Shown: piece after piece, positions 1 through 64,000 of the stretch
Position numbering within the stretch: position 1 is the first letter of the stretch
Layout of the letters: every line of letters starts with the position of its first letter
Source: an uncultured Actinomycetota bacterium
GTDB lineage: Bacteria > Actinomycetota > Actinomycetes > Propionibacteriales > Nocardioidaceae
Direction: 5' to 3'
Length of the DNA: 64,000 nucleotides
NCBI GenBank assembly: GCA_963747975.1
Contig: CAVVHI010000006.1
Coordinates: 88,145 to 152,144 of the forward strand
The notes under the pieces: model-generated
Told to the model about the DNA's origin: nothing
Seen by the model: only the letters and a program-made list of their open reading frames with translations
Database searches by the model: none
Translations under genes and position numbers: made by a program

Positions 1-817
1 TGTAGTACTCGTAGGCGTCCAGGATGTTCTCGGCGTGGTCGTAGTCCTCCTGCTTGGGGGAGTACACCTCGTTGGCCGCGGCGATCTGGTCCGGGTGCAG
101 CGTCCACTTGCCGTCGAAGCCGAGCGCCGCGGACCGGCCGGAGACCCGCTTGAAGCCGTCGATGTCCTTGATCTGCAGGTAGGGCCCGTCGATCGCCTGC
201 TTGTCGTGGGCCCGGGCCGCCATCAGGATCCGCATCAGGATGTAGTGGTAGGCGTCGCCGACGTCGTACCCGGGCGGCTGCTCGCCGACCACGAGGCTCT
301 TCATGTTGATCGAGGCCATGAAGTCGGCGGGGCCGAAGATGATCGTCTCCACCCGGGGTGAGGCGGTGGCGATGTCGTCGACGTTGATCAGGCCGAGGGC
401 GTTCTCGATCTGCGCCTCGATGCCGATCCGGCCGACCTCGTAGCCCATGGTGGTCTCGATCTGGGTAAGTAGCACGTCGAGCGCCTTGACCTGGTCGGCG
501 GTCTGCACCTTGGGCAGCATGATGCAGTCGAGGTTCGCGCCGGCGCCCTCGACCACCTCGATCACGTCGCGGTAGGTCCACTGCGTGGTCCAGTCGTTGA
601 CCCGCACGGTCCGCACCCGGTTGCCCCAGTCCCCGGTGTTGAGCACCTCGACGATGTTCTTGCGCGCGTCGGGCTTGGCGATCGGGGCGACCGAGTCCTC
701 GATGTCGAGGAAGACCTGGTCGCTGTCCAGCCCCTGGGCCTTCTCCAGGAAGCGCGGGTTCGAACCGGGAACGGCGTGGCAGGAACGACGGGACCGCAGC
801 TCGCGGGGCTCGGACAT
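1..817 (-). CDS. CitE/HpcH-HpaI family CoA-ester lyase (malyl-CoA lyase-like), 3' end outside window
   Basis: Manual translation from ATG 817: MSEPRELRSRRSCHAVPGSNPRFLEKA..VFLDIEDSVAP..RTVRVN..IMLPKV..QIENA..FGPADF..AIDGPY..GFDGKWTLHP; not in ORF track because it runs off the edge. Confidence 0.9.
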   Translation of the reverse strand, partial: MSEPRELRSRRSCHAVPGSNPRFLEKAQGLDSDQVFLDIEDSVAPIAKPDARKNIVEVLNTGDWGNRVRTVRVNDWTTQWTYRDVIEVVEGAGANLDCIMLPKVQTADQVKALDVLLTQIETTMGYEVGRIGIEAQIENALGLINVDDIATASPRVETIIFGPADFMASINMKSLVVGEQPPGYDVGDAYHYILMRILMAARAHDKQAIDGPYLQIKDIDGFKRVSGRSAALGFDGKWTLHPDQIAAANEVYSPKQEDYDHAENILDAYEYY

Positions 818-952
818 GGAGGAACCTCTCTTCGGGGGGACTCTCACCAGGGGAGATTTCCCGGGAGCCTACTCGGCGGCGGACCGGCCCGGGGAGGCCT
901 CGCTGCCGTGGCATTCCTCACCCGCGGCGGCCGTTTGTGGCAGGCTCGGAGC

Positions 953-1489
953 GTGACGGAGGCGTTCACCACCGCGCTGATCGCGGAGCTGGCGAAGAAG
1001 ACCGGCGTGTGCTGGCTGCGGTACGACGACGGGGACACCGGCTCCCCCGCGCGGCCGCGAGCTGCCTGGCACGTGTGGCACGACGACGCGCTGCACCTCG
1101 TCGCCGGCGGGACGGAGCAGCCGCTGCCCGGGCTGGAGCACGCCGACCGGGTCGAGGTCACCCTGCGCAGCAAGGAGAACGGCGGCCGGCTCGTGACCTG
1201 GGTGGGCCGCCCGTCCGCCGTACGCCCCGACGACCAGGCGTGGGCCGACGTCACCGACGCACTGGTCTCGGACCGGCTCAACCTGGACGACCTCGCCACC
1301 GCGAAGGACGAGTGGGCGGCACACAGCGTCGTGCTGCGCATCGACCCGACCGGCGAGCTGGCGGAGCAGCCCGGCTCCCTCAGCAGCGAGGACCACGCCG
1401 CCCCGCCGCCCCCGACGGAGGCGACCACCCGCGGGCCGCTCCCCCGGGTCCTGCACCGGCGCCGCCGCACCCGCCCCGGCCTGCGCTGA
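953..1489 (+). CDS. Conserved hypothetical protein, possibly split-barrel (PNPOx-like)
   Basis: GTG start within ORF 776..1489; LIAELAKKTGVCWL..VEVTLRSKENGGRLVTW resembles a common actinobacterial hypothetical family. Confidence 0.6.
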   Translation: MTEAFTTALIAELAKKTGVCWLRYDDGDTGSPARPRAAWHVWHDDALHLVAGGTEQPLPGLEHADRVEVTLRSKENGGRLVTWVGRPSAVRPDDQAWADVTDALVSDRLNLDDLATAKDEWAAHSVVLRIDPTGELAEQPGSLSSEDHAAPPPPTEATTRGPLPRVLHRRRRTRPGLR

Positions 1490-1492
1490 GCC

Positions 1493-2389
1493 TCACCCCG
1501 CCGGTACGGCGACGTGGCCGGACGCCACCGGCTGGACCCGGCCGGCGACGTGGACCCGGACGACCGACCCGGAGGCGGCCTCGACCCGCCCCTCGAGCGT
1601 CGAGGGGCGGCCCATCTCGACGCCCTGCGCGATCGTGTAGCGGCCGCCCTCGGGCAGCCGGTCCGCGGCCACGAGCGCCATCCCGAGACCGGCCGCGGCG
1701 GAGCCGGTGGCCGGGTCCTCCGGCACCGACAGCCCGGGGACGAACACGCGCGAGTGCACCGACAGCGCCGGGGCCCCGCCGGAGACGTGGTGCAGGTTGA
1801 TGCCCTCCACCGGGTCGGCGGTCGGCCCCACGGCGGCGAACCGGTCGGCGTGCTCGCGCAGCGGCCGGGTGGACGGCACCGCCCGGGCCACGGCGTCGGC
1901 GGCCACCGGCAGGTGGACGAACGTCAGGCCGGTCCCGGCCAGCCACACCGGCCCGGCGACGTCGGCGAAGGACAGCCCGACGTCCTCGAGCAGCGCGGCC
2001 ACGAGCGTGTCGTCGACCGGACCCACCAGGTCGCGCGGCACCGCGGACAGCTCCACCGCGCCGTCGTCGAGGAACGCGACGCCGATCTCCCCCGCCCCGC
2101 AGTGCTGCACCACCGACCGGGCCGACAGCTCGCCCCGGGAGCGCAGCACCGAGGCGGTGCCGAGGGTCGGGTGCCCGGCGAACGGGATCTCGCCCCCGGG
2201 CGTGAAGATCCGGGTGGCGTACTCGCCGTCGCCGCGCGGCACCGGGAACGTCGTCTCCGAGTAGCCGAACTCCTGGGCGAGCGCGAGGCACTGCCCGGTG
2301 CTCAGCTCGCCCGCGCCGTGCACGACGGCGAGCTGGTTGCCGGCGAAGGGCCGGTCGGTGAACACGTCCACCACGTCGTAGCTGAGCAT
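1493..2389 (-). CDS. PhzF family epimerase/isomerase
   Basis: YDVVDVFTDRPFAGNQLAVV, FGYSETTF, EIPFAGHPTLG, EDPATGSAA motifs. Confidence 0.92.
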   Translation of the reverse strand: MLSYDVVDVFTDRPFAGNQLAVVHGAGELSTGQCLALAQEFGYSETTFPVPRGDGEYATRIFTPGGEIPFAGHPTLGTASVLRSRGELSARSVVQHCGAGEIGVAFLDDGAVELSAVPRDLVGPVDDTLVAALLEDVGLSFADVAGPVWLAGTGLTFVHLPVAADAVARAVPSTRPLREHADRFAAVGPTADPVEGINLHHVSGGAPALSVHSRVFVPGLSVPEDPATGSAAAGLGMALVAADRLPEGGRYTIAQGVEMGRPSTLEGRVEAASGSVVRVHVAGRVQPVASGHVAVPAG

Positions 2390-2454
2390 CGTCACGTCCT
2401 CGCGCCGTTGCGGTGCCGCGGATCGGTCACCGTCGCCCGCTAACGTATCGAGGT

Positions 2455-3719
2455 GTGAGCACCGCCCCGAACCGCGTCTTCGCCGCCCGCCTGAGCGGGT
2501 CTGCCGGTCTTCGACCCGGCCGGCGACCAGGTCGGGAAGGTCCGCGACATCGTGGTGGCGCTGCGAGCCGGCCGCGACCAGCCCCGCGTGCTCGGCCTCG
2601 TCGTCGAGGTGTTCGGCCGGCGCTCGGTCTTCGTGCCGATGACCCGGGTCACCCACGTCGACAGCGGGCAGATCATCACCACCGGCGTGGTCAACATGCG
2701 CCGGTTCCAGCAGCGCTCCACCGAGACGCTCGTGTTCGGGCAGATGCTCGACCGCAAGGTGCGGGTGCGTGACTCCGGCGTCGAGGGCACGGTCTACGAC
2801 CTCGCCATGGAGCAGGCCCGCAACCGCGACTGGTACCTGTCCCGGGTGGCCCTGCAGGAGGGCGCCCGCCGCTTCGGACGCCGCGGGCAGACCCACCTCG
2901 TGGAGTGGGACGAGGTCGACGGCCTCGCCCTGCCGGAGGAGACCCAGGGCGCCACGCACCTGCTCGCGGCGCTGGAGGAGATGCGCCCGGCGGACCTGGC
3001 CAACGTCCTCCACGACCTACCCTCCAAGCGCCGGCGGGAGGTGGCGGCCGCGCTCGACGACGAGCGGCTCGCCGACGTCCTCGAGGAGCTGCCGGAGGAG
3101 GACCAGGTCGAGATCCTCGGCGAGCTCGACAGCGAGCGCGCCGCGGACGTGCTCGAGGAGATGTCGGCGGACGACGCCGCGGACCTGATCGCCGAGCTGC
3201 CGCCGGAGACCGCCGAGGCGCTGCTGGCGCTGATGGAGCCGGACGAGGCCGAGAGCGTGCGGCACCTGATGTCCTACGAGGAGCGCACCGCCGGCGCGAT
3301 GATGACCACGGACCCGGTGATCCTGCCGCCGGACGCCACCGTCGCCGACGCCCTCGCCCACGTCCGCAACGCCGAGCTGCCGCCGGCCCTGGCGGCGATG
3401 GTCTACGTGTGCCGGGCGCCGCTACGAGCCGCCCACCGGCCGGCTGCTCGGGGTGGCCCACATCCAGCGGCTGCTGCGGGAGCCGCCGTCCACGCTGGTC
3501 GGCGGGATGCTCGACAGCGACCTCGAGACGTTGCCCGCCACCGCGACGATGGAGGACGTCGCCCGGCACCTGGCCACCTACAACCTGGTGGCCGCCCCGG
3601 TGACCGACGACGAGGGCCGCCTGCTCGGGGCGGTCACGGTCGACGACCTGCTCGACCACCTCCTGCCCGAGAACTGGCGTGAGCGACCGACCGCACGAGG
3701 AGGTGTCTTCCGTGGCTAA
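2455..3719 (+). pseudogene. MgtE N-terminal/PRC-barrel/CBS domain protein with two +1 frameshifts (real pseudogene or assembly errors)
   Basis: VSTAPNRVFAARLSG, shift near 2497-2499, LPVFDPAGDQVGKVRD..LADVLEEL..AGAMMT; second shift near 3422-3425 into YEPPTGRLLGVAHIQR..GRLLGAVTVDD. Confidence 0.8.
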
Positions 3720-4284
3720 CGAGACCCGCCGGGAGCGCTCCGGGTACGCCCGGTCCCGGCTCGACCAGCCGCGCGAGACCCGGCCGCGGCTGTTCCGCCG
3801 GCCCGCCTACGACCCGGAGGCGTTCGGCAGCTTCGCGGAGCGGTTCGCGCGGTTCATGGGCACCGCCCGGTTCCTGCTGTACATGACCGCGTTCGTGGCG
3901 ATCTGGCTGCTGTGGAACGCCTCTGTGCCGGCTGCGTGGCAGTTCGACGCCTACCCCTACATCTTCCTGACCCTGATCCTGAGCCTGCAGGCGTCGTACG
4001 CCGCGCCGCTGATCCTGCTCGCGCAGAACCGGCAGGAGGACCGCGACCGGGTGGTGGCCGAGCAGGACCGGCAGGCCAACACCCGCGCCCACGCCGACAT
4101 GGAGTTCCTGGCACGGGAGATGGCCTCGCTCCGGATGGCCATCGGCGAGGTCGCCACCCGCGACTACGTCCGTTCCGAGCTCCGGTCGCTGCTCAACGAC
4201 CTCGAGGAGCGGCGCCGCGAGGGCGAGGAGGGCACCGAGGACGGGACCGGCGCCGGTGACGACGGCCATCCGGACCGGGCCTGA
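3712..4284 (+). CDS. DUF1003 domain membrane protein
   Basis: GAGGAGG RBS then GTG; FDAYPYIFLTLILSLQASYAAPLILLAQNRQ motif. Confidence 0.9.
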   Translation: MANETRRERSGYARSRLDQPRETRPRLFRRPAYDPEAFGSFAERFARFMGTARFLLYMTAFVAIWLLWNASVPAAWQFDAYPYIFLTLILSLQASYAAPLILLAQNRQEDRDRVVAEQDRQANTRAHADMEFLAREMASLRMAIGEVATRDYVRSELRSLLNDLEERRREGEEGTEDGTGAGDDGHPDRA

Positions 4285-4316
4285 GCGCGCTTTCCCCGCG
4301 GCGTACCCTGAACCCC

Positions 4317-5471
4317 ATGACGTCCCCCCTCCTCGACCAGGTGAACGCCGCGCTCGCGACCGTCAACGATCCCGAGATCAGGCGGCCGATCACCGAGCTG
4401 AACATGGTCGACTCCGTCGACATCGACGACTCCGGCAGGGTCTCGGTCACCGTGCTGCTCACGGTCTCCGGCTGCCCGCTCAAGGACACCATCACCCGGG
4501 ACGTCACCGAGGCGGTCTCGAAGGTCCCCGGCGTGACCGACGTCGACCTCACCCTGGGCACGATGACCGCCGAGCAGCGCGCCGGGCTGCAGGAGGTGCT
4601 CCGCGGCGGGCAGGCCCAGCGCGAGATCCCGTTCGCCAAGGCGGACTCGCTGACCAAGGTCTACGCCATCGCCAGCGGGAAGGGTGGCGTCGGCAAGTCG
4701 TCGGTCACCGTGAACCTCGCCGTCGCGATGGCCGAGCAGGGCCTCAAGGTCGGCATCGTCGACGCCGACATCTACGGCCACTCGGTCCCCGCCATGCTCG
4801 GCGTCGGCGACGTGCGGCCGACCCAGGTCGAGGACATGATCATGCCGGTGCCCACCGAGCACGGCATCTCGGTGATCTCGATCGGGATGCTCAAGCCCCG
4901 GCGCGACCAGGTGGTCGCCTGGCGCGGGCCGATGCTGGACCGGGCCCTGGTGCAGATGCTCAGCGACGTCTTCTGGGGCGACCTCGACGCGCTCTTCCTC
5001 GACCTGCCCCCGGGCACCGGTGACATCGCGATCTCGCTCGGCCAGCACCTGCCCAACGCCGAGGTGGTCGTGGTGACCACCCCGCAGGAGGCCGCCGCCG
5101 AGGTCGCCGAGCGCGCCGGCACGATGGCGTCGATGATGCACCAGCGCGTGGTGGGCGTCGTGGAGAACATGTCCTTCCTGCCCTGCCCGCACTGCGGCCC
5201 CGAGCACCGGCTCGAGGTGTTCGGCTCCGGCGGTGGCGCCCGCGTCGCCGCGACCCTGTCGAGCCGCTTCGGGTACGACGTCCCGGTGCTCGGCGACGTG
5301 CCGCTCGACCTGACCCTGCGGGAGGGCGGCGACGCCGGCGACCCGATCGTCGCGGCCGCCCCGGAGACCCCTGCTGCGCAGGAGCTCACGAAGGTCGCCG
5401 CGACGCTGTCCGGCCGCGGCCGTGGCCTCGCGGGCATGCAGCTCGGTCTCACCCCTGCCGGTAGATTCTGA
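4317..5471 (+). CDS. mrp: Mrp/NBP35 (ApbC) Fe-S carrier ATPase
   Basis: DPEI..ITEL; SGKGGVGKS; DADIYGHS; WRGPML; DLPPGTGD; VVENMS. Confidence 0.95.
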   Translation: MTSPLLDQVNAALATVNDPEIRRPITELNMVDSVDIDDSGRVSVTVLLTVSGCPLKDTITRDVTEAVSKVPGVTDVDLTLGTMTAEQRAGLQEVLRGGQAQREIPFAKADSLTKVYAIASGKGGVGKSSVTVNLAVAMAEQGLKVGIVDADIYGHSVPAMLGVGDVRPTQVEDMIMPVPTEHGISVISIGMLKPRRDQVVAWRGPMLDRALVQMLSDVFWGDLDALFLDLPPGTGDIAISLGQHLPNAEVVVVTTPQEAAAEVAERAGTMASMMHQRVVGVVENMSFLPCPHCGPEHRLEVFGSGGGARVAATLSSRFGYDVPVLGDVPLDLTLREGGDAGDPIVAAAPETPAAQELTKVAATLSGRGRGLAGMQLGLTPAGRF

Positions 5472-5474
5472 GCC

Positions 5475-5813
5475 GTGTTCGGGATCGGCCTGCCAGAGCT
5501 CCTGGTGATCGCGGTGGTGGGCATCCTCGTGTTCGGCCCCGACCGGCTCCCGGAGTTCGCCCGGCAGGCCGGCCGCTTCGTCCGCCAGGTCCGTCAGTTC
5601 ACCCAGTCCGCGCGTAACGACCTGCGCAGCGAGCTCGGGCCGGAGTTCGCCGACCTCGAGCTGTCCGACCTCGACCCCCGCCAGATCGTGCGCAAGCACA
5701 TCCTGGAGGCGATGGACGAGGAGGACGAGCGTCCCGCGACCGTGCCGGTCCGCCCCGGGCTGCGTCCCCTCGAACGCGGCGAGCGTCCGCCGTACGACCT
5801 CGAGGCGACCTGA
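5475..5813 (+). CDS. tatB: Sec-independent translocase subunit TatB
   Basis: MFGIGLPELLVIAVVGILVFGPDRLP..ELGPEF..LDP..FDLEAT-like C-terminus. Confidence 0.88.
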   Translation: MFGIGLPELLVIAVVGILVFGPDRLPEFARQAGRFVRQVRQFTQSARNDLRSELGPEFADLELSDLDPRQIVRKHILEAMDEEDERPATVPVRPGLRPLERGERPPYDLEAT

Positions 5814-7146
5814 AGCCCACCTTCGCGTCGAGGGTGATCTCCACGGTGCTCCGGCTGCCGTCCCGGCGCACGACGAGCTCGATGGTCTCGCCCGGCTGGT
5901 GGCTGCGGATGGCCACGATCAGCTCGATCCCGTCGGCGACCGGCTTGCCGTCCACGGCGAGGACGACGTCGCCCTCGCGGAGGCCGGCGCGCTGCGCCGG
6001 GGTGCCCGACCCGACCGAGGCGATCTCCGCGCCGCCGCCCCCGCCGGTGCGCACCTCGGCGCCGATGACCGGGTACTTCGCCTCGCCGGTCCGCACGATC
6101 TGGGCCGCGGTCACCTTGACCTGCTCCATCGGGATCGCGAACCCGACCCCGATGTTGCCGCCGTTGCCGACGAACCCGCCCATCGTCGCGATCGCGGAGT
6201 TGACCCCGACGACCTCTCCGCGCAGGTTCACCAGCGGCCCGCCGGAGTTGCCCGGGTTGATCGCGGCGTCGGTCTGCACGGCGTTGATGTACGACGACTC
6301 GTCGGCGTCGCCGGTCGTCACCGGACGGTCGAGGGCGCTGATGATGCCGGAGGTGACCGTGCTGCTCAGGCCCAGCGGCGAGCCGATCGCGACGACGGTC
6401 TCGCCGACGTTCATCGACCGGGAGCTGCCGAGTGCCGCCGGCTGGAGGCCCTCCACCCCCTCGACGTCGAGGACCGCGATGTCGTAGGTGGCGCTGCGGC
6501 CCACGATCCGGGCCGGGTGCCGGCGGCCGGCGTGGTCGATGACCTGGATCCGGCCGTTCTCGGCGGCCCCCGAGACCACGTGGTTGTTGGTGATGACGTG
6601 GCCGCGCCGGTCCGCCACGAACCCGGACCCGGTCCCCTGGCCGGACCCGCCGCGGGTCACGATCTGGACGGTGCTGGGCAGCAGCGCCTCGGCCACCGCC
6701 GCCACCGAGCCGTTCTCGGGGTCCAGCGGCGCGGGCGCGCCCTCCCGGCCCTCGAAGACCGCGGCCTCCGACCCCGCCCGGTCGAGGGTGCCGGCCACGA
6801 GCGCGCCGCTCATCGCACCCCCGAGCAGGCCCACGACCAGCGCCGTCGCCGCGACGACCGGCCACACCCAGCCGGGGAGGCGGGAGCCGCGCTCCGGGGC
6901 GGGGGCGTACCAGCCCTGGCCGTAGTAGGCGCCGTGGCCGTAGGGGTCGTAGCCGTAGCCGCCGTGGCCGTGGGGGTCGTAGCCGTAGCCGCCGTCGTAG
7001 GCGTACGGGTCGTGCCCGTAGCCGCTGCCGGAGACGTCGTAGCCGTAGGGAGCGGTGTCGTCGGACCCGGACGCAGCCTGCTCCGCCCCGGTCGCCTCGT
7101 CGCGGTTCTCCGGGCGTGCTGGCTCGTTCTCGGTCACGCCAGCCAT
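5599..7146 (-). CDS. htrA: HtrA/DegP serine protease with TM helix and PDZ domain (C-terminus runs into tatB antisense)
   Basis: TNNHVV, DIAVL, QTDAAINPGNSGGPL catalytic motifs; PDZ GTPAQRAGLREGDVV. Confidence 0.92.
   Translation of the reverse strand: MAGVTENEPARPENRDEATGAEQAASGSDDTAPYGYDVSGSGYGHDPYAYDGGYGYDPHGHGGYGYDPYGHGAYYGQGWYAPAPERGSRLPGWVWPVVAATALVVGLLGGAMSGALVAGTLDRAGSEAAVFEGREGAPAPLDPENGSVAAVAEALLPSTVQIVTRGGSGQGTGSGFVADRRGHVITNNHVVSGAAENGRIQVIDHAGRRHPARIVGRSATYDIAVLDVEGVEGLQPAALGSSRSMNVGETVVAIGSPLGLSSTVTSGIISALDRPVTTGDADESSYINAVQTDAAINPGNSGGPLVNLRGEVVGVNSAIATMGGFVGNGGNIGVGFAIPMEQVKVTAAQIVRTGEAKYPVIGAEVRTGGGGGAEIASVGSGTPAQRAGLREGDVVLAVDGKPVADGIELIVAIRSHQPGETIELVVRRDGSRSTVEITLDAKVGFRSPRGRTADARRVRGDAARGGPARSRDARPPRPSPPGCACARSGGGRGRTARGRRTPARARCAGRYARTG
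6931..6990. repeat. 30-bp tandem repeat (2 copies, 1 mismatch) in htrA N-terminal coding region
   Basis: gccgtggccgt(a/g)ggggtcgtagccgtagcc twice; encodes Gly/Tyr/His/Asp-rich repeats. Confidence 0.85.
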
Positions 7147-7152
7147 TTTGGC

Positions 7153-7731
7153 CTACGGCCGCAACTCGTCCGCACCCTCCACCCACGACGGGTCCGCCGA
7201 CACCTCGTCCGCGGGGCCGGCCGACGGGAGCCGGCCGTGCACCCGCGCCACCGGCGCCACCACGGCCGGGATCCCGGTGGCGGGGGCGTGGGTGAGGGCG
7301 GAGGTGGGTGGCGCGGGCGTCCCACCGGCGGGGCCGAAGGGGCTCCCGGTGAGCGTGGCCAGTCCCAGCACCGCCACGGAGACCGACCCGGCGCCGGCGA
7401 CGGCCAGTCCCGCACGGCGTCGTCCCCGGCCCCGGCGCTCGATCTCGCCGACCGCCGCCCAGGCAGCAGCGCCCGAGGGCCGCGACGGCGACCCGGTGGC
7501 GGAGCCGAGCCCGTAGAGGGAGCCGAGCAGCTGGTCGGGCGGCGGGTCCGCGTCGTGGTCGGTCATCGCCGCGAGCTGGGTCTTGACCCAGCCCTCCCGT
7601 TCGACCTGGCGGCGGCAGGTGTCGCAGGAGTGGACGTGGGCCCAGGCCCGCTCGGCGGAGGAGGCGTCGAGCTGGCCGTCGAGCAGGGCGCTGACGGCGA
7701 TGCCGAGGTGTCCTCCGAGGTAGCGCATCAC
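7153..7731 (-). CDS. Zinc-binding anti-sigma factor (zf-HC2, RseA-like)
   Basis: [20 protein letters not shown] (HxxxCxxC); TM segment; directly downstream of sigE. Confidence 0.88.
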
Positions 7732-8402
7732 ACCGTCTGGGTCTCGAGGTCGGGGTCGCAGGGCTCGCAGGGCCCGGAGTAGCGTTCCCGGCCGGCGGCC
7801 GGGGCGCGGTGCGCGAGCGCCTTGCGCAGCATCGTGCGGCCGCGGTGGATCCGGGAGCGGACCGTGCCCAGCTTCGCGCCGAGCACGTCGGCGATCTCCT
7901 CATAGGTCAGGCCCTCGATGTCGCAGAGGACCACGGCGGCGCGGAACTCGGGCGGCAGCGCGGCCAGCGCGGCCTCGACGTCGTCGTCGAGCATGCCGTC
8001 GGCGACCTGGGCGTCGGGGCTCGGCACCCGCCCGGGCAGCCGCTGGTCGACGTCGTCGGCGAGGGCGTCGAAACGGATCTTGGACCGGCGGCGGGCCTGG
8101 TCGAGGAAGAGGTTCGTGGTGATCCGGTGCAGCCAGCCCTCGAACGTGCCCGGGGTGTAGCTCGACAGGGAGCGGAAGACGCGGACGAACACCTCCTGGG
8201 TGAGGTCCTCGGCGTCGTGGGGGTTGCCGGTCAGACGGTAGGCGAGCCGGTAGACGCGCAGGGAGTGCTGGCTGACGACGTCCTCCCACGAGGGCGCGGT
8301 CCAAGCCTCGGCGCTGTCCGGGGTGGTGCGGTCGAGGTCGGTCATCGGGCGCTCCTTGCCCTGGAGGGCTCTCGCGGCCAGGCCGCTCAGTGTGCTCGCC
8401 AT
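7728..8402 (-). CDS. sigE: ECF RNA polymerase sigma factor SigE (alternative start 8345)
   Basis: [47 protein letters not shown]; sigE-antisigma-htrA synteny. Confidence 0.92.
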
Positions 8403-8478
8403 GTCGCGGCGTCGGTCCCCTCTCACGCTAGGCCGTGCTCCTGAGAGCCACCTGAGGATTCTTCCCCGGTTCCCTGAA

Positions 8479-8505
8479 CAACGACCCGCCCGGTCCGGGT
8501 GTTCC
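8479..8505 (-). promoter_or_regulatory. SigE/SigH-type ECF promoter upstream of sigE
   Basis: Minus strand reads GGAAC-N17-CGTTG, the consensus form known for actinobacterial SigH/SigE/SigR promoters. Confidence 0.7.
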
Positions 8506-8598
8506 CGCACGCCCGCGTCGGGACGGCGGCGGTGCGTCGGGGCGGCCGCGCCGACGGGTAGAGTCACCGGCGACGACATCCGCACGCGCCCCCGCCGT

Positions 8599-9270
8599 GT
8601 GCCGACCGAGGAGGACATCATCGCTACGGGACTCAAGCCCACCAGCTGGGCCTACGCCGAGGAGTTCGTGAGCGAGGACGAGGTGCTGGCGGCCGCGCGC
8701 AGCCGCGCCAAGGAGGTCGGCGTGGTCCCGATCGGTCCCGGCGGTGGGGCCACCCTGCGGTTCCTCACCGCGGTCACCGAGGCCCGCGCGGCCGTGGAGA
8801 TCGGCACCGGCACCGGCGTCTCCGGGCTGTGGATGCTGCGGGGCATGCGCCCCGACGGCGTGCTGACCACCGTCGACCTCGAGGCCGAGCACCAGCGGCT
8901 GGCCAAGCAGACCTTCTCCGAGGCGGGCATCCCCCCGCAGCGGGTGCGGCTGATCCCCGGGGCGGCGCTCGACGTGCTGCCCCGCCTCACCGACGGCCAC
9001 TACGACCTGGTCTTCTGCGACGGCGACAAGCACGAGTACTCCGACTACCTGACCGAGGCGCTGCGGCTGCTGAAGCCGGGCGGGATCGTGGCCTTCGACA
9101 ACGCCCTGTGGCACGACCGGGTCGCCGACCCCGCGCAGCGCGACGCGGAGACGGTGGCGATCCGCGAGCTGGGCAGGACGGTCCGCGAGCACGACATGCT
9201 GCTGCCGGTGCTGCTGCCCGTCGGTGACGGGCTGCTCGTGGCGAAGAAGGTGTGGACCCCCGAGTCGTGA
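8599..9270 (+). CDS. O-methyltransferase (Methyltransf_3 family); start uncertain (GTG 8599 or ATC 8620)
   Basis: [35 protein letters not shown]. Confidence 0.88.
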
Positions 9271-9271
9271 C

Positions 9272-9295
9272 CCCTCCCGCGCGAGCGCGGGAGGG
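9272..9295. terminator. Hairpin between convergent genes
   Basis: ccctcccgcgc / gcgcgggaggg perfect inverted repeat. Confidence 0.65.
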
Positions 9296-9301
9296 ACGAC
9301 G

Positions 9302-10840
9302 TCAGCGGGAGACGCCCTCGAGCGGGTCCCGCAGCTCCAGCCAGTGCAGCAGCGCGCGGGCCCCGAAGCCGGTGGCGCCCGCCGTCCACTCGTAGGCGTC
9401 CCCGGGCGAGTCGCCGACGGAGGCCACGTCCAGGTGCGCCCACGGCAGCCCGCCGGTGAACGGCTGCAGGAACAGTGCGGCGGTGATCGCGCCCGGCCCG
9501 CCGGCGGCGTTGTCCCCGTCGGCGACCTCGGACTCGACGCGCTCGGCGTAGTCCTCGACCAGCGGCATCCGCCACAGCGTCTCGCCGGAGGCACGCCCTG
9601 CGACGGCGATCAGGTCGGCGAGGGCGTCGTCGGTGGCGAAGAAGCCGCCGGTGCGCTGGCCGAGGGCGATCTTCATGGCACCGGTCAGCGTGGCCACGTC
9701 GACGACCACGTCCGGGCTCAGCTCGGCCGCCGCGTAGGCGAGCGCGTCGGCCAGGACCAGGCGGCCCTCGGCGTCGGTGTTGCGCACCTCGCTGGTGCGG
9801 CCACCGTAGTGCCGGACGACGTCGCCGGGGCGCAGCGCGCTGCCGCTGACCGCGTTCTCGGCCGCGGGCACCAGGCCGGTGACGCGGACCGGGCAGTCGA
9901 GGTCGGCCAGCGCCCCCATCACCGCGAGGACGACCCCGCCACCGGTCATGTCGCGCTTCATGTTCGTCATCGCCTCGGCGGGCTTGATGGACAGGCCGCC
10001 GGTGTCGAAGGTGACGCCCTTGCCGACCAGCACCACGTGAGGGGTGTCGCGGCGCACCCGCCGGGGCCGGTAGTCGAGCCGGACCAGCCGCGGCGGGCTG
10101 GCCGACCCCTGTCCCACGCCGACGATGCCGCCGAAGCCCTCGGCGCGCAGCTGCGCCTCGTCCCAGACCCGCAGGTCGAGGCCCGCGGACCCGGCGACCT
10201 CCCGGGCCCGGTCGGCCAGCCAGGCCGGGTTCTTCTCGTTCGACGGCACCAGCGCGAGCGTGCGGGAGTACCAGCCGGCGCCGGCGACGGCCAGGGCGCG
10301 CTCCAGGACCGACTGCCGGTCGGGGCCGGACTCACCGGCGAGCACGACGCGCGACACCGGCTGCTCCTTGGGCCCGGTGGAGCGGCGGTGGAAGCCGAAG
10401 GACCCGAGCACGAGCCCCTCGACGACGGCGCGGAGCCCGGCGTCGTCGGACAGCGCGGCGAGGGACGTGGCAACCGTGCCCCTGCCCCGGACCCGTCGGG
10501 CCAGCGCCGCCCCGGCCCGGCGCAGGTCCGCCGGCTCACCGCGGCCGACCCCCACGAACAGGACCGACCGCAGGCTGGTGTTGCTCAGGCCCTCGGCGGA
10601 CAGGACCGGGTGCTCGACCAGGTCGCCGACCTTGCCGGTGGCGTTGTGGTGCTCGAGCAGCGCGAAGACGTCGAGGTCGAGCTCGTCGAGGAGCTCGGCG
10701 GCGCCGGGACCGAGCGCGGGACCCTGGCCCTCCTCACCGGGCAGGACCGGGACCGCCACCACGTCGGCGCCGACGACCCTCGTGGGCGCGGCGCTGCTGA
10801 GCGCCACCTGCGGCGGCGAGACTTGGCTGGGCAGGGCCAC
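9302..10840 (-). CDS. pepA: Leucyl aminopeptidase (peptidase M17)
   Basis: VGKGVTFDTGG, MKRDMTG, NTDAEGRLVLAD, DVATLTGA. Confidence 0.93.
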   Translation of the reverse strand: MALPSQVSPPQVALSSAAPTRVVGADVVAVPVLPGEEGQGPALGPGAAELLDELDLDVFALLEHHNATGKVGDLVEHPVLSAEGLSNTSLRSVLFVGVGRGEPADLRRAGAALARRVRGRGTVATSLAALSDDAGLRAVVEGLVLGSFGFHRRSTGPKEQPVSRVVLAGESGPDRQSVLERALAVAGAGWYSRTLALVPSNEKNPAWLADRAREVAGSAGLDLRVWDEAQLRAEGFGGIVGVGQGSASPPRLVRLDYRPRRVRRDTPHVVLVGKGVTFDTGGLSIKPAEAMTNMKRDMTGGGVVLAVMGALADLDCPVRVTGLVPAAENAVSGSALRPGDVVRHYGGRTSEVRNTDAEGRLVLADALAYAAAELSPDVVVDVATLTGAMKIALGQRTGGFFATDDALADLIAVAGRASGETLWRMPLVEDYAERVESEVADGDNAAGGPGAITAALFLQPFTGGLPWAHLDVASVGDSPGDAYEWTAGATGFGARALLHWLELRDPLEGVSR

Positions 10841-10914
10841 GGCGGTTCCCCCTGGTGGTCGAGACGGTCGGTCGGCCCGACCCTACCGACGCCGGAGCGT
10901 CCCGGCACAACCGA

Positions 10915-10949
10915 GGACCCCGGGAGCCGTGTCGCGGCTCCCGGGGTCC
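10915..10949 (-). terminator. 15-bp perfect hairpin downstream of DUF3117 gene
   Basis: ggaccccgggagccg-tgtcg-cggctcccggggtcc. Confidence 0.75.
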
Positions 10950-10987
10950 GTTGGGTCATGGTCGGGGCGAGTGCCCGAGGGCTGTCG

Positions 10988-11155
10988 TCAGCCGACGACC
11001 TCGTTGAGGGCCGCGCCGAGCGCACCGGCCTCCTCGGCGTTCAGCTCGACGACGAGCCGGCCACCACCCTCGAGCGGGACGCGCATCACGATGCCGCGCC
11101 CCTCCTTCGTGACCTCGAGCGGGCCGTCGCCCGTCCGCGGCTTCATCGCCGCCAT
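10988..11155 (-). CDS. DUF3117 family small protein
   Basis: MAAMKPRTGDGPLEVTKEGRGIVMRVPLEGGGRLVVEL signature. Confidence 0.92.
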   Translation of the reverse strand: MAAMKPRTGDGPLEVTKEGRGIVMRVPLEGGGRLVVELNAEEAGALGAALNEVVG

Positions 11156-11348
11156 GCGCACACCTCTTCCTTGGTCCTGCAGCACACCTGCCCGGCGTGG
11201 TCCCTCCCACACCGATCGGAGTTCACCTGGCGCGCCGCTCTGCCGCACCATTATCGCTCATGACCCCGGTGGGCTGGACCACAACCTCCCGACTGGACGC
11301 CGATGGCCACCTCGCGCACCTTGGACCGGTTTGCGGCAGACTCCTGGT

Positions 11349-12167
11349 GTGCACGCCAGGTCCGCGCTCTTCGACCTCTTCGGTGACCACCTGCGCTCCC
11401 GCGGGGGCCGCGCGCCGGTCGCCTCCCTCGTGCGCATCCTCAGCCCCCTGGGGGTCAGCGCGCCGGCGGTGCGCACGGCGATCTCGCGGATGGTCCGCCA
11501 GGACTGGCTGGCCCCGGTGGAGCTGGACGGGGTCCGCGGCTACGCGCTGACCGAGCGGGCCCGGCGCCGCCTCGACGACGCGGCCACCCGGATCTACCGC
11601 ACCCGCGACAGCGGCTGGAAGGGGTCCTGGGACCTGCTGGTGCTCACCTCGCTGCCCGCACGCGCCGGCCGCGAGCGTCTCCGCTCGGCGCTCTCCTTCC
11701 TCGGCTACGCCCCCCTCGCCGACGGCACCTGGATCAGCCCCTACGCCTCCGCCGAGGCCGAGGCCGTCGTCGCGGCCGAGGGGGCCCTGGCCATCAGGTT
11801 CGAGGCGTACGACGGGGAGCCGACCGCGCTGGCGAGGAAGGCCTGGGACCTCGATGCCCTGGGCACCGCCTACGCCTCCTGGCACGCCGAGGCCCACCGG
11901 CTCGTGGCCGACCCGGAGGGCAGGCTCGGCCTGCCGCCGCTCGACGACGACGAACGGGCCTTCGTGGTGCGCTCCCTCCTCGTCCACGAGTGGCGGAAGT
12001 TCCTCTTCTCCGACCCCGACCTGCCCGTCGAGCTGCTGCCGGCAGACTGGCCCGGGCACGACGCGGCGAGGTTCTTCACCGAGGAGGCGGCGCGCCTGTT
12101 GCCCCCGACCGCCCGATTCATCGACCGTTGCCTGGAACCCGACCCGACCGCTGGAGAGAACCCATGA
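11349..12167 (+). CDS. PaaX family transcriptional regulator
   Basis: RSALFDLFGDHL..AVRTAISRMVRQDWL..LVHEWRKFLFSDPDLP.ELLP.DWPG. Confidence 0.9.
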   Translation: MHARSALFDLFGDHLRSRGGRAPVASLVRILSPLGVSAPAVRTAISRMVRQDWLAPVELDGVRGYALTERARRRLDDAATRIYRTRDSGWKGSWDLLVLTSLPARAGRERLRSALSFLGYAPLADGTWISPYASAEAEAVVAAEGALAIRFEAYDGEPTALARKAWDLDALGTAYASWHAEAHRLVADPEGRLGLPPLDDDERAFVVRSLLVHEWRKFLFSDPDLPVELLPADWPGHDAARFFTEEAARLLPPTARFIDRCLEPDPTAGENP

Positions 12168-12955
12168 CCGAGCAGCCCGTGACCTACGCCGTCTCCGACG
12201 GGGTCGCGACGATCACCCTCAACCGGCCCGAGGCGATGAACAGCCTCGACGTCGCCACCAAGGTCGCCCTGCGCGACACCGTCGCCCGGGCGGCCGAGGA
12301 CGAGGCGGCCCGGTGCGTGGTGCTGACCGGCAGCGGCCGGGCGTTCTGCGTCGGCCAGGACCTCAAGGAGCACATCAAGCTGCTCGAGACCGGGGACCCG
12401 TCGCCGCTGCGCACGGTCGAGGAGCACTACAACCCGACCGTGACCACGCTGGCGAGCATGCCCAAGCCCGTGGTCGCGGCCGTGAACGGGGTGGCCGCGG
12501 GTGCCGGCGCCTCGCTGGCCTTCGCCTGCGACTTCCGGGTGCTGGCCGACACGGCGGGGTTCAACCTGGCGTTCTCCGGCGTCGCGCTCTCCTGCGACAC
12601 CGGCGCCTCGTGGACGCTGCCCCGCCTCGTCGGACGCGAGAAGGCGCTGGAGCTGATGTACTTCCCGCGCACGGTCCCCGCCGACGAGGCACGCGAGCTC
12701 GGCCTCGCCACGAAGGTCGTCCCGGCGGCGGACCTCGCGACGGAGGTGGCGGCCCTGGCCGACCGGCTCGCCGCCGGCCCGACCGTGTCCTTCGGCGCCA
12801 TCCGCCGGTCGGTCCACCACTCCGCGGGCCACGGCTTCGCGGACTCGGTCGCGTTCGAGGCGGAGATGATGGCGCTCACCGGAGGGACCGAGGACCATCG
12901 CAGCGCCGTCGCCGCCTTCGTGGCGAAGGAGAAGCCGACCTTCCGCGGGCGGTGA
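12164..12955 (+). CDS. Enoyl-CoA hydratase/isomerase (PaaG-like)
   Basis: ITLNRPEAMNS, AFCVGQDL, KPVVAAVNGVAAGAG. Confidence 0.92.
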   Translation: MTEQPVTYAVSDGVATITLNRPEAMNSLDVATKVALRDTVARAAEDEAARCVVLTGSGRAFCVGQDLKEHIKLLETGDPSPLRTVEEHYNPTVTTLASMPKPVVAAVNGVAAGAGASLAFACDFRVLADTAGFNLAFSGVALSCDTGASWTLPRLVGREKALELMYFPRTVPADEARELGLATKVVPAADLATEVAALADRLAAGPTVSFGAIRRSVHHSAGHGFADSVAFEAEMMALTGGTEDHRSAVAAFVAKEKPTFRGR

Positions 12956-13725
12956 GCGCGGTGCGAGCACGCATCGGGGCGGCCGGGGCGTCGTTGGTGA
13001 TGGCGGCATCGCTCGTGGCGGGCCCCACGGCTCCCGCCTCCGCGGCCGGCAGCCTCGCCGACCGGATCGACGTACCCGACGGGGTGCGGCAGCTGGTGAC
13101 CGTGACCAACCGGGGGTGGTCGCGGACCGGCGCCAACCTGCGGGTGTGGCAGCGCGATGGCGGGTCGTGGCGGCAGGTGCGCGGACCGGTCCGGGTGTCG
13201 CTGGGCTGGAACGGCTTCGTCAAGGCCCGGGAACGCCGCCAGTCGACCGGCACCACGCCGGCGGGCCGGTTCACCATGCGCTCGGTCTTCGGCACCCGGG
13301 CCGACCCGGGCAGCAACCTGCCCTACCGGCGGGTCGACGGCGACGACTTCTGGCCCTACGAGCCACGGGACCCCGCGACCTACAACGTCCTGCAGCCGTC
13401 GCGGTCGCCGCGCACGAGCTGGCGGGCGGGGTACGTCGAGCGGCTGGCGGACTACCCGGTGGAGTACGCCTACAGCATCGTGCTCGGCTACAACCTGCCC
13501 CGGGGGGTGCGGTGGTCGGCCCGGCGGCAGCAGTACGTCGCCCGGCACCGTGCCGACACCGCGCGCGGCGGCGGGATCTTCCTGCACGTCAAGGAGAAGC
13601 CGACCACCGCCGGCTGCGTCTCCGCCCCGCTCAGGCAGGTCCGCTGGCTGGTGCGGTGGCTCGATCCCGAGCTGCATCCCCGGATCGTGATGGGGCCGCG
13701 GGCGTGGGTGCTCCGCCGGTACTGA
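12952..13725 (+). CDS. Secreted L,D-transpeptidase-like (YkuD) protein
   Basis: Signal peptide; GTTPAG; GGGIFLH..PTTAGCVS (H..C catalytic motif). Confidence 0.8.
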   Translation: MSAVRARIGAAGASLVMAASLVAGPTAPASAAGSLADRIDVPDGVRQLVTVTNRGWSRTGANLRVWQRDGGSWRQVRGPVRVSLGWNGFVKARERRQSTGTTPAGRFTMRSVFGTRADPGSNLPYRRVDGDDFWPYEPRDPATYNVLQPSRSPRTSWRAGYVERLADYPVEYAYSIVLGYNLPRGVRWSARRQQYVARHRADTARGGGIFLHVKEKPTTAGCVSAPLRQVRWLVRWLDPELHPRIVMGPRAWVLRRY

Positions 13726-14475
13726 CTACCGCGACCCGCCGAGGGCGCGCAGCAGCTGGCGCGGGGCGCGGACGTTCATCCGCCGCCAGGACGGGTCCTT
13801 GCCGTACTCGACCGTGACCGCCGTGCCGTCGAGGCGGTGGTTCACCCACTGGGTGAAGGTGCCGTGGCAGGTGCCGCCGCACGGGAACGACCTCACCGGC
13901 AGCCGCAGGTGGCGGGCCAGCCGGCGCACGAAGCGGGGACGCTTCGCGTCGTAGCGGTCCACCCCGTGCAGGGGCTGGTGGAAGGAGACGACGCGGTCGG
14001 GCTGCACGCGTCGCAGGAACCGCATCAGCGCCCGGGTCTCGGGCTCCGACCCCGCCGCCGGGCCAGACTCCACCGCGCCGTCGAGCGCCTTCCAGGCGTA
14101 CCGGAAGTTGCGGTTCAGGTCGACGCCGTGGGCGTTCGCGCGGGTGCCCCGGACCAGACCGTCCGGGTTGACCCGAGGGACGACCCACAGGTCCACGCCG
14201 GAGACCGGCGGGCCGTCGCGCAGCTGTTCCAGGATCCGTCGCGGAGCCGGCTCGTCGCCGTGGAGCGTGGCGACCGCGACCGCGGTCGTCCGCGCACCGG
14301 GGTCACCGAGGCGCCACGCCCGGATCGGCCGGCCCAGCACCGAGGTGCCGATGACCCGCTTCTCCACGACGGCGGGGCGGGGCGGCGAGACCTGCGGCGC
14401 GGCGGGAGCGAGCAGGACACCGGCTCCCAGGGACGCCACCACGGCGGCGACCACGGCCGCCGGCACCCGGGTCAC
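13726..14475 (-). CDS. M14 zinc carboxypeptidase (MpaA-like), secreted
   Basis: HGDE, NPDG, NAHGVDLNRNF, SEPET, SFHQP, VTVE. Confidence 0.85.
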   Translation of the reverse strand: MTRVPAAVVAAVVASLGAGVLLAPAAPQVSPPRPAVVEKRVIGTSVLGRPIRAWRLGDPGARTTAVAVATLHGDEPAPRRILEQLRDGPPVSGVDLWVVPRVNPDGLVRGTRANAHGVDLNRNFRYAWKALDGAVESGPAAGSEPETRALMRFLRRVQPDRVVSFHQPLHGVDRYDAKRPRFVRRLARHLRLPVRSFPCGGTCHGTFTQWVNHRLDGTAVTVEYGKDPSWRRMNVRAPRQLLRALGGSR

Positions 14476-14879
14476 GGGATGCTACCGAGGACGTAGAGCA
14501 CGGTGAAGACGGTCACGCCGACCAGCAGGCCCACGTGGGCCAGCACGGACAGTCCCGGTCCGCCCCACGTGTCGGTGCGCGGCCGCGAGGAGTGTCGCCC
14601 CTTGGCGGGCAACCACCGCGACAGGATGACCAGGCCGGCGGCCACGGTCAGCCACCACGCGACCAGCGCGACCAGCCCGACGACCGGGATGTCGGCGAGC
14701 AGGAACACCGTCCAGGTGACCAGCGCCAGACCACCGGCGAACGTGTGCAGGTTGACCACGTAGGCGGGGATCGACAGCCGCCCGGCCGCCTCCTCGTCCC
14801 GGGCGAGACGCACCCTCGTGAGCACGACGACGACCGCCGCCAGCACGGTGAGGACGACGGTGGCGAGCAACGGGGTCAC
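14472..14879 (-). CDS. Hypothetical membrane protein
   Basis: Four hydrophobic segments; overlap-coupled to the next gene. Confidence 0.7.
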   Translation of the reverse strand: MTPLLATVVLTVLAAVVVVLTRVRLARDEEAAGRLSIPAYVVNLHTFAGGLALVTWTVFLLADIPVVGLVALVAWWLTVAAGLVILSRWLPAKGRHSSRPRTDTWGGPGLSVLAHVGLLVGVTVFTVLYVLGSIP

Positions 14880-14906
14880 GATCAGAGCATGCCCGATCCG
14901 GGACGG

Positions 14907-15509
14907 TCAGGTGGCGAACGGGTCCGGGTCGGGCCGTGTGCCGTGGCGCACCCAGCACCCGGCGAGGTGGTCGTCGACCATGCCGGTCGCCTGCATCAGG
15001 GCGTACGACGTCGTGGGGCCGACGAAGCGGAACCCCCGGCGCCGGAGCTCCTTGGCCATGGCCGTCGACTCGGCGGTGACCGCGGCGACGTCGCCGGCCC
15101 GCGCCGGGACGGTGGGCCGGTCCGGGGCGAAGGACCACAGCAGGTCGGACAGCGCCACGTCGAGGTCCAGCACCGCCCGCGCGTTCGAGACGGTGGCCTC
15201 GATCTTCGCCCGGTTGCGGACGATGCCCGCGTCGGCGAGCAGCCGTGCGACGTCGTCCTCCCCGAACGCGGCGACCTGGTCCACGTCGAAACCGCGGAAG
15301 GCCGCGCGGAACGCCTCACGCTTGCGGAGGATCGTGATCCACGACAGCCCCGACTGGAACGCCTCGAGGCTGAGCCGCTCGAACAGGGCCTGGTCGCCGC
15401 GCAGCGGCCGCCCCCACTCGGTGTCGTGGTAGGCGAGGTACTCCGGGGCGGAGCCGGCCCAGGCGCACCGGGCCCGCCCGTCGGGACCCTCGAGCAGCCC
15501 GTCGCTCAC
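14907..15509 (-). CDS. tag: DNA-3-methyladenine glycosylase I
   Basis: RCAWA..YHDTEWG..LFERLSLEAFQSGLSW..IVRNRAKI..GFRFVGPTT..GMVDDHL.GC. Confidence 0.95.
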   Translation of the reverse strand: MSDGLLEGPDGRARCAWAGSAPEYLAYHDTEWGRPLRGDQALFERLSLEAFQSGLSWITILRKREAFRAAFRGFDVDQVAAFGEDDVARLLADAGIVRNRAKIEATVSNARAVLDLDVALSDLLWSFAPDRPTVPARAGDVAAVTAESTAMAKELRRRGFRFVGPTTSYALMQATGMVDDHLAGCWVRHGTRPDPDPFAT

Positions 15510-15997
15510 GGCGCGGAGCGCTCGGCGCGGCGTGCCATCCGGGACAGCACCCAGGTGGCGCCCCGGTCCAGCAGCGGGCTGAGGAACCGGCCGGCCAGCC
15601 GCCACACCAGCTCCCCGACCGGGCCGCCCGGCACGGCGAGGCGCTCCCACAGGCTCGCGGTGCAGCTGTCCGGGCCGGTGGCGACGACGCGCAGCTGTGC
15701 CTCCCCGCGGACCACGCTGCCGGTGTGCAGGATCTCGCAGCGTCCGGACCCGTCGGGCGACTCCGCCCACGTCGCCACCGTGATCGGGTCCCAGAACCCG
15801 ACCGGCCCGATCCCGGTCCACGCCCGGAACCGGCCGCCGACGTGGCGCGCGCGCCGGTCGGGCGTGGTGCTGTCGGCGACGACCTCCACGTGGGTGAGCG
15901 GGATCCACTCCCCCTGCCGCGGCCAGTCGGTGATGTAGCCGAAGACCCGGGCCGCCGGTGCCCGGACCGGTACCTCGGCGCGTACGACGAGCGGCAT
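15506..15997 (-). CDS. SRPBCC family protein
   Basis: APAARVF..TDWPRQGEWIPLT..GFWDPITV..HTG.VVRG. Confidence 0.8.
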   Translation of the reverse strand: MPLVVRAEVPVRAPAARVFGYITDWPRQGEWIPLTHVEVVADSTTPDRRARHVGGRFRAWTGIGPVGFWDPITVATWAESPDGSGRCEILHTGSVVRGEAQLRVVATGPDSCTASLWERLAVPGGPVGELVWRLAGRFLSPLLDRGATWVLSRMARRAERSAP

Positions 15998-16335
15998 CAG
16001 CGGTCCTCCTTCCGGGCGGAGCCCTCGGAGCCGGCCTCCTGCTCGGCCGCGGGCCCCACCGCCTGGTCGTGCTCCTGCTCGCGCCCCTGTCGCGCCTCGT
16101 CGAGCTCGTCGGCGAGCCGCGCCAGCAGCGTGTCGACCTCCGACATCCGGTAGCCCCGGAACGCGGTGGTGAAACGCACCCGGCGCAGGTCGTCGCCGGC
16201 CAGGGGCCCTTCGGCCTGCACGCGCGAGTCCGCGCGGTCGTCGTACACCTCGGCCATCGACCCGCCCATGCCGGCGGCCACGACGGCGACCACGCCCATC
16301 AGCAGCACCACGAGGATCGCGAAGAACCAGGTCAC
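15997..16335 (-). CDS. Membrane-anchored DivIVA domain-containing protein
   Basis: N-terminal TM then VRFTTAFRGYRMSEVDTLLARL. Confidence 0.85.
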   Translation of the reverse strand: MTWFFAILVVLLMGVVAVVAAGMGGSMAEVYDDRADSRVQAEGPLAGDDLRRVRFTTAFRGYRMSEVDTLLARLADELDEARQGREQEHDQAVGPAAEQEAGSEGSARKEDR

Positions 16336-17156
16336 ATCGGCTCCTCGTCCCAGTCCAACGCGACCTGGAAGTCCTCGTCCTCGAGAGCGGTCGCGCGGTG
16401 GCGGGAGCGGGCCTCCTCGACGATGCGCACCGCCTCGGCCACGTCGTCGGTGACGTGGAAGATCTCGAAGTCGGGCGCGGAGACCTTCCCGCCGGCCAGC
16501 ACGGTGTGGCGCAGCCAGTCGACCAGGCCGGTCCAGTAGTCCGAGCCCATCAGGATGATCGGGAACGACGTCACCTTGCCGGTCTGGACGAGGGTGAGCG
16601 CCTCGAAGAGCTCGTCGAAGGTGCCGAAGCCGCCGGGCAGGACGACGAATCCCTGGGCGTACTTCACGAACATGGTCTTGCGCGCGAAGAAGTACCGGAA
16701 GTTGATCCCGACGTCGACGTACGGGTTGAGCCCCGCCTCGAACGGCAGCTCGATGCCGAGCCCCACCGACACCCCGCCGCCCTCGCAGGCACCCTTGTTC
16801 GCCGCCTCCATGATCCCCGGCCCACCGCCGGTGATCACCGCGAAACCGGCCGCGGACAGCGCGCGGCCGAGCTCCTCGGCCAGGACGTACATCGGCTCCC
16901 CCGGGCCGGTGCGCGCGGACCCGAACACCGAGATGGCAGGACCGAGCTCGGCCAGCGACCCGAAGCCCTCGACGAACTCCGCCTGGATCCGCAGGACGCG
17001 CCACGGGTCGGTGTGCACCCAGTCGCTCGGGCCGCGCTGGTCGAGCAGGTGCTGGTCGGTGGTGCCGGACTCGTAGCCGCGCCGGCGCATGGTCGTGCGG
17101 CCGCGCTGCTTGCTGGGGCCGGAGGGAACCTCGCCGCCCGCGCCGTGGTGCGTCAT
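16332..17156 (-). CDS. LOG family / TIGR00730 Rossmann-fold nucleotide hydrolase
   Basis: SVFGSAR, TGGGPGIMEA, RKTMFVKY, PGGFGTFDELFE. Confidence 0.92.
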   Translation of the reverse strand: MTHHGAGGEVPSGPSKQRGRTTMRRRGYESGTTDQHLLDQRGPSDWVHTDPWRVLRIQAEFVEGFGSLAELGPAISVFGSARTGPGEPMYVLAEELGRALSAAGFAVITGGGPGIMEAANKGACEGGGVSVGLGIELPFEAGLNPYVDVGINFRYFFARKTMFVKYAQGFVVLPGGFGTFDELFEALTLVQTGKVTSFPIILMGSDYWTGLVDWLRHTVLAGGKVSAPDFEIFHVTDDVAEAVRIVEEARSRHRATALEDEDFQVALDWDEEPM

Positions 17157-17165
17157 GCGCCGAGG

Positions 17166-18233
17166 CTATCCGGCCGGGGCGAGCCAGGTCCGCAGCTGCT
17201 GCTCGACACGGTGCAGGTGCTCGACCGGCACGTGCTCCTCCTGCTTGTGCGCCAGGTGCGGGTCGCCCGGCCCGAAGTTGACCGCCGGGATGCCGAGGGC
17301 GCTGAACCGGGCCACGTCGGTCCAGCCGAACTTGGGGTTGGCCACCCCGCCGACGGCCTCGACGAAGGCGGCCGCGGCGGGCACGGACAGGCCGGGCATC
17401 GCTCCGGGGGCGGTGTCGGTGATCTCGAGGTCGTAGCCCTCGAAGACCTCGCGCAGGTGCGCGGCCGCCTGCTCCTCGGAGCGGTCGGGGGCGAAGCGGT
17501 AGTTCACCGACACCGTGCAGCGGTCGGGCAGCACGTTGCCGGCCACGCCGCCGGCGATGAACACCGCGTTGAGCCCCTCGCGGTACTCCAGGCCGTCGAG
17601 CACCACCCGCCGCGGCTCGTAGTCGTCGAGGCGGCGCAGCACCTCCGCGGCGCCGTGGATGGCGTTGGTACCGCGCCAGGCGCGGGCCGAGTGCGCGCGC
17701 TCCCCGTGGGTGGTCACGTCGACGCGCATGGTGCCCTGGCACCCGGCCTCCACGACGGCGTCGGAGGGTTCCATGAGGATCGCGAAGTCGGCCTGGAGCA
17801 GCTCGGGGTGGGCCTCACCGAGGAGCTTGAGACCGTTGCGCTCCTCCTCGACCTCCTCGCAGTCGTAGAACAGGAAGGTGAGGTCGCGGTTCGGCGCCGT
17901 CACCGTCGCCGCGATCCGCAGGGCCACCGCGACCCCTCCCTTCATGTCGCAGCTGCCGAGGCCGTGGATCAGCTCCCCGTCACGGCGGGCCGGGAGGTTG
18001 GCGTTGACCGGGACGGTGTCGAGGTGCCCCGCGATCACCACCCGCTCCGGGCGACCGAGCCCGGTCCGCGCGACGACGGTGTTGCCGAACCGGCTCACGT
18101 CCAGGTGCGGCAGGGAGCGCAGCTGTGCCTCGACCGCGTCGGCGATCGCCTTCTCCTCGCCGCTGACCGACTCGATGTCCACGAGCTGCTCGGTGAGGGT
18201 GGCGACGTCCACGGTGAGGTCCAGTTCGCTCAT
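17166..18233 (-). CDS. dapE: Succinyl-diaminopimelate desuccinylase
   Basis: AGHLDTVP, GSCDMKGG, CEEV, HSARAW, GWTDVARF, GPGDP..AH. Confidence 0.95.
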   Translation of the reverse strand: MSELDLTVDVATLTEQLVDIESVSGEEKAIADAVEAQLRSLPHLDVSRFGNTVVARTGLGRPERVVIAGHLDTVPVNANLPARRDGELIHGLGSCDMKGGVAVALRIAATVTAPNRDLTFLFYDCEEVEEERNGLKLLGEAHPELLQADFAILMEPSDAVVEAGCQGTMRVDVTTHGERAHSARAWRGTNAIHGAAEVLRRLDDYEPRRVVLDGLEYREGLNAVFIAGGVAGNVLPDRCTVSVNYRFAPDRSEEQAAAHLREVFEGYDLEITDTAPGAMPGLSVPAAAAFVEAVGGVANPKFGWTDVARFSALGIPAVNFGPGDPHLAHKQEEHVPVEHLHRVEQQLRTWLAPAG

Positions 18234-18245
18234 GCGCCCATCCTG

Positions 18246-18974
18246 TCAGCGCTCGAAGACGCAGAACTCGTTGCCCTCCGGGTCGGCCATCACGTCCCAG
18301 GAGATCCGCTCCGCCGGGCCCGCCGGTGCATCCGCGTCCCGGGCCCGGAGCAGGGTGGCGCCCTTCTCCCGCAGCTCCTCGACGCTGCCGTAGACGTCCC
18401 AGTGGATGCGGTTCTTCACGGTCTTCGGCTCCGGGACGGGCACGAAGTCCATGGTGGTGATCGGCATCCCCGGGACGTGCTCGAGCCACCACCAGCCCTT
18501 GTCCTCGTCGCCGCCGGGCTCCACGCCGAGGACCTCGCCCCACCAGGCCGCGGCCGCCCGCGGGTCCCGGCAGTCCACGACCAGCCCGTGCACCGTGTAG
18601 CCGGGCACGTCCTCGGGCCCGCGCACGAAGGCGCAGAACTCGCCGCCCTCGGGGTCGGCCATCACCGTCCATCCGAAGCCGGACTCGGCGGCCGGCAGCA
18701 CGACCGTGGCGCCCCGGGCGACGAGCTCGTCCACGTCGCTGGTGTAGACGTCGAGGTGCACCCGGTGCTTGACCGTCTTGGGCTCGGGGACCCGGCACAT
18801 CGCGATGCCGTGCCCCTCGTCGGGTCCGACGAGGTCGCCGGGACCGCCGCCGTCCGGCCTGAACCGGAGACCCGCCACGTCCGCCCAGAACCGGCCGAGG
18901 GTCTCGCCGTCGGCGGTGTCCATGCACAGCTCCTTCCACCGTGCGATCCCGGTCACCTGGGTCTCCTTCCGCAT
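18246..18974 (-). CDS. VOC/glyoxalase family protein, two repeats
   Basis: Duplicated VPEPKTVK(H/N)R(V/I)H(L/W)DV and MADPEG(G/N)EFC(A/V)F. Confidence 0.9.
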
Positions 18975-19032
18975 CGCAGGACACCGCCGTCCGGCTGCGG
19001 CGTCCTTGCCCGTTTTCGGTAGCGTGGCACAC

Positions 19033-20010
19033 GTGACCGACAGCAACCAGACGCAGACAGCCACCAGCGCGTGGGGCTTCGGCCTCGCCACCTTCGCCGG
19101 CGTCGACGGCGAGGGCGGCGTGCTCGACACGTGGTACCCCTCCCCCGTGCTCGGCGACGCCCCGGACCACGCCGAGCCCTCCGAGGCGCTCGGCGCGCTC
19201 GAGGGCCCCGACGAGCTCCGCGGCGTGCGGCGGGTGGTCGTCCGCACGGTGGTCGAGGACCTGCAGGCGGCACCGGCCGACGCCCACGACGCGTGGCTGC
19301 GGCTGCACCTGCTCAGCTCCCGGCTGGTCGCTCCGCGGACCATCTCGGTCGACGGCATCTTCGGGCTGCTCAGCAACGTGGTGTGGACCAGTGCGGGGCC
19401 GTGCCCGGTCGAGGGCTTCGAGGAGACCCGGCTGCGTCTGAAGGCGGCCGGCCGGGACGTGGCGGTGTACGGGGTCGACAAGTTCCCGCGGATGACCGAC
19501 TACGTGCTGCCCACCGGCGTACGTGTCGCCGACGCGGACCGGGTCCGCCTCGGCGCCCACCTCGCGGCCGGGACCACCGTGATGCACGAGGGCTTCGTCA
19601 ACTTCAACGCCGGGACGCTCGGCGCCTCGATGGTCGAGGGGCGGATCAGCGCCGGCGTGGTCGTCGGCGACGGCTCCGACATCGGCGGCGGCGCCTCGAT
19701 CATGGGGACCCTCTCCGGAGGCGGCAAGGAGGTCATCTCCATCGGCGAGCGGTGCCTGGTCGGCGCCAACGCGGGCATCGGGATCTCCCTGGGCGACCAC
19801 TGCGCGGTGGAGGCCGGCTGCTACGTGACCGCCGGGACCAAGGTCACCGTCCAGGACATGGACCGCAAGCCCAAGGTCATCAAGGCCGCCGAGCTCTCCG
19901 GCGGCTCCAACATCCTCTTCCGGCGCAACTCGGTCACCGGTGCGATCGAGGCGGTGCCGTGGGAGGGCGAGGGCATCGAGCTGAACGCCGCCCTGCATGC
20001 CAACGACTGA
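19033..20010 (+). CDS. dapD: Tetrahydrodipicolinate N-succinyltransferase
   Basis: [45 protein letters not shown]. Confidence 0.95.
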
Positions 20011-21016
20011 ACCACTGCCGCGACGCCGCCGTCCTCGACGAACCGAGGCCGGCGGGGCCGCACGTGTGCTCCTCGTCGGCCTCGCCGTTCTCGGTGTCGT
20101 CGCGGTCGCCGGGGTGATGGTGCTGCGCGGGGTGGGCCCGTTCCCCGGCCGTGAGGTCTGCACGGTCCAGGTCGGCGACGTCACCGCAGAGCTGAGCCAG
20201 GAGCAGGCGGAGAACGCCGCGATCATCGCCGCCGCCGGGGTGCGCCGCGACCTGCCGGCCCGCGCGGTCTCGATCGCGCTCGCGACCGCCTACCAGGAGA
20301 GCAAGATCCGCAACCTCGACCACGGGGACCGCGACTCGCTCGGCATCTTCCAGCAGCGGCCGTCGATGGGGTGGGGCACCGCGGAGCAGTTGCAGGACCC
20401 CCACTACGCGACGAACGCCTTCTACGACGAGCTGAGGAAGGTCGAGGGCTACCGGGAGATGCGGATCACCGAGGCGGCCCAGGCGGTGCAGCGGTCCGGC
20501 TTCCCCGAGGCCTACGAGGACCACGCCGAGGACGCACGCGCCCTCGCGTCGGCGCTGACCGGCTACTCCGCCGGAGGGCAGTTCACCTGCGTGGTCCGCA
20601 ACGGCTCCGACCTGGCGCGGCAGCGGCCCCGCGACAACGGGCTGACGCGGCGCGCGGACGCCGTGCGCCGCGACGTGACGCGCGCCTTCGGCGACCTGCC
20701 ACTCGGAGGCTTCGCGCCCGGGGGCGTGCGCGAGGGACACCAGGAGGGGTCCACCCACTACGAGGGGCGTGCGGTCGACATCTTCGTCCGCCCGATCAAC
20801 GAGGCGAACAACCGCACGGGCTGGGCGGTCGCGCAGTACCTCGTCGCGCACGCCGACCGGCTGGAGATCCAGACGGTGATCTTCGACGGCAGGATCTGGA
20901 CCGCCCGGCGCTCCGCCGAGGGCTGGCGCGACTACGACCCGCCGGACCGTCCCGGGGACCGTGCGGTGCTCGAGCACCGCGACCACGTGCACGTGGACGT
21001 GCACGAGGGCGGCTGA
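19997..21016 (+). CDS. Membrane-anchored putative cell-wall enzyme (lysozyme-like plus M15-like peptidase domains)
   Basis: TM helix; [25 protein letters not shown]; C-terminal HYEGRAVD and HRDHVHV. Confidence 0.65.
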
Positions 21017-21175
21017 CGCGGCGAGCCTGTCCCGCCCTCGCGGGACGGGACACGTAGTCCGTCCGGGTCATCCCGCGGCGTCGTTCGGCCGCTTTCGGGG
21101 ATTCGGGCTGGACATCACCGGGGCAAACCGCTCGAATGGCTCAGGGGAGACACACCGGACGTGACGGGGGAACTG

Positions 21176-21451
21176 ATGAGCGACTCGACGATCTACACGA
21201 TCGGCACGGCGCTGAACCGAGCGCGGGACAACGACGTGCCGGTCGAGATCCTGGTCGAGGGGATGTGGATCACCGGTCGGGTGCTCGCCGTCGACGGCTT
21301 CGGGGTGGTCCTGCACACCGGCGATGACCAGCACTCCGTGATCCGGATCGAGAACGTCTCCGCGGTCACGATCCTGTCCGAGGCGCCGCACCGCCGGCCG
21401 ATCCCGGAGCGGGTGCACGCGATGCCCGGCCCCCGGTCGGCCTACGACTGA
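21176..21451 (+). CDS. Small hypothetical protein with Sm/Hfq-like pattern
   Basis: LNRARDNDVPVEILVEGMWITGRVLAVDGFGVVLH..VIRIENVSAV; alternative GTG start 21161. Confidence 0.7.
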   Translation: MSDSTIYTIGTALNRARDNDVPVEILVEGMWITGRVLAVDGFGVVLHTGDDQHSVIRIENVSAVTILSEAPHRRPIPERVHAMPGPRSAYD

Positions 21452-21470
21452 CGCCGGGCGGTGACCGACG

Positions 21471-21520
21471 TCGGGCGGCGGAGGCTCACCCGCCCTCGGG
21501 CGGCGGAGGCTCACCCGCCC
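21471..21520. repeat. Exact 25-bp tandem duplication including the dapC stop codon
   Basis: tcgggcggcggaggctcacccgccc x2; each copy can fold back. Confidence 0.9.
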
Positions 21521-22659
21521 AGACGTCGTACCGCCTCCGCGACGCGTTCGTCGGTGGCGGTGAACGCCACCCGCACGTGCCGCGCCCCCGCCGGCCCGTA
21601 GAACTCGCCGGGCGCCACGAGGATGCCGAGGTCGGCGAGGGCGCCGACGGTGTCCCAGCACGGCTCGTCGCGGGTGGCCCACAGGTACAGCGCCCCGGTC
21701 GACTCGTCGATCCGGAAGCCGGCGCCCTCGAGCGCGGACCGCAGGAGGGTACGACGGGCGGCGTAGCGCGCGTGCTGCTCGTCGGCATGGGCGTCGTCGT
21801 CGAGCGCCACCTTCATCGCCACCTGCTGGGGCCCGGGCATCTGCAGGCCGAGGTTCTTGCGCACCGCGAGCAGCTCGGCCACGACCGACCGGTCCCCCGC
21901 CACGAACGCGCAGCGGTAGCCGGCGAGGTTGGACCGCTTGGATAGGGAGTGCACGGCGAGCAGGCCGCTGTGGTCACCGTCGCAGACGTCGGGGTGCAGC
22001 ACGCTGAGCGGCTTCTCGTCCCAGGCGCTCTCGATGTAGCACTCGTCGGAGACCAGCAGCACGCCGCGCTCGCGCGCCCAGGCCACGACCTTGCGCAGGT
22101 GGTCGACGGGGAGCACCTTGCCGGTCGGGTTCGACGGGGAGTTGATCCACATCAGCCTGACCCGCTCGGGGCCGAGCTCGGTCAGCGAGTCCGCGGCCTT
22201 CGCCCGGGCACCGGCGAGCCGGGCGCCGACCTCGTAGGTCGGGTAGGCCAGGCGGGGATGCACGACCAGGTCCTGCGGCCCGAGCCCCAGATGCGTGGGC
22301 ATGGAGGCGATCAGCTCCTTGGAGCCGATCACCGGCAGCACCGCCCCGATGTCGAGGCCGGTCACGCCGTGGCGGCGTGCGAGCCAGTCGACGGCGGCCT
22401 GCCGGGTGTCGGCGAGCCCGACCGTCATCGGGTACCCGGGCGAGTCGGCGGCCTCACCCAGGGCCCGCTGGACGACCTCGGGGGTGGGGTCGACGGGCGT
22501 GCCCACCGACAGGTCGACGATGCCGTCGCGATGGGCGCGGGCCCGCTCGGCGTAGGGGACGAGGTGGTCCCACGGGAAGTCGGGCAGCCGGCCCGAGACG
22601 GCACGTGCCGCCCACCACGGAGCGGCGGACGGCACGGTGCCGGAGGACGGAGAGGTCAC
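21511..22659 (-). CDS. dapC: Succinyldiaminopimelate transaminase
   Basis: DLSVGTPVD, NSPSNPTG, SDECY, HSLSKRSNLAGYR; coupled to fdxA. Confidence 0.92.
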   Translation of the reverse strand: MTSPSSGTVPSAAPWWAARAVSGRLPDFPWDHLVPYAERARAHRDGIVDLSVGTPVDPTPEVVQRALGEAADSPGYPMTVGLADTRQAAVDWLARRHGVTGLDIGAVLPVIGSKELIASMPTHLGLGPQDLVVHPRLAYPTYEVGARLAGARAKAADSLTELGPERVRLMWINSPSNPTGKVLPVDHLRKVVAWARERGVLLVSDECYIESAWDEKPLSVLHPDVCDGDHSGLLAVHSLSKRSNLAGYRCAFVAGDRSVVAELLAVRKNLGLQMPGPQQVAMKVALDDDAHADEQHARYAARRTLLRSALEGAGFRIDESTGALYLWATRDEPCWDTVGALADLGILVAPGEFYGPAGARHVRVAFTATDERVAEAVRRLGG

Positions 22660-22979
22660 TCTTGGTTCTGGGGGGGCAGCTCGGCGATGATCGGGTGGTC
22701 CTTCTCGATGACCCCCATCTTCGCGGCGCCGCCGGGCGAGCCGAGGTCGTCGAAGAAGTGGACGTTGGCGTCGTAGTACTCCTTCCACTGCTCCGGGGTG
22801 TCGTCCTCGTAGAAGATCGCCTCCACGGGGCAGACCGGCTCGCAGGCACCGCAGTCGACGCACTCATCCGGGTGGATGTAGAGCATGCGCGAGCCTTCGT
22901 AGATGCAGTCGACGGGGCACTCGTCGACGCAGGCCCTGTCCTTGACGTCCACGCAGGGCTGCGCGATGACGTACGTCAC
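22656..22979 (-). CDS. fdxA: 7Fe ferredoxin
   Basis: VTYVIAQPCVDVKDRACVDECPVDCIYEG..CVDCGACEPVCP. Confidence 0.96.
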   Translation of the reverse strand: MTYVIAQPCVDVKDRACVDECPVDCIYEGSRMLYIHPDECVDCGACEPVCPVEAIFYEDDTPEQWKEYYDANVHFFDDLGSPGGAAKMGVIEKDHPIIAELPPQNQE

Positions 22980-23117
22980 CTTGGTTCCTCCTCGGATGGC
23001 TGTCGGTCGGGCGTCCCGGTCGAGAGGCTGCGGCACCGGGCCCGCACCTGTACAGCCTAGTATCTCGGGCGGGTACGCACAGGAGCGCACCCGGTCCGCT
23101 CCCCGAAAGTTGTCCCC

Positions 23118-24137
23118 GTGGCTCCCTCCTCCCCTCCCGGGCTCGGCCCGCACGTCGTCGGGCAGCGCGTGGTGGTGCGCCGCGTGCTGCCGGGGCAGGC
23201 CGGCCCGACCGGTGGCCCCGCGTTCACCGACGTGCTCGGCGTCCTGCGGAGCTGGGCCGGCGGGGTGGCCGTGGTGCAGCCCGCCGAGGGGCCGGCCGTC
23301 TCGATCGCCGTCGCCGACATCGTCTCCGGCAAGCCGGTCCCGCCGCGCCCGTCGGTGCGGATGCGGGTCTCGGCCGCCGACGCGGAGCGCCGGGCGCTGG
23401 CCGCGTGGCCGGCCCCGGAGACCGAGCGGCTCGGCGAGTGGGTGCTACGCGCGGCCGCGGGCTTCAGCGCACGAGCCAACTCCGTGCTCGCGGTCGGGTC
23501 GCCGCAGCTGCCGCTGGACGAGGCCGTGCAGCGGGTCTCGGGCTTCTACGCCGCCCGGGGGTTGCCGCCGCTGGTGCAGGTCGTGGTCGGCTCCGACGAG
23601 GACGCGGCCTTCGAGGGGCTGGGGTGGGTGACCGCCCGGCCGGGCGAGGACGACACGCTGTTCCAGGTGGCTTCGGTGTCCGCGGCGCGGCGCCTGGTAC
23701 GCCGGTCGCTGCCCGGCGTCGTACCGGCGACGCAGGTCAGTCCTCGGGTCGGCGACGGGTGGCTCGCCGACGACGAGAGGGCCCTGGCCTCGCGGGGACC
23801 GGCGACCGAGGTGCTGGAAGGCCCGGCCGAGGTCGGGTTCGTCTCCGTGCCCGGCCCCGACGGCGACGTCGTGGCGAAGGGCCGGGTCTCCCGCGGTGCG
23901 GGGGCCGTGCCCGGCGACGAGGACTGGGCCGGGATCAGCAACGTGTGGGTCTCCCCGCAGCGGCGGCGGCAGGGCCTGGGCACCGTGGTGATGGCCGCGC
24001 TGCTGGAGTGGGCCGCCGAGCGCGGTGCGACGACCGCGTTCCTGCAGGTGCGCGGGGACAACCCTGCCGCGATCGCGGCCTACGAGCGGCTCGGGTTCGT
24101 CACCCACCACGCCTACCGGTACCTCACCTCACCCTGA
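23118..24137 (+). CDS. GNAT family N-acetyltransferase (tandem)
   Basis: GFSARANS; QRRRQGLG; LQVRGDNPAAIAAYERLGF. Confidence 0.88.
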   Translation: MAPSSPPGLGPHVVGQRVVVRRVLPGQAGPTGGPAFTDVLGVLRSWAGGVAVVQPAEGPAVSIAVADIVSGKPVPPRPSVRMRVSAADAERRALAAWPAPETERLGEWVLRAAAGFSARANSVLAVGSPQLPLDEAVQRVSGFYAARGLPPLVQVVVGSDEDAAFEGLGWVTARPGEDDTLFQVASVSAARRLVRRSLPGVVPATQVSPRVGDGWLADDERALASRGPATEVLEGPAEVGFVSVPGPDGDVVAKGRVSRGAGAVPGDEDWAGISNVWVSPQRRRQGLGTVVMAALLEWAAERGATTAFLQVRGDNPAAIAAYERLGFVTHHAYRYLTSP

Positions 24138-24184
24138 GCACCCCGGCCGGGCCCGCGGGGCGCGTGATGGCCGGTCGGCGATCC

Positions 24185-24637
24185 TCAGACGGATGCCAGG
24201 GCACGCACCGGCGCGGCCTCGTACCGCTGCCGCGGCAGCACGGTGTCGGTGGCGACCGGTGCCGGGAGGCGCTCGGCGACGAGGTGCAGGGTGACGTAGC
24301 GACCGGCCGGACGGTCCAGGGTCGCCGCCTGCAGCTCGACGTGGCCGTCCTCGACGAGGAAGGCGCCGGCCTGCCAGTGGTGGAAGGCGACCGTGGCCCA
24401 CGCCAGCTCGACGGCTGCGGCGACCTCGGCGTCGCCGGCGTCGGCGCGGAAGCTCCCGATGGCGACGAGGAGGTGGTCCTCCGCGTCGGTGCCGCCCACC
24501 TCGAGCTCGGCGAAGAGACCCGAGGCGAGCAGCTCCTGACGCAGGGCGACCTCGAAGACCGACCGGACCTGGGAGGTCGCCGGGGCGGCGTTCATGTGCA
24601 GTCCGCGGCGAAGCTTCTGGAAGGCTGCGAGGTTCAT
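24185..24637 (-). CDS. Hypothetical protein, paralog of 32762..33169
   Basis: SGLF..LEV..TD..D; W.A..DG.VE..AT..P.GRYVT.HLVA.R shared with second copy. Confidence 0.7.
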   Translation of the reverse strand: MNLAAFQKLRRGLHMNAAPATSQVRSVFEVALRQELLASGLFAELEVGGTDAEDHLLVAIGSFRADAGDAEVAAAVELAWATVAFHHWQAGAFLVEDGHVELQAATLDRPAGRYVTLHLVAERLPAPVATDTVLPRQRYEAAPVRALASV

Positions 24638-24771
24638 GTCTCCAGCATGCAAGGAGCAGCGCCACGCCGCCGCCACCTGCGGGTAACGCCTCCTCCACAG
24701 GACCCCCACAGTTCCGGCGCGCCACGCGGGGCGGCTGCCCGCGGTCAGGCGCCGGACCGGTCCTGCGCCGA

Positions 24772-26511
24772 CTACGCGGACGGAGGGGGCCCGCACACGA
24801 CGGTGTCGGACGGCGTGTAGGTGGTGTGGAAGGTCTCCTTGCGGACCACCTCGTCGTTGCCCGGCTTGCGGAAGTACCGGAACACGTCGATGTCGAAGCC
24901 GCCGTACCCCTCGTGCGGCACACACTCGTCGTCGGTGATGTAGCGGGTCTCCTCCTGGGTGAAGTCGTACCGGTCGGAGGTGCTCGTGCTGATCTCCCAG
25001 TGCTTGGTCGACCAGAACCGTGCGTGCATCTCGCCCTGGGAACCGGACGTCGAGGGCTTGATCCAGGTCTCGATCAGCACGCCGTAGGGGGTGTCGTTCT
25101 TGAACCGCAGGTCGACCGCACCCCAGGCGACGGTCGCCTCCCGGCCGATCGGGTAGCGGTCGATGTAGAACGAGTGCGGCTTGTGCTCGACGTCCTCGAG
25201 GCCGGCGAAGAACATCGCGTTGAACAGGGTGGTCGCGACCTGCGAGACCCCGCCGCCGTAGTCCTCCTTGTAGACCCCGTTGCTGATGATGTAGCCCTTG
25301 GTGAACCCGTTCTCGGCCGTCCGCTCACCGACGGTGCCGTTCAGGCTGAACGTCTCCCCCGGCTTCAGCACCGTGCCGGTGACCAGCTCGGCGGCCCGGC
25401 CGAGGTTCACGTTGCGGTAGTCCGAGTGCGGGAAGTAGGTGGTGAAGGAGGAGACGACCTCCTTGATGCCGAGCTTCCTGGCGTCCTTGGTGCTGAACTT
25501 CGGCCGCTGGACCTCGGCCTCCACCTCGAGGCGCCGTTGGCCCTCACGCTTCACCAGCACGTCGGGGAACGCCTCGGCCACCTGCTCCGGGTCGAAGGTC
25601 ACGCCGTTCTTCCCCGGGACCACCTCGGGGCTGCCGTCGACGAGCCGCACGGTCGCCGGCTCGGGGCTGAGTGCCACGTCCTTCATGGCCGGACGCACCG
25701 CCCGCATCAGCTTCTTCGGGTCCACCCGCGGCACGAGCTTCCCGCCCTCGGGCTCCATCGACAGGGCCCGGGCGTAGCGCTCCGGGCGCACCACGACCTC
25801 GTCCCCACCGAGCACCAGCGTCACCGGCGCGGACATCGCCGGGTTGGCGAAGCGGTTCATCGCCCGGCGCACCGCCGGCTCCGGCACGTCCGCGGCCACC
25901 TCCGTCACCTCGAGGCGTACGACGTCGTCGCCGGTGTCGTCCAGGAAGGCGTCCAGGAGCGCCTGGCGGGCGGAGTCCCGGTCGACCTGCTGCCCCGCCC
26001 GGGGAAGCTTCATGTCCGCGGTGCCGTCGCGGAAGGTGATCCGGCCCTCGACCGGCTCCTCGTCGACCTCGTTCGCGACCCGGTCGACCGCCCGGTCGAA
26101 GGACGCGTCGTCCACGGTCAGCACCGGGTCGAGCTCGTCACCGCCGGTGAAGAAGTCCCACATCCGGGCCGGGTCCCAGCTCCGGCCCCCGCCGGCCTGC
26201 TCCACCGTGGCCTCGTAGTCGACGGCCAGACCGGCCTGGTCGGGGTCGATGCGGGACCGCCGGCCGTCGGCGGCGACCACGATCGGGGCCTCGGCGCGGG
26301 GCCCGAGCTCCTTCTCCAGGGTGGTCACGGCCGCCGAGGGCCGCAGGCCGCCGATGTCGACCCCGGCGACCGTCGTACCGCGGGGAACCTTCTCGCCGGT
26401 GAAGAGGTAGCCGGCGACGTACAGCCCGCCGAACAGCACGACGAGACCGACCACCAGTGCGGTGATCACGCGGCGGTCGGTGGTCTTCTCCTGGGAGGGC
26501 AGGCCTGTCAC
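24772..26511 (-). CDS. VanW family protein with peptidoglycan-binding domains
   Basis: TM helix; RNVNLGRAAELV, FSLNGTVG, GGGVSQVATT, HKPHSFYI.RYP.GREAT, DLRFKNDT. Confidence 0.9.
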   Translation of the reverse strand: MTGLPSQEKTTDRRVITALVVGLVVLFGGLYVAGYLFTGEKVPRGTTVAGVDIGGLRPSAAVTTLEKELGPRAEAPIVVAADGRRSRIDPDQAGLAVDYEATVEQAGGGRSWDPARMWDFFTGGDELDPVLTVDDASFDRAVDRVANEVDEEPVEGRITFRDGTADMKLPRAGQQVDRDSARQALLDAFLDDTGDDVVRLEVTEVAADVPEPAVRRAMNRFANPAMSAPVTLVLGGDEVVVRPERYARALSMEPEGGKLVPRVDPKKLMRAVRPAMKDVALSPEPATVRLVDGSPEVVPGKNGVTFDPEQVAEAFPDVLVKREGQRRLEVEAEVQRPKFSTKDARKLGIKEVVSSFTTYFPHSDYRNVNLGRAAELVTGTVLKPGETFSLNGTVGERTAENGFTKGYIISNGVYKEDYGGGVSQVATTLFNAMFFAGLEDVEHKPHSFYIDRYPIGREATVAWGAVDLRFKNDTPYGVLIETWIKPSTSGSQGEMHARFWSTKHWEISTSTSDRYDFTQEETRYITDDECVPHEGYGGFDIDVFRYFRKPGNDEVVRKETFHTTYTPSDTVVCGPPPSA

Positions 26512-26522
26512 AAGGCGCCATC

Positions 26523-26888
26523 CTAGGTCGCGGCGCCCACCGACCCCGAACCGCTCCGTACCGGTGGCTGCCGCGCCCAGGCGATGCCTGTGACCAGGAC
26601 CACCACGCCGAAGCCCATGAGGAGCCACCCGCGTGCGTCGGCGGAGACCACGTAGTCGCCCTCGCCGCGGCCCGCCACGGCGACCAGCAGCACGGTCAGC
26701 CACCCTGCTGCGAACGCCGCGGTCCCGCCCGCCGCCCACCAGTGGATCGCCCACATGACCACGAGCGTGGCGGTCATCGCGATCACCGCGCCCGGGAAGG
26801 TGCGGTGCAGGCCGACGCCCGCGACACCCACGGCCACACCGGTCACGAAGGCGAGGACCAGGGCCAGCATCCGGCCCAGGAGCCTCAT
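26523..26888 (-). CDS. Hypothetical membrane protein (DUF6113-like)
   Basis: Four TM segments, GEGD motif, coupled downstream of mshB. Confidence 0.7.
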
Positions 26889-27790
26889 CCGAGGCCGGCG
26901 AAGAGGTCCGTCTCGAGGCCGTCCTCACCGACGGGGCCGCGCTCGCCCTTGACGAGGCGGAAGTACTCCACGGCCCAGACCTCGTTCCCCATGTTGTTCG
27001 ACAGGGCGAAGAAGGGCCCGTCGACCGTGATCTGGGTGGCGTGCGCCCGCATCGCGGCCATCTTGGCGTCGACGAAGTCGGTGCCGTCCACCACCGCGTC
27101 GAGGAGGTGGTCCGGAGTCACGAACGGCGGGAGGGGGCCGTCGGGGTCCATGCCCTCGAACGACGTGGTGTCGCCGGAGTCGCGCAGGCGCCGCAGCCCG
27201 TCACGCATCCGGCTCTCCGACATCGCACCCCAGTAGATCTTGGCGACCTCCCACGGCTCCCCCAGCTCGGGACGGAAGGACCGGGCGGCGGCCAGCGCGG
27301 CGCCGTACATCGCGACCCGGTGCGCCTGGATGTGGTCGGGGTGGCCGTAGCCACCGAACTCGTCGTAGGTGACCAGCACCTGCGGGCGCACCTCCCGGAT
27401 CACCTCGACGAGGTCGGCCGCGGCCTGCGTCAGGTCGGCCCGCCAGAAGGTTCCCTCGCGGACGTCGTCCCCGGCGACCGCGTGGCCGTCGGCGTGCCAG
27501 ACCATCCCGGAGTCGCGGTACTTGCCGGGCCCGCCGAGGAAGCGGTGGTCGGTGACACCGAGCTCCTTCATGGCCGCAGCGAGCTCGCCGATCCGGTGCC
27601 GGCCCAGGGTGTCGTCGCGGTCGGAGGCCACGTGCGCGAGCTCGGGGACGAGCACCTCCCCCTCCTCGCCCAGCGTGCACGTCACGAGCGTCACGCCGGC
27701 TCCCTGGGCGGCGTACTTCGCCATCGTGACGCCCTGGTTGATCGTCTCGTCGTCGGGGTGCGCGTGCACCAGCAACATCCGCTGTTCCAT
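26885..27790 (-). CDS. mshB: GlcNAc-Ins deacetylase (mycothiol biosynthesis)
   Basis: [47 protein letters not shown]. Confidence 0.95.
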
Positions 27791-27821
27791 GCGCGACAGA
27801 CTAGCCAGCGGCTCCGGCCCC

Positions 27822-28130
27822 TCAGCCGTCGGTGGAGCCGTCGGTGAAGTGCCCCTTGACCCGGCGCGGCGCGTCGGGCAGGTCCAGCGGCACGCCTGCG
27901 CCGGCCGGGCCTGCCTCGGCGTCGTGGTCCAGCCAGCCCTCGTGGGCGTCCACGAGGACCTCGAGCACGAACTCGGGTGCGTCGGTCACCACCGCCCACG
28001 GATGATCCTCGTCGTCGTCCTCGCCGGCGAGCCGGTCCACCGACACCTCGGCCGCGAAGCCGTCGCGCAGCAGCCGCGCGGCGACGGCCCGCGCGTCGTC
28101 CTCCTCGTAGAACACCGCCCGCAGCGTCAC
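27822..28130 (-). CDS. Small acidic hypothetical protein
   Basis: GTG start overlapping NUDIX stop; [14 protein letters not shown] motif. Confidence 0.65.
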
Positions 28131-28528
28131 GAGACCCCCCTCCGCTCGAGCAGGTTCCGCACCTCGGCCAGGAACGGCAGGTCCGGCTCCAGCCAGGCGA
28201 CCTCGTCGAGCTCGTCGGGACCGAGCCAGCGGACCGCGTCGTGCTGCGCCTCGACCGGCACCGGCTCCCCGCCGGCGAGCTCCGCCCGGGCGACCTGCAG
28301 GGTGTAGCCGTCGCGGATCCGGCTCTCGCCCTCGAGCATGCCGACCACGCCGATCGCGCAGCCGAGCTCCTCGGCCACCTCCCGGACGACCGCGTCGGCC
28401 GGGTCCTCGCCGTCCTCGACCTTCCCGCCGGGGAGCTCCCACCCGCCGGCGAGCTCCGGCGGCGTCGTGCGGCGCGCGGCGAGGACCCGTCCGCGGTGGA
28501 CGATCGCCGCTCCCATGACGAGCACCAA
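28127..28528 (-). CDS. NUDIX hydrolase (MutT-like)
   Basis: WELPGGKVEDGEDPADAVVREVAEELG Nudix box. Confidence 0.9.
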   Translation of the reverse strand: MVLVMGAAIVHRGRVLAARRTTPPELAGGWELPGGKVEDGEDPADAVVREVAEELGCAIGVVGMLEGESRIRDGYTLQVARAELAGGEPVPVEAQHDAVRWLGPDELDEVAWLEPDLPFLAEVRNLLERRGVS

Positions 28529-28586
28529 CGAGGCCTCCTTCGGGTAGGTTCACGCACGACTCGGGCGCCAATCTAGTCGGGAGGCC

Positions 28587-29711
28587 GTGCGCATGGAGGC
28601 CGGCGTGCACCTGCGGCGCAGCGACGAGTGGACCTCCGAGGTCGACGCACTGGCCACCTCCCTCGAGCGGTCCGGCGGGAGCCGGGTGGGCCTGACCGGC
28701 GTGCTGGCCGACCTCAACCGGACCGCGACCGCCGTACGCGTCCCTGCTCTCGCCGCCCGGTGGGGCTTCCGGTGGGACGACGAGGACGCGCGCAGCCGTC
28801 GGTGGTGGCCGCAGGGCATCACCACGTCGGCGGACCACGACGACTCGGAGGAGTACGACGGGCGCCGGGTCGTGCTGACCAGCTCGTACTCGAAGGACCT
28901 CGCCGGGGTCCACAAGGGCTCCCGGATCAGCGTCGTGGAGCTCGACGGCGGGAAGCGGCTGCGCTACCGGCACGTGCTGCTCGTCGAGGCCTTCACCCGC
29001 GACGACGGAGAGATCGACGTCCGCCCCCTCAAGGTGCACGCGGGAGGGATCGTCTGGCACGGCGAGCACCTGCACGTCGCGGGCACCGCACGGGGCATCT
29101 CGACGTTCCGGCTCGACGACGTGATGCGGGTCGGCGCGCTCGGCGACCGGGACCGGCTCGGTGTGGGGCGGGGAAGCTTCGGCTACCGCTACCTGCTGCC
29201 GGTGAGGTCGACCTACGACGCGTTCACCGACGACGGCCACGAGCCGATGCGCTACTCGTTTCTCTCCCTCGACAAGGGACCGCGCGGGGCACGGCTGGTC
29301 GCCGGGGAGTACGGCCGCGACGACCGCACCACCCGGCTCGCCGACTTCGCGATCGACCCCGCGTCGTCGCTGCTACGGGTGTCGGCGGAGGGACACGCAT
29401 TCCCGCTCTCACTGTCCACGGAGGGCGTCGAGGGGATGCAGGGCGCGACCGTGGTGGACGGCCGGTGGTACCTCACGACCAGCGCCGGGCGCTACCTCCG
29501 GGGCTCGATGCACGTCGGACGACCGGGGGCGTTCCGCCGCCTTGCGCGGGTGCTGCCGGTCGGGGTGGAGGACCTCGCCTACTGGCCCTCGCGGGACGAG
29601 CTCTGGTCGCTGTCGGAGTACCCGGGTCACCGCTACGTCTTCGCGATGGACCGGGGCCGGCTCGACAGGCTCGCTCCGGGGAGGGCCGAGAATGTCGGTG
29701 CCGGACCATAG
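28587..29711 (+). CDS. Hypothetical protein, probable beta-propeller
   Basis: WWPQGITTSAD, VHAGGIVW, MQGAT..DG.WY, VEDLAYW. Confidence 0.65.
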   Translation: MRMEAGVHLRRSDEWTSEVDALATSLERSGGSRVGLTGVLADLNRTATAVRVPALAARWGFRWDDEDARSRRWWPQGITTSADHDDSEEYDGRRVVLTSSYSKDLAGVHKGSRISVVELDGGKRLRYRHVLLVEAFTRDDGEIDVRPLKVHAGGIVWHGEHLHVAGTARGISTFRLDDVMRVGALGDRDRLGVGRGSFGYRYLLPVRSTYDAFTDDGHEPMRYSFLSLDKGPRGARLVAGEYGRDDRTTRLADFAIDPASSLLRVSAEGHAFPLSLSTEGVEGMQGATVVDGRWYLTTSAGRYLRGSMHVGRPGAFRRLARVLPVGVEDLAYWPSRDELWSLSEYPGHRYVFAMDRGRLDRLAPGRAENVGAGP

Positions 29712-29720
29712 TTTCGTGAC

Positions 29721-31247
29721 ATGCCGCAGGTGATCGAGATCGACGAGCTCGACGCGGGGCGGTGCCTCGCGACGTTCGGTCACCTGCGTGCCGTGCGGGA
29801 GGACGCCGACCGGGACACCCTCCTGCTGTGCGCCCACTTCGCGGACCTGCACGACGTGGACTCGCGCACCAGTGCGCCGTTGCCGGGTCGCGGCCGGGAG
29901 CGCCCGGTGCGCCTGGGCGGGGAGGGCACTCCCCTGGTGTGGGAGTTCGCGGTCGCCGAGGCCGCCGCGGAGCTCGGCATGACGACGTGGTCGGCGAGGC
30001 GGCTGCTGGCCGACGCGCTCGACGTCCGGCACCGCCTGCCGCGGCTGTGGCGGGGGCTCACCCACGGAGAGGTCCTCGCCGGCCTGGCAAGGAAGGTCGC
30101 GCAGGCCACTCGCGAGCTCACCGTGGACCAGGCGGCCGGGGTCGACGAGAGGATCGCCGGGTACGCCGACGGACGGCTGCCCTTCTCGCGGTTCATGGGC
30201 CGCCTCGAGGGTCTGGTCGTCGCCGCGGACCCGTCCGCCGCGGCGGATCGGGAGCGCAGGGCCCGCGAGGACGAGTTCGCGAAGGTCGGGAAGTCCAACG
30301 ACCACGGCCAGCGGACCCTGTACGTCCGCACCGGCGCGGCGCAGATGGCGCGGATCGACGCCACGATCGCGTTCTACGCCGATGCGCTCGCCGCGCTCGG
30401 CGACACCGACCCACTGGACAAGCGACGCAGCAAGGCGGTCCTGCCGCTGGCGAACCCCACCCAGGCGGTGGCGCTGCTCCAGGCCCTGGCTGCCCGGGAG
30501 CGCGGGCACGGCCCCGCGGACGGCCCCGCGGACGGCCCCGCGGACAGCGACGACCACACCGACGATCGGGGTGACGGATCGGGTGCCGAGCCAGGTGCCG
30601 GCGCCGAGGGCGACGGCCGCGGCGGCGACAACGACGAGGGCGCCGGGCCACCCGGCTCCGCCGAGGCCTTCCTCAGACCGTTCTTCACCCCGTTCCGACC
30701 CAGCTCGGTGCCGCCGTGCGCGTGCTGGGGCGGCGGGTTCCTGCTCGACGCCGCCGCGATGTTGCCGGAAGTCACCCTCTACCTCCACGGCCACCTCGAG
30801 TCCCTCGCCCGCGGCGACGGGGTGGTGCGCTGGGAGGGCGTCGGGCCGATCACCGGGGAGTACCTCCGCGCCGTGCTCGGGCCGCACGCCCGGTTCACGG
30901 TGAAGCCGGTGGTCGACCCCGAAGGCATCCCTCCCGCCGACGGCTACGAGATCCCGGCAGCGATGGCCGGGGCGCTGCTCCACCACCGGGTGAAGACCCA
31001 CGGCCGCTGGCAGGTCCGCCAGCCCTTCCCCGGCGTCTACCTGTGGAGATCACCGCACGGCAGCTTGTACTACGTCGACAACACGGGCACCCGGCAGCTG
31101 AGCGGTCCGACGTACCGCTGCGGCCGACCTGGCCCCGGTTCCCCGGCCACGCCGGAGGGGACCACCTTCCGGACCTCCGTGGCGGACATCCTCTCCGACG
31201 AGAGCGCGTCGATCGCCAGGTTCCGCAGGTTCCTCGACGCCTGCTGA
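29721..31247 (+). CDS. DUF222 (13E12 repeat family) protein with truncated HNH
   Basis: GGEGTP.V.EFA.AE, ADALD.RHRLPRLW, ARKVAQAT; C-terminal HHRVKTHGRW..W.SP.G. Confidence 0.8.
   Translation: MPQVIEIDELDAGRCLATFGHLRAVREDADRDTLLLCAHFADLHDVDSRTSAPLPGRGRERPVRLGGEGTPLVWEFAVAEAAAELGMTTWSARRLLADALDVRHRLPRLWRGLTHGEVLAGLARKVAQATRELTVDQAAGVDERIAGYADGRLPFSRFMGRLEGLVVAADPSAAADRERRAREDEFAKVGKSNDHGQRTLYVRTGAAQMARIDATIAFYADALAALGDTDPLDKRRSKAVLPLANPTQAVALLQALAARERGHGPADGPADGPADSDDHTDDRGDGSGAEPGAGAEGDGRGGDNDEGAGPPGSAEAFLRPFFTPFRPSSVPPCACWGGGFLLDAAAMLPEVTLYLHGHLESLARGDGVVRWEGVGPITGEYLRAVLGPHARFTVKPVVDPEGIPPADGYEIPAAMAGALLHHRVKTHGRWQVRQPFPGVYLWRSPHGSLYYVDNTGTRQLSGPTYRCGRPGPGSPATPEGTTFRTSVADILSDESASIARFRRFLDAC
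30509..30544. repeat. 12-bp unit x3 inside DUF222 linker
   Basis: cggccccgcgga x3 (encodes GPAD repeats). Confidence 0.9.
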
Positions 31248-31390
31248 CTGGGTCCGTCGCGGGTGCTCAGACCTCGTGGTCCGGAGCCCGAGCCCGGCTC
31301 CGGCCGGACGCTTTCCTGGGGTTTGGTCGCTTTGTGGCGTACCGTGACGGGCCTGCCCCGGCATTCGTCTAGCCCCCCTTGTCTCGGCCC

Positions 31391-31813
31391 ATGATCTCCA
31401 GCGACGGAAGGCGAGGAATGGTCCCGACTGCCGACTGGTCGCACGAGACCGTCCTCGCGGCCGAGCCGCGCAGCGCCGGTCTGGCACGCGACTTCGTATG
31501 CCTGCACTTGGTTGCCCACCACCTGTCCCACTTGGCGGAGGACGTGCGCCTGGTGGTCAGTGAGCTCGCGAGCAACGCGGCTGCGCATGCCCAGAAACCG
31601 TTCGTCGTGACCCTGTCGAGGTCGGACGGGTCGGTATGCCTGGCCATCCGCGACGACTCCTCCTCGACCCCGGTCCGTTCCACCCCGGACGTCATGGACA
31701 CCAGTGGCCGCGGGCTGATGATCGTGGAGCTGCTGAGCCAAGCGTGGGGCACGACCACCGACGGTCACGGGTTCAAGTCGGTGTGGGCGTCCTTCCCGAC
31801 CCATCACCGCTGA
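31391..31813 (+). CDS. RsbW-like ATP-binding protein (HATPase_c_2)
   Basis: SAGLARDFV, LVVSELASNAAAHA, DTSGRGL.IVE.LS..WG, KSVWA. Confidence 0.88.
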   Translation: MISSDGRRGMVPTADWSHETVLAAEPRSAGLARDFVCLHLVAHHLSHLAEDVRLVVSELASNAAAHAQKPFVVTLSRSDGSVCLAIRDDSSSTPVRSTPDVMDTSGRGLMIVELLSQAWGTTTDGHGFKSVWASFPTHHR

Positions 31814-31834
31814 GCCTCGTCGGGCCGCGAGTCG

Positions 31835-32698
31835 TCAGCGCCGTGGTGCGCGGGCCAGCTGCCGGGACTGCGCCACCAGCCGCCCTGAGGAGTCCCAGAC
31901 CTCGGCGTCCTCCTCGAGCAGGCCGCCGGCGAAGTTGCGGGTCGCATGGGTGACCTTCAGCCAGCCCGGCGCAGGGTTGCCGCGGACGTGTGCGGTCAGC
32001 TCCAGCGTCGGAGCCCATCCGGGCAGCCCGAAGTCGAAGGTCACCGGCGGCAGGGCGTCGAGCGCCAGCAGCAGCGACAGCGCGTCGGGCTCCCGGCCGT
32101 CGGACATCCGCAGCCAGCCCCGGATCATCCCGCGTCCGCTCGGCCGCCCGACCGCCCAGCCGACCGTGTCGGGGTCGAGGCGCAGGTCGAACCGGTCCAG
32201 GAGCGGGGCACGCTCGACGAAGTCACGCGGGGCGAGGTCGGAGCCGACACAGCGTTCGACCGGCGGCAGGTCCGGCTCCTCGGCCGCCGTACGCACCTCG
32301 TCGGGAAGCTCCGCCAGATCCCCGTAGGTGGCCAGGGCACGCACGCGCTCGACGGTCTCGCCGTCCACGTCCTGGGTCAGCGAGACCGTGCCGGTCGACA
32401 TGCTGCGGCCGCGCCGGACCACCTCGGTCGTGCACGTCGCCGGGCCACCGGTGGCGGCGGACAGGTAGTAGGCGCTGATCGTGATCGGGTCGGGGTGCCC
32501 CTCGTCGGCGAAGGTCTGGCGCAGCGCGTTGGCCGCCACGGCCAGCAGCAGGCCGCCGTTGATGCCGGCGCCGATGCTCCAGTCGGCGTCGAGGTACCCG
32601 TCGTACACGCTCTCGGACCGCGTGGACAGCGCGACCCCGCGGTCGAACTCGGTGTCGGCCACGACCGGCTGCGCGGGGCTCTGCTCAGTGCTCGTCAC
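31835..32698 (-). CDS. Thioesterase family (double hotdog)
   Basis: INGGLLLA, HPDP..ISA.YL, DALPP, WAPTLELT.HVRG.P, LVAQSRQLA. Confidence 0.88.
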   Translation of the reverse strand: MTSTEQSPAQPVVADTEFDRGVALSTRSESVYDGYLDADWSIGAGINGGLLLAVAANALRQTFADEGHPDPITISAYYLSAATGGPATCTTEVVRRGRSMSTGTVSLTQDVDGETVERVRALATYGDLAELPDEVRTAAEEPDLPPVERCVGSDLAPRDFVERAPLLDRFDLRLDPDTVGWAVGRPSGRGMIRGWLRMSDGREPDALSLLLALDALPPVTFDFGLPGWAPTLELTAHVRGNPAPGWLKVTHATRNFAGGLLEEDAEVWDSSGRLVAQSRQLARAPRR

Positions 32699-32761
32699 CG
32701 GACGAGGCTAATCCGTACGCCGGTCCGCCGGACCGACCGGGTCCGAGGAGCGGAGCGTCCC

Positions 32762-33169
32762 TCAGAAGGCCGGACCCCGCTGCGCCGGGACCGGGCTGCG
32801 CTGCGCGACCAGGTGCACGGTGACGTACCGACCGACCGGTCCGTCCCGCGTGGCGCCCTCGAACTCCACGAAACCGTCGTCGATGCGCGTGGAGTGGGCC
32901 TCCCAGAACGGGTAGCACACGGACCCGTCCCAGAGGTGCTCCACGGTCATCGCGACCTGGTCCTCGGTGAGATTGGGTCGGTACTGGCAGAGCCCGACCA
33001 CGAGCTGGTCGGGGTCGTCGGTGTGCTCGACCTCGATGCTGTCGAACAGGCCGGTGCCGGCCAGCGAGTCCCGCAGGACGCCTTCCAGGGCGACCAGGGC
33101 GGGCCCGCGAGCGGGCGAGGCGTTTGCTTGTACGCCCGAGCGCAACGTGTGGAAGTGCATCAGCTGCAT
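32762..33169 (-). CDS. Hypothetical protein, paralog of 24185..24637
   Basis: TGLFDSIEVEHTDDPDQL..FWEAH..DGFVEFEGAT..GRYVTVHLVAQR. Confidence 0.72.
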   Translation of the reverse strand: MQLMHFHTLRSGVQANASPARGPALVALEGVLRDSLAGTGLFDSIEVEHTDDPDQLVVGLCQYRPNLTEDQVAMTVEHLWDGSVCYPFWEAHSTRIDDGFVEFEGATRDGPVGRYVTVHLVAQRSPVPAQRGPAF

Positions 33170-33382
33170 ATCGCGATGATGGCGCTCTTCACCGACACAA
33201 AGAAGGACATTGCCGCCCGCTCAAAACAGTCGAAACCGATAGGTAGCCGGACATCAACGGCCATTCCAAAAGTAAAACTTGGCGACTTCGGGGGATTATC
33301 GCGGCCGGTCCGGAAACAGCGACGTGAACGACGGCGGGAGGTACGCTCCCGGGAAGGGGACGGCTTGCACGTGGGGGGAAAC

Positions 33383-34009
33383 GTGGACACGGGGGACCGG
33401 ATCAAGGTCGGGGTCATCGACGACCATGACCTGATGGTGGCCGGCGTGCGCGCCCTGCTGTCGACCCAGAACTCGCCTGCCCGGTTCGTCGCCGGCTCCG
33501 ACAGCGTCGCCGGGCTGCTGCGCATCCAGCAGAGCCTCGACGTGGTCGTGCTCGACGTGCGGCTGCACGACGGTTCGCGCCCCGAGGAGAACATCAGCAC
33601 CCTCAGGAGCCGCGGCCTTCCGGTGCTGCTCCACACCGACCGCGCCCACCGGGAGGCCACGCCGGTCCTGATCCGCGCCGGGGCGCACGGGCTGGTGTGG
33701 AAGAACGACCCGGCCATCCACCTGCTCCGCGCGATCGTGGCCGTCGCCCAGGGCGAGCAGTGGATGCCGGCCGGCAGCTCCCACGCGGTCACCCTGACCC
33801 ACCGCGAGACCGAGGTGCTGCGGCTCTACGCCACCGGCATGAAGTACGCCGAGGTCGCCCGCGCCCTCGAACCACCGGTGAGCGTGGAGTCGGTGAAGAC
33901 CTACCTGTCGCGGATCCGCGCGCGGTACGCCGACGCCGAACGGCCCGCCTCCACCCGGATGGAGCTGCGCCAGCGCGCCCTCGAGGACGGCCTGCTCCCG
34001 CCCGAGTAG
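33383..34009 (+). CDS. Orphan NarL/LuxR-type response regulator
   Basis: VIDDHDL, VVVLDVRL (phospho-Asp), WKN, LTHRETEVLRLYATG..SVKTYLSRIR.RY. Confidence 0.9.
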   Translation: MDTGDRIKVGVIDDHDLMVAGVRALLSTQNSPARFVAGSDSVAGLLRIQQSLDVVVLDVRLHDGSRPEENISTLRSRGLPVLLHTDRAHREATPVLIRAGAHGLVWKNDPAIHLLRAIVAVAQGEQWMPAGSSHAVTLTHRETEVLRLYATGMKYAEVARALEPPVSVESVKTYLSRIRARYADAERPASTRMELRQRALEDGLLPPE

Positions 34010-34010
34010 G

Positions 34011-36542
34011 TCACAGCTCGACGAGGTCCACCTCGGCGAGGACCAGCTCGGCCGCCTCGTCGGAGGCGTCGAGGTCCACCTCGGCGACGACCCGCCAGTC
34101 GTGGTCGCCCTCGGGGTCGGCCAGGATCTGCTGGACCCGCCAGCTGCGGCCGTCCTTCTCCACGACGATCATGTGCGGCCCGCGGGCGTCCGGCCCGGTG
34201 CCGATCGAGTCGTGCTCCTTGAAGTAGGCCTCGAGCGCCTCCCGCCACGTCCCGGCGTCCATGCCGAGTTCGGAGTCGAGCTCCCCGAGCTCGTCGTACG
34301 CCCGGCGTGCGGCGAGCTCGACCCGGCGGAACATCGCGTTGCGCACGAGCACCATGAAGGACCGCTCGTTCGCGGTGACCGGGCGTGGTCCGGCAGGGTG
34401 CGCGTGCGCCTCGACGAGGTCGCGCGCCGACTCCGGGTCCTCGGCGGGGTGGGACAGCTGCTCCCACTCGTCGAGCAGGCTGGAGTCGGTCTGCCGCACC
34501 GTCTCCCCCAGCCACTCGACGAGGTCGGTGAGCTCGTCGTCGCGCATGCTCTCCGGCACGGTCTGGCGCAGCGCCTTGTAGCCGTCGCCGAGGTAGCGGA
34601 GCACGATGCCCTCCGAGCGGGCGAGGTCGTAGAAGGCGACGTACTCCCCGAACGTCATCGCCCGCTCGTACAGGTCGCGCACCACCGACTTCGGGGACAC
34701 CGGGCTCTCGGCGATCCACGGATGGCTGCCGGCGTACACCGAGAAGGTGTGCTCGAGCAGCTCCTCGAGCGGCTTGGGGTAGGAGACGTCCTCGAGCAGC
34801 TCCATCCGCTCGTCGTAGTCGATGCCCTCGGCCTTCATCTCCCCCACCGCCTCGCCGCGGGCCCTGAACTCCTGGGCGTTGAGCACCGGGCGGGGGTCCT
34901 CCAGCGTCGCCTCGATCACCGACACCACGTCGAGCGCGTACGTCGGCGCCTCGGGGTCGAGCGCCTCCAGGGTCGCGAGCGCGTACGTCGACAGCGGCTG
35001 GTTGAGCGCGAAGTCGAGCTGCAGGCCCTCGACGAGCCGCACGGTCCGGCCGTCCGGAGCCGGCGGGTCCACCCGCTCCACCACCCCGGCGGCGAGCAGC
35101 GAGCGGTAGATCGCGACCGCCCGGCGGACCAGACGGACCTGGCTGCGGCCGTCCTCGTGGTTGTCGCGCAGCAGGTGCCGCAACGCCTCGAACGGGTCGC
35201 CCGGCCGGGCGACCACGTTGAGCAGCATGCCGTGGGTGACCCGCATCCGGCTCTGCAGCGGCTCCGGGTCGGCCGCCACGAGGCGCTGGTAGGTGTCCTC
35301 GGTCCAGGTCACGAACCCCTCCGGGGGCTTCTTCCGCTGGACCTTGCGCTGCTTCTTCGGGTCGTCCCCGGCCTTCTGCAGCGCCTTGTGGTTCTCGACC
35401 ACGTGGTCGGGGGCCTGTACGACGACCGCTCCGGACGTGTCGTAGCCGGCCCGCCCGGCACGTCCCGCGATCTGGTGGAACTCCCGGGCCTTGAGCACCC
35501 GTTGCCGGCGCCCGTCGTACTTGGTCAGCGCGGTGAACACCACGGTGCGGATCGGCACGTTGATGCCCACGCCGAGGGTGTCGGTGCCACAGACGACCTT
35601 CAGCAGGCCTGCCTGCGCCAGCTGTTCGACGAGGCGCCGGTACTTCGGCAGCATCCCCGCGTGGTGGACCCCGATGCCGTGCCGGACCAGCCGCGAGAGG
35701 GTCTTGCCGAACCCCTTGCTGAACCGGAAGTCGCCGATCGTCTCCGCGATCCGGTCCTTCTCCTCGCGGGTGCACACGTTGATGCTCGTCAACGCCTGTG
35801 CGCGCTCCAGGGCGGCGGCCTGGGTGAAGTGGACGACGTAGACCGGCGCCTGGTTGGTGGTCAGCAGCTCCTCGAGCGTCTCGTGCAGCGGGGTCAGCGC
35901 CCAGGAGTAGCTCAGCGGCACCGGGCGCTCGGCGTGCGCGACGACGGCGGTCTCCCGGCCGGTGCGGCGGGTGAGGTCGCGTTGGAAGAAGGAGACGTCA
36001 CCGAGCGTGGCGGACATCAGCAGGAACTGTGCCTGGGGCAGCTCGAGCAGCGGCACCTGCCACGCCCAGCCGCGGTCGGGCTCGGAGTAGAAGTGGAACT
36101 CGTCCATGACCACCTGGCCGATGTCGGCCTGCGCCCCCTCGCGCAACGCCTGGTTGGCCAGCACCTCGGCGGTGCAGCAGACGACCGGGGCATGGGCGTT
36201 GACCGCGGCGTCACCGGTCATCATGCCGACGTTCTCCGCACCGAACACCTCGCACAGCGCGAAGAACTTCTCGCTGACCAGCGCCTTGATCGGCGCGGTG
36301 TAGTAGGTGCGCCGGCCCTCCGCCATCGCCGCGAAGTGGGCCCCGACCGCGACCAGGCTCTTCCCCGACCCGGTGGGCGTGGCCAGGATGACGTTGGCCC
36401 CGGTGAGGAGCTCGATCACCGCCTCCTCCTGCGCCGGGTAGGGCGTGATGCCCTGGTCGGAGACCCAGGTGGTGAAGGCGTCGAGGAGCGCGTCGGGGTC
36501 GGCGGGGCCGTCGGTGTCCGGCAGCAGGTCGAGGAGAGTCAT
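34011..36542 (-). CDS. DEAD/DEAH-box Ski2-like helicase (DUF3516)
   Basis: TPTGSGKS, PIKALVSEK, MDEFH, MSATLG, HHAGML, TDTLGVGIN, QIAGRAGR. Confidence 0.93.
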   Translation of the reverse strand: MTLLDLLPDTDGPADPDALLDAFTTWVSDQGITPYPAQEEAVIELLTGANVILATPTGSGKSLVAVGAHFAAMAEGRRTYYTAPIKALVSEKFFALCEVFGAENVGMMTGDAAVNAHAPVVCCTAEVLANQALREGAQADIGQVVMDEFHFYSEPDRGWAWQVPLLELPQAQFLLMSATLGDVSFFQRDLTRRTGRETAVVAHAERPVPLSYSWALTPLHETLEELLTTNQAPVYVVHFTQAAALERAQALTSINVCTREEKDRIAETIGDFRFSKGFGKTLSRLVRHGIGVHHAGMLPKYRRLVEQLAQAGLLKVVCGTDTLGVGINVPIRTVVFTALTKYDGRRQRVLKAREFHQIAGRAGRAGYDTSGAVVVQAPDHVVENHKALQKAGDDPKKQRKVQRKKPPEGFVTWTEDTYQRLVAADPEPLQSRMRVTHGMLLNVVARPGDPFEALRHLLRDNHEDGRSQVRLVRRAVAIYRSLLAAGVVERVDPPAPDGRTVRLVEGLQLDFALNQPLSTYALATLEALDPEAPTYALDVVSVIEATLEDPRPVLNAQEFRARGEAVGEMKAEGIDYDERMELLEDVSYPKPLEELLEHTFSVYAGSHPWIAESPVSPKSVVRDLYERAMTFGEYVAFYDLARSEGIVLRYLGDGYKALRQTVPESMRDDELTDLVEWLGETVRQTDSSLLDEWEQLSHPAEDPESARDLVEAHAHPAGPRPVTANERSFMVLVRNAMFRRVELAARRAYDELGELDSELGMDAGTWREALEAYFKEHDSIGTGPDARGPHMIVVEKDGRSWRVQQILADPEGDHDWRVVAEVDLDASDEAAELVLAEVDLVEL

Positions 36543-36598
36543 CGTCCCCATCGTCGCGCACCCCGTGTGAGCCGCCCCCAACCGGGCACCCCACGTCC

Positions 36599-37207
36599 AT
36601 GAGCAGCCTGAGAGCACTGGTCCTGAACTGCACGCTGAAGCCGGAGCCGACTGCTTCCAGCACCCAGAAGCTGGGCGAGGAGGTGCTCGCGGCGCTCGGC
36701 GAGCACGACGTGAGCGGCGAGATGGTCCGCGTCGTCGACGAGCAGGTGAAGTTCGGGGTGCAGACCGACGAGGGCGACGGCGACGGGTGGCCCCGGATCC
36801 GGCGGAAGATGCTGGAGTCCGACCTCCTCGTCCTCGCGACCCCGATCTGGCTGGGACAGCCCTCGGCGGTGTGCAAGATGGTCCTCGAGCGCCTCGACGC
36901 CGAGCTCGGGGAGACCGACGACGAGGGCCGGATGCTCACCTACGGCAAGGTGGCAGGCGTCGCGGTCGTGGGCAACGAGGACGGCGCCCACCACGTCAGC
37001 GCCGAGCTCTACCAGGCCCTCGGCGACGTGGGGTTCACGGTCCCGGCCAACGGCGTGACGTACTGGGTGGGCGAAGCCATGCAGGGCATCGACTACCAGG
37101 ACAAGGACCCGCGCCCGGAGAGCACGGAGCAGACGACCCGCACGCTTGCCGCCAACGCCAGCCACCTCGCGCGGCTGCTCCGCGACAACCCGTACCCCGC
37201 CGCCTGA
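36599..37207 (+). CDS. Flavodoxin-like / NADPH-dependent FMN reductase family
   Basis: ALVLNCTLK, ATPIWLGQ, VVGNEDGAHH, YWVGEA. Confidence 0.85.
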   Translation: MSSLRALVLNCTLKPEPTASSTQKLGEEVLAALGEHDVSGEMVRVVDEQVKFGVQTDEGDGDGWPRIRRKMLESDLLVLATPIWLGQPSAVCKMVLERLDAELGETDDEGRMLTYGKVAGVAVVGNEDGAHHVSAELYQALGDVGFTVPANGVTYWVGEAMQGIDYQDKDPRPESTEQTTRTLAANASHLARLLRDNPYPAA

Positions 37208-37330
37208 AATCCCGGCCCGGAGAAGGCATGCCGGCTCGTACCGGGGGTACGGCCTTGGACCAGCCGGAACCATCGCACCCACATCCCGCGGACGAGGAGT
37301 CCGCGGCCAACGAGGATCGAGGCACGGGTC

Positions 37331-37498
37331 ATGACCGGACACAGCACGCCCGACGAGTCCCGTCGACGCCTCAAGGGCGAGGGAGAGCTCACCGCACAGC
37401 TGATCACCGCCGCCACCGAGGCCCCTGAGCACCTCAGCCAGGACAAGATCGACGACATCCTCGGTGTCGCCGACGCCGACGCCGACGCCGAAAACTGA
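37331..37498 (+). CDS. 55-aa hypothetical protein
   Basis: MTGHSTPDESRRRLKGEGELTAQLITAATEAPEHLSQDKIDDILGVADADADAEN; below ORF-track cutoff. Confidence 0.5.
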   Translation: MTGHSTPDESRRRLKGEGELTAQLITAATEAPEHLSQDKIDDILGVADADADAEN

Positions 37499-37510
37499 CC
37501 CCGGCCGCCG

Positions 37511-38617
37511 TCACTCGGGTGTGACCACCACCGGGACGGCGGTGTCGGCGTTGTTGGCGAACCCTCCGCGGTTCCACGGCGCCTCGGCCGGCTGCACGCG
37601 ACCGGTCTCGTCGTGTGCCCGCGCCCGCAACCGGTGCTCGCCCGGCCCGGCCTCCCACGCCGCCGTGAACCGCTGCCACGCGTGCCGCCCGGGCGGGTCC
37701 TCGACGTCGGCCTCCCACCAGGTCCGCCCGTCGTCGGCGCTGACCTCGACCCGGACGATGCGCCCCCAGCCCGACCAGGCACGTCCGGCCAGTAGGTGCG
37801 GGCCCGGGCGGGTCACCCGGGTCCGGGTCATGAACTCCGGCCACCCCGGCGGGACCAGCAGGGCCCGGGGCTCGATCCGGGTGAGCGGCGTCCCGGGATC
37901 CGCGGCGTCCTGCTTGAGACGGTAGGCGACCGCGTTCTGGAAGCCGTCGAAACCGCGGTCGAGCACCTCGATGCGCCGCAGCCACTTCACGTGCGCCATG
38001 CCGTACCACCCCGGCACCACCAGCCGTAGCGGGAACCCGTGCTGGGGCGGCAGCGGCTGCCCGTTCATCTCGTAGGCGAGCAGCACGTCCCCCGAGGTCG
38101 CCTCGGCCACCGGCAGTCCCCGCTGGTAGTACTGGGCCACCCCGCGCTCGACACCGTGGTCGACACCGGTGAACGCCACGTCCACGGCGTCGTCGTGGAC
38201 ACCGGCCTCGTGCAGCACGTCGGCCAGCCGGACCCCGGTCCACTCGGCAGTGCCCACGCCGCCGGTGAGCCACGGCTGGCTGACCGGCCGCGGGTGCAGC
38301 AGCGCACGTCCGTTGCCGGCGCACTCCAGCGTCACGACCGACGAGTGCCGCGGCAGCTCCTGCAGGGTCTCCAGGTCCAGCGTCAGCGAACGGGCGACCT
38401 GGCCCGCGACGTCCAGGCGCCACGAGTCCGGCTCCACGTACGGGATGTCGTAGTGCACCAGCACGTAGTGGAGGCCGGGCGGCGTGACGTCGTACCTGAG
38501 TGCCTCGAGCGGCATGGCATGGTTGCGGGCGGCCAGGGCCAGCTCCTCGGCCGAGATCGCCTCGTCAGGACCGGCGATCCTGGCCGGCGCGCCGATCTGC
38601 TCCACGGTTCCTGTCAT
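37511..38617 (-). CDS. Sulfite oxidase-family molybdopterin oxidoreductase
   Basis: TLECAGNGR, AYEMNGQPLPPQHGFPLRLVVPGWYGMAHVKW, GRAWSG, VEVS.D.G. Confidence 0.9.
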   Translation of the reverse strand: MTGTVEQIGAPARIAGPDEAISAEELALAARNHAMPLEALRYDVTPPGLHYVLVHYDIPYVEPDSWRLDVAGQVARSLTLDLETLQELPRHSSVVTLECAGNGRALLHPRPVSQPWLTGGVGTAEWTGVRLADVLHEAGVHDDAVDVAFTGVDHGVERGVAQYYQRGLPVAEATSGDVLLAYEMNGQPLPPQHGFPLRLVVPGWYGMAHVKWLRRIEVLDRGFDGFQNAVAYRLKQDAADPGTPLTRIEPRALLVPPGWPEFMTRTRVTRPGPHLLAGRAWSGWGRIVRVEVSADDGRTWWEADVEDPPGRHAWQRFTAAWEAGPGEHRLRARAHDETGRVQPAEAPWNRGGFANNADTAVPVVVTPE

Positions 38618-38744
38618 GGTCATCACCTCGGGTCCACGCTGGCACCGTCCCCGGGGCCGGCACAACACCCGTCCAGACGGCCTCCGCCGGCGTCCTGGCC
38701 CCCGCACCTGCGCCGCGCCCCGGGCGGTCGGGCAGGATGGCGGC

Positions 38745-39944
38745 ATGCAGCTCGACGTCGCACGGATCCGCTCCTCCTTCCCCGCCCTCCAGCTGGGAGT
38801 CGCCCACTTCGACGGTCCCGGTGGCACGCAGGTCCCCCGCGAGGTCGCCCGAGCCGTCGCGGACACCCTGACCTGCGGCATCGCCAACCGTGGCACGGTC
38901 ACCGACGCCGAACGTCGCGCGGAGGACGTGGTGGCCGCCGCCCGCTCGGCAGTGGCCGACCTCGTCGGCGGCACCCCGGACGGTGTGGTCTTCGCCCGGT
39001 CGATGACCCAGATGACCATGGACCTGTCCCGCGCACTCGCCGGCGGCTGGGGCCCCGGGGACGAGGTGGTGGTCACCCGCCTCGACCACGACGCCAACAT
39101 CCGACCGTGGCTGATCGCCGCCGAGCGGACCGGCGCCACCGTGCGGTGGGTCGATTTCGACGAGGACAGCGCCGAGCTGACCGTGGACCACGTCCGGGCC
39201 CAGCTCTCCGACCGCACCCGGCTGGTCGCGGTGACCGGCGCGTCGAACGTCCTGGGCACCCGCCCCGACATCCCGGCGATCGCGGAGGCGGTGCACGCGA
39301 CCGGAGCCCTGCTGCACGTCGACGGCGTGCACCTGACCCCGCACGCCCCGGTGGACGTGCGGGCCCTGGGCGCGGACTTCTACGCCTGCTCCCCCTACAA
39401 GTTCCTCGGACCCCACTGCGGCACGCTGGTCGCGGACCCGGACCTGCTGGCGAGCATCCACCCCGACAAGCTGCTGCCCTCGGCCGACACGGTGCCGGAG
39501 CGCTTCGAGCTCGGCACGCTGCCCTACGAGCTGATGGCGGGCACCGCCGCGGCGGTCGACTTCATCGCCGACGCCGCGTCGGACGCCGACGACCGTCGCA
39601 CCCGGGTGCTCGAGTCGATGGCCGCCGTCGAGGTGCACGAGACCGACCTGTTCTCACGGCTGCACGACGGGCTGGCGGGGATCGACCGGGTCGTGCTCCA
39701 CGGCTCCCCCGCGCACCACACGCCGACGGCCTTCTTCTCCGTGGACGGCATGGCGCCCGCCGAGGTGTACCGAGCCCTCGCCGAACGCGGGGTGAACGCA
39801 CCGGCGAGCCACTTCTACGCGATCGAGGCGGTCCGCCGGCTGGGGCTCGGCGACGCCGGTGCGGTCCGGGCGGGCATCTCGCTCTACACCGACCGTGACG
39901 ACGTCGACCGGCTGCTCACGGCACTGCAGGAGGTCGCACGATGA
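38745..39944 (+). CDS. Cysteine desulfurase-like PLP protein
   Basis: FDGPGGTQVP, LDHDANI.PW, ASNVLGT, VDGVH, CSPYKFLGPH, FELGTLPYE. Confidence 0.9.
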   Translation: MQLDVARIRSSFPALQLGVAHFDGPGGTQVPREVARAVADTLTCGIANRGTVTDAERRAEDVVAAARSAVADLVGGTPDGVVFARSMTQMTMDLSRALAGGWGPGDEVVVTRLDHDANIRPWLIAAERTGATVRWVDFDEDSAELTVDHVRAQLSDRTRLVAVTGASNVLGTRPDIPAIAEAVHATGALLHVDGVHLTPHAPVDVRALGADFYACSPYKFLGPHCGTLVADPDLLASIHPDKLLPSADTVPERFELGTLPYELMAGTAAAVDFIADAASDADDRRTRVLESMAAVEVHETDLFSRLHDGLAGIDRVVLHGSPAHHTPTAFFSVDGMAPAEVYRALAERGVNAPASHFYAIEAVRRLGLGDAGAVRAGISLYTDRDDVDRLLTALQEVAR

Positions 39945-40691
39945 GCCGCGGCGTGCTGGTCACCGGCGCCTCCCGCGGCATCGGGCGGGCGATCGCGCGA
40001 ACGTTCGCCGAGGCCGGGGACCGGGTGGCCGTCCACTACGGGCGTTCCCGGGAGCGCGCCGAGCAGGTGGCGGACGAGCTGCCCGGGGACGGTCACGTCG
40101 TCGTCCAGGCCGACCTGGCCGACCCCGAGGCGGTGCGGGCCATGGTCGACACGGCCGCCGAGCGGCTCGACGGTCTCGACGTGCTCGTGAACAACGCCGG
40201 GATCTTCGTGGCGCACCCGCCGCTGTCGACGTCGTACGAGCAGTGGCAGGAGCGCTGGGCCGAGACGCTCGCGACGAACCTGACCGGCGCCGCGAACGCG
40301 ACCTTCTGCGCCGTCCCGCACCTGCGCGAGGCCGGCGGCGGCACGATCGTCAACGTCACCAGCCGGGGCGCCTTCCGCGGCGAGCCGGCCAACCCCGCCT
40401 ACGGCGCCTCGAAGGCCGGCCTGAACGCGTTCACCCAGTCGATGGCGCTCGCGCTGGCACCCCTCGACATCCGCGTGGCCGCGGTCGCGCCCGGCTTCGT
40501 GCAGACCGAGATGGCGCGTGAGGTCCTCGACGGGCCCGGCGGCGACGCAGTGCGAAGCCCAGTCCCCCTACGGCCGGGTCGCGCGGCCCGAGGAGGTCGC
40601 CTCGGCGGTCCTCTGGCTCGCCTCCGAGGGGGCGCGGTTCTCCACCGGCACCATCATCGACGTCAACGGCGCCTCCTACCTGCGCAGCTGA
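39941..40691 (+). pseudogene. SDR oxidoreductase with +1 frameshift near 40555 (likely assembly error)
   Basis: TGASRGIG, NNAG, YGASK; after removing one A the frame continues [38 protein letters not shown]-stop at 40691. Confidence 0.8.
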
Positions 40692-40710
40692 GCCACCTCC
40701 CGGAGGCGCG

Positions 40711-41682
40711 CTACGGGACGACGAGCAGCTTGCCGGTGGTACGGCGTGCCTCCAGGTCGTCGTGCGCGCGGTGGGCCTCCTCGAGCGGGTACCGGCCGCC
40801 GACCCGGACGTCGAGCGCCCCGGAGGCCACCTGCTCCAGGACGGAGCCGGAACGCCACAGCAGCTCGTCGCGGGTGCCGACGTAGTGCGCCAGGCTCGGC
40901 CGGGTCAGGTACAACGACCCCTTGCGGTTGAGCACCTGCGGGTCCAGCGGCGGGACCGGTCCGCTGGAGGCGCCGAAGAGCACCATCGTCCCGCGGGGCC
41001 GGAGCACGTCGAGGCCCGCGTCGAAGGTCGACCGGCCGACCCCGTCGTACACCACCTCCACGCCGGCGCCGTCGGTCAGCCGCCGGACCTCCGCGACCAG
41101 GTCCACCTCGGTGTAGCGGATCACCTCCGCGGCGCCGGCGCCGCGGGCGAGCTGCGCCTTCTCCTCGGTCGAGGTCGTGGCGAGCACGCGCACGCCCTTG
41201 GCCGCGAGCATCTGGACGAGGAGCAGCCCTACGCCGCCGGCCGCGGCGTGCACCAGGGCGGTCTGGCCGGCCTGCGCGGGAAAGGTCGACTCGCACAGGT
41301 AGTGCGCGGTCATCCCCTGCAGCATCACCGCCGCCGCCCGGTCGAGACCGATCCCGTCGGGCACGGGCACCGCCTTGTCGGCGGGCACGGCCACCTCCTC
41401 GGCGTACCCGCGGCTGTCCACCTGGCCCCAGGCCACCCGGTCCCCGACCGCCACGCCGGTGACCTCGCTGCCGACGGCGGTCACGGTGCCGGCGCCCTCC
41501 GAGCCGACGACGAACGGCAGGTCGCGCGGGTAGATCCCCTCGCGTTGGTAGGTGTCGATGAAGTTCACACCCGCCGCGGCGACGTCCACGAGCACCTCGC
41601 CGGGCCCGGGGCGCGGCGGGTCGACGTCCCGCACCACGAGCTTGTCGGAGCCACCTGTCTCCTCGACCATCACTGCACGCAC
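40711..41682 (-). CDS. NADPH:quinone oxidoreductase (MDR, Qor-like)
   Basis: AGVNFIDTYQR.G.Y, LQGMTAHYL, AAAGGVGL, VYDGVG, KGSL.LTRP, TTGKL. Confidence 0.92.
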   Translation of the reverse strand: MRAVMVEETGGSDKLVVRDVDPPRPGPGEVLVDVAAAGVNFIDTYQREGIYPRDLPFVVGSEGAGTVTAVGSEVTGVAVGDRVAWGQVDSRGYAEEVAVPADKAVPVPDGIGLDRAAAVMLQGMTAHYLCESTFPAQAGQTALVHAAAGGVGLLLVQMLAAKGVRVLATTSTEEKAQLARGAGAAEVIRYTEVDLVAEVRRLTDGAGVEVVYDGVGRSTFDAGLDVLRPRGTMVLFGASSGPVPPLDPQVLNRKGSLYLTRPSLAHYVGTRDELLWRSGSVLEQVASGALDVRVGGRYPLEEAHRAHDDLEARRTTGKLLVVP

Positions 41683-41696
41683 GCGTCCTCCTCGGT

Positions 41697-42473
41697 TCAC
41701 GGCCGCGGGATCGCCGCGACACAGCTGCGCTCGAGCGCCCGCTGCCGCCTCCACCGTTGCAGGAGACCGGGCACGGGGCCAAGCCCGGTGCGCGACGGCG
41801 CCTCCTCGACGGCGAGGGTGGAGCCGTCCCACCGACCGGTCCACCGCCACTGCGACCACCGCTCGATCTCGGGGAACGAGGCGTCCTGCCCGAACAGGAC
41901 GGCCGGGCCCGCCGGCGCCGGGTCACCGAGCACGTCGACCTCGACCACGTCGTCCCGCACGCTCCCCGTCCCGGCGGTGCGCACCACCGGCGCCGCGCCG
42001 TCGGCGACGACCAGCGTGTGGTCGTGAGAGGCGGCGAGCGGCGCGATCGGGGCCAGCGTCTCCACGTCGATCCGCACGATGAGGCGAGGCAGGTACCACC
42101 AGTGCTCGCGCATCAGCAGCGGCGAGTCGGCGAACAGCCGCGAGGGTGGGTAGCGACGCAGCTCCTGGACCACGAGCTCGGAGGTGTAGACCTCCCCCGT
42201 CGGGTCCTCGACCAGCCGAGGCCGGCCGGTGAGGAGCACGGGCCGGAACGCCCGTCCGGTCGACCGCGTCTCCTGCAGCGCGATCGCCACCTGTGCCGCT
42301 GCCGCGACCTCGCGGGCGACGGCCTCGTCGGCGTAGGTGAAGGCCAGCACCGGGTCGAGGTCACGGACCAGGGTGACGGCCCCCCGCGCGCGGGGGGCAC
42401 CGCCGGGAGAGACCCAGCAGACCGTGCTCAGCGACGATGCGCCGACCACGCCGGCGATCTCGTCGGTGCTCAC
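41697..42473 (-). CDS. Hypothetical protein, PNPOx-like N-terminus
   Basis: GTG 42473; ELRRYPPSR..DSPLLMREHWWYLPRLIV. Confidence 0.6.
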   Translation of the reverse strand: MSTDEIAGVVGASSLSTVCWVSPGGAPRARGAVTLVRDLDPVLAFTYADEAVAREVAAAAQVAIALQETRSTGRAFRPVLLTGRPRLVEDPTGEVYTSELVVQELRRYPPSRLFADSPLLMREHWWYLPRLIVRIDVETLAPIAPLAASHDHTLVVADGAAPVVRTAGTGSVRDDVVEVDVLGDPAPAGPAVLFGQDASFPEIERWSQWRWTGRWDGSTLAVEEAPSRTGLGPVPGLLQRWRRQRALERSCVAAIPRP

Positions 42474-42613
42474 GGCGGCCCCCTGCAGAAACGTCACGCC
42501 CCGACATCAACCCGGCGCGGGTGGTTGAGGCGTGGATCACATCGGGGCCATGCTAGTAGGGCGACTGTCCCCGCGCAGCACTCGGCTGCCCGGGATGCCG
42601 AAAGGAGCCATCC

Positions 42614-44362
42614 GTGCCAGCCATAGCTGTCGCCGCGGTGGTGGGGGTCCTGTTCTTCCTGGGCTACCGCTACTACTCGGCCTTCCTGGCGAACCGCATG
42701 TACGCCCTCGACCCGGCGTTCGTCACGCCAGCCCACCGGTTCAACGACGGGGTCGACTTCGTCCCCACCAACAAGCACGTCGTCTTCGGCCACCACTTCA
42801 CCTCGGTCGCCGGCGCCGCGCCGATCGTCGGCCCGGCGATCGCGGTCTTCTGGGGCTGGGGACCGGCGCTGGCCTGGATCGTGCTCGGCACGATCTTCGC
42901 GGCCGGCGTCCACGACTTCGGGTCGCTGGCCGTGTCGCTGCGTCACCGGGCGCGCAACATCGGCACCATCGCCAGCGACGTGATCAGCAAGCGGGCCCGG
43001 ACCCTGTTCCTGGTCATCATCTTCTTCCTGCTCACCCTGGTGAACGCCGTGTTCGCGGTGGTCATCGCCACGCTGTTCGTGGCCAACCCGGGAGCGGTCA
43101 TCCCGATCGTGGTCGAGATCCCGCTGGCCGTCTTCATCGGCCAGTACATCTACCGGACCCGTTCGGCGGCGCTCGTCCCGTCCATCGTCGGCGTGATCGG
43201 GCTCTACCTGCTGATCTGGGTCGGCCAGCAGTACCCGGTCGACATCACGCCGGTCGCGGAGGCCCTCGGGATGGGGCCGCGCACACTGTGGGTGCTCCTG
43301 CTGTTCGCCTACACCTTCGTCGCCTCCCGGCTGCCGGTGTGGCTGCTGCTGCAGCCCCGTGACTACATCAACAGCCACCAGCTGTTCATCGCCCTCGGCG
43401 TGATCGGCCTGGGCATGCTGGTCGGCTGGAACACGGTCGTGGCGCCGGTGGTCAACGACGTCCCGGAGGGCTCCCCGTCGGTGTTCCCGTTCCTGTTCAT
43501 CACCATCGCCTGCGGCGCCATCTCCGGCTTCCACTCGCTGGTCTCGTCGGGGACGACCGCCAAGCAGGTCGACAAGGAGACCGACGCCCGCTACATCGGC
43601 TACATGGGCGCCGTCGGGGAGGGCAGCCTCGCCACCGGCGCTGTGCTCGCCACGACCGCGGGCGTCGCGGCGACCCGCGCGGACTGGAACGCCCTCTACC
43701 CCGACTACAGCACCGCGTCCGGTGGCGCGGTGAGCAACTTCGTCAACGGCGTCGGTGAGTTCGCGAACAACCTCGGGGTGCCGCTGGACCTCGCGGTCAT
43801 CTTCGCCGCGGTCGTGGTCATCTCCTTCGCCGCGACCACGATGGACACCGGGGTGCGTCTCCAGCGCTACATCGTGCAGGAGATCGCCGAGATCTCCGGG
43901 TGGCACAAGCTGGCCCGCAACCTCACCGTCTCCGGCCTGATCGCGGTGGCGGTTCCCCTGGCGATGGCGCTGATCCCCGGTGGCGGCGACGCCGGCTACA
44001 CCTTCGGGGTGCTGTGGCGGCTGTTCGGCACGACGAACCAGCTCACCGCCGGCCTGGCGCTGACCGTGATCGCCGTGTGGGTGCTGCGCATGCGCCGCAA
44101 CCCGGTCCCCGCGGTCGTCCCGCTGGTGTTCCTGCTCGCGATGACCACCTGGGCGTTGTTCAGCCAGTTCTGGGACTTCGTGCAGGCCGAGACCTGGAGC
44201 GAGCGGTTCGTGCTCGCCCCGCTCGACGCGGTCATCTTCGTCCTGGCGATCTGGCTGATCATCGAGGCCGCCGGTGCACTGCGCCGGGGCCGCGAGTCCG
44301 GACGTCAGTACGACGACATGGGCAGCCCACTGGGCGAGGAGCCGGAGACAAAGGTCCGATGA
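42614..44362 (+). CDS. cstA: Carbon starvation protein A family transporter
   Basis: DG.DFVPT, GHHFTSVAGAAPIVGP, FITIACGAISGFHSLVSSGTT, TTMDTG.RL, LFGTTNQL. Confidence 0.93.
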   Translation: MPAIAVAAVVGVLFFLGYRYYSAFLANRMYALDPAFVTPAHRFNDGVDFVPTNKHVVFGHHFTSVAGAAPIVGPAIAVFWGWGPALAWIVLGTIFAAGVHDFGSLAVSLRHRARNIGTIASDVISKRARTLFLVIIFFLLTLVNAVFAVVIATLFVANPGAVIPIVVEIPLAVFIGQYIYRTRSAALVPSIVGVIGLYLLIWVGQQYPVDITPVAEALGMGPRTLWVLLLFAYTFVASRLPVWLLLQPRDYINSHQLFIALGVIGLGMLVGWNTVVAPVVNDVPEGSPSVFPFLFITIACGAISGFHSLVSSGTTAKQVDKETDARYIGYMGAVGEGSLATGAVLATTAGVAATRADWNALYPDYSTASGGAVSNFVNGVGEFANNLGVPLDLAVIFAAVVVISFAATTMDTGVRLQRYIVQEIAEISGWHKLARNLTVSGLIAVAVPLAMALIPGGGDAGYTFGVLWRLFGTTNQLTAGLALTVIAVWVLRMRRNPVPAVVPLVFLLAMTTWALFSQFWDFVQAETWSERFVLAPLDAVIFVLAIWLIIEAAGALRRGRESGRQYDDMGSPLGEEPETKVR

Positions 44363-44769
44363 CGCACCGGGTCGTGCTCGTGCGGCCGTGGACCGACGCC
44401 CACGGCGGCACCGGCTGCTGCAGCGGCGACGTCCGCGACGGCATCTGCCTGGAGGGCAGGGTCGACGGACCGCACGAGCACGACGCGGAGGTGGGCCTCG
44501 TCGCCGAGGTCTACCGACGGCTCCGCGACGAGCTCCCGGGCCTCGATGTCCAGATCGTCGGCGCAAGCAACACGGCGTTCCTACTGCCGATGGTGTTCCG
44601 GTCGGTGCACCGCCGCCGGGGCCTGGTCGCAGCGCTGCGGGAGATGAACCGCGCGACGACCGCCGGGTCCGTCCTCGTGGACGGCGAGCGGCTCGGCGAC
44701 GTGGTGGACCTCGGCGCCGACGGCGTCCTCTCACAGGTGCGGCGCCGGGTCGAGGCACGGGCAGGCTGA
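44359..44769 (+). CDS. CstA-coupled Cys/His-containing hypothetical protein
   Basis: ATGA overlap with cstA stop; GGTGCCSG, HEH. Confidence 0.75.
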   Translation: MTHRVVLVRPWTDAHGGTGCCSGDVRDGICLEGRVDGPHEHDAEVGLVAEVYRRLRDELPGLDVQIVGASNTAFLLPMVFRSVHRRRGLVAALREMNRATTAGSVLVDGERLGDVVDLGADGVLSQVRRRVEARAG

Positions 44770-44794
44770 ACCGTCGGCACTGCCAGGCGAGAGG

Positions 44795-45634
44795 TCACCG
44801 TTCCTCGAGCACCGCCCGGAGGAAGCTCCGCGTCCGTTCCTCGTCCGGATCGTTGAAGATCTTCTCCGGCGGTCCGTCCTCCACGATCACGCCCTGGTCG
44901 AACATCATCACGCGGTGGGAGACGTCCCGGGCGAAGTGCATCTCGTGGGTGACGATCAGCATCGTGATGTCGGTGGTGTCGGCGATGTCGCGCAGCACGT
45001 TGAGCACGTCGACGACCAGCTCGGGGTCGAGCGCCGAGGTGACCTCGTCGAGCAGGAGGACGTCGGGCTCCATGGCGAGCGCACGGGCGATGGCCACCCG
45101 CTGCTGCTGACCGCCCGAGAGCGTCGTCGGGTGTGCGTCGACGAAGTCGCTCATCCCCACCTTCGCGAGCAGCTCCTCGCCCTTCGAGCGCGCCTCGTCC
45201 TTGCTCATCCCGAGCACCGAGATCGGCGCCTCGACGATGTTCTCGAGGACGGTCATGTTCGGGAACAGGTTGAACTGCTGGAAGACCATGCCGATCCGCT
45301 TGCGCTTCTCCCGCAGGTACTTCTCCGAGGCCGGGACGAGCCTGCCGCCCTTCTCCTCGTGGCTCAACGGCTCCCCGTGCACCCAGATCACCCCGTCGGT
45401 GACCTTCTCCAGCGTCATCACCAGTCGCAGGATCGTGGTCTTGCCCGACCCGGAGGGGCCGATCAGGGTCACCCGTTCCCCCGGCGCGACCGAGAAGTTC
45501 ATCCCGTCGAGGACGGTGTTGTCGCCGAACCGCTTGACCACGTCGTCGAAGCGGATGATCGCCTCGGCACCGGACGCGGTGGTGCCGGTGGGCGCGGTCT
45601 GCGGTGCGCTGTCGGGGGCGCTGTCAGGTGCCAA
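44795..45634 (-). CDS. ehuA: Ectoine/hydroxyectoine ABC transporter ATPase
   Basis: GPSGSGKTTILR..MTLE, LSGGQQQRVAIARALAM, DEVTSALDPE. Confidence 0.9.
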   Translation of the reverse strand: MAPDSAPDSAPQTAPTGTTASGAEAIIRFDDVVKRFGDNTVLDGMNFSVAPGERVTLIGPSGSGKTTILRLVMTLEKVTDGVIWVHGEPLSHEEKGGRLVPASEKYLREKRKRIGMVFQQFNLFPNMTVLENIVEAPISVLGMSKDEARSKGEELLAKVGMSDFVDAHPTTLSGGQQQRVAIARALAMEPDVLLLDEVTSALDPELVVDVLNVLRDIADTTDITMLIVTHEMHFARDVSHRVMMFDQGVIVEDGPPEKIFNDPDEERTRSFLRAVLEER

Positions 45635-46289
45635 GGCGGGTCTCCAGCTTTCGCATCAGGACGGACGTGGGGTAGCTCGCCGCCAGGAAGATCAGGCCGG
45701 CGATCGTGATCGGCTCGATGAACCGGAAGCTCTGGGAGCCGAGCTGGTTGGCCACCGTCACCATCTCCGGGACCCCGATCACCAGGAGGAACGGGGTCTC
45801 CTTGAACAGCGCGATGACCTGGTTGCCGATCGAGGGCAGGACCCGCCGGACGACCTGCGGCAGGATCACCGCCCGCCAGGTGCGCTGGGGCGGCAGGGAC
45901 AGCGCCGTGGACGCCTCCCACTGGCCCTTGGGGATCGCGTCGATACCGGCCCGGTAGACCTCCGCCATGTACGCGGCATAGTGCAGGCCGAAGACTGCGA
46001 TCCCGGTCACCAGGGCACTGGGTCGCAAGCCGATCACCGGAAGCCCGAAGTAGACGAAGAAGAGCTGGATCGGGATCGGCGTGCTCCGCACGAACTCCAC
46101 GATGCTCCTGCTGAGCCAGGACAGCCACTTCAGCTCCGAGCGCCGGCCGAGGGCGAGGACCAGGCCGACGACGATGGCGACCGCCGCGGAGGCCACGGTG
46201 ACCCCGAGGGTGTACTGCAGAAAGGCAGCCAGCAGGTCGGGTGTGACCTCCCGGGCGAAGTCCCAGTCCCAGCGGGAACGCTCGTTCAC
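45624..46289 (-). CDS. ehuD: Ectoine ABC transporter permease
   Basis: WDWDFA..; EFVRSTP; YRAGI..GQWEA; FKETP. Confidence 0.9.
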   Translation of the reverse strand: MNERSRWDWDFAREVTPDLLAAFLQYTLGVTVASAAVAIVVGLVLALGRRSELKWLSWLSRSIVEFVRSTPIPIQLFFVYFGLPVIGLRPSALVTGIAVFGLHYAAYMAEVYRAGIDAIPKGQWEASTALSLPPQRTWRAVILPQVVRRVLPSIGNQVIALFKETPFLLVIGVPEMVTVANQLGSQSFRFIEPITIAGLIFLAASYPTSVLMRKLETRLGT

Positions 46290-46993
46290 GGCGTACCTCC
46301 CACCGGCGCCGAGGGCACGGTGCTGAGCTGCCCCGCCTTCGGTCCGCGGCCCACGCGCGCCGACGCCCGCGTCTCGAACCAGCGGCTCACCCGGACCAGC
46401 AGCTGCGCCAGCAGGAAGTAGACCACCAGGGCGATCCCGAAGGCGGCCATGCTGCCGATGTCTCGGCGGAGGTTCTGCACCTCATAGGTCAGCTCGGTGA
46501 TGCTGATGATGAACAGCAACGAGGAGCTCTTGAGGATCTGCACCCACAGGTTGCTGAACGGCGGGATCATCTCCGGCAGCGCCTGCGGCAGGATCACCCG
46601 GCGCATCCGCTGGAGCCGGCCGAGGCTCAGCGCCACCGTCGCCTCCCACTGCTCCTTGGGCACCGACGCGATCGCTCCCCGCACCACCTCCGAGCCGTAG
46701 GCCCCGAAGTTCAGTCCGAACGCGACGGTCGCGGCGGCCCAGGGCTCGAGACGCAAGCCGAGCTGCGGCAGCACGAAGTAGATCCAGAACAGCTGCACGA
46801 CCAGCGAGGTGCCGCGGAAGAACTCGACCACGACCCGCGAGGACCCGCGTACGGCGACGGAGCCCGACAGCGCCATCAGGCCGAACAGGAACGAGATCGC
46901 CAGCGCCGCAACGGCCCCCACGACGGTGTACACCATGGTGACGCCGACCCCCTGCAGGAAGAGGGGGCCGGCGTCCACCAGCTCCTGGAGCAC
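46286..46993 (-). CDS. ehuC: Ectoine ABC transporter permease
   Basis: VEFFRGTS..VQLFW; GAYGSEVVRGA; ILPQA. Confidence 0.9.
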   Translation of the reverse strand: MLQELVDAGPLFLQGVGVTMVYTVVGAVAALAISFLFGLMALSGSVAVRGSSRVVVEFFRGTSLVVQLFWIYFVLPQLGLRLEPWAAATVAFGLNFGAYGSEVVRGAIASVPKEQWEATVALSLGRLQRMRRVILPQALPEMIPPFSNLWVQILKSSSLLFIISITELTYEVQNLRRDIGSMAAFGIALVVYFLLAQLLVRVSRWFETRASARVGRGPKAGQLSTVPSAPVGGTP

Positions 46994-47000
46994 TGCGGGC

Positions 47001-47921
47001 TCAGCCCTGGCAGAGCTGCTCTGCTGTCAGGTCCGGGTCGGGCTTCTCGGCCTCGGTGAAGCCGTAGGGCTCGACGAGCTCGAGCCAGGTGCCGTCCTCG
47101 AGGATCTTCTTGAGCTCCTCGTTGAAGGCCTCCCGCAGGTCGTCGTCGCCCTGGCGGAAGACCGCGGCGCCGGCGCCGATCTGCTCCTCGCCGTCGACGA
47201 CCGGGATGAACGCCTCGGCGACCTCGACGCTGTCGTCACCCTCGGCGAGGGCCCGCAGGGAGATGCTGGTCAGTGCGAAGGCGTCCGCGCGGCCGGACTT
47301 GACCGCGTCGAGGCCTGCCTGCTGGTCGGCGACGATCTGGAGCTGGTCGTCGCCGATGTCGTTGCCCTTGGCCTGGTCCACCTCGACGGCGCCGTTCATG
47401 ACCGCAAGCGTCACGCCGCTCTCCGCGACGGAGGCGTAGTCGGACAGGCCCTCGGGGTTTCCGCTCTGGACGAGCAGTGCCGTCGTGGCGACGTACTCGG
47501 GGTTGCTGAAGTCCGCCTCCTGGCAGCGTTCGGGCGTGATGAACATGCCGGCGGTGACCACGTCGACGCGCTCGGAGTTGAGCGCCTGGATCAGCGAGCC
47601 GAAGTCGAAGAGGTTCGGCTCGAGGGTGTCGACGCCGAGCTGCTCGAAGATGTAGCCGTGGACCGCCGGCGCCTCGCCGACGAGCTCACCGCCGTCGCGG
47701 AAGGCGTAGGGCCGCTCGTTCGCGAAGCCCACCTTGACCGCGCCCTGGTCCTGGATCCGCGCCAGTGTCGAGTCACCACCTCCCTCGCCTCCGTCGTCGA
47801 CGGAGGCACCGGTGCCGGACTCGGTCTGGCTGCAGGCAGCCAGCAGCAGGGCGGCGGCCACGCCACCGGCCGCGGAGAGGCTGCGCCAGGTAGATCGCTT
47901 GCGGGAAGGATGCGTAGACAC
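47001..47921 (-). CDS. ehuB: Ectoine ABC transporter substrate-binding lipoprotein
   Basis: Lipobox LAAC; FANERPY..GEAP; MFITPERC; GAVE; operon context. Confidence 0.88.
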   Translation of the reverse strand: MSTHPSRKRSTWRSLSAAGGVAAALLLAACSQTESGTGASVDDGGEGGGDSTLARIQDQGAVKVGFANERPYAFRDGGELVGEAPAVHGYIFEQLGVDTLEPNLFDFGSLIQALNSERVDVVTAGMFITPERCQEADFSNPEYVATTALLVQSGNPEGLSDYASVAESGVTLAVMNGAVEVDQAKGNDIGDDQLQIVADQQAGLDAVKSGRADAFALTSISLRALAEGDDSVEVAEAFIPVVDGEEQIGAGAAVFRQGDDDLREAFNEELKKILEDGTWLELVEPYGFTEAEKPDPDLTAEQLCQG

Positions 47922-48171
47922 GTTTACCCCTTTGGTCCGTAGCAGTGAAGTTAAGTGACGTGACAGAGGCCCAAAGTAACGCCCGACGTGAATGCGCACA
48001 CGCCGAACGCGGCCCGGCCACAGTCGTGGTGACCTTCGGACGCTAGGCAGCCCGAAGGAAGATGGTCAAACCTGCGCTGTCGAGTTCCGGATATCGTTAC
48101 CGGCCTGTGTCTGGGACGGTGACTCTGTCCAGACATTCGACAACGCCTGGAGGTTCGGCCCGCCGGCGCAC

Positions 48172-48642
48172 TCACCGGCTTCGCCGCCCCGGCTCGTGGG
48201 TCGCGGCCAGCGTCTCCGTGACGGACTGCTGGACCCGACGCCAGCTCCGGCTCCACCCCTCCAACGGAGCCAGCGACCGCTCGAGCACCTCGAGCTGGTG
48301 GTCCAGCGCGGAGAGCTCGGCCTGCAGTGCCTGGATGCTGAGCCGCTTGGCGTGGACCTCCTCGACCAGCACGTTCAGCTCCGCGGTCAGCGGCGGGACC
48401 TGCTCCGCGAGCTGCCCGAGCGAGGCGAGCATCTTGTCGACGGCGGCGGGGACCGGCTCCGGCATCCTGCCCAGCGCCCCGCCGCCGACGTTGGCCATCA
48501 GGTCGGTCAGCGCACGGGTCCGGTCCAGGAACACGTCGACGGTCGACTGCAGCATCCCGTGCCGGGAGTCGTGGTCGTGGGTCTCGGGGTCGTGGGTGTC
48601 GTGGTCCGCGCTCGGGGCCGCGGAACTCGGTGGTCGGGCCAT
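48172..48642 (-). CDS. Coiled-coil hypothetical protein
   Basis: ELNVLVEEVHAKRLSIQALQAELSALDHQLEVLERSLAPL. Confidence 0.7.
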   Translation of the reverse strand: MARPPSSAAPSADHDTHDPETHDHDSRHGMLQSTVDVFLDRTRALTDLMANVGGGALGRMPEPVPAAVDKMLASLGQLAEQVPPLTAELNVLVEEVHAKRLSIQALQAELSALDHQLEVLERSLAPLEGWSRSWRRVQQSVTETLAATHEPGRRSR

Positions 48643-48645
48643 GCC

Positions 48646-48685
48646 CCGACTCTGCCGCCCCACGCATGCGGGGCGGCAGAGTCGG
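48646..48685. terminator. 16-bp perfect hairpin
   Basis: ccgactctgccgcccc-acgcatgc-ggggcggcagagtcgg. Confidence 0.7.
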
Positions 48686-48706
48686 AGGTCCCGGCTCCCG
48701 GGCCGG

Positions 48707-48859
48707 TCAGCGAGGCGCCTGCACCACCTCGGACGGGTTGGTGCAGCTGCCGTCCCGTGACTCGTAGACGTGACCGCCCGAGGCGCTCGGGTCGTGCGGG
48801 TCCCTGCGGGTGCAGATCGGACCGGTGGGGTCGTCCCACATGCGGTGAGTGCAGTTCAT
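48707..48859 (-). CDS. 50-aa Cys/His-rich small protein
   Basis: MNCTHRMWDDPTGPICTRRDPHDPSASGGHVYESRDGSCTNPSEVVQAPR; purine-rich ccaagggaatcacc before ATG. Confidence 0.5.
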   Translation of the reverse strand: MNCTHRMWDDPTGPICTRRDPHDPSASGGHVYESRDGSCTNPSEVVQAPR

Positions 48860-49107
48860 GGTGATTCCCTTGGTCTCACCATCCAGTCTTGCACTCCGCC
48901 AAGACAGGTTCAGGGATATCCACGACGATGGCGCTTCGCTGCGGCGCTGCGGTCCCCCGGCCGACAGCCCCACATCACCGCGCCGTGTCTTCCTCCCGAC
49001 GGCGTACCCGGGATACGCCGTCTGCCGGTGCCTGGTCCCCCGAGGTCCTCCTTGAATTCACGGAGCGGTGAAGACGTCACAAAAGCGGCGATGCAAGGGG
49101 GACACAG

Positions 49108-50031
49108 ATGGCCGCAGGACAACGACTCGGAGATGGGCACGTCGGTGTGGAGGCAGCCCCCGAGACGGCACAGACCCTGCCGAACTTCCTGCTGATCGGC
49201 TCGATGAAAGCCGGCACCACCAGCATGTACGAGTACCTCAAGGCTCACGAGCAGATCTTCATGCCGGACTTCAAGGAGCTGGACTTCTTCGTCGCCGAGG
49301 CGAACTGGTCCCGCGGAGTGGACTGGTACCGCCGCCAGTTCAGCACTGCGGGAGACGCGCCGGCACGCGGCGAGGCGTCGACGGCCTACACCCAGTACCC
49401 CCTTCACGACGGCGTTCCGGAGCGCATCGCACGAGTGCTGCCCGACGCGCGGCTCGTCTACGTGGTCCGCGACCCCGTGGAGCGGATCAGGTCGCACTAC
49501 CAGCATCTGGTGATGACCGGCGTCGAGAAGCGTGCACCACGGGCTGCGGTCCTCGAGGACCCCGTCTACCTGGCCTGCAGCAGGTACGCGATGCAGCTGG
49601 AGCGCTACCTGGACCACTTCCCGCCGGAGCAGATCCTGGTGGTCACCTCGGAGGGGTTGAAGGCCGACCGGAAAGCCACCGTCCAGCGGGTCTACGACTT
49701 CCTCGGCGTCGACTCCGCCGACGTGCCCGACGTCCTCGGCACCGAGTTCTACCGCACCGCCCAGCGACCGACGTATCCGGCGCCGGTGCTGTGGGCGCGA
49801 CGGTTCGCGACCCGCCACATGGTGCGTGCGCGGTGCGCCCGCGGGTTCGCGGAGAAGGTCCTCGCCCGTCGGCCCGGCGCCCCGGCCCGCGAGGCCGGAG
49901 CCGGGGCGGACGCGGCCGACCAGGTGCTGGACGGCCATCTGCGTGCGCAGGTGGTGGACCTGCTGCACGACGACATCGCGCGGTTGAGGAGACACCTACC
50001 GGCGGGGTTCGACGGCTGGGGGTACCTGTGA
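49108..50031 (+). CDS. PAPS-dependent sulfotransferase 1
   Basis: LPNFLLIGSMKAGTTS (5'-PSB), KELDFF, GEAST.Y, RDPVERIRSHY (3'-PB). Confidence 0.9.
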   Translation: MAAGQRLGDGHVGVEAAPETAQTLPNFLLIGSMKAGTTSMYEYLKAHEQIFMPDFKELDFFVAEANWSRGVDWYRRQFSTAGDAPARGEASTAYTQYPLHDGVPERIARVLPDARLVYVVRDPVERIRSHYQHLVMTGVEKRAPRAAVLEDPVYLACSRYAMQLERYLDHFPPEQILVVTSEGLKADRKATVQRVYDFLGVDSADVPDVLGTEFYRTAQRPTYPAPVLWARRFATRHMVRARCARGFAEKVLARRPGAPAREAGAGADAADQVLDGHLRAQVVDLLHDDIARLRRHLPAGFDGWGYL

Positions 50032-50957
50032 GGGTCCAGGGCAGCCAGCCGTCGCCGCCACGGCCGAAGCCTGCCACGGGGATGGCGCCCGGCCACGGCA
50101 CGCGCGGTGGCCGGACCCTGCCGACCTTCCTGGTCATCGGGGCGATGAAGGGAGGTACGACGAGTCTCTACCACTACCTGAAGTCGCATCCCGACGTCTT
50201 CATGTCCTCCACCAAGGAGCTGCACTACTTCGTGGCGGAGAAGAACCTGAGGCGCGGCATCCGATGGTACGAACGTCAGTTCCGCGGCGCCGGCGACGCC
50301 GTGGCCGTCGGTGAAGCCTCGCCCGACTACTCCAAGTTCCCGCTGCACGACGGTGTTCCCGAACGGATCGCCGCGGTGGTCCCCGACGTTCGCCTCGTCT
50401 ACGTCATGAGGAACCCACTGGAGCGGATCCGTTCCCACTACCTGCACGACCTCGCGTGTGGCCGCGAACGACGACCTCTCGCCGAGGCGGTGGTGGGCAA
50501 CGACCACTACCTGGCACCCAGCAGGTACGCGCTCCAGGTCGAGCGGTACCTCGAGCACTTCCCCCGCGAGCAGCTGCTGCTGGTCACGTCGGAGGCGCTC
50601 AGGGAGGACCGCCGTGCCGTGCTGCACCGGGTCCTCGACTTCATCGGTGTGGACGACGACTTGTCGGTGCCCGTCCACGACCTGGAGTTCAACGGGACGG
50701 ACCAGAAGACTGCCCCCGGAGTCCTGCTCCGGGCGGCGAGACACGTTCCGGGCGGTGCCCGGCTGCGGCTGCTCGCACCCCGCCAGGTGAAGGCCGCCGA
50801 ACGCCTGCTCGGGCGGACGAACCGCCCGATCGACCGGCAGGCGGCGTCCATGTCGGAGGAGCTGGTGGAGACGATCATGGCCGACCTCGGGCCAGACCTC
50901 GTGCGCCTGCGCGGCCACCTGGACGACCCCTTCGACGGCTGGGGCCTCCTTGCCTGA
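50028..50957 (+). CDS. PAPS-dependent sulfotransferase 2 (alternative start ATG 50082)
   Basis: LPTFLVIGAMKGGTTSL, KELHYF, GEASPDY, RNPLERIRSHY; GTGA overlap with copy 1. Confidence 0.9.
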   Translation: MRVQGSQPSPPRPKPATGMAPGHGTRGGRTLPTFLVIGAMKGGTTSLYHYLKSHPDVFMSSTKELHYFVAEKNLRRGIRWYERQFRGAGDAVAVGEASPDYSKFPLHDGVPERIAAVVPDVRLVYVMRNPLERIRSHYLHDLACGRERRPLAEAVVGNDHYLAPSRYALQVERYLEHFPREQLLLVTSEALREDRRAVLHRVLDFIGVDDDLSVPVHDLEFNGTDQKTAPGVLLRAARHVPGGARLRLLAPRQVKAAERLLGRTNRPIDRQAASMSEELVETIMADLGPDLVRLRGHLDDPFDGWGLLA

Positions 50958-51083
50958 GGTCGCCCGGGCCGAGGGACGACCTCGATCAGCGCGCCGCCGG
51001 CTTGGCCCTGTCGGACCGAGGGCACATCGGTAAGAGCGTCGGTCACGCCGGCGTCGTGCCGGGGACCAGCCGTGAGGCCGACC

Positions 51084-52190
51084 TCACCGCGCCGCCTTCG
51101 CCCGACCCCCGGCCCTGACCTCGACCACCTGCTGCTCCTCGGGTTGTCTGGTCCTGGTGTGCTCGAGGAGCAGCATGGCGAGGTCGTCGGACAGCGCACC
51201 GGACGGCACGTGGTGCTCCACCGCGTCGACCACGCTGTCGAGGGCGTCGTCGAGGCCGCCCTGCCGCAGCGCCGGCGCCAGGGAGCCGACGTCCAGGAAC
51301 CTCCCGTGACCGTCACGCGCCTCGCTCAGGCCGTCGGTGTACATGAGGAGGCGGTCCCCGGCGGCCCAGGCGACCGTCTCCTCGCTGTGTCTGCCGCCGA
51401 GCCCCAACGGAAGCCCGGGAAGCACCTCGAGCAGTGCCGCCGTGCCGTCGTGTCGCACGAGCAGGGCGGGCGGGTGTCCGCAGCTGACGACGGTGAGCCG
51501 GTCGTGCTCGGTGGCGTCGACCAGCAGCGCGGTGACGAACTCCTCCTCGTCGAAGAAGCGCTCGAGGTAGGCGTTCATGTCCTCGGCCACCTCCGCGAGC
51601 GTGGGCTTGGTGGCCGCGGACTGCCGGAAGGCGCGGATCACCCGCGCGGCGTGCTCGATGGCGGAGATGCCCTTGCCCCGGACGTCGCCGACCAGGAACC
51701 TGACGTGCTTGTCGGAGAAGTAGTAGTCGTAGAGGTCGCCGCCGACCACGGTGTCCTGCGCCGCCGACCGGTAGCGGACGCCTGTGCCGACCTCTCCGAG
51801 GCGCTTCGGCAGCACCGGGAGAATGGTCCGCTGAGCCACCTCGGCGATCGCGGAGACCCGCTGGTGCCGCTGCTCACGCCGCACGCGCACGGTCGCGATA
51901 CCGACGGCGGCGAGGCCCACCAGTGCCACGTCGGCCAGCCGCACCATCTGCTGGGCGCTGGAGAAGGTGTCGTTCCAGGCTCCTGAGAGGGCCGCGGCGA
52001 GCAGGGACAGGGCCGCGAACACCGCGGTCGGCCACGCCGGCAGGACGGCCGAGGCGATGAGCGGCGTGATCGAGAACAGCGGCGAGAGGATCACGAAGGT
52101 CGACGGGGTCGCGAGGTCGGCGACGATGAGCACCACGAGCCAGGCGCCGGCGAGCACGGCGCCTGCGGTCTGGGAACGATCCCTGGTCAT
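51084..52190 (-). CDS. Membrane-bound SpoIIE/PP2C phosphatase
   Basis: TM helices; VGGDLYD, VGDVRGKG, SCGHPP, YTDGLSEAR, DDLA. Confidence 0.9.
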   Translation of the reverse strand: MTRDRSQTAGAVLAGAWLVVLIVADLATPSTFVILSPLFSITPLIASAVLPAWPTAVFAALSLLAAALSGAWNDTFSSAQQMVRLADVALVGLAAVGIATVRVRREQRHQRVSAIAEVAQRTILPVLPKRLGEVGTGVRYRSAAQDTVVGGDLYDYYFSDKHVRFLVGDVRGKGISAIEHAARVIRAFRQSAATKPTLAEVAEDMNAYLERFFDEEEFVTALLVDATEHDRLTVVSCGHPPALLVRHDGTAALLEVLPGLPLGLGGRHSEETVAWAAGDRLLMYTDGLSEARDGHGRFLDVGSLAPALRQGGLDDALDSVVDAVEHHVPSGALSDDLAMLLLEHTRTRQPEEQQVVEVRAGGRAKAAR

Positions 52191-52354
52191 GAACCCTCCG
52201 TTGCCGTACCGCGGACGGTCGGGCCTCCGCCCCAGCATACTTCGCGTCGCGGCGCAGGCCCGCGGAGGGTTTCGGCCCTCCGCCGTGGGGTACCGCCCGC
52301 TCAGCTCAATGAACGGACCGTCGCGGAGGGAGAGCCCTCGAGGAGGTGAGCCGA

Positions 52355-52414
52355 ATGTACATCGGTATCGGAGCCCTTATCGTCCTGATCATCGTGTTGA
52401 TCCTCGTCTTCTGA
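52355..52414 (+). CDS. 19-aa single-TM small protein
   Basis: AGGAGGTGA RBS at 52341-52349 then MYIGIGALIVLIIVLILVF-stop. Confidence 0.7.
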   Translation: MYIGIGALIVLIIVLILVF

Positions 52415-52709
52415 CGGAGGATGACGACCCGGCAGACGACTGCCGGCGGCACGCGAGGCTCTCGGGCGCAGGTGAAGGCCTCGACGTGCCTGAGCCGGAC
52501 TGCAGTGAGGTGACGGCGGCCATGGGTGGCAGCCGAACCCAGATGAGGCGAGGGTAGCCATCGGTGGCCCACACCACGTCGATCGAGTCATCGTCAACGA
52601 CCTCGACCGACTCGAGTAGCCGGAGGGGCGATGTCCTTGCGCACCGAGGGCGGCAGCGAAGGGCCGCCTCGTAGAACTCCGATGCGCTGAGCGACATGAA
52701 GCCAGTGCA

Positions 52710-52754
52710 TGCCTTGAGAGCGTCGTAAGCGGCGGCCGCTTCGGTGCGCAGCCA
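52710..52754 (-). pseudogene. Fragment resembling the C-terminal part of a ParD-like antitoxin
   Basis: WLRTEAAAAYDALKA immediately after an in-frame TAG; recalled similarity only. Confidence 0.3.
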
Positions 52755-52954
52755 CTACTCCGATGCCAGGTCGAAGGCTTCGACGTCCAGCGGTCAACCG
52801 CCACACGGCGGGGCGCCGATAGTCCCCTTGGGTCCGGCCTTCATCCGACAATCCAGCCGGGCGACAGAGTGTTACCTTTAAAGTAGACGCGCGGTTGTCG
52901 GAGGTCCGGGTCATGCATCTGGCGAAGGGGCGACGCGAGCGAACCTCGCCCCGT

Positions 52955-53233
52955 ATGAGCAAGGGCAAACGCTGGCTCATCGTCGGAGTGGTGCTGCTCG
53001 TCGCAGGTCTCTTTCTCTACTTGATCTCCATGGCGCTGATACCCCAGGGCTACAGCGGGGATGAAGCACCAGCAGGTCCCCCCAACGAGATGCCAGCGGC
53101 CCCGGAACAGAGCGTTGTCGTCCCCATGATCGGTGCGATCAGCGGCCTGATTGGTGCCATGGCCGGACTCATCACGGCCGTCGCGGGACTGATCGCCGTC
53201 CTGCGGAAGAAGTCGGCTGTCTCCGCTGGCTAG
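52955..53233 (+). CDS. Small two-TM membrane protein
   Basis: MSKGKRWLIVGVVLLVAGLFLYLISMAL..MIGAISGLIGAMAGLITAVAGLIAVLRKK. Confidence 0.65.
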   Translation: MSKGKRWLIVGVVLLVAGLFLYLISMALIPQGYSGDEAPAGPPNEMPAAPEQSVVVPMIGAISGLIGAMAGLITAVAGLIAVLRKKSAVSAG

Positions 53234-53239
53234 CGGATC

Positions 53240-53615
53240 GGAGTAAGTCGCAGAGTCTGCCTTCGCCCTCGGGTCCTCTTGACCGTCGCGAGGGCGATCC
53301 CCCGTGGGTCGAGCGCGACCGCGTCGTGCGTTGCAGCGTTGTCGGCGGCAAACCACGTCGACGTCGCTAAGACGGATCGGTTGGCTGCCTCCTTCCTCCG
53401 CCACGCCGCTCGGAGTGGTCGGTCGTGAGATCGCTCGTCGAATAGCAGTCAGAACAATAGGGCTGGAGACGACGTGCCCGCTCGGACAACTTCCGCCAGC
53501 TCTGGTCGTACCCGCGAGCGGTCGCTGAGTGAGGGCTTCGGTGGCTCGGCAGGACGATACTCGGCGCATCGGGCCTGCTCGGAGGGCTCGCCGCACTCGG
53601 GGCAGACGCGGGCAC
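53240..53615 (-). pseudogene. Frameshifted phage-type HNH endonuclease
   Basis: Pieces in different frames: CPECG..RC; ARGYDQSWRKLS..QPYCSDC..DLTTDHS; IRLSDVDVVCRR..CNARRG. Confidence 0.7.
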
Positions 53616-53616
53616 C

Positions 53617-53653
53617 TGTCCCATCGGGGGTGTCCCATCTGTCCCGGTGTCCC
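53617..53653. repeat. TGTCCC(AT) x4 iteron-like cluster
   Basis: TGTCCC at 53617, 53631, 53640, 53648; three copies extend to TGTCCCAT. Confidence 0.7.
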
Positions 53654-53789
53654 ATTCGAGGGAGACCAGTCCGTCGGGCAATGGCCGCCGATTAGGCGGC
53701 TGATGCGATGAAGGAGCGGGGCCTCCGCTCCTCGCGCGTCCCCGGCGGATGCTGGGGGTGTACTCACGTCTACGACGAAGGAGGCCCTC

Positions 53790-54824
53790 ATGTCAGAGTA
53801 CGCAGGGCAGCAGTTCGTTGGTATCGATCTGCATCGTCGACGCAGTGTGCTGGTCCGGTCCACGGTCTCCGGGGAGGTCTTGGAGGCGACTCAGATCCTC
53901 AACGACGTCGACCGGCTCAACGCGGTGATGGCGCGGGCGGGTGAGACCCCCGAAGTCGTCCTCGAGGCGACCTATGGGTGGTACTGGGCGGTTGACGCGC
54001 TGCAGGCCGCGGGCGCCAGCGTTCACCTGGCGCATCCGCTGGGAGTGAAGGCGTTCGAGTATCGGCGGGTGAAGAACGACCTCCGTGACGCCACCGACCT
54101 GGCCGATCTGCTGCGGATGGGCCGGCTCCCGGAGTCGTGGATCGCGCCGCCGGCGACCCGGGAGCTGCGTGAGCTGGTCCGCCACCGCGCCAAGCTGGTC
54201 GGGCTGCGGTCCCACTGCAAGGCCGAGATCCACGCGGTGCTGGCCAAGTGCGGCGTCCAGGTGCTGATGAGTGACCTGTTCAGCCCGGCCGGTGAGCACC
54301 TTCTCGACCGTTGCGCCCTGCCCGGTGCGTACGCCGCGCGGGTCCACTCACTGCGTCGACTCATCGACGACCTCGAGGTGGGGATCGACCTGTTCGCGAG
54401 GCTGACCCGAGGCCGGCTGGCCGCCAACCCGGACTATGTCGCACTGCAGCAGCTGCCTGGTGTCGGCCCGGTCCTCGCCGCGGTGTTTCTCGCCGAGGTC
54501 GGCGACGTCACCCGGTTCGCCAGGGCGCCGCAGCTGGCGTGCTGGGCGGGGTTGACCCCCAAGCATCACGAGTCCGACACCCACGTGCACCGGGGCCGGA
54601 TCACCAAGCAGGGTTCTCGCCTGGTTCGGTGGGCGGCGGTGGAGTCGGTCAAGGCGCTGGGGCCCGCCTCGGTGGTCGGTGCCTACAAGAAGCAGGTTGC
54701 CGACCGGCGTGGCAAGAACATCGGCACCGTCGCCGCGGCCCGCAAACAGACCGAGTTCGTGTTCTATGCGTTGCGCGACCATCACGTCCGCGCTCTACAT
54801 CCGCCGCGGCGCACAGCGGCATGA
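53790..54824 (+). CDS. IS110 family DEDD recombinase/transposase
   Basis: AAGGAGG RBS; VGIDLH (D), VLEATYG (E), KNDLRDA (D..D); Tnp domain LPGVGP..GLTP..HESD (catalytic Ser) ..KQG. Confidence 0.95.
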   Translation: MSEYAGQQFVGIDLHRRRSVLVRSTVSGEVLEATQILNDVDRLNAVMARAGETPEVVLEATYGWYWAVDALQAAGASVHLAHPLGVKAFEYRRVKNDLRDATDLADLLRMGRLPESWIAPPATRELRELVRHRAKLVGLRSHCKAEIHAVLAKCGVQVLMSDLFSPAGEHLLDRCALPGAYAARVHSLRRLIDDLEVGIDLFARLTRGRLAANPDYVALQQLPGVGPVLAAVFLAEVGDVTRFARAPQLACWAGLTPKHHESDTHVHRGRITKQGSRLVRWAAVESVKALGPASVVGAYKKQVADRRGKNIGTVAAARKQTEFVFYALRDHHVRALHPPRRTAA

Positions 54825-55030
54825 GGCGCTCGCGCTCGACGCAGGGGTCGGCCGCGAGGCCGTGCAGGTCATGACCCCCAGCCCTCCTCATTGCGAGGGT
54901 CTCGGCGTGGTCGCGCTGTCTGATTGACCCCGACCGACCGTCGCCACGTTCTTCGGCGAACCCCATCATGCGGTCCGTTGGCGAGAAGCTTTCGCCGCCT
55001 CCGCCACGGCACCCGCGAAGGGATGACCGA
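54825..55030 (+). ncRNA. Candidate bridge/seekRNA guide domain
   Basis: GCAGGTCAT 54864-72 is the reverse complement of right flank 55315-23; GTCTGAT 54918-24 matches left flank GGCTGAT at 6/7; AGGGATG 55019-25 equals element end 55311-17; multiple hairpins. Confidence 0.65.
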
Positions 55031-55474
55031 GCGGCCGACTACCTGGGCCCGCTCCCCACCGCCGGCAACGGCAATGATGTGAGAACCGTCCCCTTGTCCG
55101 GCTCCACAGACAGGCTTTCCAGAACACACAGCCCCACTCCGACACCCGAACAGCGTGCGCCGAACGGGACCGGCGTCAAGGCCCTCCGGCCGCTGCGCGG
55201 TCGGGCTCCGCCCGAGCCTGGACCCCGGCTCCTTAGGTCGGCGCGCCTGGACACCGGGTCGGAGGCAGGAAAAAGGGCCGGCCAACACTCTTGACCGGCC
55301 CCGCTCCTTCAGGGATGACCTGCGGCGTTACACGTTGAAGCGGAATGAAAAACCGGAGGTTTCGGCTGTCGTTGGCCACCGCCGGTCGAGGCCGGAAAAT
55401 GCGGTCTGACCTGCGATAACGCGATCCCGGGACCGTTGGGCGTCGTCGGCGATCGTCGGCCTCGGCCGGACTTC

Positions 55475-55493
55475 TTGCGGACTATTTGCGGAC
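55475..55493 (+). repeat. TTGCGGAC direct repeat, 11-bp period (integrase arm-site-like)
   Basis: ttgcggac-tat-ttgcggac. Confidence 0.5.
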
Positions 55494-55495
55494 CG

Positions 55496-55813
55496 CTATG
55501 CATCCGCCCGCTCGGCGATGGTCGCTTCGATCCAGGCAGGGTTCCGGCGGATGCCGACGACAGCGAGCACGTCGATCCGGTCCTCGTCAACCAGGTAGAC
55601 GGCCATGTACGGGAACCGCTTGAGCAGCGCCCGACGGTACGACTCGAACAGGATGACCCCGGACTCGGGGAACATCTCGATGCGCTCGACCTGCTCGTCC
55701 AGCCGTGCTTCGAACCGACTCGGCAGCGTCGGGTCGAACCGCTCGTAGTGGTCATAGATCGCCGCGAGGTCGTCTTCCACTCCAGGGTGGAAGACGAGGG
55801 GCCGCCGAGTCAC
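55496..55813 (-). CDS. ParE/RelE family toxin
   Basis: LVFHP.VEDDL..IYDHY..RIEMFPESG..LKRFPY..Y..I.VLAV. Confidence 0.88.
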   Translation of the reverse strand: MTRRPLVFHPGVEDDLAAIYDHYERFDPTLPSRFEARLDEQVERIEMFPESGVILFESYRRALLKRFPYMAVYLVDEDRIDVLAVVGIRRNPAWIEATIAERADA

Positions 55814-56031
55814 GCCCTGCGCGCGGCAAGCCGAGCCTTGAGCTCATCCCAGGTCAGCCCGATCGACGGATCTCCCTGAAGCTCCGCCGCCCGAGACCGG
55901 ATGACCGACTTCTGCTCCTCGCTGACCTCGATCGGCTCGGACTCGACGGTGCTCTCGATGTACTCCACCAGCTCCAGGCGCTCATCGAGGCTCATGGCCT
56001 CGATGGCTGACTGCAGAGCGGGATTCACCAT
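55810..56031 (-). CDS. Addiction-module antitoxin
   Basis: MSLDERLELVEYI..IRSR..GDPS..LTWDELK; GTGA-coupled to toxin. Confidence 0.85.
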   Translation of the reverse strand: MVNPALQSAIEAMSLDERLELVEYIESTVESEPIEVSEEQKSVIRSRAAELQGDPSIGLTWDELKARLAARRA

Positions 56032-56138
56032 GCCTTCAGGCTACCCGGCTACAGCGACACCCGGACAGTCACTCGTCGTCGGCAGGGGTCATCCCGCCAG
56101 CGCGAGGCTCGGATGATGCGCGGCCGGCCACGGGAGGG

Positions 56139-56580
56139 TCACTTGCCGTGACCGCGGACCTGGTAGCTGACGCTTCCTCCGACGTCCGAGTGGTTGGCCA
56201 AAGACGCCACCGCGTCGGCGTCCCCGGTCAGCTCGGCCGCCAGGAAGGCGATGACGTGGTGGGCGGCCACGTCACGGGCCGAGGCCCGGTTCCAGGTGGG
56301 GTCCTCGCAGAACCCGAAGGGCACCACCGTCATCACGCGACGTACCGATGCACACGGACCCGTGAACGCGAAGTGCTCGGCACCGACCAGACCCACCTGG
56401 ACAGCTCGGGGCGAGGCGCCGTGGCGGTAGGTCAGCGCTGCGCCGGTGGCGTAGGGGGTATCCCGGTCTGCGGTGCCTCCCAGGGCGACGACCGGCACGT
56501 TCAGGGACCGCAGACCCGCGACGCCGAACATCACCGCGTCACCGGCCATGGAGATCACCGCATCGACCCGGTCGTCGCGT
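56139..56580 (-). pseudogene. C-terminal fragment of alpha/beta hydrolase (dienelactone hydrolase/PAF-AH-like)
   Basis: DDRVDAVISMAG, LGGTADRDTP, GAEHFAF; nucleophile region missing. Confidence 0.65.
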
Positions 56581-56851
56581 GCTAGCCGAGCACGTGGCCA
56601 ACCACGGCACCACGGGCAACGAGCGGTGGCCCTTCGCTGGGAAGGGCGACGACCCACCGCACCAGAACACCGTCGGCTACTGGTGGTGCAAGACGCTGCG
56701 CGAGCCGGCGACGACGACTCTCAACACCTACGCCCAGCTGTGGCCGACCGCCGAGGACCGCACCCTCGGGGCCGCCGAGTCGATCATGTCCGCGTCGCTC
56801 GGCCAGCCTGCCGCGGGTCTCGCGAAGCCGGCGGCGAGTACGGGTGAGTGA
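56579..56851 (+). pseudogene. Tyrosine integrase C-terminal remnant with internal deletion
   Basis: PPHQNTVGYWW.KT joined to TTTLNTYAQLWPTAEDRT..AAESIM; HxxR and second His segment absent. Confidence 0.7.
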
Positions 56852-57144
56852 GCCGTGGCCCCGGATCGCAGACGTACTTCCCAGGGCGTGAGCTGCCGGC
56901 GCGTCGCAGCGCCCAGTTTGACGCAGGCGGATGCACACCGACTGGTCATCGAGAGCCGGTTGGGCGAGCTCGGCGTCACATGGCTCTGGTCGCTGCCGGC
57001 AGACAAGTCACCCGGGGCTGGTCACCGAAGCCGGAAAGCACGTGGGCGCCCGATCTACCCGGACACGAACCCGCGATCATGCTTGTCCGGCCGTGCCGAG
57101 ACTTGGTGCGTTCCTCACGGGTGCGGGTGATGAGATGGTGCGGA

Positions 57145-58032
57145 TCAGAGCTGGGAAAGCCGGGGTACGACGTGGTCGCCGAGTGATCTGACGAAGGCGA
57201 CCGGGTCGCCCTGCATTGGTATCACGTGTACCTCGTCGATGCCGATGTCGGCGAGGGGGCGCATCTCCTCGAGGAACGCGGCTGCTCCGGTGGGTCCGGA
57301 TTCGACCGGGGCGTTGTAGAGCACGGTTCGGCGGATCTCCTCGTACGGCCGGCCCTCTTCTTCGCACCAGTTGCGGAGCACCGCGAGCTTGTGGGCGACC
57401 TGCTCGCGGCGCGCGCCGCGGCCGGCGAAGACGTTGCATGCGTCGGCGTACTTGGCGACCAGGCGAAGCGTCTTCCGCTCACCGCCGCCGCCGACCATGA
57501 CCGGGGGGTGTGGCTTCCGCAGCGGTTGTGGGGAGTTGATCGTCTCGGCGAGCTGGTAGTGCTTGCCGACGAAGGGCCCGACGTCGTCGCTCCACATCTG
57601 GTGCACGATTTGCAGGGTCTCCTCTAGTCGCTCGAACCGTTCCGCGAGCGGCGGGAAGGGGACCCCGAGGCCTCGGTGCTCCCGTTCGCACCAGGCCGCC
57701 CCGATGCCCAGGGCGGCGCGCCCGCCGGAGAGCACGTCGAGCGTCGACACGATCTTGGCGAGCAGGCCGGGGTGGCGGTAGGTCACGCCCGTCATCAGGA
57801 GCTGGAGCTCCACCGACGAGGTGTGCGCCGCGAGGAAGCCGAGCGCGGTGTACCCCTCGAGCATCGGCTCGCTCGCCCCGGCGAAGAAGTCGAGCTGGAA
57901 GTAGTGGTCCATGAACGAGAGGTTGTCGAGCCCGGTCTCGTCGCTTGCCCTCCCCACGGCGGCGATCGTGCGGCCGATCGACGCCGGGCCGTCCGGGAGG
58001 GTGAAGTTCACCAGGTGCACCCCAAGTCTCAT
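57145..58032 (-). CDS. LLM class F420-dependent oxidoreductase
   Basis: MDHYFQ, LEGYTALGFLA, GVTYRHPGLLAK, DVLSGGR, GGGGERKTLRLVAKYAD. Confidence 0.92.
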   Translation of the reverse strand: MRLGVHLVNFTLPDGPASIGRTIAAVGRASDETGLDNLSFMDHYFQLDFFAGASEPMLEGYTALGFLAAHTSSVELQLLMTGVTYRHPGLLAKIVSTLDVLSGGRAALGIGAAWCEREHRGLGVPFPPLAERFERLEETLQIVHQMWSDDVGPFVGKHYQLAETINSPQPLRKPHPPVMVGGGGERKTLRLVAKYADACNVFAGRGARREQVAHKLAVLRNWCEEEGRPYEEIRRTVLYNAPVESGPTGAAAFLEEMRPLADIGIDEVHVIPMQGDPVAFVRSLGDHVVPRLSQL

Positions 58033-58928
58033 GGCTGCTCCTTCGCGGCTGAAGGTCGGTTCCGGTCCGGCGCCACTCCCACGAGAGCGGCGCTGACCGC
58101 CCAGAGCCTGCCGGCCAGTTCGAGGTCGTAGCTGGACTTCGACGAACGCTTCGGGCGCCGGTTGGCGAAGTAGGCGCCGGTGACACCCGCGACCTCCGGC
58201 GAGGAGGCCAGGTGGACAACCGTGCTCGCACCTCGCTCGGGAGTCTTCATGACAGGCCGGACCACGGGAAGCATCAACCGCATCCAGCGGCCGCTGTCCT
58301 CCTGCCCGAATGCGGTCCGCGTCACGCCCGGATGAAGCACCGTCGCGGTCACGCCGGTGCCCTCGAGCCGGCGGGCCAGCTCGTAGGTGAACAGCACGTT
58401 GGCGAGCTTGGACTGGTTGTAGGCGCGCTGGCCGTTGTAGGAGCGTTCGCCCTGGAGGTCGTCGAGGTCGATCCGGCCCATCGCCTGCGCGCCGGAGGAC
58501 ACGGTCACGACTCTGGCCGGGGCGCTGGCCACCAACAGGTCCCGGAGCTCGTGGGTGAGCAGGAACGGCGCGAGGTGGTTGAGCGCGAAGGTGTGCTCAA
58601 GGCCGTCCGCAGTCACGTGACGGTGGGCCCAGTAGCCGCCGACGTTGTTCACGAGCACGTCGAGGCGCGGATAGACCTGCCGCACCTCGGCGGCGAGGCG
58701 TCGCACCTCGGCCTGCGAGGACAGGTCGGCCTCGAACACATCCACCTGTGCCGACGGCACTGTCCGCCGTACGGTGTCCGCGGCCGCGGCCCCTCGGGCG
58801 GCGGAGCGGCCCACCACGCCGACCCGGGCGCCGAGCCCGGCGAGGCCGGTGGCCGTGGCCAGCCCGATCCCACCGGTACCTCCCGTGATCAGCACGTTCT
58901 TGCCGTGCATGGGGCCGGGTCCGGTCAT
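58029..58928 (-). CDS. SDR oxidoreductase (retinol dehydrogenase-like)
   Basis: TGGTGGIG, NNVG, NHLAPFLLT, YNQSKLAN, HPG.T.T. Confidence 0.9.
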   Translation of the reverse strand: MTGPGPMHGKNVLITGGTGGIGLATATGLAGLGARVGVVGRSAARGAAAADTVRRTVPSAQVDVFEADLSSQAEVRRLAAEVRQVYPRLDVLVNNVGGYWAHRHVTADGLEHTFALNHLAPFLLTHELRDLLVASAPARVVTVSSGAQAMGRIDLDDLQGERSYNGQRAYNQSKLANVLFTYELARRLEGTGVTATVLHPGVTRTAFGQEDSGRWMRLMLPVVRPVMKTPERGASTVVHLASSPEVAGVTGAYFANRRPKRSSKSSYDLELAGRLWAVSAALVGVAPDRNRPSAAKEQP

Positions 58929-58929
58929 C

Positions 58930-59607
58930 TCAGCGCACGACCTTGAAGTTGAAGGCGCCGGTGCCGAGCGCACCCATGAGACGCAGCCAGACCGGGAGGA
59001 TCATCTCGGTGCCGCGAGCGGTCTCGAGCGGACCGAGGTCGATCACGTCGTCGTGGCCGAAGGACTCCAACAGCTCCACCACGGTGGCCTTGGCCCCGGC
59101 GTCGTCGCCGGAGACGAAGATCGTGCTGGCCTCACCGAGCGACTTCGGGTCGACCATCAGCGACGCGGTGAGGGTGTTCAGGGTCTTGACGACCTTCGCC
59201 TCGGGGAACGCGCGCTGGACCTTCTCACCCAACGAGTCGGTGTCCTTGACGAACAGGGTGGGCGGGAAGCCGTGGGAGAAGTCGAGCGGGTTGGAGATGT
59301 CGACGAGAACCTTGGCCGCGAGGTTCTCCGCGCGGGCGAGGCCGAGCACGTCGAGAGTCGCGGCCCCGGACGTCGCGTTGACCACGAGCTCGGCCCGTGC
59401 GGCCGCGTCGGAGAAAGTGGCGAGCTCGACGCCGGGGTGGTCGTCGTACCACACAGAGAAGGGCGGGTTGCCCATTTCGTCGGGCTCGGTCCGGGCCAGA
59501 GTGGCCTCCGGGGCGCGGGTGCCGACGACGACAGAGTGGCCGAGCTCGTGCAGGCGGCCGGCGATCGCCTGGCCGACCATGCCGGTACCGAGGACAGCGA
59601 TATTCAT
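58930..59607 (-). CDS. NADPH-dependent F420 reductase-like oxidoreductase
   Basis: VLGTGMVG, VDISNPLDF, VVKTLNT, SGDD..AK, IDLG.L..ARG.E. Confidence 0.88.
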   Translation of the reverse strand: MNIAVLGTGMVGQAIAGRLHELGHSVVVGTRAPEATLARTEPDEMGNPPFSVWYDDHPGVELATFSDAAARAELVVNATSGAATLDVLGLARAENLAAKVLVDISNPLDFSHGFPPTLFVKDTDSLGEKVQRAFPEAKVVKTLNTLTASLMVDPKSLGEASTIFVSGDDAGAKATVVELLESFGHDDVIDLGPLETARGTEMILPVWLRLMGALGTGAFNFKVVR

Positions 59608-59632
59608 GACGGGTCCTTCGCGGGAGAGGGGT

Positions 59633-59683
59633 AGACAGGTTTGTCTGTCGGCTTGGTTTGGACGCTAACAGACAGGTCTGTCT
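59633..59683. promoter_or_regulatory. Two palindromic TetR-type operators
   Basis: AGACAG-GT-TTGTCT 59633-46 and AGACAG-GT-CTGTCT 59670-83; TATCAT -10-like box 59683-88. Confidence 0.75.
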
Positions 59684-59694
59684 ATCATCAAGGG

Positions 59695-60267
59695 GTGACC
59701 CCGACTTCTGCGCGCGAGCGCATCCTCGACACCGCGTTCCGGCTCTTCTACGCCCGTGGCATCAGGGCGGTCGGGGTGGACCTGATCATCGCCGAGTCGG
59801 GCGTCGCGAAGGCCACCTTCTACAAGCACTTCCCGGCCAAGGACGAGCTGGCGCTCGCCTACCTCGACAGGGTGGACGGCATCTGGACAGCGCAGCTCAA
59901 GACGGCCGCCGAGGCCGCTGGGCCCGCGCCCGCCGCCCAGCTCGTCGGTATGTTCGACGCGCTCAGCACGGCCTGCCGGCGTGACGGCTACCGGGGCTGT
60001 GCGTTCATCAACGCGGCGGCGGAGGCGGCGCCGGGCACCCCGGTCCACGACCGGACGGTGGCGCACAAGCAGACCGTCCTTGCCTGGGTTCGCGACCTGG
60101 CGACCCAGGCGGGCGCTGTCGACCCTGGCTCCCTGGCCCGCTCGCTGACCCTGCTCCTCGATGGCGGACTCGCTGACGGCGCACTTGGCGCGGACCCAGA
60201 GGCCCCGGCCGCGGCGAAGGAGGCAGCCGGTCTGCTCGTCGCCGCAGGCCTCGCGCGAGCCGCTTGA
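59695..60267 (+). CDS. TetR/AcrR family regulator
   Basis: ARERILDTAFRLFY..GIRAVGVD.II..SGVAKATFYKHF..KDEL; GCAFIN. Confidence 0.93.
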   Translation: MTPTSARERILDTAFRLFYARGIRAVGVDLIIAESGVAKATFYKHFPAKDELALAYLDRVDGIWTAQLKTAAEAAGPAPAAQLVGMFDALSTACRRDGYRGCAFINAAAEAAPGTPVHDRTVAHKQTVLAWVRDLATQAGAVDPGSLARSLTLLLDGGLADGALGADPEAPAAAKEAAGLLVAAGLARAA

Positions 60268-60467
60268 ATCATCCTCGGAACCCGGCGCCTTCAGCTGATG
60301 CAACGGGCTCGTGAGGATCCCGCAGCACGGCACGACCTCCGTCGCCGGGAACCCCCGACGACGGAGAGCCTCAATGTCACTCACGGGCAGCGCGAACTCC
60401 GACCCGCGTCATTGCGCCGCGTGTCGGCGCGCCCACCGGGGCGTGGGAGCCGGCCCGGCGGGCGTCG

Positions 60468-60833
60468 TCAGTCGGATTCGTTGTGGATAGTCGTTGAGGC
60501 TTCCTCGAAGAGGAGCGTCAGAGATGACCTCCACGCGGGCAGGTCACGCGAGAGGGTCAGCCAGGTCAGCTCTCGGTCGATCTCGTCGTACTGGTGGATG
60601 ATGAAGCTGCGGTTGGCGACAGCGAGTGCCCACTCGACGCCATCGGGTGCGAGCACCCCGAGCCGGGATAGCCGGTTGGCGGCCTCCCCCAGTTTCATCA
60701 TCAGCGAGTCGCCGGCCTCTTGAAGCAGGTCGTCGGCAAGGTAAGCCTCGTCGCCACGCCGGATGATCTCGTCGACACGCTCGAGCCAGCCTTGGATGTG
60801 CAGCAGTTCCTTGGCGGCCTTGCGATTCATCAC
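60468..60833 (-). CDS. HEPN (HepT/DUF86) ribonuclease toxin
   Basis: MMKLGEA, RSFIIH (RX4H) followed by QY, D..L.W. Confidence 0.88.
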   Translation of the reverse strand: MMNRKAAKELLHIQGWLERVDEIIRRGDEAYLADDLLQEAGDSLMMKLGEAANRLSRLGVLAPDGVEWALAVANRSFIIHQYDEIDRELTWLTLSRDLPAWRSSLTLLFEEASTTIHNESD

Positions 60834-61303
60834 AGCGGCGCCGCCTCGTGGCGGATGTCGTCATCGAGTCTCGCCTTCAGGCCGCCGTAGGACACGAGGT
60901 CGATCTCGCGTCCAAGGACCTGCTCGATGAGCTGCTTGAAGGCGACGAAGCCGAACGACGACGTGCCTTCGGGTGCTTCTACCAGTAGGTCAATGTCGGA
61001 GTCCTCTCGCGCTTGATGACGCCCGACGGAGCCGAACACCGCGAGGCGGGAGTAGCCATGGTCCTCGGCCAGCGCCTTCAGAATCGGCGCAGCAGCTTCC
61101 ACGAGGACTTCCGGGTGGACCTCATCGAGCACAGGAGCGGACTTGAGTTGCTGACTGATGGCTGGCTGGGTGATGCCCAACGCCTCAGCGATCTTGCGCT
61201 GGCTCATGCCGGTGGCCACCATCGCTCGAAGCGCCAGAAGGCGACGTAGCCTCGCGAGCTCCTCGTCGTGCCTGGCAGCGCGGTACGCATCCGGCAGGGA
61301 CAT
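60830..61303 (-). CDS. HTH-fused minimal nucleotidyltransferase (MntA-like) antitoxin
   Basis: MSQRKIAEALGITQPAISQQL HTH; FGSVGRHQAREDSDIDL (GSX10DXD); IDLVS. Confidence 0.88.
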   Translation of the reverse strand: MSLPDAYRAARHDEELARLRRLLALRAMVATGMSQRKIAEALGITQPAISQQLKSAPVLDEVHPEVLVEAAAPILKALAEDHGYSRLAVFGSVGRHQAREDSDIDLLVEAPEGTSSFGFVAFKQLIEQVLGREIDLVSYGGLKARLDDDIRHEAAPL

Positions 61304-61395
61304 AAGACCATCTTATCAGCGGTCGGCGGACTGGTCCGGAAGTCACCGGTGGCAGCGGCCTGGGGGCCGCCCCGATCTTGTGGCTGCGCAATACT

Positions 61396-61414
61396 TGGGG
61401 AATAAGTGGGGAAT
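61396..61414 (+). repeat. TGGGGAAT direct repeat, 11-bp period
   Basis: tggggaat-aag-tggggaat. Confidence 0.5.
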
Positions 61415-61527
61415 GGGCGCAGCACGTCGGCGCCCCCGTACACGCCCCGAACTGCGTTTACGCAGGTGAGACGGCAACCTCCCACGACTCGACGCTGCGA
61501 CAACCTGCGGAATGGTTCGAAACGCGA

Positions 61528-61563
61528 ACCGCCCCTGAGCTACGTTTTCGCGTCAGGGGCGGT
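61528..61563. terminator. 11-bp hairpin beside the tRNA fragment
   Basis: accgcccctga / tcaggggcggt. Confidence 0.6.
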
Positions 61564-61570
61564 CCGGAAA

Positions 61571-61605
61571 GTCGGGCTGACAGGTTTTGAACCTGCGACC
61601 CCTTG
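61571..61605 (-). other. 3' fragment of tRNA-Pro (att-site remnant)
   Basis: Minus strand CAAGGGGTCGCAGGTTCAAAACCTGTCAGCCCGAC = T-arm and acceptor 3' strand of actinobacterial tRNA-Pro(GGG); no anticodon arm, D-arm or CCA. Confidence 0.75.
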
Positions 61606-61759
61606 TCCATCGACAGGGGCAGCGACAGATCTGTCGCCCTTTGCGAAAGCGTGCGCTGACCTGCGCAAACATCTCCACGCGGCTTCTCGGCTCTTGCTCG
61701 ACCGTGACCTCGTGAGCGGCCTCGTGACTGGTGGCCTGACCCCGGGGGCAGCAGCGAAG

Positions 61760-62173
61760 CTATTCCGCGGGCTCGCCTGCCCCGCTGGCGTGCTCGCTCG
61801 TCAACGCGGCGATAAAGGCGGCGACCAGCGCGTCCTGCTGCTTCTTGTCGGCCGGTACGGTGATGCTCTTACCTCCGATCGTCATCTGCAGCGGAGGGGT
61901 CGAAGGGGACCGGCGGGCCAGCCAGTTGCGCACCACCTCTACGACCTTCACGGCCGCCTGTACTGCCGGGGTAACGCCGACAACCAGAGCCCCGATGGCC
62001 GCTACGTCCAGCCCTCTGGAGCCCTCGGGCGCCGGACCGGAGGACGCCTGTTCGACACGCTCCACCTCGTCGATCTGCAGAATCTCGGCTCGAAGGTCCC
62101 TCGTGAGCGCGTCGATCTCCACCAGATCCGCCTCCGGACCACCCAGGAACTCCACCAGGATTTCCTCACCCAT
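61760..62173 (-). CDS. EACC1-like small membrane-associated protein
   Basis: D..EIDALTRDLRAEILQ.D.E.V..SGPAPEGSRGLDVAAIGALVV..VVRNWL.R..TIGG..I. Confidence 0.72.
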   Translation of the reverse strand: MGEEILVEFLGGPEADLVEIDALTRDLRAEILQIDEVERVEQASSGPAPEGSRGLDVAAIGALVVGVTPAVQAAVKVVEVVRNWLARRSPSTPPLQMTIGGKSITVPADKKQQDALVAAFIAALTSEHASGAGEPAE

Positions 62174-62323
62174 GCGGTACTCCTCCCGTTGCGACCGAGG
62201 CTACTCATCCTGGCAGCCTGAGGGCGGAGTTGTCGCGCGCCGACGCCAGCCGGCCAGTCAGGGTCAACGCGGTCTCCGGCGTACGTCACTGCCGCCGGCC
62301 CTCCACCTGCGGTCCGACTGGAC

Positions 62324-63601
62324 TCATTCTGACTCGCGAGTGAGGACCCCGTCATACGGCGCCTCCGGCGGGTCGGCTGACGGGTCGGGGGTGATCTCGA
62401 GATGCAACCTGTCGTCCCCTCTGAGCCTCACCGTGGCAGTTCCCGACGTGCATCGGGGTTCCCTTGCCTCGAACTGCATCCTCATCGTCGTCTCGCTGCC
62501 TCCGGTCAAGAGGAGCGTGCCGTCGGCGCACCCGGTCTCACCAGCGGAGATCTGCGCGCTGATGGCACCCGGCACGAACGTCACCCTCCAGACCAGGTCC
62601 ACGCCCTCGCTCGGCATGTGCGCGGGGCCGGTCCACTTGCCCGCGAAAGCCGATGGGATCGCGGCGATGCCCTGGGGGCTCTCCTGCCACGGCTGCCACC
62701 AGATGAGCCAGATCAACGCAAGCGCGGTCACCGCCGTCGCGATGGCAATAACCCGCGGCGGCCGACCCGAGCCGGCACGCAGAAGCGCCCGCGGAGCAGC
62801 CGCGGGCGGAGCCTCTGCGGGCGGAGCCGCTGCGGCCGGCACCGGCCCGGTCAACGCCTGTTTACTGCTCCGAGCCAAGTGCAGGTCGCCGCGCACGTCG
62901 AAGGTCCACTTGCCGGGGGTCTGATGCGGGGTTGCCTCGCGGACGGCGTCGTACACGTAGTCGTAAAGCTCGTCCAGCCCGATCCAGCCGTCCTGGTTCC
63001 GGTCCGCGTCGCCGGTCCGGAGACCCCGCACCATGGCGGTGGTGAACACCGACGGCTGTGCGGAACCGGACAGATGCTCGCCGTCGAAGGCGTACTCAAG
63101 CGCCCCCGACGCAGTGAGCACCGCCCGCCCGTGCCCACTGAACCGGTCTCCGACGTCGACTTCACTCCCAGCGCGCGTGGCCATCCCGCGGTCGAATGCG
63201 CCAGCGTAGCAACAATCAAGAAACAGCACGATCCGCCGCGACCGGCTCAACGTCATCTGCCGATTCACGAAGTTCGCCGGAACCGATGTGGCGCCCAGGA
63301 GCCGGAGCTTGGTGTTCGTTCCGGCGAAGTGCAGCTCACCGGACTGGTTCTTGATCCCGTGCCCGGAGATGTGAACCACCAGCAGGTCATCCGGCTTTCG
63401 GTCGGAGAAGAACTCCTCTAGAACCTCGGCAATCAGGTGCGCGGGTTGGTTCAGCACCGTGCGTACGTCGAACCCGCCGATCTCTGGGTCACCGAGCACC
63501 GCAGCGAGTGCCTCGGCATCCGCAGAGGGACCGCGCAGCGCGCTCAGCCCAGGATCGTCGTAGGTGTCGGTGGCGACGATCAGCAAACTACGCTTGCCCA
63601 T
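62324..63601 (-). CDS. Caspase-like peptidase C14 (EACC1-associated type) with TM helix and C-terminal extracytoplasmic domain
   Basis: LIVATDTY.DPGL..L..P..DA; HISGHG (His); LDCCYAGAF (Cys); PSVFT.A.V.GL.TG.AD...DG; TM IAIATAVTALALIWLIWW. Confidence 0.88.
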   Translation of the reverse strand: MGKRSLLIVATDTYDDPGLSALRGPSADAEALAAVLGDPEIGGFDVRTVLNQPAHLIAEVLEEFFSDRKPDDLLVVHISGHGIKNQSGELHFAGTNTKLRLLGATSVPANFVNRQMTLSRSRRIVLFLDCCYAGAFDRGMATRAGSEVDVGDRFSGHGRAVLTASGALEYAFDGEHLSGSAQPSVFTTAMVRGLRTGDADRNQDGWIGLDELYDYVYDAVREATPHQTPGKWTFDVRGDLHLARSSKQALTGPVPAAAAPPAEAPPAAAPRALLRAGSGRPPRVIAIATAVTALALIWLIWWQPWQESPQGIAAIPSAFAGKWTGPAHMPSEGVDLVWRVTFVPGAISAQISAGETGCADGTLLLTGGSETTMRMQFEAREPRCTSGTATVRLRGDDRLHLEITPDPSADPPEAPYDGVLTRESE

Positions 63602-64000
63602 GACCTCGTTGTACGCCTGGTCGGTCCGGGGGGGAAGCGCTCTACCGCCGACCAACTCACGGGGAGTCGTGGGTGTCTTGGTGGAGTCGCCAACCAGCAG
63701 TCGCAGAGGTTGGCGTCCTGTCCGTCATAGTCGCGGAGGACCATGCGGCAGCGACCGCGCCGCTTCTCGTATTCGACGTCGAGACCTAGAGCAGCAGCGT
63801 CAGCATGGTGATGTGGCCAACGAGCCAAGGCTGGCTTCCCGCCACACGGCGCGGATTCGGGGGCTGCTCAGCGAGTGCCTGAACCAGAGCGTTGAGAGCG
63901 CGTCATACCGCCAATGAGTCACGTCGCCGGCGTGTCAACTGGCGGCACGGGGTCCGGAGTCGGCCCTCCGAACGGCCGTGCGGGCCGATCCCGTGAGATT

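Follow-up and report, generated by a model that had tools for sequence, protein, structure and literature searches.

The window, by which we mean the whole 64,000-nucleotide stretch of DNA that was analysed, contains an hfq-like gene whose neighbours are dapD, a cell-wall-hydrolase-like gene, dapC, fdxA and a GNAT gene (Table 1). In the window's list of open reading frames it runs on the + strand from an ATG at 21176 to a TGA at 21449-21451, and both peptides quoted in the first-pass annotation, LNRARDNDVPVEILVEGMWITGRVLAVDGFGVVLH and VIRIENVSAV, are present in the translation. The ATG is the likely start codon, although translation could also begin at a GTG in the same frame at 21161; the N-termini of orthologues read MSDS(T/M)IYTIG. 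An exact look-up of the 91-aa protein in public assemblies returned no record. The genes flanking the hfq-like gene are 73-97% identical to those of a Nocardioidaceae MAG locus, and all 66 related loci belong to Nocardioidaceae, Propionibacteriales or Actinomycetota, as expected for the actinobacterial host proposed earlier, a soil bacterium.

Table 1. Features of the hfq-like locus, with positions in the window.
Feature	Position	Strand	Description and basis
Upstream partner gene, hydrolase-like	19997..21016	+	339 aa; PDB phmmer, motif by eye
Short GC-rich hairpin	21026..21052	+	Inverted repeats I3/I4; just past the stop of the upstream gene
Promoter-like element	21109..21137	+	-35 TGGACA (21109-21114), 17-nt spacer, -10 TCGAAT (21132-21137)
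Shine-Dalgarno-like GGGGGA	21166..21171	+	4 nt 5' of the ATG; read from sequence
hfq-like CDS	21176..21451	+	91 aa plus stop; ORF list and sequence
N-terminal alpha-helix	21200..21229	+	Residues 9-18 (3-18 in model 1); AF2, conservation, hhalign
Sm1 segment, strands beta1-beta3	21239..21313	+	Residues 22-46; hhalign, BLASTP, conservation, AF2
Sm2-equivalent segment, strands beta4-beta5	21329..21373	+	Residues 52-66; hhalign mapping
C-terminal tail, low-confidence	21374..21448	+	Residues 67-91, net charge +1; pLDDT 64-73
Long hairpin, candidate bidirectional terminator	21466..21528	.	Inverted repeat I5; between the convergent hfq-like gene and dapC

Long spurious open reading frames are abundant in high-GC genomes, and in this genome of 72% GC an antisense frame of 204 aa (21068-21682) overlaps the hfq-like gene. 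The idea that the frame is spurious, or that it resembles Hfq by chance, nevertheless has almost no probability left and is refuted by several observations. There are 157 homologues and 229 representative clusters. GC content at codon positions 1, 2 and 3 is 0.67, 0.45 and 0.97, and pairwise differences between orthologues (0.25, 0.16 and 0.41 at the same positions) are biased to the third. Synteny is conserved across the related loci, and the consistent matches to Hfq, the shuffle control and the predicted fold also speak against it. The median dN/dS among 59 orthologues is ~0.4. The gene is genuine and under purifying selection.

The promoter-like element ends 38 nt ahead of the ATG. When orthologous upstream regions are aligned, the window and 14 relatives share it in register, where shuffles would give 0.54. 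A generic promoter and terminator scan of 20900-21650 reported nothing; such a scan misses the element because its -10 has no A at position 2. In relatives, G-rich blocks occupy the place of the Shine-Dalgarno-like sequence. The short hairpin behind the upstream gene suggests that the hfq-like gene is its own transcription unit. The long hairpin lacks a U-tract, with a computed fold of -55.9 kcal/mol (z -3.7; none of 200 shuffles was as stable), and contains a 25-nt tandem direct repeat (D1, 21465-21514) that duplicates the dapC stop region. From these features, the gene probably has its own promoter-like element and is flanked by hairpins. No Rfam family was found in the window, nor did a tRNA scan find any tRNA. 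Public runs that hold the window are metagenomes only (at most 22% of sampled words), plus one metatranscriptome (4%). A search for RNA-seq or CLIP data sets from host strains found none. Contigs from soil metatranscriptomes are 98-99% identical to the N. jiangsuensis orthologue, and one metatranscriptome contig is ~88% identical to the window gene. Their depth is similar to that of the flanks, so that DNA carry-over is possible, and we regard them as weak evidence for expression of the family.

The resemblance to Hfq, first noticed by eye, is real and above chance by BLASTP, hhalign, Pfam, TIGR02383 and shuffles. In a single BLASTP comparison with E. coli Hfq, 15 of 35 residues are identical (E 5e-5). 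Alignment of the family profile to canonical Hfq with hhalign gives a probability of 87% and E 3.9e-6 over 53 columns at 28% identity; the 15 identities, counted by hand, agree with the earlier estimate of ~16 over ~55 residues. The protein matches the Pfam Hfq family PF17209 at E 3.6e-5 (23.7 bits, curated cut-off 27) and TIGR02383, the NCBIfam Hfq equivalog, at E 2.1e-5 (24.3 bits, cut-off 61.7), and scores below both thresholds. With a small Hfq HMM it reaches 17.0 bits; the best among 2000 shuffles reached 8.5. Pfam Hfq is matched by 27 of 31 family members at E ≤ 0.01, and every other family by at most two. Searched against the PDB, the family profile has Aquifex Hfq as its best match (E 2.7e-4), and the majority of the remaining matches are Hfq as well. 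Weak profile matches to designed 'Pizza' beta-propellers, versicolorin reductase, the DNMT3A PWWP domain and MORC2 were rejected as short beta-hairpin likenesses, because they were repeat-summed or covered at most 30 residues. The 91-aa protein is a strongly remodelled relative of Hfq.

Two AF2 models of the single chain, each from a different alignment, have pLDDT values of 83.7 and 87.2 (92-98 in the core). Both place a helix before strands at residues 22-27, 30-39, 43-48/49, 52-57 and 61-66. The helix carries the near-invariant sequence T8-x-G10-T11-A12-L13-x-R15-A16 (128 representatives) and aligns with the Hfq helix in the L12-N13 region (hhalign). With Foldseek, each model finds nothing but Hfq among its best 50 PDB matches. 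The probability to Hfq chains is 1.00, the TM-score, normalised by target length, is 0.68-0.84, and the rmsd is 1.1-1.8 Å for most of the ~60-residue alignments. PRC-barrel and KOW folds, which had been named beforehand as grounds for abandoning the Sm assignment, are absent from these best 50 matches per model. The models and Foldseek support what the first-pass annotation described, an actinobacterial relative of Hfq with a divergent Sm fold, and the predicted fold is the Sm fold of Hfq type, a helix with five bent strands. The edge strands beta4 and beta5 are conserved (V55, V/I56, I/V61, V64), which would be compatible with assembly into a ring. In a viral structure library, Sm-like matches, some of them actinophage proteins, are weaker than those to bacterial Hfq.

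Conservation was counted over 128 representatives clustered at 50% identity. Residues G10, A12, L13, A16, V23, L26, G29, W31, G34, D40, G43 and V64 are conserved in at least 90% of them, and R15 and R57 are also strongly conserved. The best PDB matches in both sequence and structure are canonical Hfq proteins; examples of canonical Hfq are those of E. coli, Aquifex aeolicus (5SZD), Caulobacter (6GWK) and Thermotoga (4Y91). The family has in common with them a Sm core of ~65 residues, in which five strands follow an N-terminal helix whose motif begins with L-N. The Sm1 motif is kept, with G29, G34 and D40 at identical E. coli Hfq positions by hhalign and BLASTP (116, 127 and 127 of the 128 representatives, respectively). 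An aromatic residue or His is retained at position 42, where Hfq has F42; the residue is F in the window protein and H, Y, D or others across the family. At the K56 position the basic residue is also kept, as R57 (Arg in 113 representatives and Lys in another 9, out of 128).

Other parts of canonical Hfq have been lost, and identity is only 22-28%. The Sm2-equivalent segment reads HSVIR-IEN-VSAV. The Hfq motif (Y/F)-K-H-A-I-S-T is absent, its equivalent being I56-R57-I58-E59-N60-V61-S62-A63. Only the basic residue R57 and a V/I-S-A/T-V end remain, the V-S-A-V of the window protein resembling I-S-T-V. As noted from the sequence at the outset, YKHA is missing (the profile alignment pairs Y55-K56-H57-A58 with I56-R57-(I58)-E59-N60), and so is the proximal-face Gln (Q8 aligns with I9). 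Across the family the Q8 position is I, V or M and the H57 position is E or D, so that the proximal uridine pocket Q8/F42/K56/H57 is kept in part, not as a full set. The basic rim patch R16/R17/R19 is not found (aligned positions are R/Q/E17, D/E18 and G/D/N20). Nor is the distal A-R-N site Y25/I30/K31/Q52, which aligns with L26, M/Q/H30, W31 and H/Q53; this face is conserved, yet chemically unlike that of Hfq, with the near-invariant W31 occupying the K31 position. Loops differ from those of canonical Hfq by one residue in length. Whereas canonical Hfq has a basic core, that of the family is acidic, with a median net charge of -3 and pI 5.1, and 95% of representatives are negative: six of seven hand-entered canonical cores have net charges of +1 to +3, the exception being S. 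aureus at -1 (pI 6.1). This acidity argues against generic RNA affinity.

The C-terminal tail is probably disordered, judging from the models. It contains the motif H81-A-M83-P84-G-P-R87 (21416-21436); at least 90% of close relatives share its M83 and P84. Tail length varies across the family, from ~20 to 360 residues or more, and the conserved motif takes the form (R/H)-x-M-P or F-A-L-P. Among 117 representative tails, 18 contain the tail motif, whereas shuffles predict 1.7. Long-tailed orthologues have a hyper-acidic linker with a basic K-R-R-x-R-R tip at its end.

The family was detected in Nocardioidaceae only, at 66 loci, mostly in MAGs, with three from cultured Nocardioides (carriers include N. 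jiangsuensis WL0053 and N. iriomotensis NBRC 105384); the genome scan behind this distribution was pattern-based and picks up close relatives only. A second search, started from the core sequence of one long-tailed orthologue, gave only 13 metagenomic matches and no additional taxa. The gene nearly always lies between the hydrolase-like gene and dapC. In 63 of the 66 loci the hydrolase-like gene precedes it in the same orientation, within a dapE-dapD...dapC region. In one locus (L042) the dapD-like/hydrolase-like/hfq-like module is duplicated, and some genomes have tandem hfq-like paralogues. Copies in three loci (L056, L058 and L061) occur in unrelated contexts; that in L058 lies directly 5' of a gene for a 921-aa ResIII/DEAD helicase. 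A miaA-hfq-hflX neighbourhood, which is typical of Hfq but does not define it, was not found at the window locus or related loci. By tblastn, a phage collection gave one non-significant match (E 0.6) and a plasmid collection none, and a mobile-element origin is unsupported. The gene has a fixed chromosomal position and is probably inherited vertically.

The 339-aa product of the upstream gene matches no Pfam or NCBIfam family. Against the PDB (phmmer) it has weak matches (E 2.4e-5 and 0.0034), which delimit a muramidase-like region at residues 109-184 and a region matching the structure of a LysM protein at 206-335. By eye, its C-terminal region shows a zinc-peptidase-like pattern, S-x-H-x-x-G-x-A-x-D / H-x-H. 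A hydrophobic N-terminal stretch is probably a membrane anchor.

Several known systems bear on the interpretation. Cyanobacterial Hfq proteins (Synechocystis Ssr3341, 3HFO; Anabaena Asl2047, 3HFN) are among the weak matches of the family. They belong to another phylum and conserve other residues, and in sequence the Hfq of Aquifex and Caulobacter is at least as close to the family. Cyanobacterial Hfq is a poor RNA binder and works with its reported partner, the pilus ATPase PilB1, which has no counterpart at the window locus. Gram-positive Hfq (S. aureus, B. subtilis, Listeria) is a close fold match, and its rim arginine patch is likewise weak or absent; the S. aureus core is also slightly acidic. 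Unlike the Nocardioidaceae family, however, Gram-positive Hfq keeps Q8, (Y/F)-K-H and aromatics at 25 and 30. Archaeal and eukaryotic Sm/LSm proteins have the Sm fold in common with the family. In their Sm2 motif, I-R-G-D/N, the Arg stacks on uridine, and the Arg after beta4 in the family (V-V-R-x-E/D) resembles this motif, which we treat as a lead only. The helix and Sm1 region are Hfq-like, unlike those of Sm/LSm; Pfam LSM did not match the 91-aa protein at E up to 10, and no Sm/LSm chain is among the best 50 structural matches per model.

Cyanobacterial Hfq is lineage-specific, highly diverged, missed by ordinary searches and devoid of the canonical RNA-contact residues (Bora, Ward & Kim 2015, bioRxiv 10.1101/026195), a precedent for a family such as the one described here. 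The same study proposed DUF3107 as an 'actinobacterial Hfq'. Both are proposals of a hidden actinobacterial Hfq, but DUF3107 lacks the order of a helix followed by five strands (bioRxiv 10.1101/026195), whereas the Nocardioidaceae family shows it. The DUF3107 profile did not match the 91-aa protein at E up to 10; we conclude that these are different families.

We give a probability of about one half to the reading that the product is a divergent ring protein of the Hfq family whose remodelled sites bind single-stranded RNA, and which is probably not a classical sRNA-mRNA annealer. Within the Sm superfamily it would belong to the Hfq branch, from which it has strongly diverged, in a family specific to Nocardioidaceae as far as detected. 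Subunits would assemble edge to edge, with beta4 against beta5, as in other Sm/Hfq proteins, and the ring would bind single-stranded RNA. Binding may involve a proximal pocket remodelled around R57, the aromatic residue or His at 42 and the D40-G41 loop, and a distal face with W31 and, in the subfamily of the window protein, H53 at the Q52 position. The variable tail may modulate binding or recruit other molecules. Given the loss of the rim arginines, Q8, Y55, H57 and Y25 together with the acidic core, we expect a factor that binds or protects RNA, or else an adaptor, and no E. coli-style annealer.

A classical Hfq, acting in Nocardioidaceae as the hexameric sRNA-mRNA matchmaker known from proteobacteria, would fit the homology and fold, the JGI label on orthologues ('sRNA-binding regulator protein Hfq') and the tails, which are variable and disordered in canonical Hfq also. 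Yet the score is far under the NCBIfam equivalog cut-off, Q8, Y55, H57 and Y25 are lost, the core is acidic, and the rim patch is replaced (position 17 variable, 18 mostly D/E, 20 mostly G/D/N). Studies of Hfq rim mutants indicate that this patch is needed for annealing, and we consider a classical role improbable. About equally improbable is that the protein, rather than being an RNA chaperone, senses single-stranded DNA or a small ligand as a Sm domain on its own, with a function akin to that of WYL domains. WYL domains, which are enriched in actinobacteria, adopt a Sm fold like that of Hfq and bear functional arginines in the loop between beta4 and beta5 (PMC6789036). PafBC is triggered by binding of single-stranded DNA according to the title of PMC11804915, and one paralogue precedes the helicase gene. 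However, that helicase neighbourhood occurs at a single locus, the WYL Pfam family was unmatched at E up to 10, and the best 50 structural matches are all Hfq proper, none of them WYL. WYL domains, as in PafBC and relatives, are part of multi-domain transcription factors (HTH/WCX), whereas the 91-aa chain stands alone with no attached DNA-binding or effector domain.

Less improbable, though still unlikely, is a ring of Hfq fold that gave up RNA and acts via protein-protein contacts, by analogy with cyanobacterial Hfq. A functional link to the cell-wall hydrolase and diaminopimelate genes next to it is conceivable, with the tail motif as a docking peptide. This would be consistent with the acidic core, the loss of most canonical RNA-contact residues, a short linear motif conserved within an otherwise disordered tail, and the cyanobacterial proteins among the weak sequence and fold matches. 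The 63 of 66 loci with the hydrolase-like gene upstream, in the dapE-dapD...dapC region, and the duplicated module point the same way, although common descent alone may account for synteny inside a single bacterial family. The hfq-like gene appears to have a promoter-like element of its own and to be flanked by hairpins, however, and copies exist in unrelated contexts. The hydrolase-like protein appears by eye to be membrane-anchored and extracytoplasmic, whereas no signal peptide is evident in the Sm protein. Retention of a basic residue at the K56 position and of an aromatic residue or His at 42 also argues against a protein-contact role.

According to published reviews and primary work, no Hfq homologue has been identified in actinobacteria (PMC6789036, PMC11678152), in line with the background on which the first-pass annotation drew, and we found no paper that describes the Nocardioidaceae family. 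The annotation's suggestion that the protein is unrecognised holds for NCBI, where the label is hypothetical, but not for JGI/IMG, where many orthologues carry the automatic Hfq name; precomputed Pfam PF17209 matches are also present on some. At least one actinobacterial lineage thus carries a conserved, selected gene of Hfq fold, which bears on how the many sRNAs of actinobacteria work without Hfq or ProQ. The family was not found in Streptomyces, Mycobacterium or Corynebacterium, and its restriction to Nocardioidaceae, mostly uncultured, means that the question of Hfq in the phylum as a whole is not solved. The family also constitutes a natural experiment, as it keeps Sm1, the K56-equivalent Arg and the F42 equivalent but has lost the rim, Q8 and, from Y-K-H, both Y and H, a pattern that separates the parts of Hfq for fold from those for RNA matchmaking.

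A bolder version, which we consider unlikely, is that this is the first functional RNA-binding ring of the Hfq lineage in Actinomycetota, with electrostatics inverted relative to E. coli Hfq and hetero-oligomeric rings possible. The ring would be acidic and the tail basic or basic-tipped, in some species behind a hyper-acidic disordered linker of 200-360 residues, and the pocket of Arg-57 and aromatic-42 would be nearer to Sm/LSm than to Hfq. Tandem paralogues would permit hetero-oligomeric rings, like those of eukaryotic Sm proteins. If so, the family would offer a genetically tractable entry to protein-assisted RNA regulation in actinobacteria, and the three cultured Nocardioides strains that carry the gene make it directly testable.

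We place the protein encoded by the hfq-like gene within the Hfq branch of the Sm superfamily on the basis of its fold and Sm1 motif. It represents a divergent Hfq-like subfamily and not an Hfq orthologue, since it falls below the curated thresholds and lacks several Hfq-defining functional motifs. Sequence comparisons show that the resemblance to Hfq exceeds chance. The protein matches Pfam Hfq (PF17209; E 3.6e-5, 23.7 bits), just missing the gathering score of 27, and its sole other Pfam match is a Tudor domain (E 0.16). NCBIfam matches are Hfq models only, the top one being TIGR02383 (E 2.1e-5), with a score far under the equivalog cut-off of 61.7 bits. By BLASTP, 15/35 residues across the Sm1 region are identical to E. 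coli Hfq (E 5e-5), for which the sequence used behaved as Hfq in alignments. Pfam Hfq is also matched by 27/31 family members (E <= 0.01). A profile of 58 diverse members matches Aquifex Hfq in the PDB (E 2.7e-4), and its other weak matches are mostly Hfq, including cyanobacterial 3HFO and 3HFN. Aligned by hhalign with seven canonical Hfq cores, this profile gives a probability of 87% (E 3.9e-6), with residues 11-64 corresponding to E. coli Hfq 10-62. A small Hfq HMM scores the window protein at 17.0 bits and the best of 2000 shuffles at 8.5 bits.

An Hfq-type Sm fold is robustly predicted. AlphaFold2 was run with alignments of 31 close and 58 diverse sequences, giving mean pLDDT values of 83.7 and 87.2 (92-98 for residues 11-60) and identical topologies: an N-terminal helix to residue 18, five strands (22-27, 30-39, 43-48, 52-57, 61-66) and a low-confidence tail. 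For both models, the 50 best Foldseek matches in the PDB are all Hfq chains, from Aquifex, Caulobacter, Thermotoga, Listeria, B. subtilis, Pseudomonas, E. coli and Synechocystis (TM-score normalised by target length 0.68-0.84; rmsd mostly 1.1-1.8 Å over about 60 aligned residues). PRC barrels and KOW folds, which the first-pass annotation listed as folds that would refute its Sm proposal, are absent from these matches.

Residues were compared in the hhalign register, with counts taken from 128 representatives of clusters formed at 50% identity. The Sm1 residues G29 (116/128), G34 (127/128) and D40 (127/128) are kept, as are the hydrophobic core pattern of Hfq and the V/I-S-A-V end of beta5. 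The position of Hfq K56 remains basic (R57; R in 113/128, K in 9/128). Position 42 is aromatic or His in most members (F in the window protein, H in 56/128, Y in 15/128) and D in the 16/128 that form the long-tailed subgroup. Other Hfq residues are replaced: Q8 by I/V/M9, Y55 by I/V56 and H57 by E/D59, which bears out the earlier claim that the RNA-binding motif and the proximal Gln are absent. Hfq Y25 is replaced by L26, and rim residues R16/R17/R19 by variable residue 17, D/E18 and G/D/N20. Near-invariant features specific to the family are W31 (125/128), at the position of distal-face K31 in Hfq, the helix residues T8, G10, T11, A12, R15 and A16, and G43. In the window subfamily, the equivalent of Hfq Q52 is H53. 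The family has an acidic Sm core, with a median net charge of -3, pI 5.1 and a negative charge in 95% of the representatives, whereas seven canonical Hfq cores carry +1 to +3, with the exception of S. aureus (-1). The V-V-R-x-(E/D) sequence after beta4 is similar to I-R-G-D, the Sm2 motif found in Sm proteins of archaea and eukaryotes, a similarity that we treat as no more than a lead. Neither LSM profiles of Pfam nor LSM structures came near the top ranks for the window protein.

We favour, with a probability of about 0.5, a ring-forming, single-stranded-RNA-binding member of the Hfq family with altered specificity. The ring would assemble via beta4 and beta5, whose edges carry conserved hydrophobic residues. 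The proximal nucleotide pocket may be remodelled by R57, the aromatic residue or His at 42 and the D40-G41 loop, the distal face would bear the Trp, and the tail could modulate or recruit. Classical annealing activity is unlikely because the rim arginines are lost and the core is acidic. A fully classical Hfq, towards which the homology and predicted fold point and against which the lost motifs stand, is improbable, and we regard sensing of ssDNA or a ligand as similarly remote. A role in protein interaction, by analogy with that reported for cyanobacterial Hfq, is conceivable and rather doubtful. For the favoured RNA-binding ring, intact tandem paralogues raise the possibility of mixed rings. 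Two intact copies lie between the hydrolase-like gene and dapC in 4 loci; in other loci, among them L034 and L062, the second copy is frameshifted, which may reflect long-read assembly errors.

The C-terminal tail is hypervariable (median 33 residues, maximum 361 in the 128 representatives), and at locus L064 the reading frame is open over 505 codons. The window subfamily has a short tail, in which H-A-M-P-G-P-R forms a conserved motif (M83 and P84 at >=90%). Long-tailed orthologues (P0195, P0196, P0197, P0202, P0191, P0266, P0262) occupy the equivalent genomic position, as at L067. Their tails, of 200-360 residues, are A/P/E/D-rich with net charges of -23 to -66, contain an internal (R)-(I/V)-F-A-L-P-A-P motif similar to that of the short tails, and end in a conserved basic tip, E-K-R-R-x-R-R-L-x-M-R (e.g., E-K-R-R-G-R-R-L-V-M-R). 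The tail motif occurs in 18/117 representative tails, with 1.7 expected from shuffles.

The hfq-like gene is a real gene. Its translation, MSDSTIYTIGTALNRARDNDVPVEILVEGMWITGRVLAVDGFGVVLHTGDDQHSVIRIENVSAVTILSEAPHRRPIPERVHAMPGPRSAYD, contains both peptides quoted in the first-pass annotation. An alternative in-frame GTG lies 15 nt upstream; we placed the start at 21176 because orthologues begin alike, with MSDS(T/M)IYTIG, and because GGGGGA precedes this ATG. GC at codon positions 1/2/3 is 0.67/0.45/0.97. Purifying selection is evident in 59 orthologous CDS, with pairwise differences of 0.25/0.16/0.41 at the three positions and a median dN/dS of ~0.4; here the extreme GC3 probably compresses the synonymous divergence. 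An overlapping antisense ORF (21068-21682, 204 aa) was rejected as a typical artefact of high GC. The 64 kb window (71.7% GC) has numerous long spurious ORFs on both strands, e.g., 17980-20226 (-), 748 aa, and 16398-19022 (+), 874 aa. Neither tRNA genes nor Rfam families at the gathering threshold were found in positions 1-64000.

The gene looks like a separate transcription unit, given a hairpin after the upstream stop, a conserved promoter-like element and a very stable hairpin before dapC. In 14 relatives the promoter-like element is conserved and keeps its register (0.54 expected by chance). Two copies of a 25-nt repeat jointly build the second hairpin; the second copy contains the dapC stop codon, thus the 3' end of dapC appears duplicated. 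Soil metatranscriptome contigs X54 and X52 are 98-99% identical to the orthologue of N. jiangsuensis across 145-151 nt, and one contig matches the 5' end of the window gene at about 88%. This is weak evidence for expression, as contig depths resemble the flanks and DNA carry-over is possible.

Features of the hfq-like locus and of related loci (window coordinates unless a locus, L0xx, is named)
Feature	Position	Strand	Remark
LOG/lysine-decarboxylase-like gene	16332-17165	-	
dapE	17166-18245	-	
dapD		+	after dapE, before hydrolase-like gene; TIGR03535, E 2.7e-151
Hydrolase-like gene	19997-21016	+	339 aa; between dapD and hfq-like gene
Hairpin	21026-21052		after hydrolase-like gene stop
Promoter-like element	21109-21137	+	-35 TGGACA / 17 nt / -10 TCGAAT
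GGGGGA, Shine-Dalgarno-like	4 nt 5' of ATG 21176	+	sequence
hfq-like ORF	21176-21451	+	91 codons, ATG to TGA
25-nt tandem direct repeat	21465-21514		CCGACGTCGGGCGGCGGAGGCTCAC / CCGCCCTCGGGCGGCGGAGGCTCAC; convergent intergenic region
Hairpin	21466-21528		between hfq-like gene and convergent dapC; -55.9 kcal/mol, z -3.7
dapC		-	next to hfq-like gene, convergent; TIGR03539, E 2.9e-172
fdxA, ferredoxin		-	after dapC
Rv0428c/CG3035-like GNAT	23118-24137	+	
VanW + PG_binding_4 protein	24772-27117	-	
Tandem hfq-like copies, L040	5001-5270 and 5489-5770		
Tandem hfq-like copies, L044	5001-5264 and 5496-5753		
Tandem hfq-like copies, L050	4473-4760 and 5001-5279		
Tandem hfq-like copies, L055	5001-5267 and 5406-5615		
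Long-tailed orthologue, L067	6001-6945		
hfq-like copy, L058	5001-5279		directly 5' of helicase gene
Helicase gene, L058	5341-8103		921 aa, ResIII/DEAD-box superfamily-2
dapD-like/hydrolase-like/hfq-like module, L042	2992-5264		second module in the MAG

The neighbourhood (16332-27117) is diaminopimelate and peptidoglycan-flavoured, and its gene order is common to most of the 66 loci found when one genome per GTDB species was scanned. The hfq-like gene follows the GNAT gene in L020, L027 and L034 and has other contexts in L056, L058 (Nocardioides sp. CGMCC 1.19066, beside a helicase gene) and L061. The MAG with standard locus L044 also has, elsewhere in its genome, the L042 module (dapD-like 45%, hydrolase-like 62% and hfq-like 58% identity), in which dapC, fdxA and the GNAT gene are missing. 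It seems that the hydrolase-like gene travels with the hfq-like gene. The 339-aa product of the former, for which no Pfam or NCBIfam family was found, is probably an uncharacterised cell-wall hydrolase: it weakly matches muramidase-like structures (PDB 8B2E/8B2H, E about 2.5e-5) and, in its C-terminal region, a LysM-protein structure (9FLH, E 0.0034). Read by eye, its N-terminus is hydrophobic over a stretch that probably anchors it in the membrane, and the sequence shows an S-x-H-x-x-G-x-A-x-D / H-x-H pattern, typical of LAS zinc peptidases. The precomputed Pfam label of the L067 orthologue is PF26571 (VldE).

The family is lineage-restricted as far as detected. The labels of all 66 loci read Nocardioidaceae, Nocardioides, Propionibacteriales or unclassified Actinomycetota MAGs; the scan works by peptide patterns that reach fairly close relatives only, so that the family could be more widespread. 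A collection of 5.8 billion proteins holds 157 close homologues. When 1.84 billion representatives were searched exhaustively with an HMM, 229 clusters matched at E <= 1e-3; canonical Hfq, which must span far more clusters, is evidently not reached at whole-library significance. Relatives were found in neither the phage nor the plasmid collection. In the viral structure library, all Sm-like matches were weaker, and some of them came from actinophages: BFVD A0A2P1JSJ4 (Gordonia phage Waits), A0A249XSM1 and A0A1C9EHH0 (Mycobacterium phages Phabba and Tonenili) and A0A8F2E6G2 (Streptomyces phage KimJongPhill). Two of these small proteins bear the name 'Hfq-like domain-containing protein'. The phage proteins fit the model less closely than bacterial Hfq does and show no sequence-level kinship with the family.

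Published papers state that actinobacteria lack an identified Hfq homologue (PMC6789036) and that Streptomyces has none (PMC11678152). An earlier actinobacterial Hfq proposal, DUF3107 (bioRxiv 10.1101/026195), concerns a family unrelated to the window protein. Literature on Hfq or 'Hfq-like' with Nocardioides or Actinomycetota yielded no description of the present family. Its recognition as Hfq at the sequence level is not new, as many homologues carry the automated JGI/IMG name 'sRNA-binding regulator protein Hfq' (NCBI: 'hypothetical protein') and about a dozen among the homologues listed have a precomputed Pfam Hfq match; the characterisation is new. Three of the 66 loci belong to cultured strains, Nocardioides iriomotensis NBRC 105384, N. 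jiangsuensis WL0053 and Nocardioides sp. CGMCC 1.19066, in which the family is directly testable.

What the first reader, a model, noticed from the sequence alone, without database searches (positions are those of the whole stretch)
53702..55317. IS1111-like IS110 element whose 3' non-coding region carries guides matching its own target and ends (bridge/seekRNA candidate)
Seen: a DEDD+Ser recombinase; a perfect 15-bp subterminal IR (53709-23 / 55297-311); GATG just outside both IRs, giving the empty site ggcggct-GATG-acctgcgg. In the NCR, GCAGGTCAT (54864-72) is the 9/9 reverse complement of ATGACCTGC at the right flank. GTCTGAT (54918-24) matches the left flank GGCTGAT at 6/7. AGGGATG (55019-25) is identical to the element's right end. 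CCATCAT (54963-69) is a 6/7 reverse complement of ATGAAGG at the left end. Known: IS110/IS1111 recombinases use an element-encoded RNA with separate target- and donor-pairing segments. Inference: this is a readable, potentially reprogrammable RNA-guided recombinase. The left core is ambiguous (GATG at 53702 or 53707).
Basis: partly seen in the sequence, partly recalled or inferred. Interest (0 to 1): 0.85.

Follow-up and report, generated by a model that had tools for sequence, protein, structure and literature searches.

The report
IS1111-type insertion sequence with guide RNA

Summary
The ORF at 53790-54824 is an IS110-family DEDD/Ser recombinase, which NCBIfam names "IS110 family RNA-guided transposase". 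It sits between perfect 15-bp subterminal inverted repeats.

About 60 full-length relatives (62-88% protein identity) tested the guide idea:
- The segment at 54863-71 tracks the right flank across 26 distinct guide variants.
- The segment at 54918-23 tracks the last 1-3 bases of the left flank.
- AGGGATGA at 55019-26 tracks a G/A polymorphism in the right end in 60 of 61 elements.
- These segments lie in internal loops closed by stems with many compensatory changes, as in a bridge RNA.

CCATCAT as a left-end guide has no covariation, and the match is at chance level. The shared core is TGA (53701-03 and 55316-18), not GATG. The empty site is therefore ggcggC-TGA-CCTGCgg, the element is 53704-55315, and the predicted circle junction is CTTCAGGGA-TGA-TGCGATGAAGG.

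The RNA itself, the circle and transposition are inferred, not shown. This is a new member of a known kind, of moderate-to-low interest. Side finds: two relatives carry tandem arrays of alternative guide cassettes, and many insertion sites lie just 3' of tRNA genes.

The parts
53701..53703 (+). Left copy of the 3-bp core TGA. By the IS1111 convention it is counted with the element; the crossover lies within it.
   Evidence: TGA is the only block shared by the left and right junctions in 56 unique insertions. Unoccupied sites read Y|TGA|CCTGC.
53704..55315 (+). Body of the insertion sequence: 1612 bp, TGCGATGAAGG...CTTCAGGGA. The left non-coding end is 86 nt and the 3' non-coding region is 491 nt.
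   Evidence: Ends are conserved in about 60 relatives while the flanks differ.
53709..53723 (+). Left subterminal inverted repeat, TGAAGGAGCGGGGCC.
   Evidence: 15/15 complementary to 55297-311 (I6). Conserved across the family.
53777..53784 (+). Ribosome-binding site GAAGGAGG, 5 nt upstream of the ATG.
   Evidence: Read directly from the sequence.
53790..54824 (+). Recombinase gene (344 aa), DEDD/RuvC-like plus Ser domain, with D13, E59, D97, D100 and S262 in GLTPKHHESD.
   Evidence: Pfam PF01548 and PF02371. NCBIfam NF033542 'IS110 family RNA-guided transposase', 204.7 bits against a cut-off of 140. Alignment to IS621 and ISCro4 chains. Residue positions.
54845..54862 (+). Target-binding loop, outer stem, 5' strand.
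   Evidence: RNAalifold consensus. 10 of 14 pairs show changes on both sides.
54863..54871 (+). Right-target guide (g1), TGCAGGTCA. GCAGG+TCA is the reverse complement of the core TGA plus right flank CCTGC, so it would pair with the top strand.
   Evidence: In-register complementarity to flank positions +1 to +5 is 0.77-1.0 with the element's own flank, against 0.24-0.31 (0.72 at the nearly invariant +1) with other elements' flanks, among 26 distinct guides. Permutation test 0/10000.
54872..54913 (+). Inner stem of the target loop (54872-79 with 54904-13) and a variable apical hairpin (54880-903).
   Evidence: 8 pairs, 97.9% paired, 3 with changes on both sides. Coordinates.
54914..54924 (+). 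Left-target guide strand (g2), CGCTGTCTGAT. CTGA (54920-23) equals left-flank base C plus the core TGA in the same sense, so it would pair with the bottom strand.
   Evidence: Identity to the element's own left flank at -1/-2/-3 is 0.96/0.56/0.48, against 0.50/0.26/0.27 with other elements' flanks. Examples include L059 CCCCGTTGA, L047 CCATTGA and L057 GACTGA.
54925..54940 (+). Target-binding loop, outer stem, 3' strand.
54957..54969 (+). 5' strand of the donor loop (g3), CGAACCCCATCAT. CATCA (54964-68) is the reverse complement of the core TGA plus TG of the left end. Its guide status is unresolved.
   Evidence: Only C, A and T at the 3' end, plus three interspersed bases, are invariant. Complementarity to A|TGA|TG.G.T is patchy and shows no covariation.
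54970..55016 (+). Inner stem of the donor loop (54970-74 with 55011-16) and a variable apical hairpin.
   Evidence: 5 pairs, 95.8% paired, 3 with compensatory changes, e.g. GCCACC/GGTGGC and GCCCAG/CTGGGC.
55017..55028 (+). Right-end donor guide strand (g4), GAAGGGATGACC. AGGGA+TGA (55019-26) equals the last 5 nt of the element plus the core in the same sense.
   Evidence: It tracks the right-end variant AGG[G/A]A in 60/61 elements. AGGAA occurs in 4 separate clades of the recombinase tree. The final CC does not covary with flanks.
55029..55054 (+). Hairpin directly after the donor loop (GAGCGG...CCGCTC). Its sequence changes but the pairing is kept in relatives (GGCAG/CTGCC, GACAG/CTGTC).
   Evidence: Alignment.
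55171..55227 (+). Conserved structured domain in the distal non-coding region. Function unknown.
   Evidence: Local RNAalifold run with compensatory pairs, e.g. CG 32/AU 14 and GC 25/CG 21. Coordinates.
55291..55296 (+). -35-like TTGACC pointing out of the right end. With a 17-nt spacer it meets GATGAT only when the right end is joined to the left end through TGA.
   Evidence: The promoter criteria are met by the TGA-register circle junction only. They are not met by the GATG register or by the integrated junction. No promoter-like site is found in the linear element.
55297..55311 (+). Right subterminal inverted repeat.
55316..55323 (+). Right copy of the core TGA plus right target CCTGC. This is host DNA.
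55406..55414 (+). Unoccupied copy of the preferred site, C|TGA|CCTGC, 88 bp downstream of the element.

Best explanation
**What it is.** An intact IS1111-group member of the IS110 family, 1612 bp at 53704-55315. It is inserted in one orientation at ...ggcggC|TGA|CCTGCgg..., and a copy of the 3-bp core TGA lies on each side.

**Parts.** It encodes a DEDD/Ser recombinase. Directly downstream, on the same strand, it encodes a roughly 185-210-nt structured RNA (about 54845-55028, possibly to 55054) of the seekRNA/bridge-RNA type.

**Target loop.** The first internal loop carries two strands.
- GCAGG-TCA on its 5' strand pairs with the top strand of core plus right target.
- C-TGA on its 3' strand pairs with the bottom strand of left target plus core.
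- Together they specify about N-Y-TGA-CCTGC-(G), i.e. 9-11 bp.

**Donor loop.** The second internal loop carries AGGGA-TGA on its 3' strand, which reads the right end plus core of the element. Its 5' strand keeps only the complement of the core (CA/TCA) with patchy complementarity to the left end. The left end may therefore be read mainly by the protein through the 15-bp subterminal repeat.

**Proposed cycle.** The element excises as a circle whose junction is CTTCAGGGA-TGA-TGCGATGAAGG. That junction assembles a promoter, TTGACC-17 nt-GATGAT, which drives the recombinase and the RNA. The RNA-protein complex pairs the circle junction with a matching target and exchanges strands within TGA.

**Shown here.** Family membership, element ends, target sequence, RNA secondary structure by covariation, and co-variation of three guide strands with their DNA partners.

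**Inferred from characterised relatives (ISEc11, ISPa11, ISKpn4, IS621).** That the region is made as RNA and bound by the recombinase, that the circle forms, that the junction promoter works, and that the system can be reprogrammed.
For: **Protein.**
- Pfam domains of the IS110 family.
- NCBIfam equivalog 'IS110 family RNA-guided transposase', above its cut-off.
- Alignment to IS621 and ISCro4 with the catalytic residues conserved.

**Ends.**
- Perfect 15-bp subterminal inverted repeat.
- The same ends in about 60 relatives inserted at 56 different sites.

**Core is TGA.**
- 42 unoccupied YTGACCTGC sites outside the recombinase gene in 495 kb, many with the same extended context as the insertion flanks. 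There are no YTGATGACCTGC sites.
- In L049 an unoccupied site lies 13 nt 3' of a tRNA gene; in L019 an occupied one lies 14 nt 3' of a tRNA gene.
- L038 shows an insertion into T|TGA|CCGG inside a right end.
- L105 holds a right-end remnant, then TGA, then a left end.
- A related unoccupied site in run X1 reads ATTAGGCGGT|TGACCTGCGG.
- The junction promoter forms only in this register.

**Guides.**
- Permutation tests give 0/10000 for both target guides.
- Per-position profiles.
- Named examples: L055 atacg with GTATG, L068 gcaca with TGTGC, L079 agtgc with GCACT.
- The right-end guide matches in 60/61 elements, across 4 separate clades carrying the variant.

**Structure.**
- RNAalifold places both target guides on opposite strands of one internal loop.
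- 94.2% of cells are paired, against 24-44% when partners are slid.
- 16 pairs have changes on both sides.
- The covariation score is 0.321, against at most 0.066 in controls.
- Two pairs that are G-U in 47 of 48 sequences are standard pairs only in RNA read from the + strand.

**Agreement with published work.**
- The guide order (top-strand match 5' of bottom-strand match) and the non-coding region lying downstream of the gene match published IS1111 seekRNAs (PMC11187229).
- Durrant et al. predicted bridge RNAs in the right end of 93% of IS1111 elements (PMC11208160).
Against: - No RNA data exist for this element: no RNA run holds it.
- Rfam 15 has no matching family; the best hits are noise.
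- The single-sequence fold is not better than shuffles (z = -1.05) and does not reproduce the consensus structure.
- No orthologous empty site and no true circle junction was recovered. The window's flanking protein and its recombinase are not on record. The first metagenome pattern search found nothing. The X1 contig is only a related site: its left part did not lay on the window even at 80% identity.
- The left-target guide matches only C+TGA in this copy, with a mismatch at -2.
- The 5' strand of the donor loop does not covary with left-end variants.
- A few relatives sit at sites that do not match their guides (L076, L046, L057, L081).
Confidence: 0.85

Rival explanations
1. Only the target is read by RNA. 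Both ends of the element are recognised by the recombinase protein through the subterminal inverted repeats, as in the working model of the seekRNA paper. On this view the 'donor loop' segments (54957-69 and 55017-28) are scaffold or protein-binding RNA rather than guides.
For: - The 5' donor strand shows no covariation with left-end variants.
- For ISEc11, an 82-nt short seekRNA carrying only the target matches was sufficient for transposition (PMC11187229).
- The family has long, conserved subterminal repeats.
- A 2026 review still draws the transposase as recognising the IS ends.
Against: - AGG[G/A]A-TGA in the RNA follows the right-end polymorphism in 60/61 elements, and the variant occurs in 4 separate clades. 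This is hard to explain for a pure scaffold.
- The segment occupies the position equivalent to the left-target guide in a second internal loop whose stem covaries.
- Durrant et al. report donor complementarity in IS1111 examples.
Confidence: 0.15
2. The internal matches are footprints, not guides. They would be remnants of earlier junctions, from nested or tandem insertions of the same element, that became fixed inside the non-coding region. The resemblance to the present flanks would arise because the element always lands in the same site.
For: - Relatives do carry right-end remnants next to full copies (L038; L105).
- AGGGATGACC is an exact 10-nt copy of the right junction.
Against: - The right-target segment is in reverse-complement orientation and changes in step with 26 different target variants. 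A fossil would not do this.
- The segments lie at fixed positions in loops framed by stems with compensatory changes.
- The last two bases (CC) of the 10-mer stay constant when the flank differs.
Confidence: 0.03
3. The guide segments act as single-stranded DNA of the element itself, in the manner of the IS200/IS605 family where transposon DNA pairs with target DNA. They would not act as a transcribed RNA.
For: Sequence analysis alone cannot tell an RNA strand from a DNA strand of the same sequence. No transcript data are available.
Against: - The recombinase belongs to the family in which RNA binding has been shown biochemically and structurally (IS621 and ISCro4; PMC11187229; PMC11208160).
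- Two consensus pairs are G-U in 47 of 48 sequences.
- The structure is strand-specific and co-oriented with the gene.
Confidence: 0.03

Closest known systems
ISEc11, ISPa11, ISKpn4 and ISPst6 (IS1111 group) with their seekRNAs (Siddiquee et al. 2024, PMC11187229)
   Same: - DEDD/Ser transposase of 330-350 aa.
- Subterminal inverted repeats with short terminal extensions.
- Long non-coding region downstream of the gene.
- Two short target matches that overlap at the insertion point, with the top-strand match 5' of the bottom-strand match.
- Natural retargeting between relatives by changing only the guide bases.
- A -35 box in the right end that forms a junction promoter in the circle.
   Different: - Different phylum (Actinomycetota, G+C about 70%) and a different target, Y|TGA|CCTGC.
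- The extensions outside the repeats are 5 nt on the left (8 with the core) and 4 nt on the right, against the 7 and 3 I recall for IS4321/IS5075 and ISEc11. The paper as read here states only the 7-bp left extension.
- The Ser motif reads SD, not SG/TG.
- The non-coding region is much longer (491 nt) and has an extra conserved structured domain.
- A right-end-matching guide is evident here, whereas that paper described only target matches.
- Nothing has been tested experimentally for this element.
IS621 and ISCro4 bridge RNA systems (IS110 group; Durrant et al. 2024, PMC11208160; PDB 8wt6 and 9t56)
   Same: - Homologous recombinase; the catalytic-domain and Ser-domain stretches align.
- An RNA with two internal loops, each with one strand complementary to the top strand and one to the bottom strand of its DNA partner.
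- A short core common to target and donor.
   Different: - Here the RNA lies in the right end downstream of the gene, not in the left end upstream.
- The order of the strand matches is reversed.
- The core is 3 nt (TGA), against what I recall as a 2-nt CT core in IS621.
- The subterminal repeats are long (15 bp against 2-3 bp).
- One donor strand is not convincingly a guide.
- Protein similarity is low (E about 1e-13, partial).
'IS110 family transposase' genes on Rhodococcus plasmids, e.g. R. pyridinivorans 5Ap pSID, WP_193904280.1
   Same: - 61-63% identical recombinase.
- The same ends (T|TGA|TGCGATGAAGGGGCGGGG ... CCCCGCCCCTTCAGGGA|TGA).
- The same RNA layout.
   Different: - Different guide sequences.
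- That copy sits at a site matching its guide only partly.
- It is annotated only as a transposase gene; no RNA or ends are annotated.

Membership tests
IS110 family, IS1111 group (insertion sequences) | Transposase with an N-terminal DEDD (RuvC-like) domain and a C-terminal PF02371 domain carrying the conserved Ser | tested here: met
   - PF01548 (E 8e-20) and PF02371 (E 1e-21).
- NF033542 at 204.7 bits against a cut-off of 140.
- D13, E59, D97, D100 and S262.
- The motif is GLTPKHHES-D, where the published consensus is GL-P----S(t)G.
IS110 family, IS1111 group (insertion sequences) | Subterminal inverted repeats of 7-17 bp with a few extra bases outside them | tested here: met
   Perfect 15-bp repeat at 53709-23 and 55297-311. 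Extensions are TGCGA on the left and GGGA on the right.
IS110 family, IS1111 group (insertion sequences) | The longer non-coding region lies downstream of the transposase gene | tested here: met
   86 nt upstream and 491 nt downstream.
IS110 family, IS1111 group (insertion sequences) | Sequence-specific, orientation-specific insertion without a conventional target duplication; a short core is shared by both junctions | tested here: met
   56 unique insertions all lie at Y|TGA|N... in one orientation relative to the guides. Unoccupied sites contain a single TGA.
IS110 family, IS1111 group (insertion sequences) | Placement of the transposase inside the IS1111 clade of a reference (ISfinder) phylogeny | not tested
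   No ISfinder reference set was available. Assignment to the group rests on the repeats and the position of the non-coding region.
IS110 family, IS1111 group (insertion sequences) | A circular intermediate with abutted ends that creates a promoter | not testable with these tools
   The predicted junction TTGACC-17 nt-GATGAT meets the consensus criteria only in the TGA register. One metagenome contig has a right-end remnant, TGA and a left end, but it is not a circle.
seekRNA / bridge RNA | [quoted passage not shown] | tested here: met
   Structure. Guide-flank covariation. Both strands include the core (TCA and TGA).
seekRNA / bridge RNA | IS1111-type order: the top-strand match lies 5' of the bottom-strand match | tested here: met
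   54863-71 (complement of the top strand) precedes 54918-23 (same sense as the top strand).
seekRNA / bridge RNA | A second loop whose strands match the donor, i.e. the two ends of the element | tested here: inconclusive
   The right-end strand is met (60/61 elements). The left-end strand has only the core complement invariant and shows no covariation.
seekRNA / bridge RNA | The RNA is transcribed from the non-coding region, binds the recombinase and is required for transposition | not testable with these tools
   No RNA runs hold the sequence.
seekRNA / bridge RNA | Match to a curated RNA family model | tested here: not met
   An Rfam 15 scan of 53000-56000 at E up to 10 gave only noise hits, all far below their gathering scores. 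I did not establish whether Rfam holds a model for IS1111-type RNAs.

The most novel reading that the evidence does not exclude
This actinobacterial clade may use a variant of the IS1111 mechanism with two unusual features.

1. Donor recognition may be asymmetric. The right end is read by RNA, while the left end is read mainly by the protein through the subterminal repeat.

2. The target loop may be modular enough to be multiplexed. Two relatives carry tandem arrays of the 5' half of the target loop (outer-stem strand, 7-nt guide, inner-stem strand) in front of a single 3' half.
- L052 has three such 39-nt cassettes and L063 has two, and each cassette has a different guide.
- In L052 the first cassette matches its own flank. 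The third cassette matches the flank used by L063.
- Alternative folding could let one element address several targets.

The window's own element has a single cassette.
Probability: 0.25. Interest if true: 0.55.

Novelty: new member of a known kind. Interest (0 to 1): 0.3.

Why it matters
RNA-guided IS110/IS1111 recombinases are being developed as programmable tools for inserting DNA. This finding adds no new principle.

What it does provide is a well-resolved natural series: about 60 elements and 26 different guide variants from high-G+C Actinomycetota.
- The rules can be read directly from it: a 3-bp core, 5-6 guide bases on the right and 1-3 on the left, and a 5+3-base right-end guide.
- Cultured relatives on Rhodococcus plasmids make these rules testable.

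It also shows that boundaries of such elements guessed from short repeats can be off by a few bases. That would make a predicted circle-junction PCR product or a designed target wrong.

The cassette arrays in two relatives, and the preference for sites just 3' of tRNA genes, are the parts a specialist might follow up.

Tried and rejected
- **Rfam scan of the region.** Only noise.
- **Single-sequence folding.** Not better than shuffles and not like the consensus structure, so comparative structure was used instead.
- **Brute-force scan for covarying helices.** Far too many spurious helices in this G+C-rich alignment. Abandoned in favour of the controlled pair count.
- **Search for the empty site in metagenome contigs with the window's own flanks.** 0 hits.
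- **Exact-protein look-ups of the flanking ParE-like gene and of the recombinase.** Not on record.
- **Laying contigs at 80% identity to obtain a joint across the element.** No such joint. The X1 contig is a related site, not a strict orthologue.
- **Metagenome search for the abutted-ends junction.** 27 hits, of which 26 are chance matches without IS context and one (L105) is relevant.
- **RNA-seq look-ups.** None for the window.
- **Register hypotheses considered and rejected.** Both predict a target containing TGATGA. That sequence is never seen unoccupied, and both fail the L038 and junction-promoter checks.
- **Reading the 10-nt repeat AGGGATGACC as a 10-nt guide.** Rejected, because the last two bases do not follow the flank in relatives.
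Full report
**1. Checking the observation**

- The ORF at 53790-54824 (344 aa) carries the two Pfam domains of IS110-family transposases.
- It scores above the curated cut-off of the NCBIfam model named 'IS110 family RNA-guided transposase'.
- It aligns with the solved IS621 and ISCro4 recombinases. D13, E59, D97, D100 and S262 (in GLTPKHHESD) occupy the catalytic positions.
- The 15-bp inverted repeat at 53709-23 and 55297-311 is perfect and unique in the window.

Shuffling the non-coding region gives these chance levels:
- The 9/9 reverse-complement match (54864-72 against the right junction): P about 0.001.
- The direct repeat of the right junction, which is actually 10 nt (AGGGATGACC, 55019-28 and 55311-20): P about 0.001.
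- The two 6/7 matches (GTCTGAT and CCATCAT): each expected by chance, P about 0.3-0.4.

**2. Relatives and element ends**

A scan of one genome per species returned 80 loci encoding recombinases 62-88% identical. All but a few were labelled Actinomycetota, many from soil and sediment metagenome bins. About 60 are full-length elements with the same ends:
- Left: ...Y-TGA-TG[C/T][G/C]A-TGAAGGAGCGGGGCC.
- Right: GGCCCCGCTCCTTCA-GG[G/A]A-TGA-[C/G]...

The DNA outside these ends differs from locus to locus. Contigs from several public metagenomes also show close copies with other flanks. The element family is therefore mobile, and its ends are well defined to within the short block common to both junctions.

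**3. Where exactly are the borders?**

The junctions also share TGA in another register: left C|TGA|TGCGA, right GGGA|TGA|CC. Five observations favour TGA.
- **Unoccupied sites.** In the 495 kb of window plus loci there are 42 unoccupied YTGACCTGC sites outside the recombinase gene, against about 9 expected from composition by my own rough estimate. Many have the same extended context as the insertion flanks (...gcctCTGACCTGCggaaacg...). YTGATGACCTGC never occurs.
- **Matched tRNA contexts.** In L049 an unoccupied site lies 13 nt after a tRNA-Val gene. In L019 an occupied site with the same right-hand sequence lies 14 nt after a tRNA-Pro gene.
- **L038.** The element is followed by TGA|CCGGCCCCTCTCCTTCAGGAA|TGA|CCTGCGG. 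This is an insertion into the T|TGA|CCGG of another copy's right end, a site that contains TGA but no ATG.
- **Abutted ends.** A metagenome-wide search for abutted ends allowing 0-3 spacer bases gave a single hit with IS context. It is a right-end remnant followed by TGA and a full left end...CCTTCAGGGA-TGA-TGCGATGAAGG... (L105). It is a remnant next to a full copy, not a circle.
- **Junction promoter.** Joining right end to left end through TGA creates TTGACC-17 nt-GATGAT, which meets the promoter-scan criteria. The GATG register and the integrated junction do not, and the linear element has no promoter-like site.

In addition, a contig in run X1 has ATTAGGCGGT directly followed by TGACCTGCGGCG.... 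Its left part is too diverged to be a strict orthologue.

I conclude, with about 85% confidence:
- The element is 53704-55315 (1612 bp).
- The core TGA lies at 53701-03 and 55316-18.
- The empty site is ggcggC-TGA-CCTGCgg.

**4. The RNA structure**

An alignment of the first part of the 3' non-coding region from 48 elements gives a consensus fold. A 14-pair outer stem and an 8-pair inner stem enclose an internal loop.
- In the window the 5' strand of the loop is TGCAGGTCA (54863-71).
- The 3' strand of the loop is CGCTGTCTGAT (54914-24).

A second loop follows. Its inner stem is GCGG(T).../...(A)CCCGC.

The controlled pair count gives:
- 94.2% of cells paired, against 24-44% when partners are slid.
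- 16 of 27 pairs with changes on both sides.
- A covariation score of 0.321, against at most 0.066 in controls, and 0/500 shuffles reaching the observed values.
- Two pairs that are G-U in 47 of 48 sequences are standard pairs only in RNA read from the + strand.

**5. Do the loop strands track the DNA?**

- **Right-target strand.** Using the TGA register, the 5' strand of loop 1 is complementary to the right flank at positions +1 to +5. Among 26 distinct guide variants, the match to the element's own flank is 0.77-1.0, against 0.24-0.31 (0.72 at the nearly invariant +1) to other elements' flanks. Position +6 is marginal and there is nothing beyond it.
- **Examples.** Flank CATAC with guide GTATG (L055), CGCAC with GTGCG (L068), CAGTG with CACTG (L079), GCTGC with GCAGC (L033).
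- **Left-target strand.** The 3' strand equals the left flank at -1, -2 and -3: 0.96/0.56/0.48 against 0.50/0.26/0.27.
- **Permutations.** Permuting flanks among 52 unique sites never reached the observed scores (0/10000 for both).
- **Right-end strand.** In loop 2 the 3' strand reads AAGG[G/A]A-TGA and follows the right-end variant CAGG[G/A]A-TGA in 60 of 61 elements. The A variant occurs in 4 separate clades of the recombinase tree.
- **The final CC.** The last two bases of the window's 10-nt repeat stay constant when the flank differs, so the effective match is 8 nt (55019-26).
- **Left-end strand.** The 5' strand of loop 2 (54957-69) keeps C-A-T at its 3' end and three interspersed bases. 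In the TGA register it is partly complementary to A|TGA|TG.G.T of the circle junction; in the window CATCA is the complement of TGATG. It does not change when the left end changes (CGA/TCA/TGA, or TGAAGG/TGTAGG).

Whether this strand is a weak left-end guide or scaffold remains open.

**6. Most likely mechanism**

The anatomy is that of an IS1111-type seekRNA/bridge RNA. It has:
- a target loop reading about Y-TGA-CCTGC(G);
- a donor loop reading at least the right end plus core;
- a recombinase of the RNA-guided family;
- a right-end -35 box that becomes a promoter only in the circle.

The order of the matches (top-strand match first) and the downstream location are the published IS1111 arrangement (PMC11187229). 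Durrant et al. had already predicted bridge RNAs in the right end of 93% of IS1111 elements (PMC11208160).

Transcription, protein binding, circle formation and reprogrammability are inferred from those studies. No RNA data exist for this element.

Three rivals are listed with their tests: protein-only recognition of the ends, fossil junction footprints, and DNA-strand guides. Covariation argues strongly against the last two.

**7. Context**

- The element lies in an intergenic stretch next to a ParE-toxin/antitoxin pair (55496-56031). Ordinary chromosomal genes lie around it: a sulfotransferase, a SpoIIE-type phosphatase, a luciferase-like monooxygenase and a short-chain dehydrogenase.
- The window matches contigs of freshwater-sediment and soil metagenomes.
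- The closest annotated relatives are 'IS110 family transposase' genes on Rhodococcus plasmids at about 62% identity, with the same ends and RNA layout.

**8. Verdict**

Its main interpretation is right. Its borders, empty site and circle junction are off by 3 nt, and one of the four proposed guide matches is not supported.

This is a new member of a known kind. Standard annotation already names the protein an RNA-guided transposase. Interest is moderate to low.

The points worth a specialist's attention lie in the relatives: tandem arrays of alternative guide cassettes in L052 and L063, and frequent insertion just 3' of tRNA genes.

Noticed in passing
L052:4031-4135 and L063:3482-3549: Two relatives carry tandem copies of the 5' half of the target loop (outer-stem strand, 7-nt guide, TCTGACC), each with a different guide, ahead of a single 3' half. 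L052 has three 39-nt-spaced cassettes: CTCTCTG, CTTTGTG and TTTGTTG. L063 has two: TTTTGTG and TTTGTTG. L052's first cassette matches its own right flank (TGA|CAGAGAG). Its third equals the cassette that matches L063's flank (TGA|CAACAAA). This may be a natural multi-target guide array.
   Followed up: partly
L012, L014, L017, L018, L019, L020 and L054 (occupied); L049:6760-6768 (unoccupied): Six of these insertions (L012, L014, L018, L019, L020, L054) lie about 2-17 nt beyond the 3' end of a tRNA gene, in either orientation. In L017 two tRNA genes end roughly 100 nt upstream. Several other flanks hold tRNA 3'-end-like fragments that ARAGORN does not call. The common target often sits in one arm of a hairpin, e.g. 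GGCTCTGAcctgcggaaacgcggaTCAGAGCC in L019. The family may favour hairpins downstream of tRNA genes.
   Followed up: partly
window 55406-55414; also 38868-38876, 61656-61664, 6116-6124 (+) and 23732-23740 (-): These are unoccupied copies of the preferred 9-bp site YTGACCTGC. One lies only 88 bp downstream of the element, inside a locally repeated stretch (55368-96 resembles 55442-70). A variant lacking 117 nt (55352-55468) is present in run X1.
   Followed up: partly
window 55171-55227: A third conserved, structured domain lies in the distal 3' non-coding region (GTCAAGG...CCTTGAC enclosing two small hairpins). It shows compensatory changes across the family. It lies outside the two guide loops and has no obvious role.
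   Followed up: partly
L038 right flank; L105 (reverse strand) 340-377: Right-end remnants lie next to full copies. In L038 the element is followed by the last 21 nt of a right end, as if it had inserted into the T|TGA|CCGG of the -35 box of another copy. In L105 a 22-nt right-end-like remnant plus TGA directly precedes a full left end.
   Followed up: partly
window 55274-55302, minus strand: There is a terminator-like hairpin followed by a T-run on the strand opposite to the gene. It overlaps the -35 box and the right inverted repeat and would stop transcription entering the element from the right. The hairpin is present only in the window's closest relatives; the A-rich tract is conserved more widely.
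   Followed up: no
window 53790-54824, residues 204-265: This stretch gives a weak hit, below the cut-off (E 2e-5; 24 bits against a cut-off of 100), to the NCBIfam model for the TIGR-Tas RNA-guided endonuclease.
   Followed up: no
L076, L046, L057, L043 and L081 (Rhodococcus pSID): A minority of copies sit at sites that match their own right-target guide poorly (3-6 of 8). They may be off-target insertions, later rearrangements or decayed copies.
   Followed up: no

What the first reader, a model, noticed from the sequence alone, without database searches (positions are those of the whole stretch)
61760..63601. Transmembrane caspase-like protease plus EACC1-like partner at a tRNA island edge
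Seen: an intact His/Cys dyad (HISGHG, LDCCYAG), a Pro/Ala linker, one TM helix and a ~110-aa two-Cys C-terminal domain (FAGKWTG..GC..C..YDGVLTR), followed by a 137-aa EACC1-like gene. Known: EACC1-caspase pairs were computationally described as putative conflict systems. Inference: a receptor-like protease sensing an extracytoplasmic cue and cleaving the small membrane partner (defence or cell death). The protease lies upstream of the EACC1-like gene with a 150-bp gap; I recall the opposite, tightly coupled order being usual, which is unverified.
Basis: partly seen in the sequence, partly recalled or inferred. Interest (0 to 1): 0.65.

Follow-up and report, generated by a model that had tools for sequence, protein, structure and literature searches.

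The report
Membrane-anchored caspase with EACC1 pore partner
This is a real copy of a known bacterial suicide and defence module, in which a caspase-like protease cuts a small protein (EACC1) into a membrane pore-former. It is unusual only because the two genes are in reverse order and the protease carries a small, undescribed outward-facing barrel domain that receptor kinases also use.

Summary
Window 62324-63601(-) encodes a 425-aa protein. It has an N-terminal caspase domain (Pfam C14 E 5e-15; NCBIfam 'caspase, EACC1-associated type' 161 bits, cut-off 140; H81/C131 intact), a Pro/Ala linker, one TM helix and a 113-aa two-Cys C-terminal domain. After a 150-bp gap, 61760-62173(-) encodes a 137-aa EACC1 (Pfam 28.9 bits, cut-off 23.6; more than 100 homologues at 65-82% identity).

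This is the 'System 4' EACC1-caspase module of Kaur et al. 2020. Evans et al. 2025 showed for one homologue that the caspase cleaves EACC1 and the C-terminal fragment forms membrane pores.

Three things differ here:
- **Gene order.** Caspase then EACC1 on one strand was the only such case among 47 EACC1 genes surveyed (32 canonical, 8 convergent, 4 divergent, 2 with no caspase).
- **Mosaic pair.** The nearest EACC1 relatives pair with TM/beta-propeller caspases. The nearest caspase relatives have no adjacent EACC1, although seven relatives are EACC1-caspase-TM-barrel fusions.
- **Ectodomain.** It is a confidently modelled eight-stranded, calycin-like barrel with no Pfam family. It also sits on transmembrane Ser/Thr kinases.

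There is no tRNA gene nearby, only a 38-nt tRNA-Pro 3' relic. Verdict: a new member of a known kind, of moderate interest.

The parts
62324..63601 (-). Gene for a 425-aa membrane-anchored, EACC1-type caspase (P0001), stop codon included
   Evidence: ORF with GAGG Shine-Dalgarno sequence. Pfam PF00656 E 4.9e-15. NCBIfam NF047832 161.2 bits against a 140 cut-off. It is the only such caspase in the genome.
62852..63592 (-). Cytoplasmic caspase (C14) domain, residues 4-250. Catalytic H81 is at codon 63359-63361 and C131 at codon 63209-63211.
   Evidence: The dyad is invariant in alignment A2. The AF2 model matches MALT1 paracaspase, caspases 7/8, yeast metacaspase and GSU0716 by Foldseek, with E down to 1.6e-9.
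62762..62851 (-). Pro/Ala-rich disordered linker, residues 251-280. The HEAT-like helical insert found in most relatives is absent here.
   Evidence: pLDDT below 50 for residues 251-285. The insert is present in P0003, P0005 and P0009 and absent here and in P0010, P0037, P0055 and P0065.
62693..62761 (-). Single transmembrane helix, residues 281-303, predicted N-in/C-out
   Evidence: Kyte-Doolittle peak of 2.25 over residues 281-303. Arg-rich N-flank (RALLRAGSGRPPR) and no basic residues on the C-flank. Modelled as a helix over residues 284-305.
62327..62665 (-). Extracytoplasmic two-Cys domain, residues 313-425: an eight-stranded up-and-down beta-barrel (calycin-like) with motif IPxxFxGxWxG and invariant C358 and C384
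   Evidence: AF2 on a 23-sequence alignment gives pLDDT 93.4 and pTM 0.85. Foldseek gives only fold-level matches to designed 8-strand barrels, CRABP/FABP and lipocalin-like proteins (E about 3e-3, TM 0.5-0.63). No Pfam or PDB sequence match. The same domain occurs at the C-terminus of TM Ser/Thr kinases.
62174..62323 (-). 150-bp spacer. Its last ~45 nt (conserved TANNNT-like hexamer plus GGGAGGAG Shine-Dalgarno sequence) travel with EACC1 in relatives.
   Evidence: DNA homology to related EACC1 loci begins 36-54 bp upstream of the ATG. The conserved block ...GAGTAGCCTCGGTCGCAACGGGAGGAG... appears in 8 loci. No terminator-like site lies in the spacer on the minus strand.
61760..62173 (-). Gene for a 137-aa EACC1 (P0002), the latent pore-forming effector. 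The predicted processing site is in the conserved EGS[KR]G[LVI]D|VAAIG segment (D56, codon 62006-62008), just before the Gly/Ala-rich hydrophobic helix (residues ~57-81).
   Evidence: Pfam PF19953 28.9 bits against a 23.6 cut-off. 117 homologues, most flagged EACC1. D56 is nearly invariant, and G51, A59, G61 and L63 are invariant. The predicted fragments are 6.0 and 8.2 kDa, against 5.7 and 7.1 kDa for the tested K. racemifer protein.
61571..61608 (-). Relic of the 3' half of tRNA-Pro(GGG), from the anticodon loop to the acceptor end. It resembles an att site and is not a gene.
   Evidence: 36 of 38 identical to positions 37-75 of the tRNA at G000:C2:394465-394540. ARAGORN and Rfam find no tRNA in the window.

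Best explanation
This is a working-looking copy of the EACC1-caspase two-gene conflict module.

**The protease.** It is a type-II-like membrane protein. Its caspase domain faces the cytoplasm, followed by a flexible Pro/Ala linker and one TM helix. A small disulfide-capable, calycin-like beta-barrel faces outward.

**Proposed activation (inferred).** An event at the cell envelope, either a bound ligand or a perturbation, is read by the barrel and brings protease monomers together. The same barrel is attached to Hanks-type Ser/Thr kinases, whose output is also activated by dimerisation.

**Proposed effect.** The activated caspase then cleaves the soluble, auto-inhibited EACC1 in its conserved EGSRGLD|VAAIG segment. 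This cleavage has been shown for a homologue and is inferred here. It would free the C-terminal ~8-kDa fragment, whose Gly/Ala-rich hydrophobic helix and beta-strands oligomerise into membrane pores. The outcome would be loss of membrane integrity and death or dormancy of the cell, either as abortive-infection defence or another regulated death response.

**Origin of the pair.** The pair is evolutionarily mosaic. An EACC1 cassette with its own ~45-nt upstream element, of a clade normally placed tail-to-tail with a TM/beta-propeller caspase, now lies 150 bp downstream of a caspase from a different clade. The module sits in a variable, lower-GC accessory stretch next to ychF.
For: - **Identity of both genes.**
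- **Caspase fold and intact dyad.**
- **Mechanism shown for a homologue.** The KrAvs12 caspase cleaves EACC1 at about Asp49. Only the C-terminal fragment is toxic, and it permeabilises liposomes. The C152A mutant abolishes this (Evans et al. 2025).
- **Matching cleavage segment.** The equivalent segment, with a nearly invariant Asp just before the hydrophobic helix, is conserved in all EACC1 clades, including this one and the fusion proteins.
- **Strict co-occurrence.** Of 201 genomes in the same family, 23 have the caspase, and exactly those 23 have EACC1. Of 47 EACC1 genes, 45 lie next to a caspase, in any orientation.
- **Sole copies.** This genome has exactly one of each, and they are adjacent.
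- **Fusions.** Seven relatives fuse EACC1, caspase, TM and the same two-Cys barrel in one polypeptide. This ties this caspase class to EACC1.
- **Ectodomain.** It is modelled at pLDDT 93 as an 8-stranded barrel and is shared with TM Ser/Thr kinases and TM-anchored stand-alone proteins. Topology is supported by the charge distribution.
- **Expression signals.** Both ORFs are intact and have Shine-Dalgarno sequences.
Against:
- **Discordant ancestry.** The nearest relatives of the caspase (67-77% identity; P0003, P0005, P0009, P0041, P0055) have no EACC1 within 5-8 kb. The nearest EACC1 relatives (76-82% identity) pair with a caspase that is only 46-49% identical to this one. The juxtaposition is therefore recent and its compatibility is unproven.
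- **Unique order.** The gene order was not seen elsewhere in the survey.
- **Uncertain cleavage position.** It is transferred by analogy. The K. racemifer sequence was not aligned here. The conserved K/R53 could be the P1 residue instead, as in Arg/Lys-specific metacaspases.
- **Weak barrel assignment.** The ligand-binding reading of the barrel rests on fold-level similarity only (E about 3e-3).
Confidence: 0.62

Rival explanations
1. The pair is a relic or chance juxtaposition. EACC1 is an orphan left behind when its original convergent TM/beta-propeller caspase was lost at the breakpoint just after its stop codon. The upstream caspase belongs to a clade that normally works without an adjacent EACC1. 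On this reading the two genes do not form a functional unit here.
For: The nearest neighbours of the two genes are discordant. DNA homology to related EACC1 loci stops 18 bp after the stop codon, where relatives have the abutting convergent caspase, and a tRNA-Pro relic lies there instead. No remnant of the propeller caspase exists in the genome. Orphan EACC1-type caspases are common: 15 of 60 domains, and 6 of 8 loci that carry this ectodomain.
Against: Both ORFs are full length with intact motifs and Shine-Dalgarno sequences. They are the only caspase and the only EACC1 in the genome, and they lie 150 bp apart on the same strand. Across 38 genomes, EACC1 almost never occurs away from a caspase. 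EACC1 fusions to this very caspase-ectodomain class exist. The cleavage segment is conserved across EACC1 clades.
Confidence: 0.2
2. This is the original Kaur et al. 2020 model. EACC1 is a membrane-inserted sensor whose glycine-rich TM helix detects a membrane event and activates the caspase. The caspase then auto-processes to release its own C-terminal domain as the effector.
For: The model was proposed from sequence analysis of the family. EACC1 has a strongly hydrophobic, small-residue-rich helix at residues 55-81.
Against: Experiments on a homologue show that EACC1 is the substrate and the toxic pore-former, and that it can be purified as a soluble monomer. Here the caspase's C-terminal domain is a 113-aa extracellular barrel shared with receptor kinases, which suits an input domain better than a released effector. 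In the natural fusions, a membrane-spanning EACC1 helix would place the caspase domain outside the cell.
Confidence: 0.06
3. The biochemistry is the same (caspase cleaves EACC1 and a pore forms), but the purpose is not anti-phage. On this reading the module is an envelope-stress, antibiotic or kin-signal triggered death or developmental switch.
For: The sensor domain is extracytoplasmic, so it cannot bind intracellular phage proteins the way Avs-type partners do. It is shared with Ser/Thr receptor kinases, which are typical of envelope and developmental signalling. Kaur et al. link the system statistically to multicellular habit. Evans et al. note EACC1-DnaK fusions that hint at stress roles.
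Against: The neighbourhood looks like a defence and toxin-antitoxin hotspot, with MNT/HepT, ParE and its antitoxin, and an IS110 element. The only tested EACC1 system responds to a phage protein. Nothing here separates the two purposes.
Confidence: 0.3

Closest known systems
[quoted passage not shown]
   Same: It has a small EACC1 protein plus a protein with an N-terminal caspase domain and a variable C-terminal region. It occurs in actinobacteria. TM helices occur in at least 33% of the partner caspases, and TM plus an extracellular domain (PBP) is already noted.
   Different: The gene order is inverted (caspase 5', EACC1 3', 150-bp gap instead of 4-39 bp), which was unique among 47 surveyed. 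The extracellular domain is a small two-Cys calycin-like barrel, which was not in the part of that paper read here (its source data were not checked).
Ktedonobacter racemifer EACC1-KrAvs12 (Evans et al. 2025, bioRxiv 10.1101/2025.11.14.688446)
   Same: The caspase and EACC1 families are the same. The fragment sizes predicted here (6.0 and 8.2 kDa) resemble the measured 5.7 and 7.1 kDa. An Asp lies directly before the hydrophobic helix.
   Different: There the sensor is a cytoplasmic STAND/Avs12 NTPase that recognises phage tail-connector proteins, and EACC1 is encoded upstream. Here there is no NTPase, and the sensor is an extracytoplasmic barrel behind a TM helix.
Nocardioides-type EACC1 with a convergent TM/beta-propeller caspase (loci L004-L014, L025, L026; G179, G107, G047 and others)
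   Same: EACC1 is 70-82% identical, including its ~45-nt upstream element. The partner is likewise caspase, linker, single TM and extracytoplasmic domain.
   Different: That partner caspase is only 46-49% identical, carries a TolB-like beta-propeller ectodomain and lies tail-to-tail with EACC1.
EACC1-caspase-HEAT-TM-two-Cys-barrel fusion proteins (P0066, P0070, P0072, P0073 [named Kribbellaceae by its source], P0074, P0086, P0104; G366 locus L022)
   Same: They have the same caspase clade (61-63% identity) and the same ectodomain. EACC1 is physically coupled to them.
   Different: Everything is in one polypeptide, with EACC1 at the N-terminus. Their EACC1 part is only about 45% identical to this one. 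They carry a HEAT-like insert that is absent here.
Bacterial gasdermin-protease pairs and mammalian caspase-gasdermin
   Same: The logic is the same: a protease removes an inhibitory part of a latent pore-former, and the product permeabilises the membrane. Evans et al. draw this parallel.
   Different: The pore-former families are unrelated. No gasdermin fold or sequence is present here.

Membership tests
EACC1 (Pfam PF19953) | Match to the family profile above the curated cut-off | tested here: met
   28.9 bits against a 23.6 cut-off, E 1.2e-6, covering profile positions 9-105 of 107. Most of its 117 homologues are pre-annotated PF19953 or named EACC1 by NCBI or JGI. A six-frame genome scan with the Pfam model at E<=0.01 missed it, so the Pfam match alone is modest.
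EACC1 (Pfam PF19953) | Strongly conserved central hydrophobic helix with a patch of small or glycine residues | tested here: met
   The sequence is VAAIGALVVGVTPAVQAAVKVV (residues 57-78). A59, G61 and L63 are invariant, and the hydropathy peak is at residues 55-81.
EACC1 (Pfam PF19953) | Encoded next to a gene for a caspase-superfamily protein | tested here: met
   It lies 150 bp from the caspase gene on the same strand. 45 of 47 surveyed EACC1 genes are likewise adjacent to a caspase.
EACC1-caspase System 4 (Kaur et al. 2020) | EACC1 is the 5' gene and the caspase the 3' gene, tightly linked | tested here: not met
   Here the caspase is 5' and EACC1 is 3', with a 150-bp gap. This is an organisational feature, not a biochemical one. 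12 other surveyed pairs also depart from it (8 convergent, 4 divergent).
EACC1-caspase System 4 (Kaur et al. 2020) | Caspase domain at the N-terminus, followed by a variable C-terminal region that often has TM helices | tested here: met
   Caspase covers residues 4-250, then linker, TM at 281-303, then a 113-aa domain.
EACC1-associated caspase (NCBIfam NF047832) | Profile match above the curated cut-off, with the catalytic His/Cys dyad | tested here: met
   161.2 bits against a 140 cut-off. H81 and C131 are invariant in A2. The caspase fold is confirmed by AF2 and Foldseek.
Protease-activated EACC1 pore (Evans et al. 2025) | The caspase cleaves EACC1 between the N-terminal inhibitory part and the C-terminal pore-forming part, and the C-terminal fragment is toxic and permeabilises membranes | not testable with these tools
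   Only the conserved candidate site (EGSRGLD56|VAAIG) and the comparable fragment sizes could be shown.
Calycin / lipocalin-like barrels | Eight-stranded antiparallel up-and-down barrel with a GxW motif in the first strand | tested here: inconclusive
   The model has 8 strands at pLDDT 93. G321-x-W323 is invariant. Foldseek matches are only fold-level (E 2.8e-3 to 2e-2, TM 0.46-0.63). There is no sequence-profile link to any Pfam or PDB family. The role of GxW as a lipocalin signature is from my own knowledge.
Type VII toxin-antitoxin MNT/HepT (neighbouring genes, not part of the module) | A nucleotidyltransferase antitoxin gene overlapping a HEPN RNase toxin gene | tested here: met
   Pfam NTP_transf_2 40.8 bits and HepT-like 34.6 bits are both above their cut-offs, and the genes overlap by 4 bp. 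The NCBIfam equivalog models are below their cut-offs.

The most novel reading that the evidence does not exclude
The module may be an outside-in death receptor. On this reading, a previously undescribed extracytoplasmic calycin-like ligand-binding barrel, interchangeable between receptor Ser/Thr kinases and caspases, dimerises a cytoplasmic caspase in response to an extracellular or envelope cue. That cue could be a phage-adsorption by-product, an envelope lipid or a kin alarm molecule. The caspase would then convert EACC1 into a pore. A corollary is that the many orphan EACC1-type caspases in other genomes may act in trans on a single EACC1, giving many sensors and one executioner.
Probability: 0.3. 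Interest if true: 0.65.

Novelty: new member of a known kind. Interest (0 to 1): 0.35.

Why it matters
The EACC1-caspase module has one experimentally studied example, driven by a cytoplasmic phage-protein sensor. This locus is a compact, NTPase-free version whose only candidate input is an extracellular 113-aa barrel. It would therefore be a simple system for asking whether bacterial caspase-pore death modules can be triggered from outside the cell.

The finding also defines a small, unannotated ectodomain family that is swapped between receptor kinases and caspases. Finally, it shows that EACC1 and its caspase stay linked in any gene orientation, and that a pair can be re-assorted between clades. 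This bears on how specific caspase-EACC1 recognition is.

Tried and rejected
- **tRNA gene at the island edge.** ARAGORN and Rfam found none. Only a 38-nt relic is present.
- **Pfam EACC1 model on the six-frame genome.** No hit at E<=0.01, so I switched to a clade alignment (A1), which recovered it at 7.5e-62.
- **PADLOC.** It has a caspase model (weak hit, 29 bits) but nothing for EACC1.
- **A second EACC1 upstream of the caspase, which would restore the canonical order.** The 63602-64063 stretch has no coding-like ORF. The 82-aa ORF at 63580-63828 has a GC3 of 0.63.
- **Remnants of the convergent beta-propeller caspase.** None were found anywhere in the genome.
- **EACC1 near the closest caspase relatives.** None within 5-8 kb in L008, L018-L021, L023 and L024.
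- **Family assignment of the ectodomain by sequence.** No Pfam hit and no PDB sequence hit. Two representative-search hits (P0252, P0255) were Ig-like or Calx-beta repeat false positives.
- **Sigma-70-type promoter scan.** It found nothing, but it is not suited to actinobacteria.
- **Synteny with same-genus genomes.** It ends at the 3' end of ychF and gives no empty-site sequence, only a variable hotspot.
Full report
**1. What is in the sequence**

On the minus strand, 62324-63601 encodes a 425-aa protein (P0001) and 61760-62173 encodes a 137-aa protein (P0002). A 150-bp spacer separates them. Both starts have good Shine-Dalgarno sequences: GAGG, and GGGAGGAG.

P0001 matches Pfam Peptidase_C14 (E 4.9e-15, residues 24-247). 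It also matches the NCBIfam model 'caspase, EACC1-associated type' NF047832 at 161.2 bits against a 140 cut-off. H81 in HISGHG and C131 in LDCCYAG are invariant among full-length homologues.

An AlphaFold2 model has a confident caspase core. It matches MALT1 paracaspase, caspases 7/8, yeast metacaspase and the bacterial GSU0716 protein by Foldseek, with E down to 1.6e-9.

After the caspase domain come:
- a disordered Pro/Ala linker (residues 251-280);
- one hydrophobic helix (residues 281-303), with four Arg on its N-side and none on its C-side, which predicts N-in/C-out;
- a 113-aa domain with two invariant cysteines, C358 and C384.

P0002 matches Pfam EACC1 above the gathering cut-off (28.9 against 23.6 bits). 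It has 117 database homologues, most at 65-82% identity, and nearly all are pre-annotated as EACC1.

**2. The 'tRNA island edge'**

There is no tRNA gene in the window. Downstream of EACC1, at 61571-61608(-), lies a 38-nt copy of the 3' half of tRNA-Pro(GGG), running from the anticodon loop to the acceptor end. It matches 36 of 38 bases of the intact gene, which is on another contig. This is the part of a tRNA that integrative elements duplicate, so it reads as an att-like relic.

The module lies at the border between core genes and an accessory stretch:
- **Core side.** ychF lies immediately upstream of the caspase gene (higher window coordinates), followed by xth, with GC3 of at least 0.95.
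- **Accessory side.** GC is lower (about 0.67-0.70 against 0.72-0.75) and GC3 is lower (0.78-0.92). This stretch holds MNT/HepT and ParE/antitoxin pairs, an IS110 element and a few redox enzymes.

Synteny with five same-genus genomes stops at the 3' end of ychF, and what follows differs in each genome. None of the 12 same-genus genomes sampled has the caspase or EACC1. The module is therefore an accessory acquisition in a variable hotspot.

**3. What is known about this kind of pair**

Kaur et al. [quoted passage not shown] It has a 5' EACC1 gene and a 3' gene with an N-terminal caspase domain, followed by any of about 50 alternative C-terminal domains. At least 33% of those proteins contain TM helices, and some carry a TM helix plus an extracellular PBP domain.

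Evans et al. 2025 (bioRxiv 10.1101/2025.11.14.688446) tested one example from Ktedonobacter racemifer. The caspase of KrAvs12 cleaves EACC1 into 5.7-kDa N-terminal and 7.1-kDa C-terminal fragments, at a putative Asp49. Only the C-terminal fragment is toxic, and cleaved EACC1 permeabilises liposomes. The catalytic Cys mutant abolishes all of this.

**4. Gene order**

I located EACC1 (alignment A1) and EACC1-type caspase domains in sampled species genomes of the same family (201), order (401) and class (401). The tally of the 47 EACC1 genes is.

| Arrangement | EACC1 genes |
|---|---|
| Canonical: EACC1 then caspase, 4-39 bp gap or fused | 32 |
| Convergent | 8 |
| Divergent | 4 |
| No caspase on the contig | 2 |
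| Caspase then EACC1, same strand (this window) | 1 |

Within the window's own family, co-occurrence is exact: 23 genomes have the caspase, and the same 23 have EACC1.

Even so, the pair stays linked in every orientation. A ~45-nt block upstream of EACC1 is conserved in eight loci. It contains a TANNNT-like hexamer and the Shine-Dalgarno sequence. This suggests that this EACC1 clade can be transcribed on its own, which would make orientation unimportant. That last step is inference.

**5. The pair is mosaic**

- **EACC1 relatives.** The closest EACC1 proteins (76-82% identity) are all followed, within 1-200 bp, by a convergent gene. It encodes caspase, a HEAT-like helix, a linker, a TM helix and a TolB-like beta-propeller, and its caspase domain is only 46-49% identical to ours.
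- **Limits of DNA homology.** Homology to those loci runs only from about 54 bp upstream to 18 bp downstream of the EACC1 ORF. No trace of a propeller caspase remains in the genome.
- **Caspase relatives.** The closest caspases (67-77% identity in the protease domain, with the same TM and two-Cys domain) have no EACC1 within 5-8 kb in seven loci.
- **Fusions.** Seven relatives, plus one genome locus, are single polypeptides of EACC1, caspase, HEAT, TM and the two-Cys domain. This links this caspase class to EACC1 by domain fusion.
- **Orphan caspases.** Genomes with orphan caspases of this class do carry a canonical EACC1-caspase pair elsewhere (G440 and G451). Overall, 15 of 60 EACC1-type caspase domains are orphans. 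That is compatible with several sensors sharing one EACC1 in trans, but this is only an idea.

**6. The C-terminal domain**

Modelled alone on a 23-sequence alignment, it gives pLDDT 93.4 and pTM 0.85. The model is an eight-stranded up-and-down beta-barrel.

Foldseek finds only fold-level neighbours: designed 8-strand barrels, cellular retinoic-acid/fatty-acid binding proteins, Tp0751 and a lipocalin-like milk protein. These have E of 2.8e-3 or worse and TM scores of 0.46-0.63. No Pfam family and no PDB sequence matches it.

The invariant residues are P316, G321, W323, G325, G345, C358, G361, F377 and C384. The FxGxWxG motif recalls the lipocalin GxW signature (my own knowledge). The two Cys sit in loops at the same end of the barrel, so a disulfide is plausible (inference).

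A full-library search found about 25 clusters with this domain. The longer ones are Pkinase, TM and this domain (seven of the ten scanned). The shorter ones are TM-anchored stand-alone copies. It is therefore an undescribed extracytoplasmic module, used as the outer part of at least two kinds of membrane signalling protein. In the sampled order it is rare, present in 4 of 401 genomes.

**7. Most likely mechanism**

- **Shown here:** gene identities, intact catalytic residues, predicted topology, the barrel fold, and linkage statistics.
- **Shown elsewhere for a homologue:** the caspase cleaves EACC1, and the C-terminal fragment makes pores.
- **Inferred here:**
  - The barrel senses an envelope or extracellular cue and promotes caspase dimerisation. 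Both output domains attached to this barrel, Hanks kinases and caspases, are classically activated by dimerisation.
  - The caspase cuts EACC1 in the conserved EGSRGLD56|VAAIG segment, giving 6.0- and 8.2-kDa fragments.
  - The C-terminal fragment inserts next to the membrane-bound protease and permeabilises the cell.

My confidence differs by claim:

| Claim | Confidence |
|---|---|
| This is an EACC1-caspase module | about 0.95 |
| This particular re-assorted pair works together | about 0.7 |
| The barrel is the controlling sensor | about 0.5 |
| The combined statement | 0.62 |

**8. Rivals**

- **Relic juxtaposition (0.2).** It is favoured by the discordant ancestry and the breakpoint at the EACC1 stop codon. 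It is disfavoured by the intact ORFs, by these being the sole caspase and sole EACC1 in the genome, by the near-universal adjacency elsewhere, and by the fusions.
- **The original Kaur model, with EACC1 as the membrane sensor and the caspase C-terminus as the effector (0.06).** It is disfavoured by the 2025 experiments and by the nature of the C-terminal domain here.
- **Anti-phage defence or another regulated death or stress response.** This question is open. The extracytoplasmic input argues against sensing of intracellular phage proteins, while the toxin-antitoxin and IS neighbourhood looks like a defence hotspot.

**9. Novelty and verdict**

The system type, the TM-bearing caspase partners and the cleavage-to-pore logic are all already described. 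What this locus adds is an unusual gene order, evidence that EACC1 and caspase clades can be re-assorted, and a small unannotated calycin-like ectodomain shared with receptor kinases.

That makes it a new member of a known kind with some variant features. It is useful as a minimal, NTPase-free test case, but it would not surprise a specialist. Interest 0.35.

Noticed in passing
window 61571-61608 (-), with hairpin 61525-61566: A 38-nt relic of the 3' half of tRNA-Pro(GGG) matches 36 of 38 bases of the intact gene on contig C2. A 14-bp-stem GC-rich hairpin lies next to it. The pair looks like a decayed att site with no integrase nearby.
   Followed up: partly
window 60468-61303 (-): An MNT-like nucleotidyltransferase with an N-terminal HTH (157 aa) overlaps a HepT/HEPN RNase gene (121 aa) by 4 bp. 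This is a type VII toxin-antitoxin pair. It passes the Pfam cut-offs but falls below the NCBIfam equivalog cut-offs.
   Followed up: partly
window 55496-56031 (-): A ParE-family toxin (105 aa) and an 'Unstab_antitox' antitoxin (73 aa) form a pair just right of the IS110/IS1111 element at about 53700-55300. A same-genus genome (L029) shares short pieces of this region.
   Followed up: no
window ~52000-64060, compared with L027-L031: The region downstream of ychF is a variable hotspot. Synteny with five same-genus genomes ends at the ychF stop codon, and GC and GC3 drop across the accessory stretch.
   Followed up: partly
G440, G451, G586, G701, G785, G933, G653: Many actinobacterial genomes carry more EACC1-type caspases than EACC1 genes: 15 of 60 caspase domains have no adjacent EACC1. 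Several sensor caspases may share one EACC1 in trans.
   Followed up: partly
Own family: G179, G107, G047, G125, G152, G040, G162 (convergent); G169, G193, G148, G164 (divergent): In this bacterial family, 12 of 26 EACC1-caspase pairs other than the window's are convergent or divergent rather than an operon. In other actinobacterial families sampled, all 13 were canonical.
   Followed up: yes
L003 2735-5852; L006 and L007 right ends: In metagenomic relatives, EACC1 lies directly downstream of a 438-aa metallo-beta-lactamase-fold gene with the same ~150-bp gap, near a patatin gene. MBL-fold proteins are another protease-activated effector class in Evans et al. 2025.
   Followed up: no
L008 7432-8796: The closest full-length relative of the caspase (P0055) has no EACC1. 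It is followed 64 bp downstream by a 'GT4-conflict' glycosyltransferase (PF20706), which may be an alternative partner.
   Followed up: no
window 62174-62227 and the equivalent positions in L003, L004, L009, L011, L025, L026: A conserved ~45-nt element lies upstream of EACC1. It contains a TA(G/A)(C/T)CT hexamer about 28 nt before the ATG, plus a GGGAGGAG Shine-Dalgarno sequence. It may be EACC1's own promoter -10 element.
   Followed up: partly
G601:C129:15114-18908: One locus has a canonical EACC1-caspase pair plus a second EACC1-type caspase about 2 kb away on the opposite strand, so two caspases flank one EACC1.
   Followed up: no
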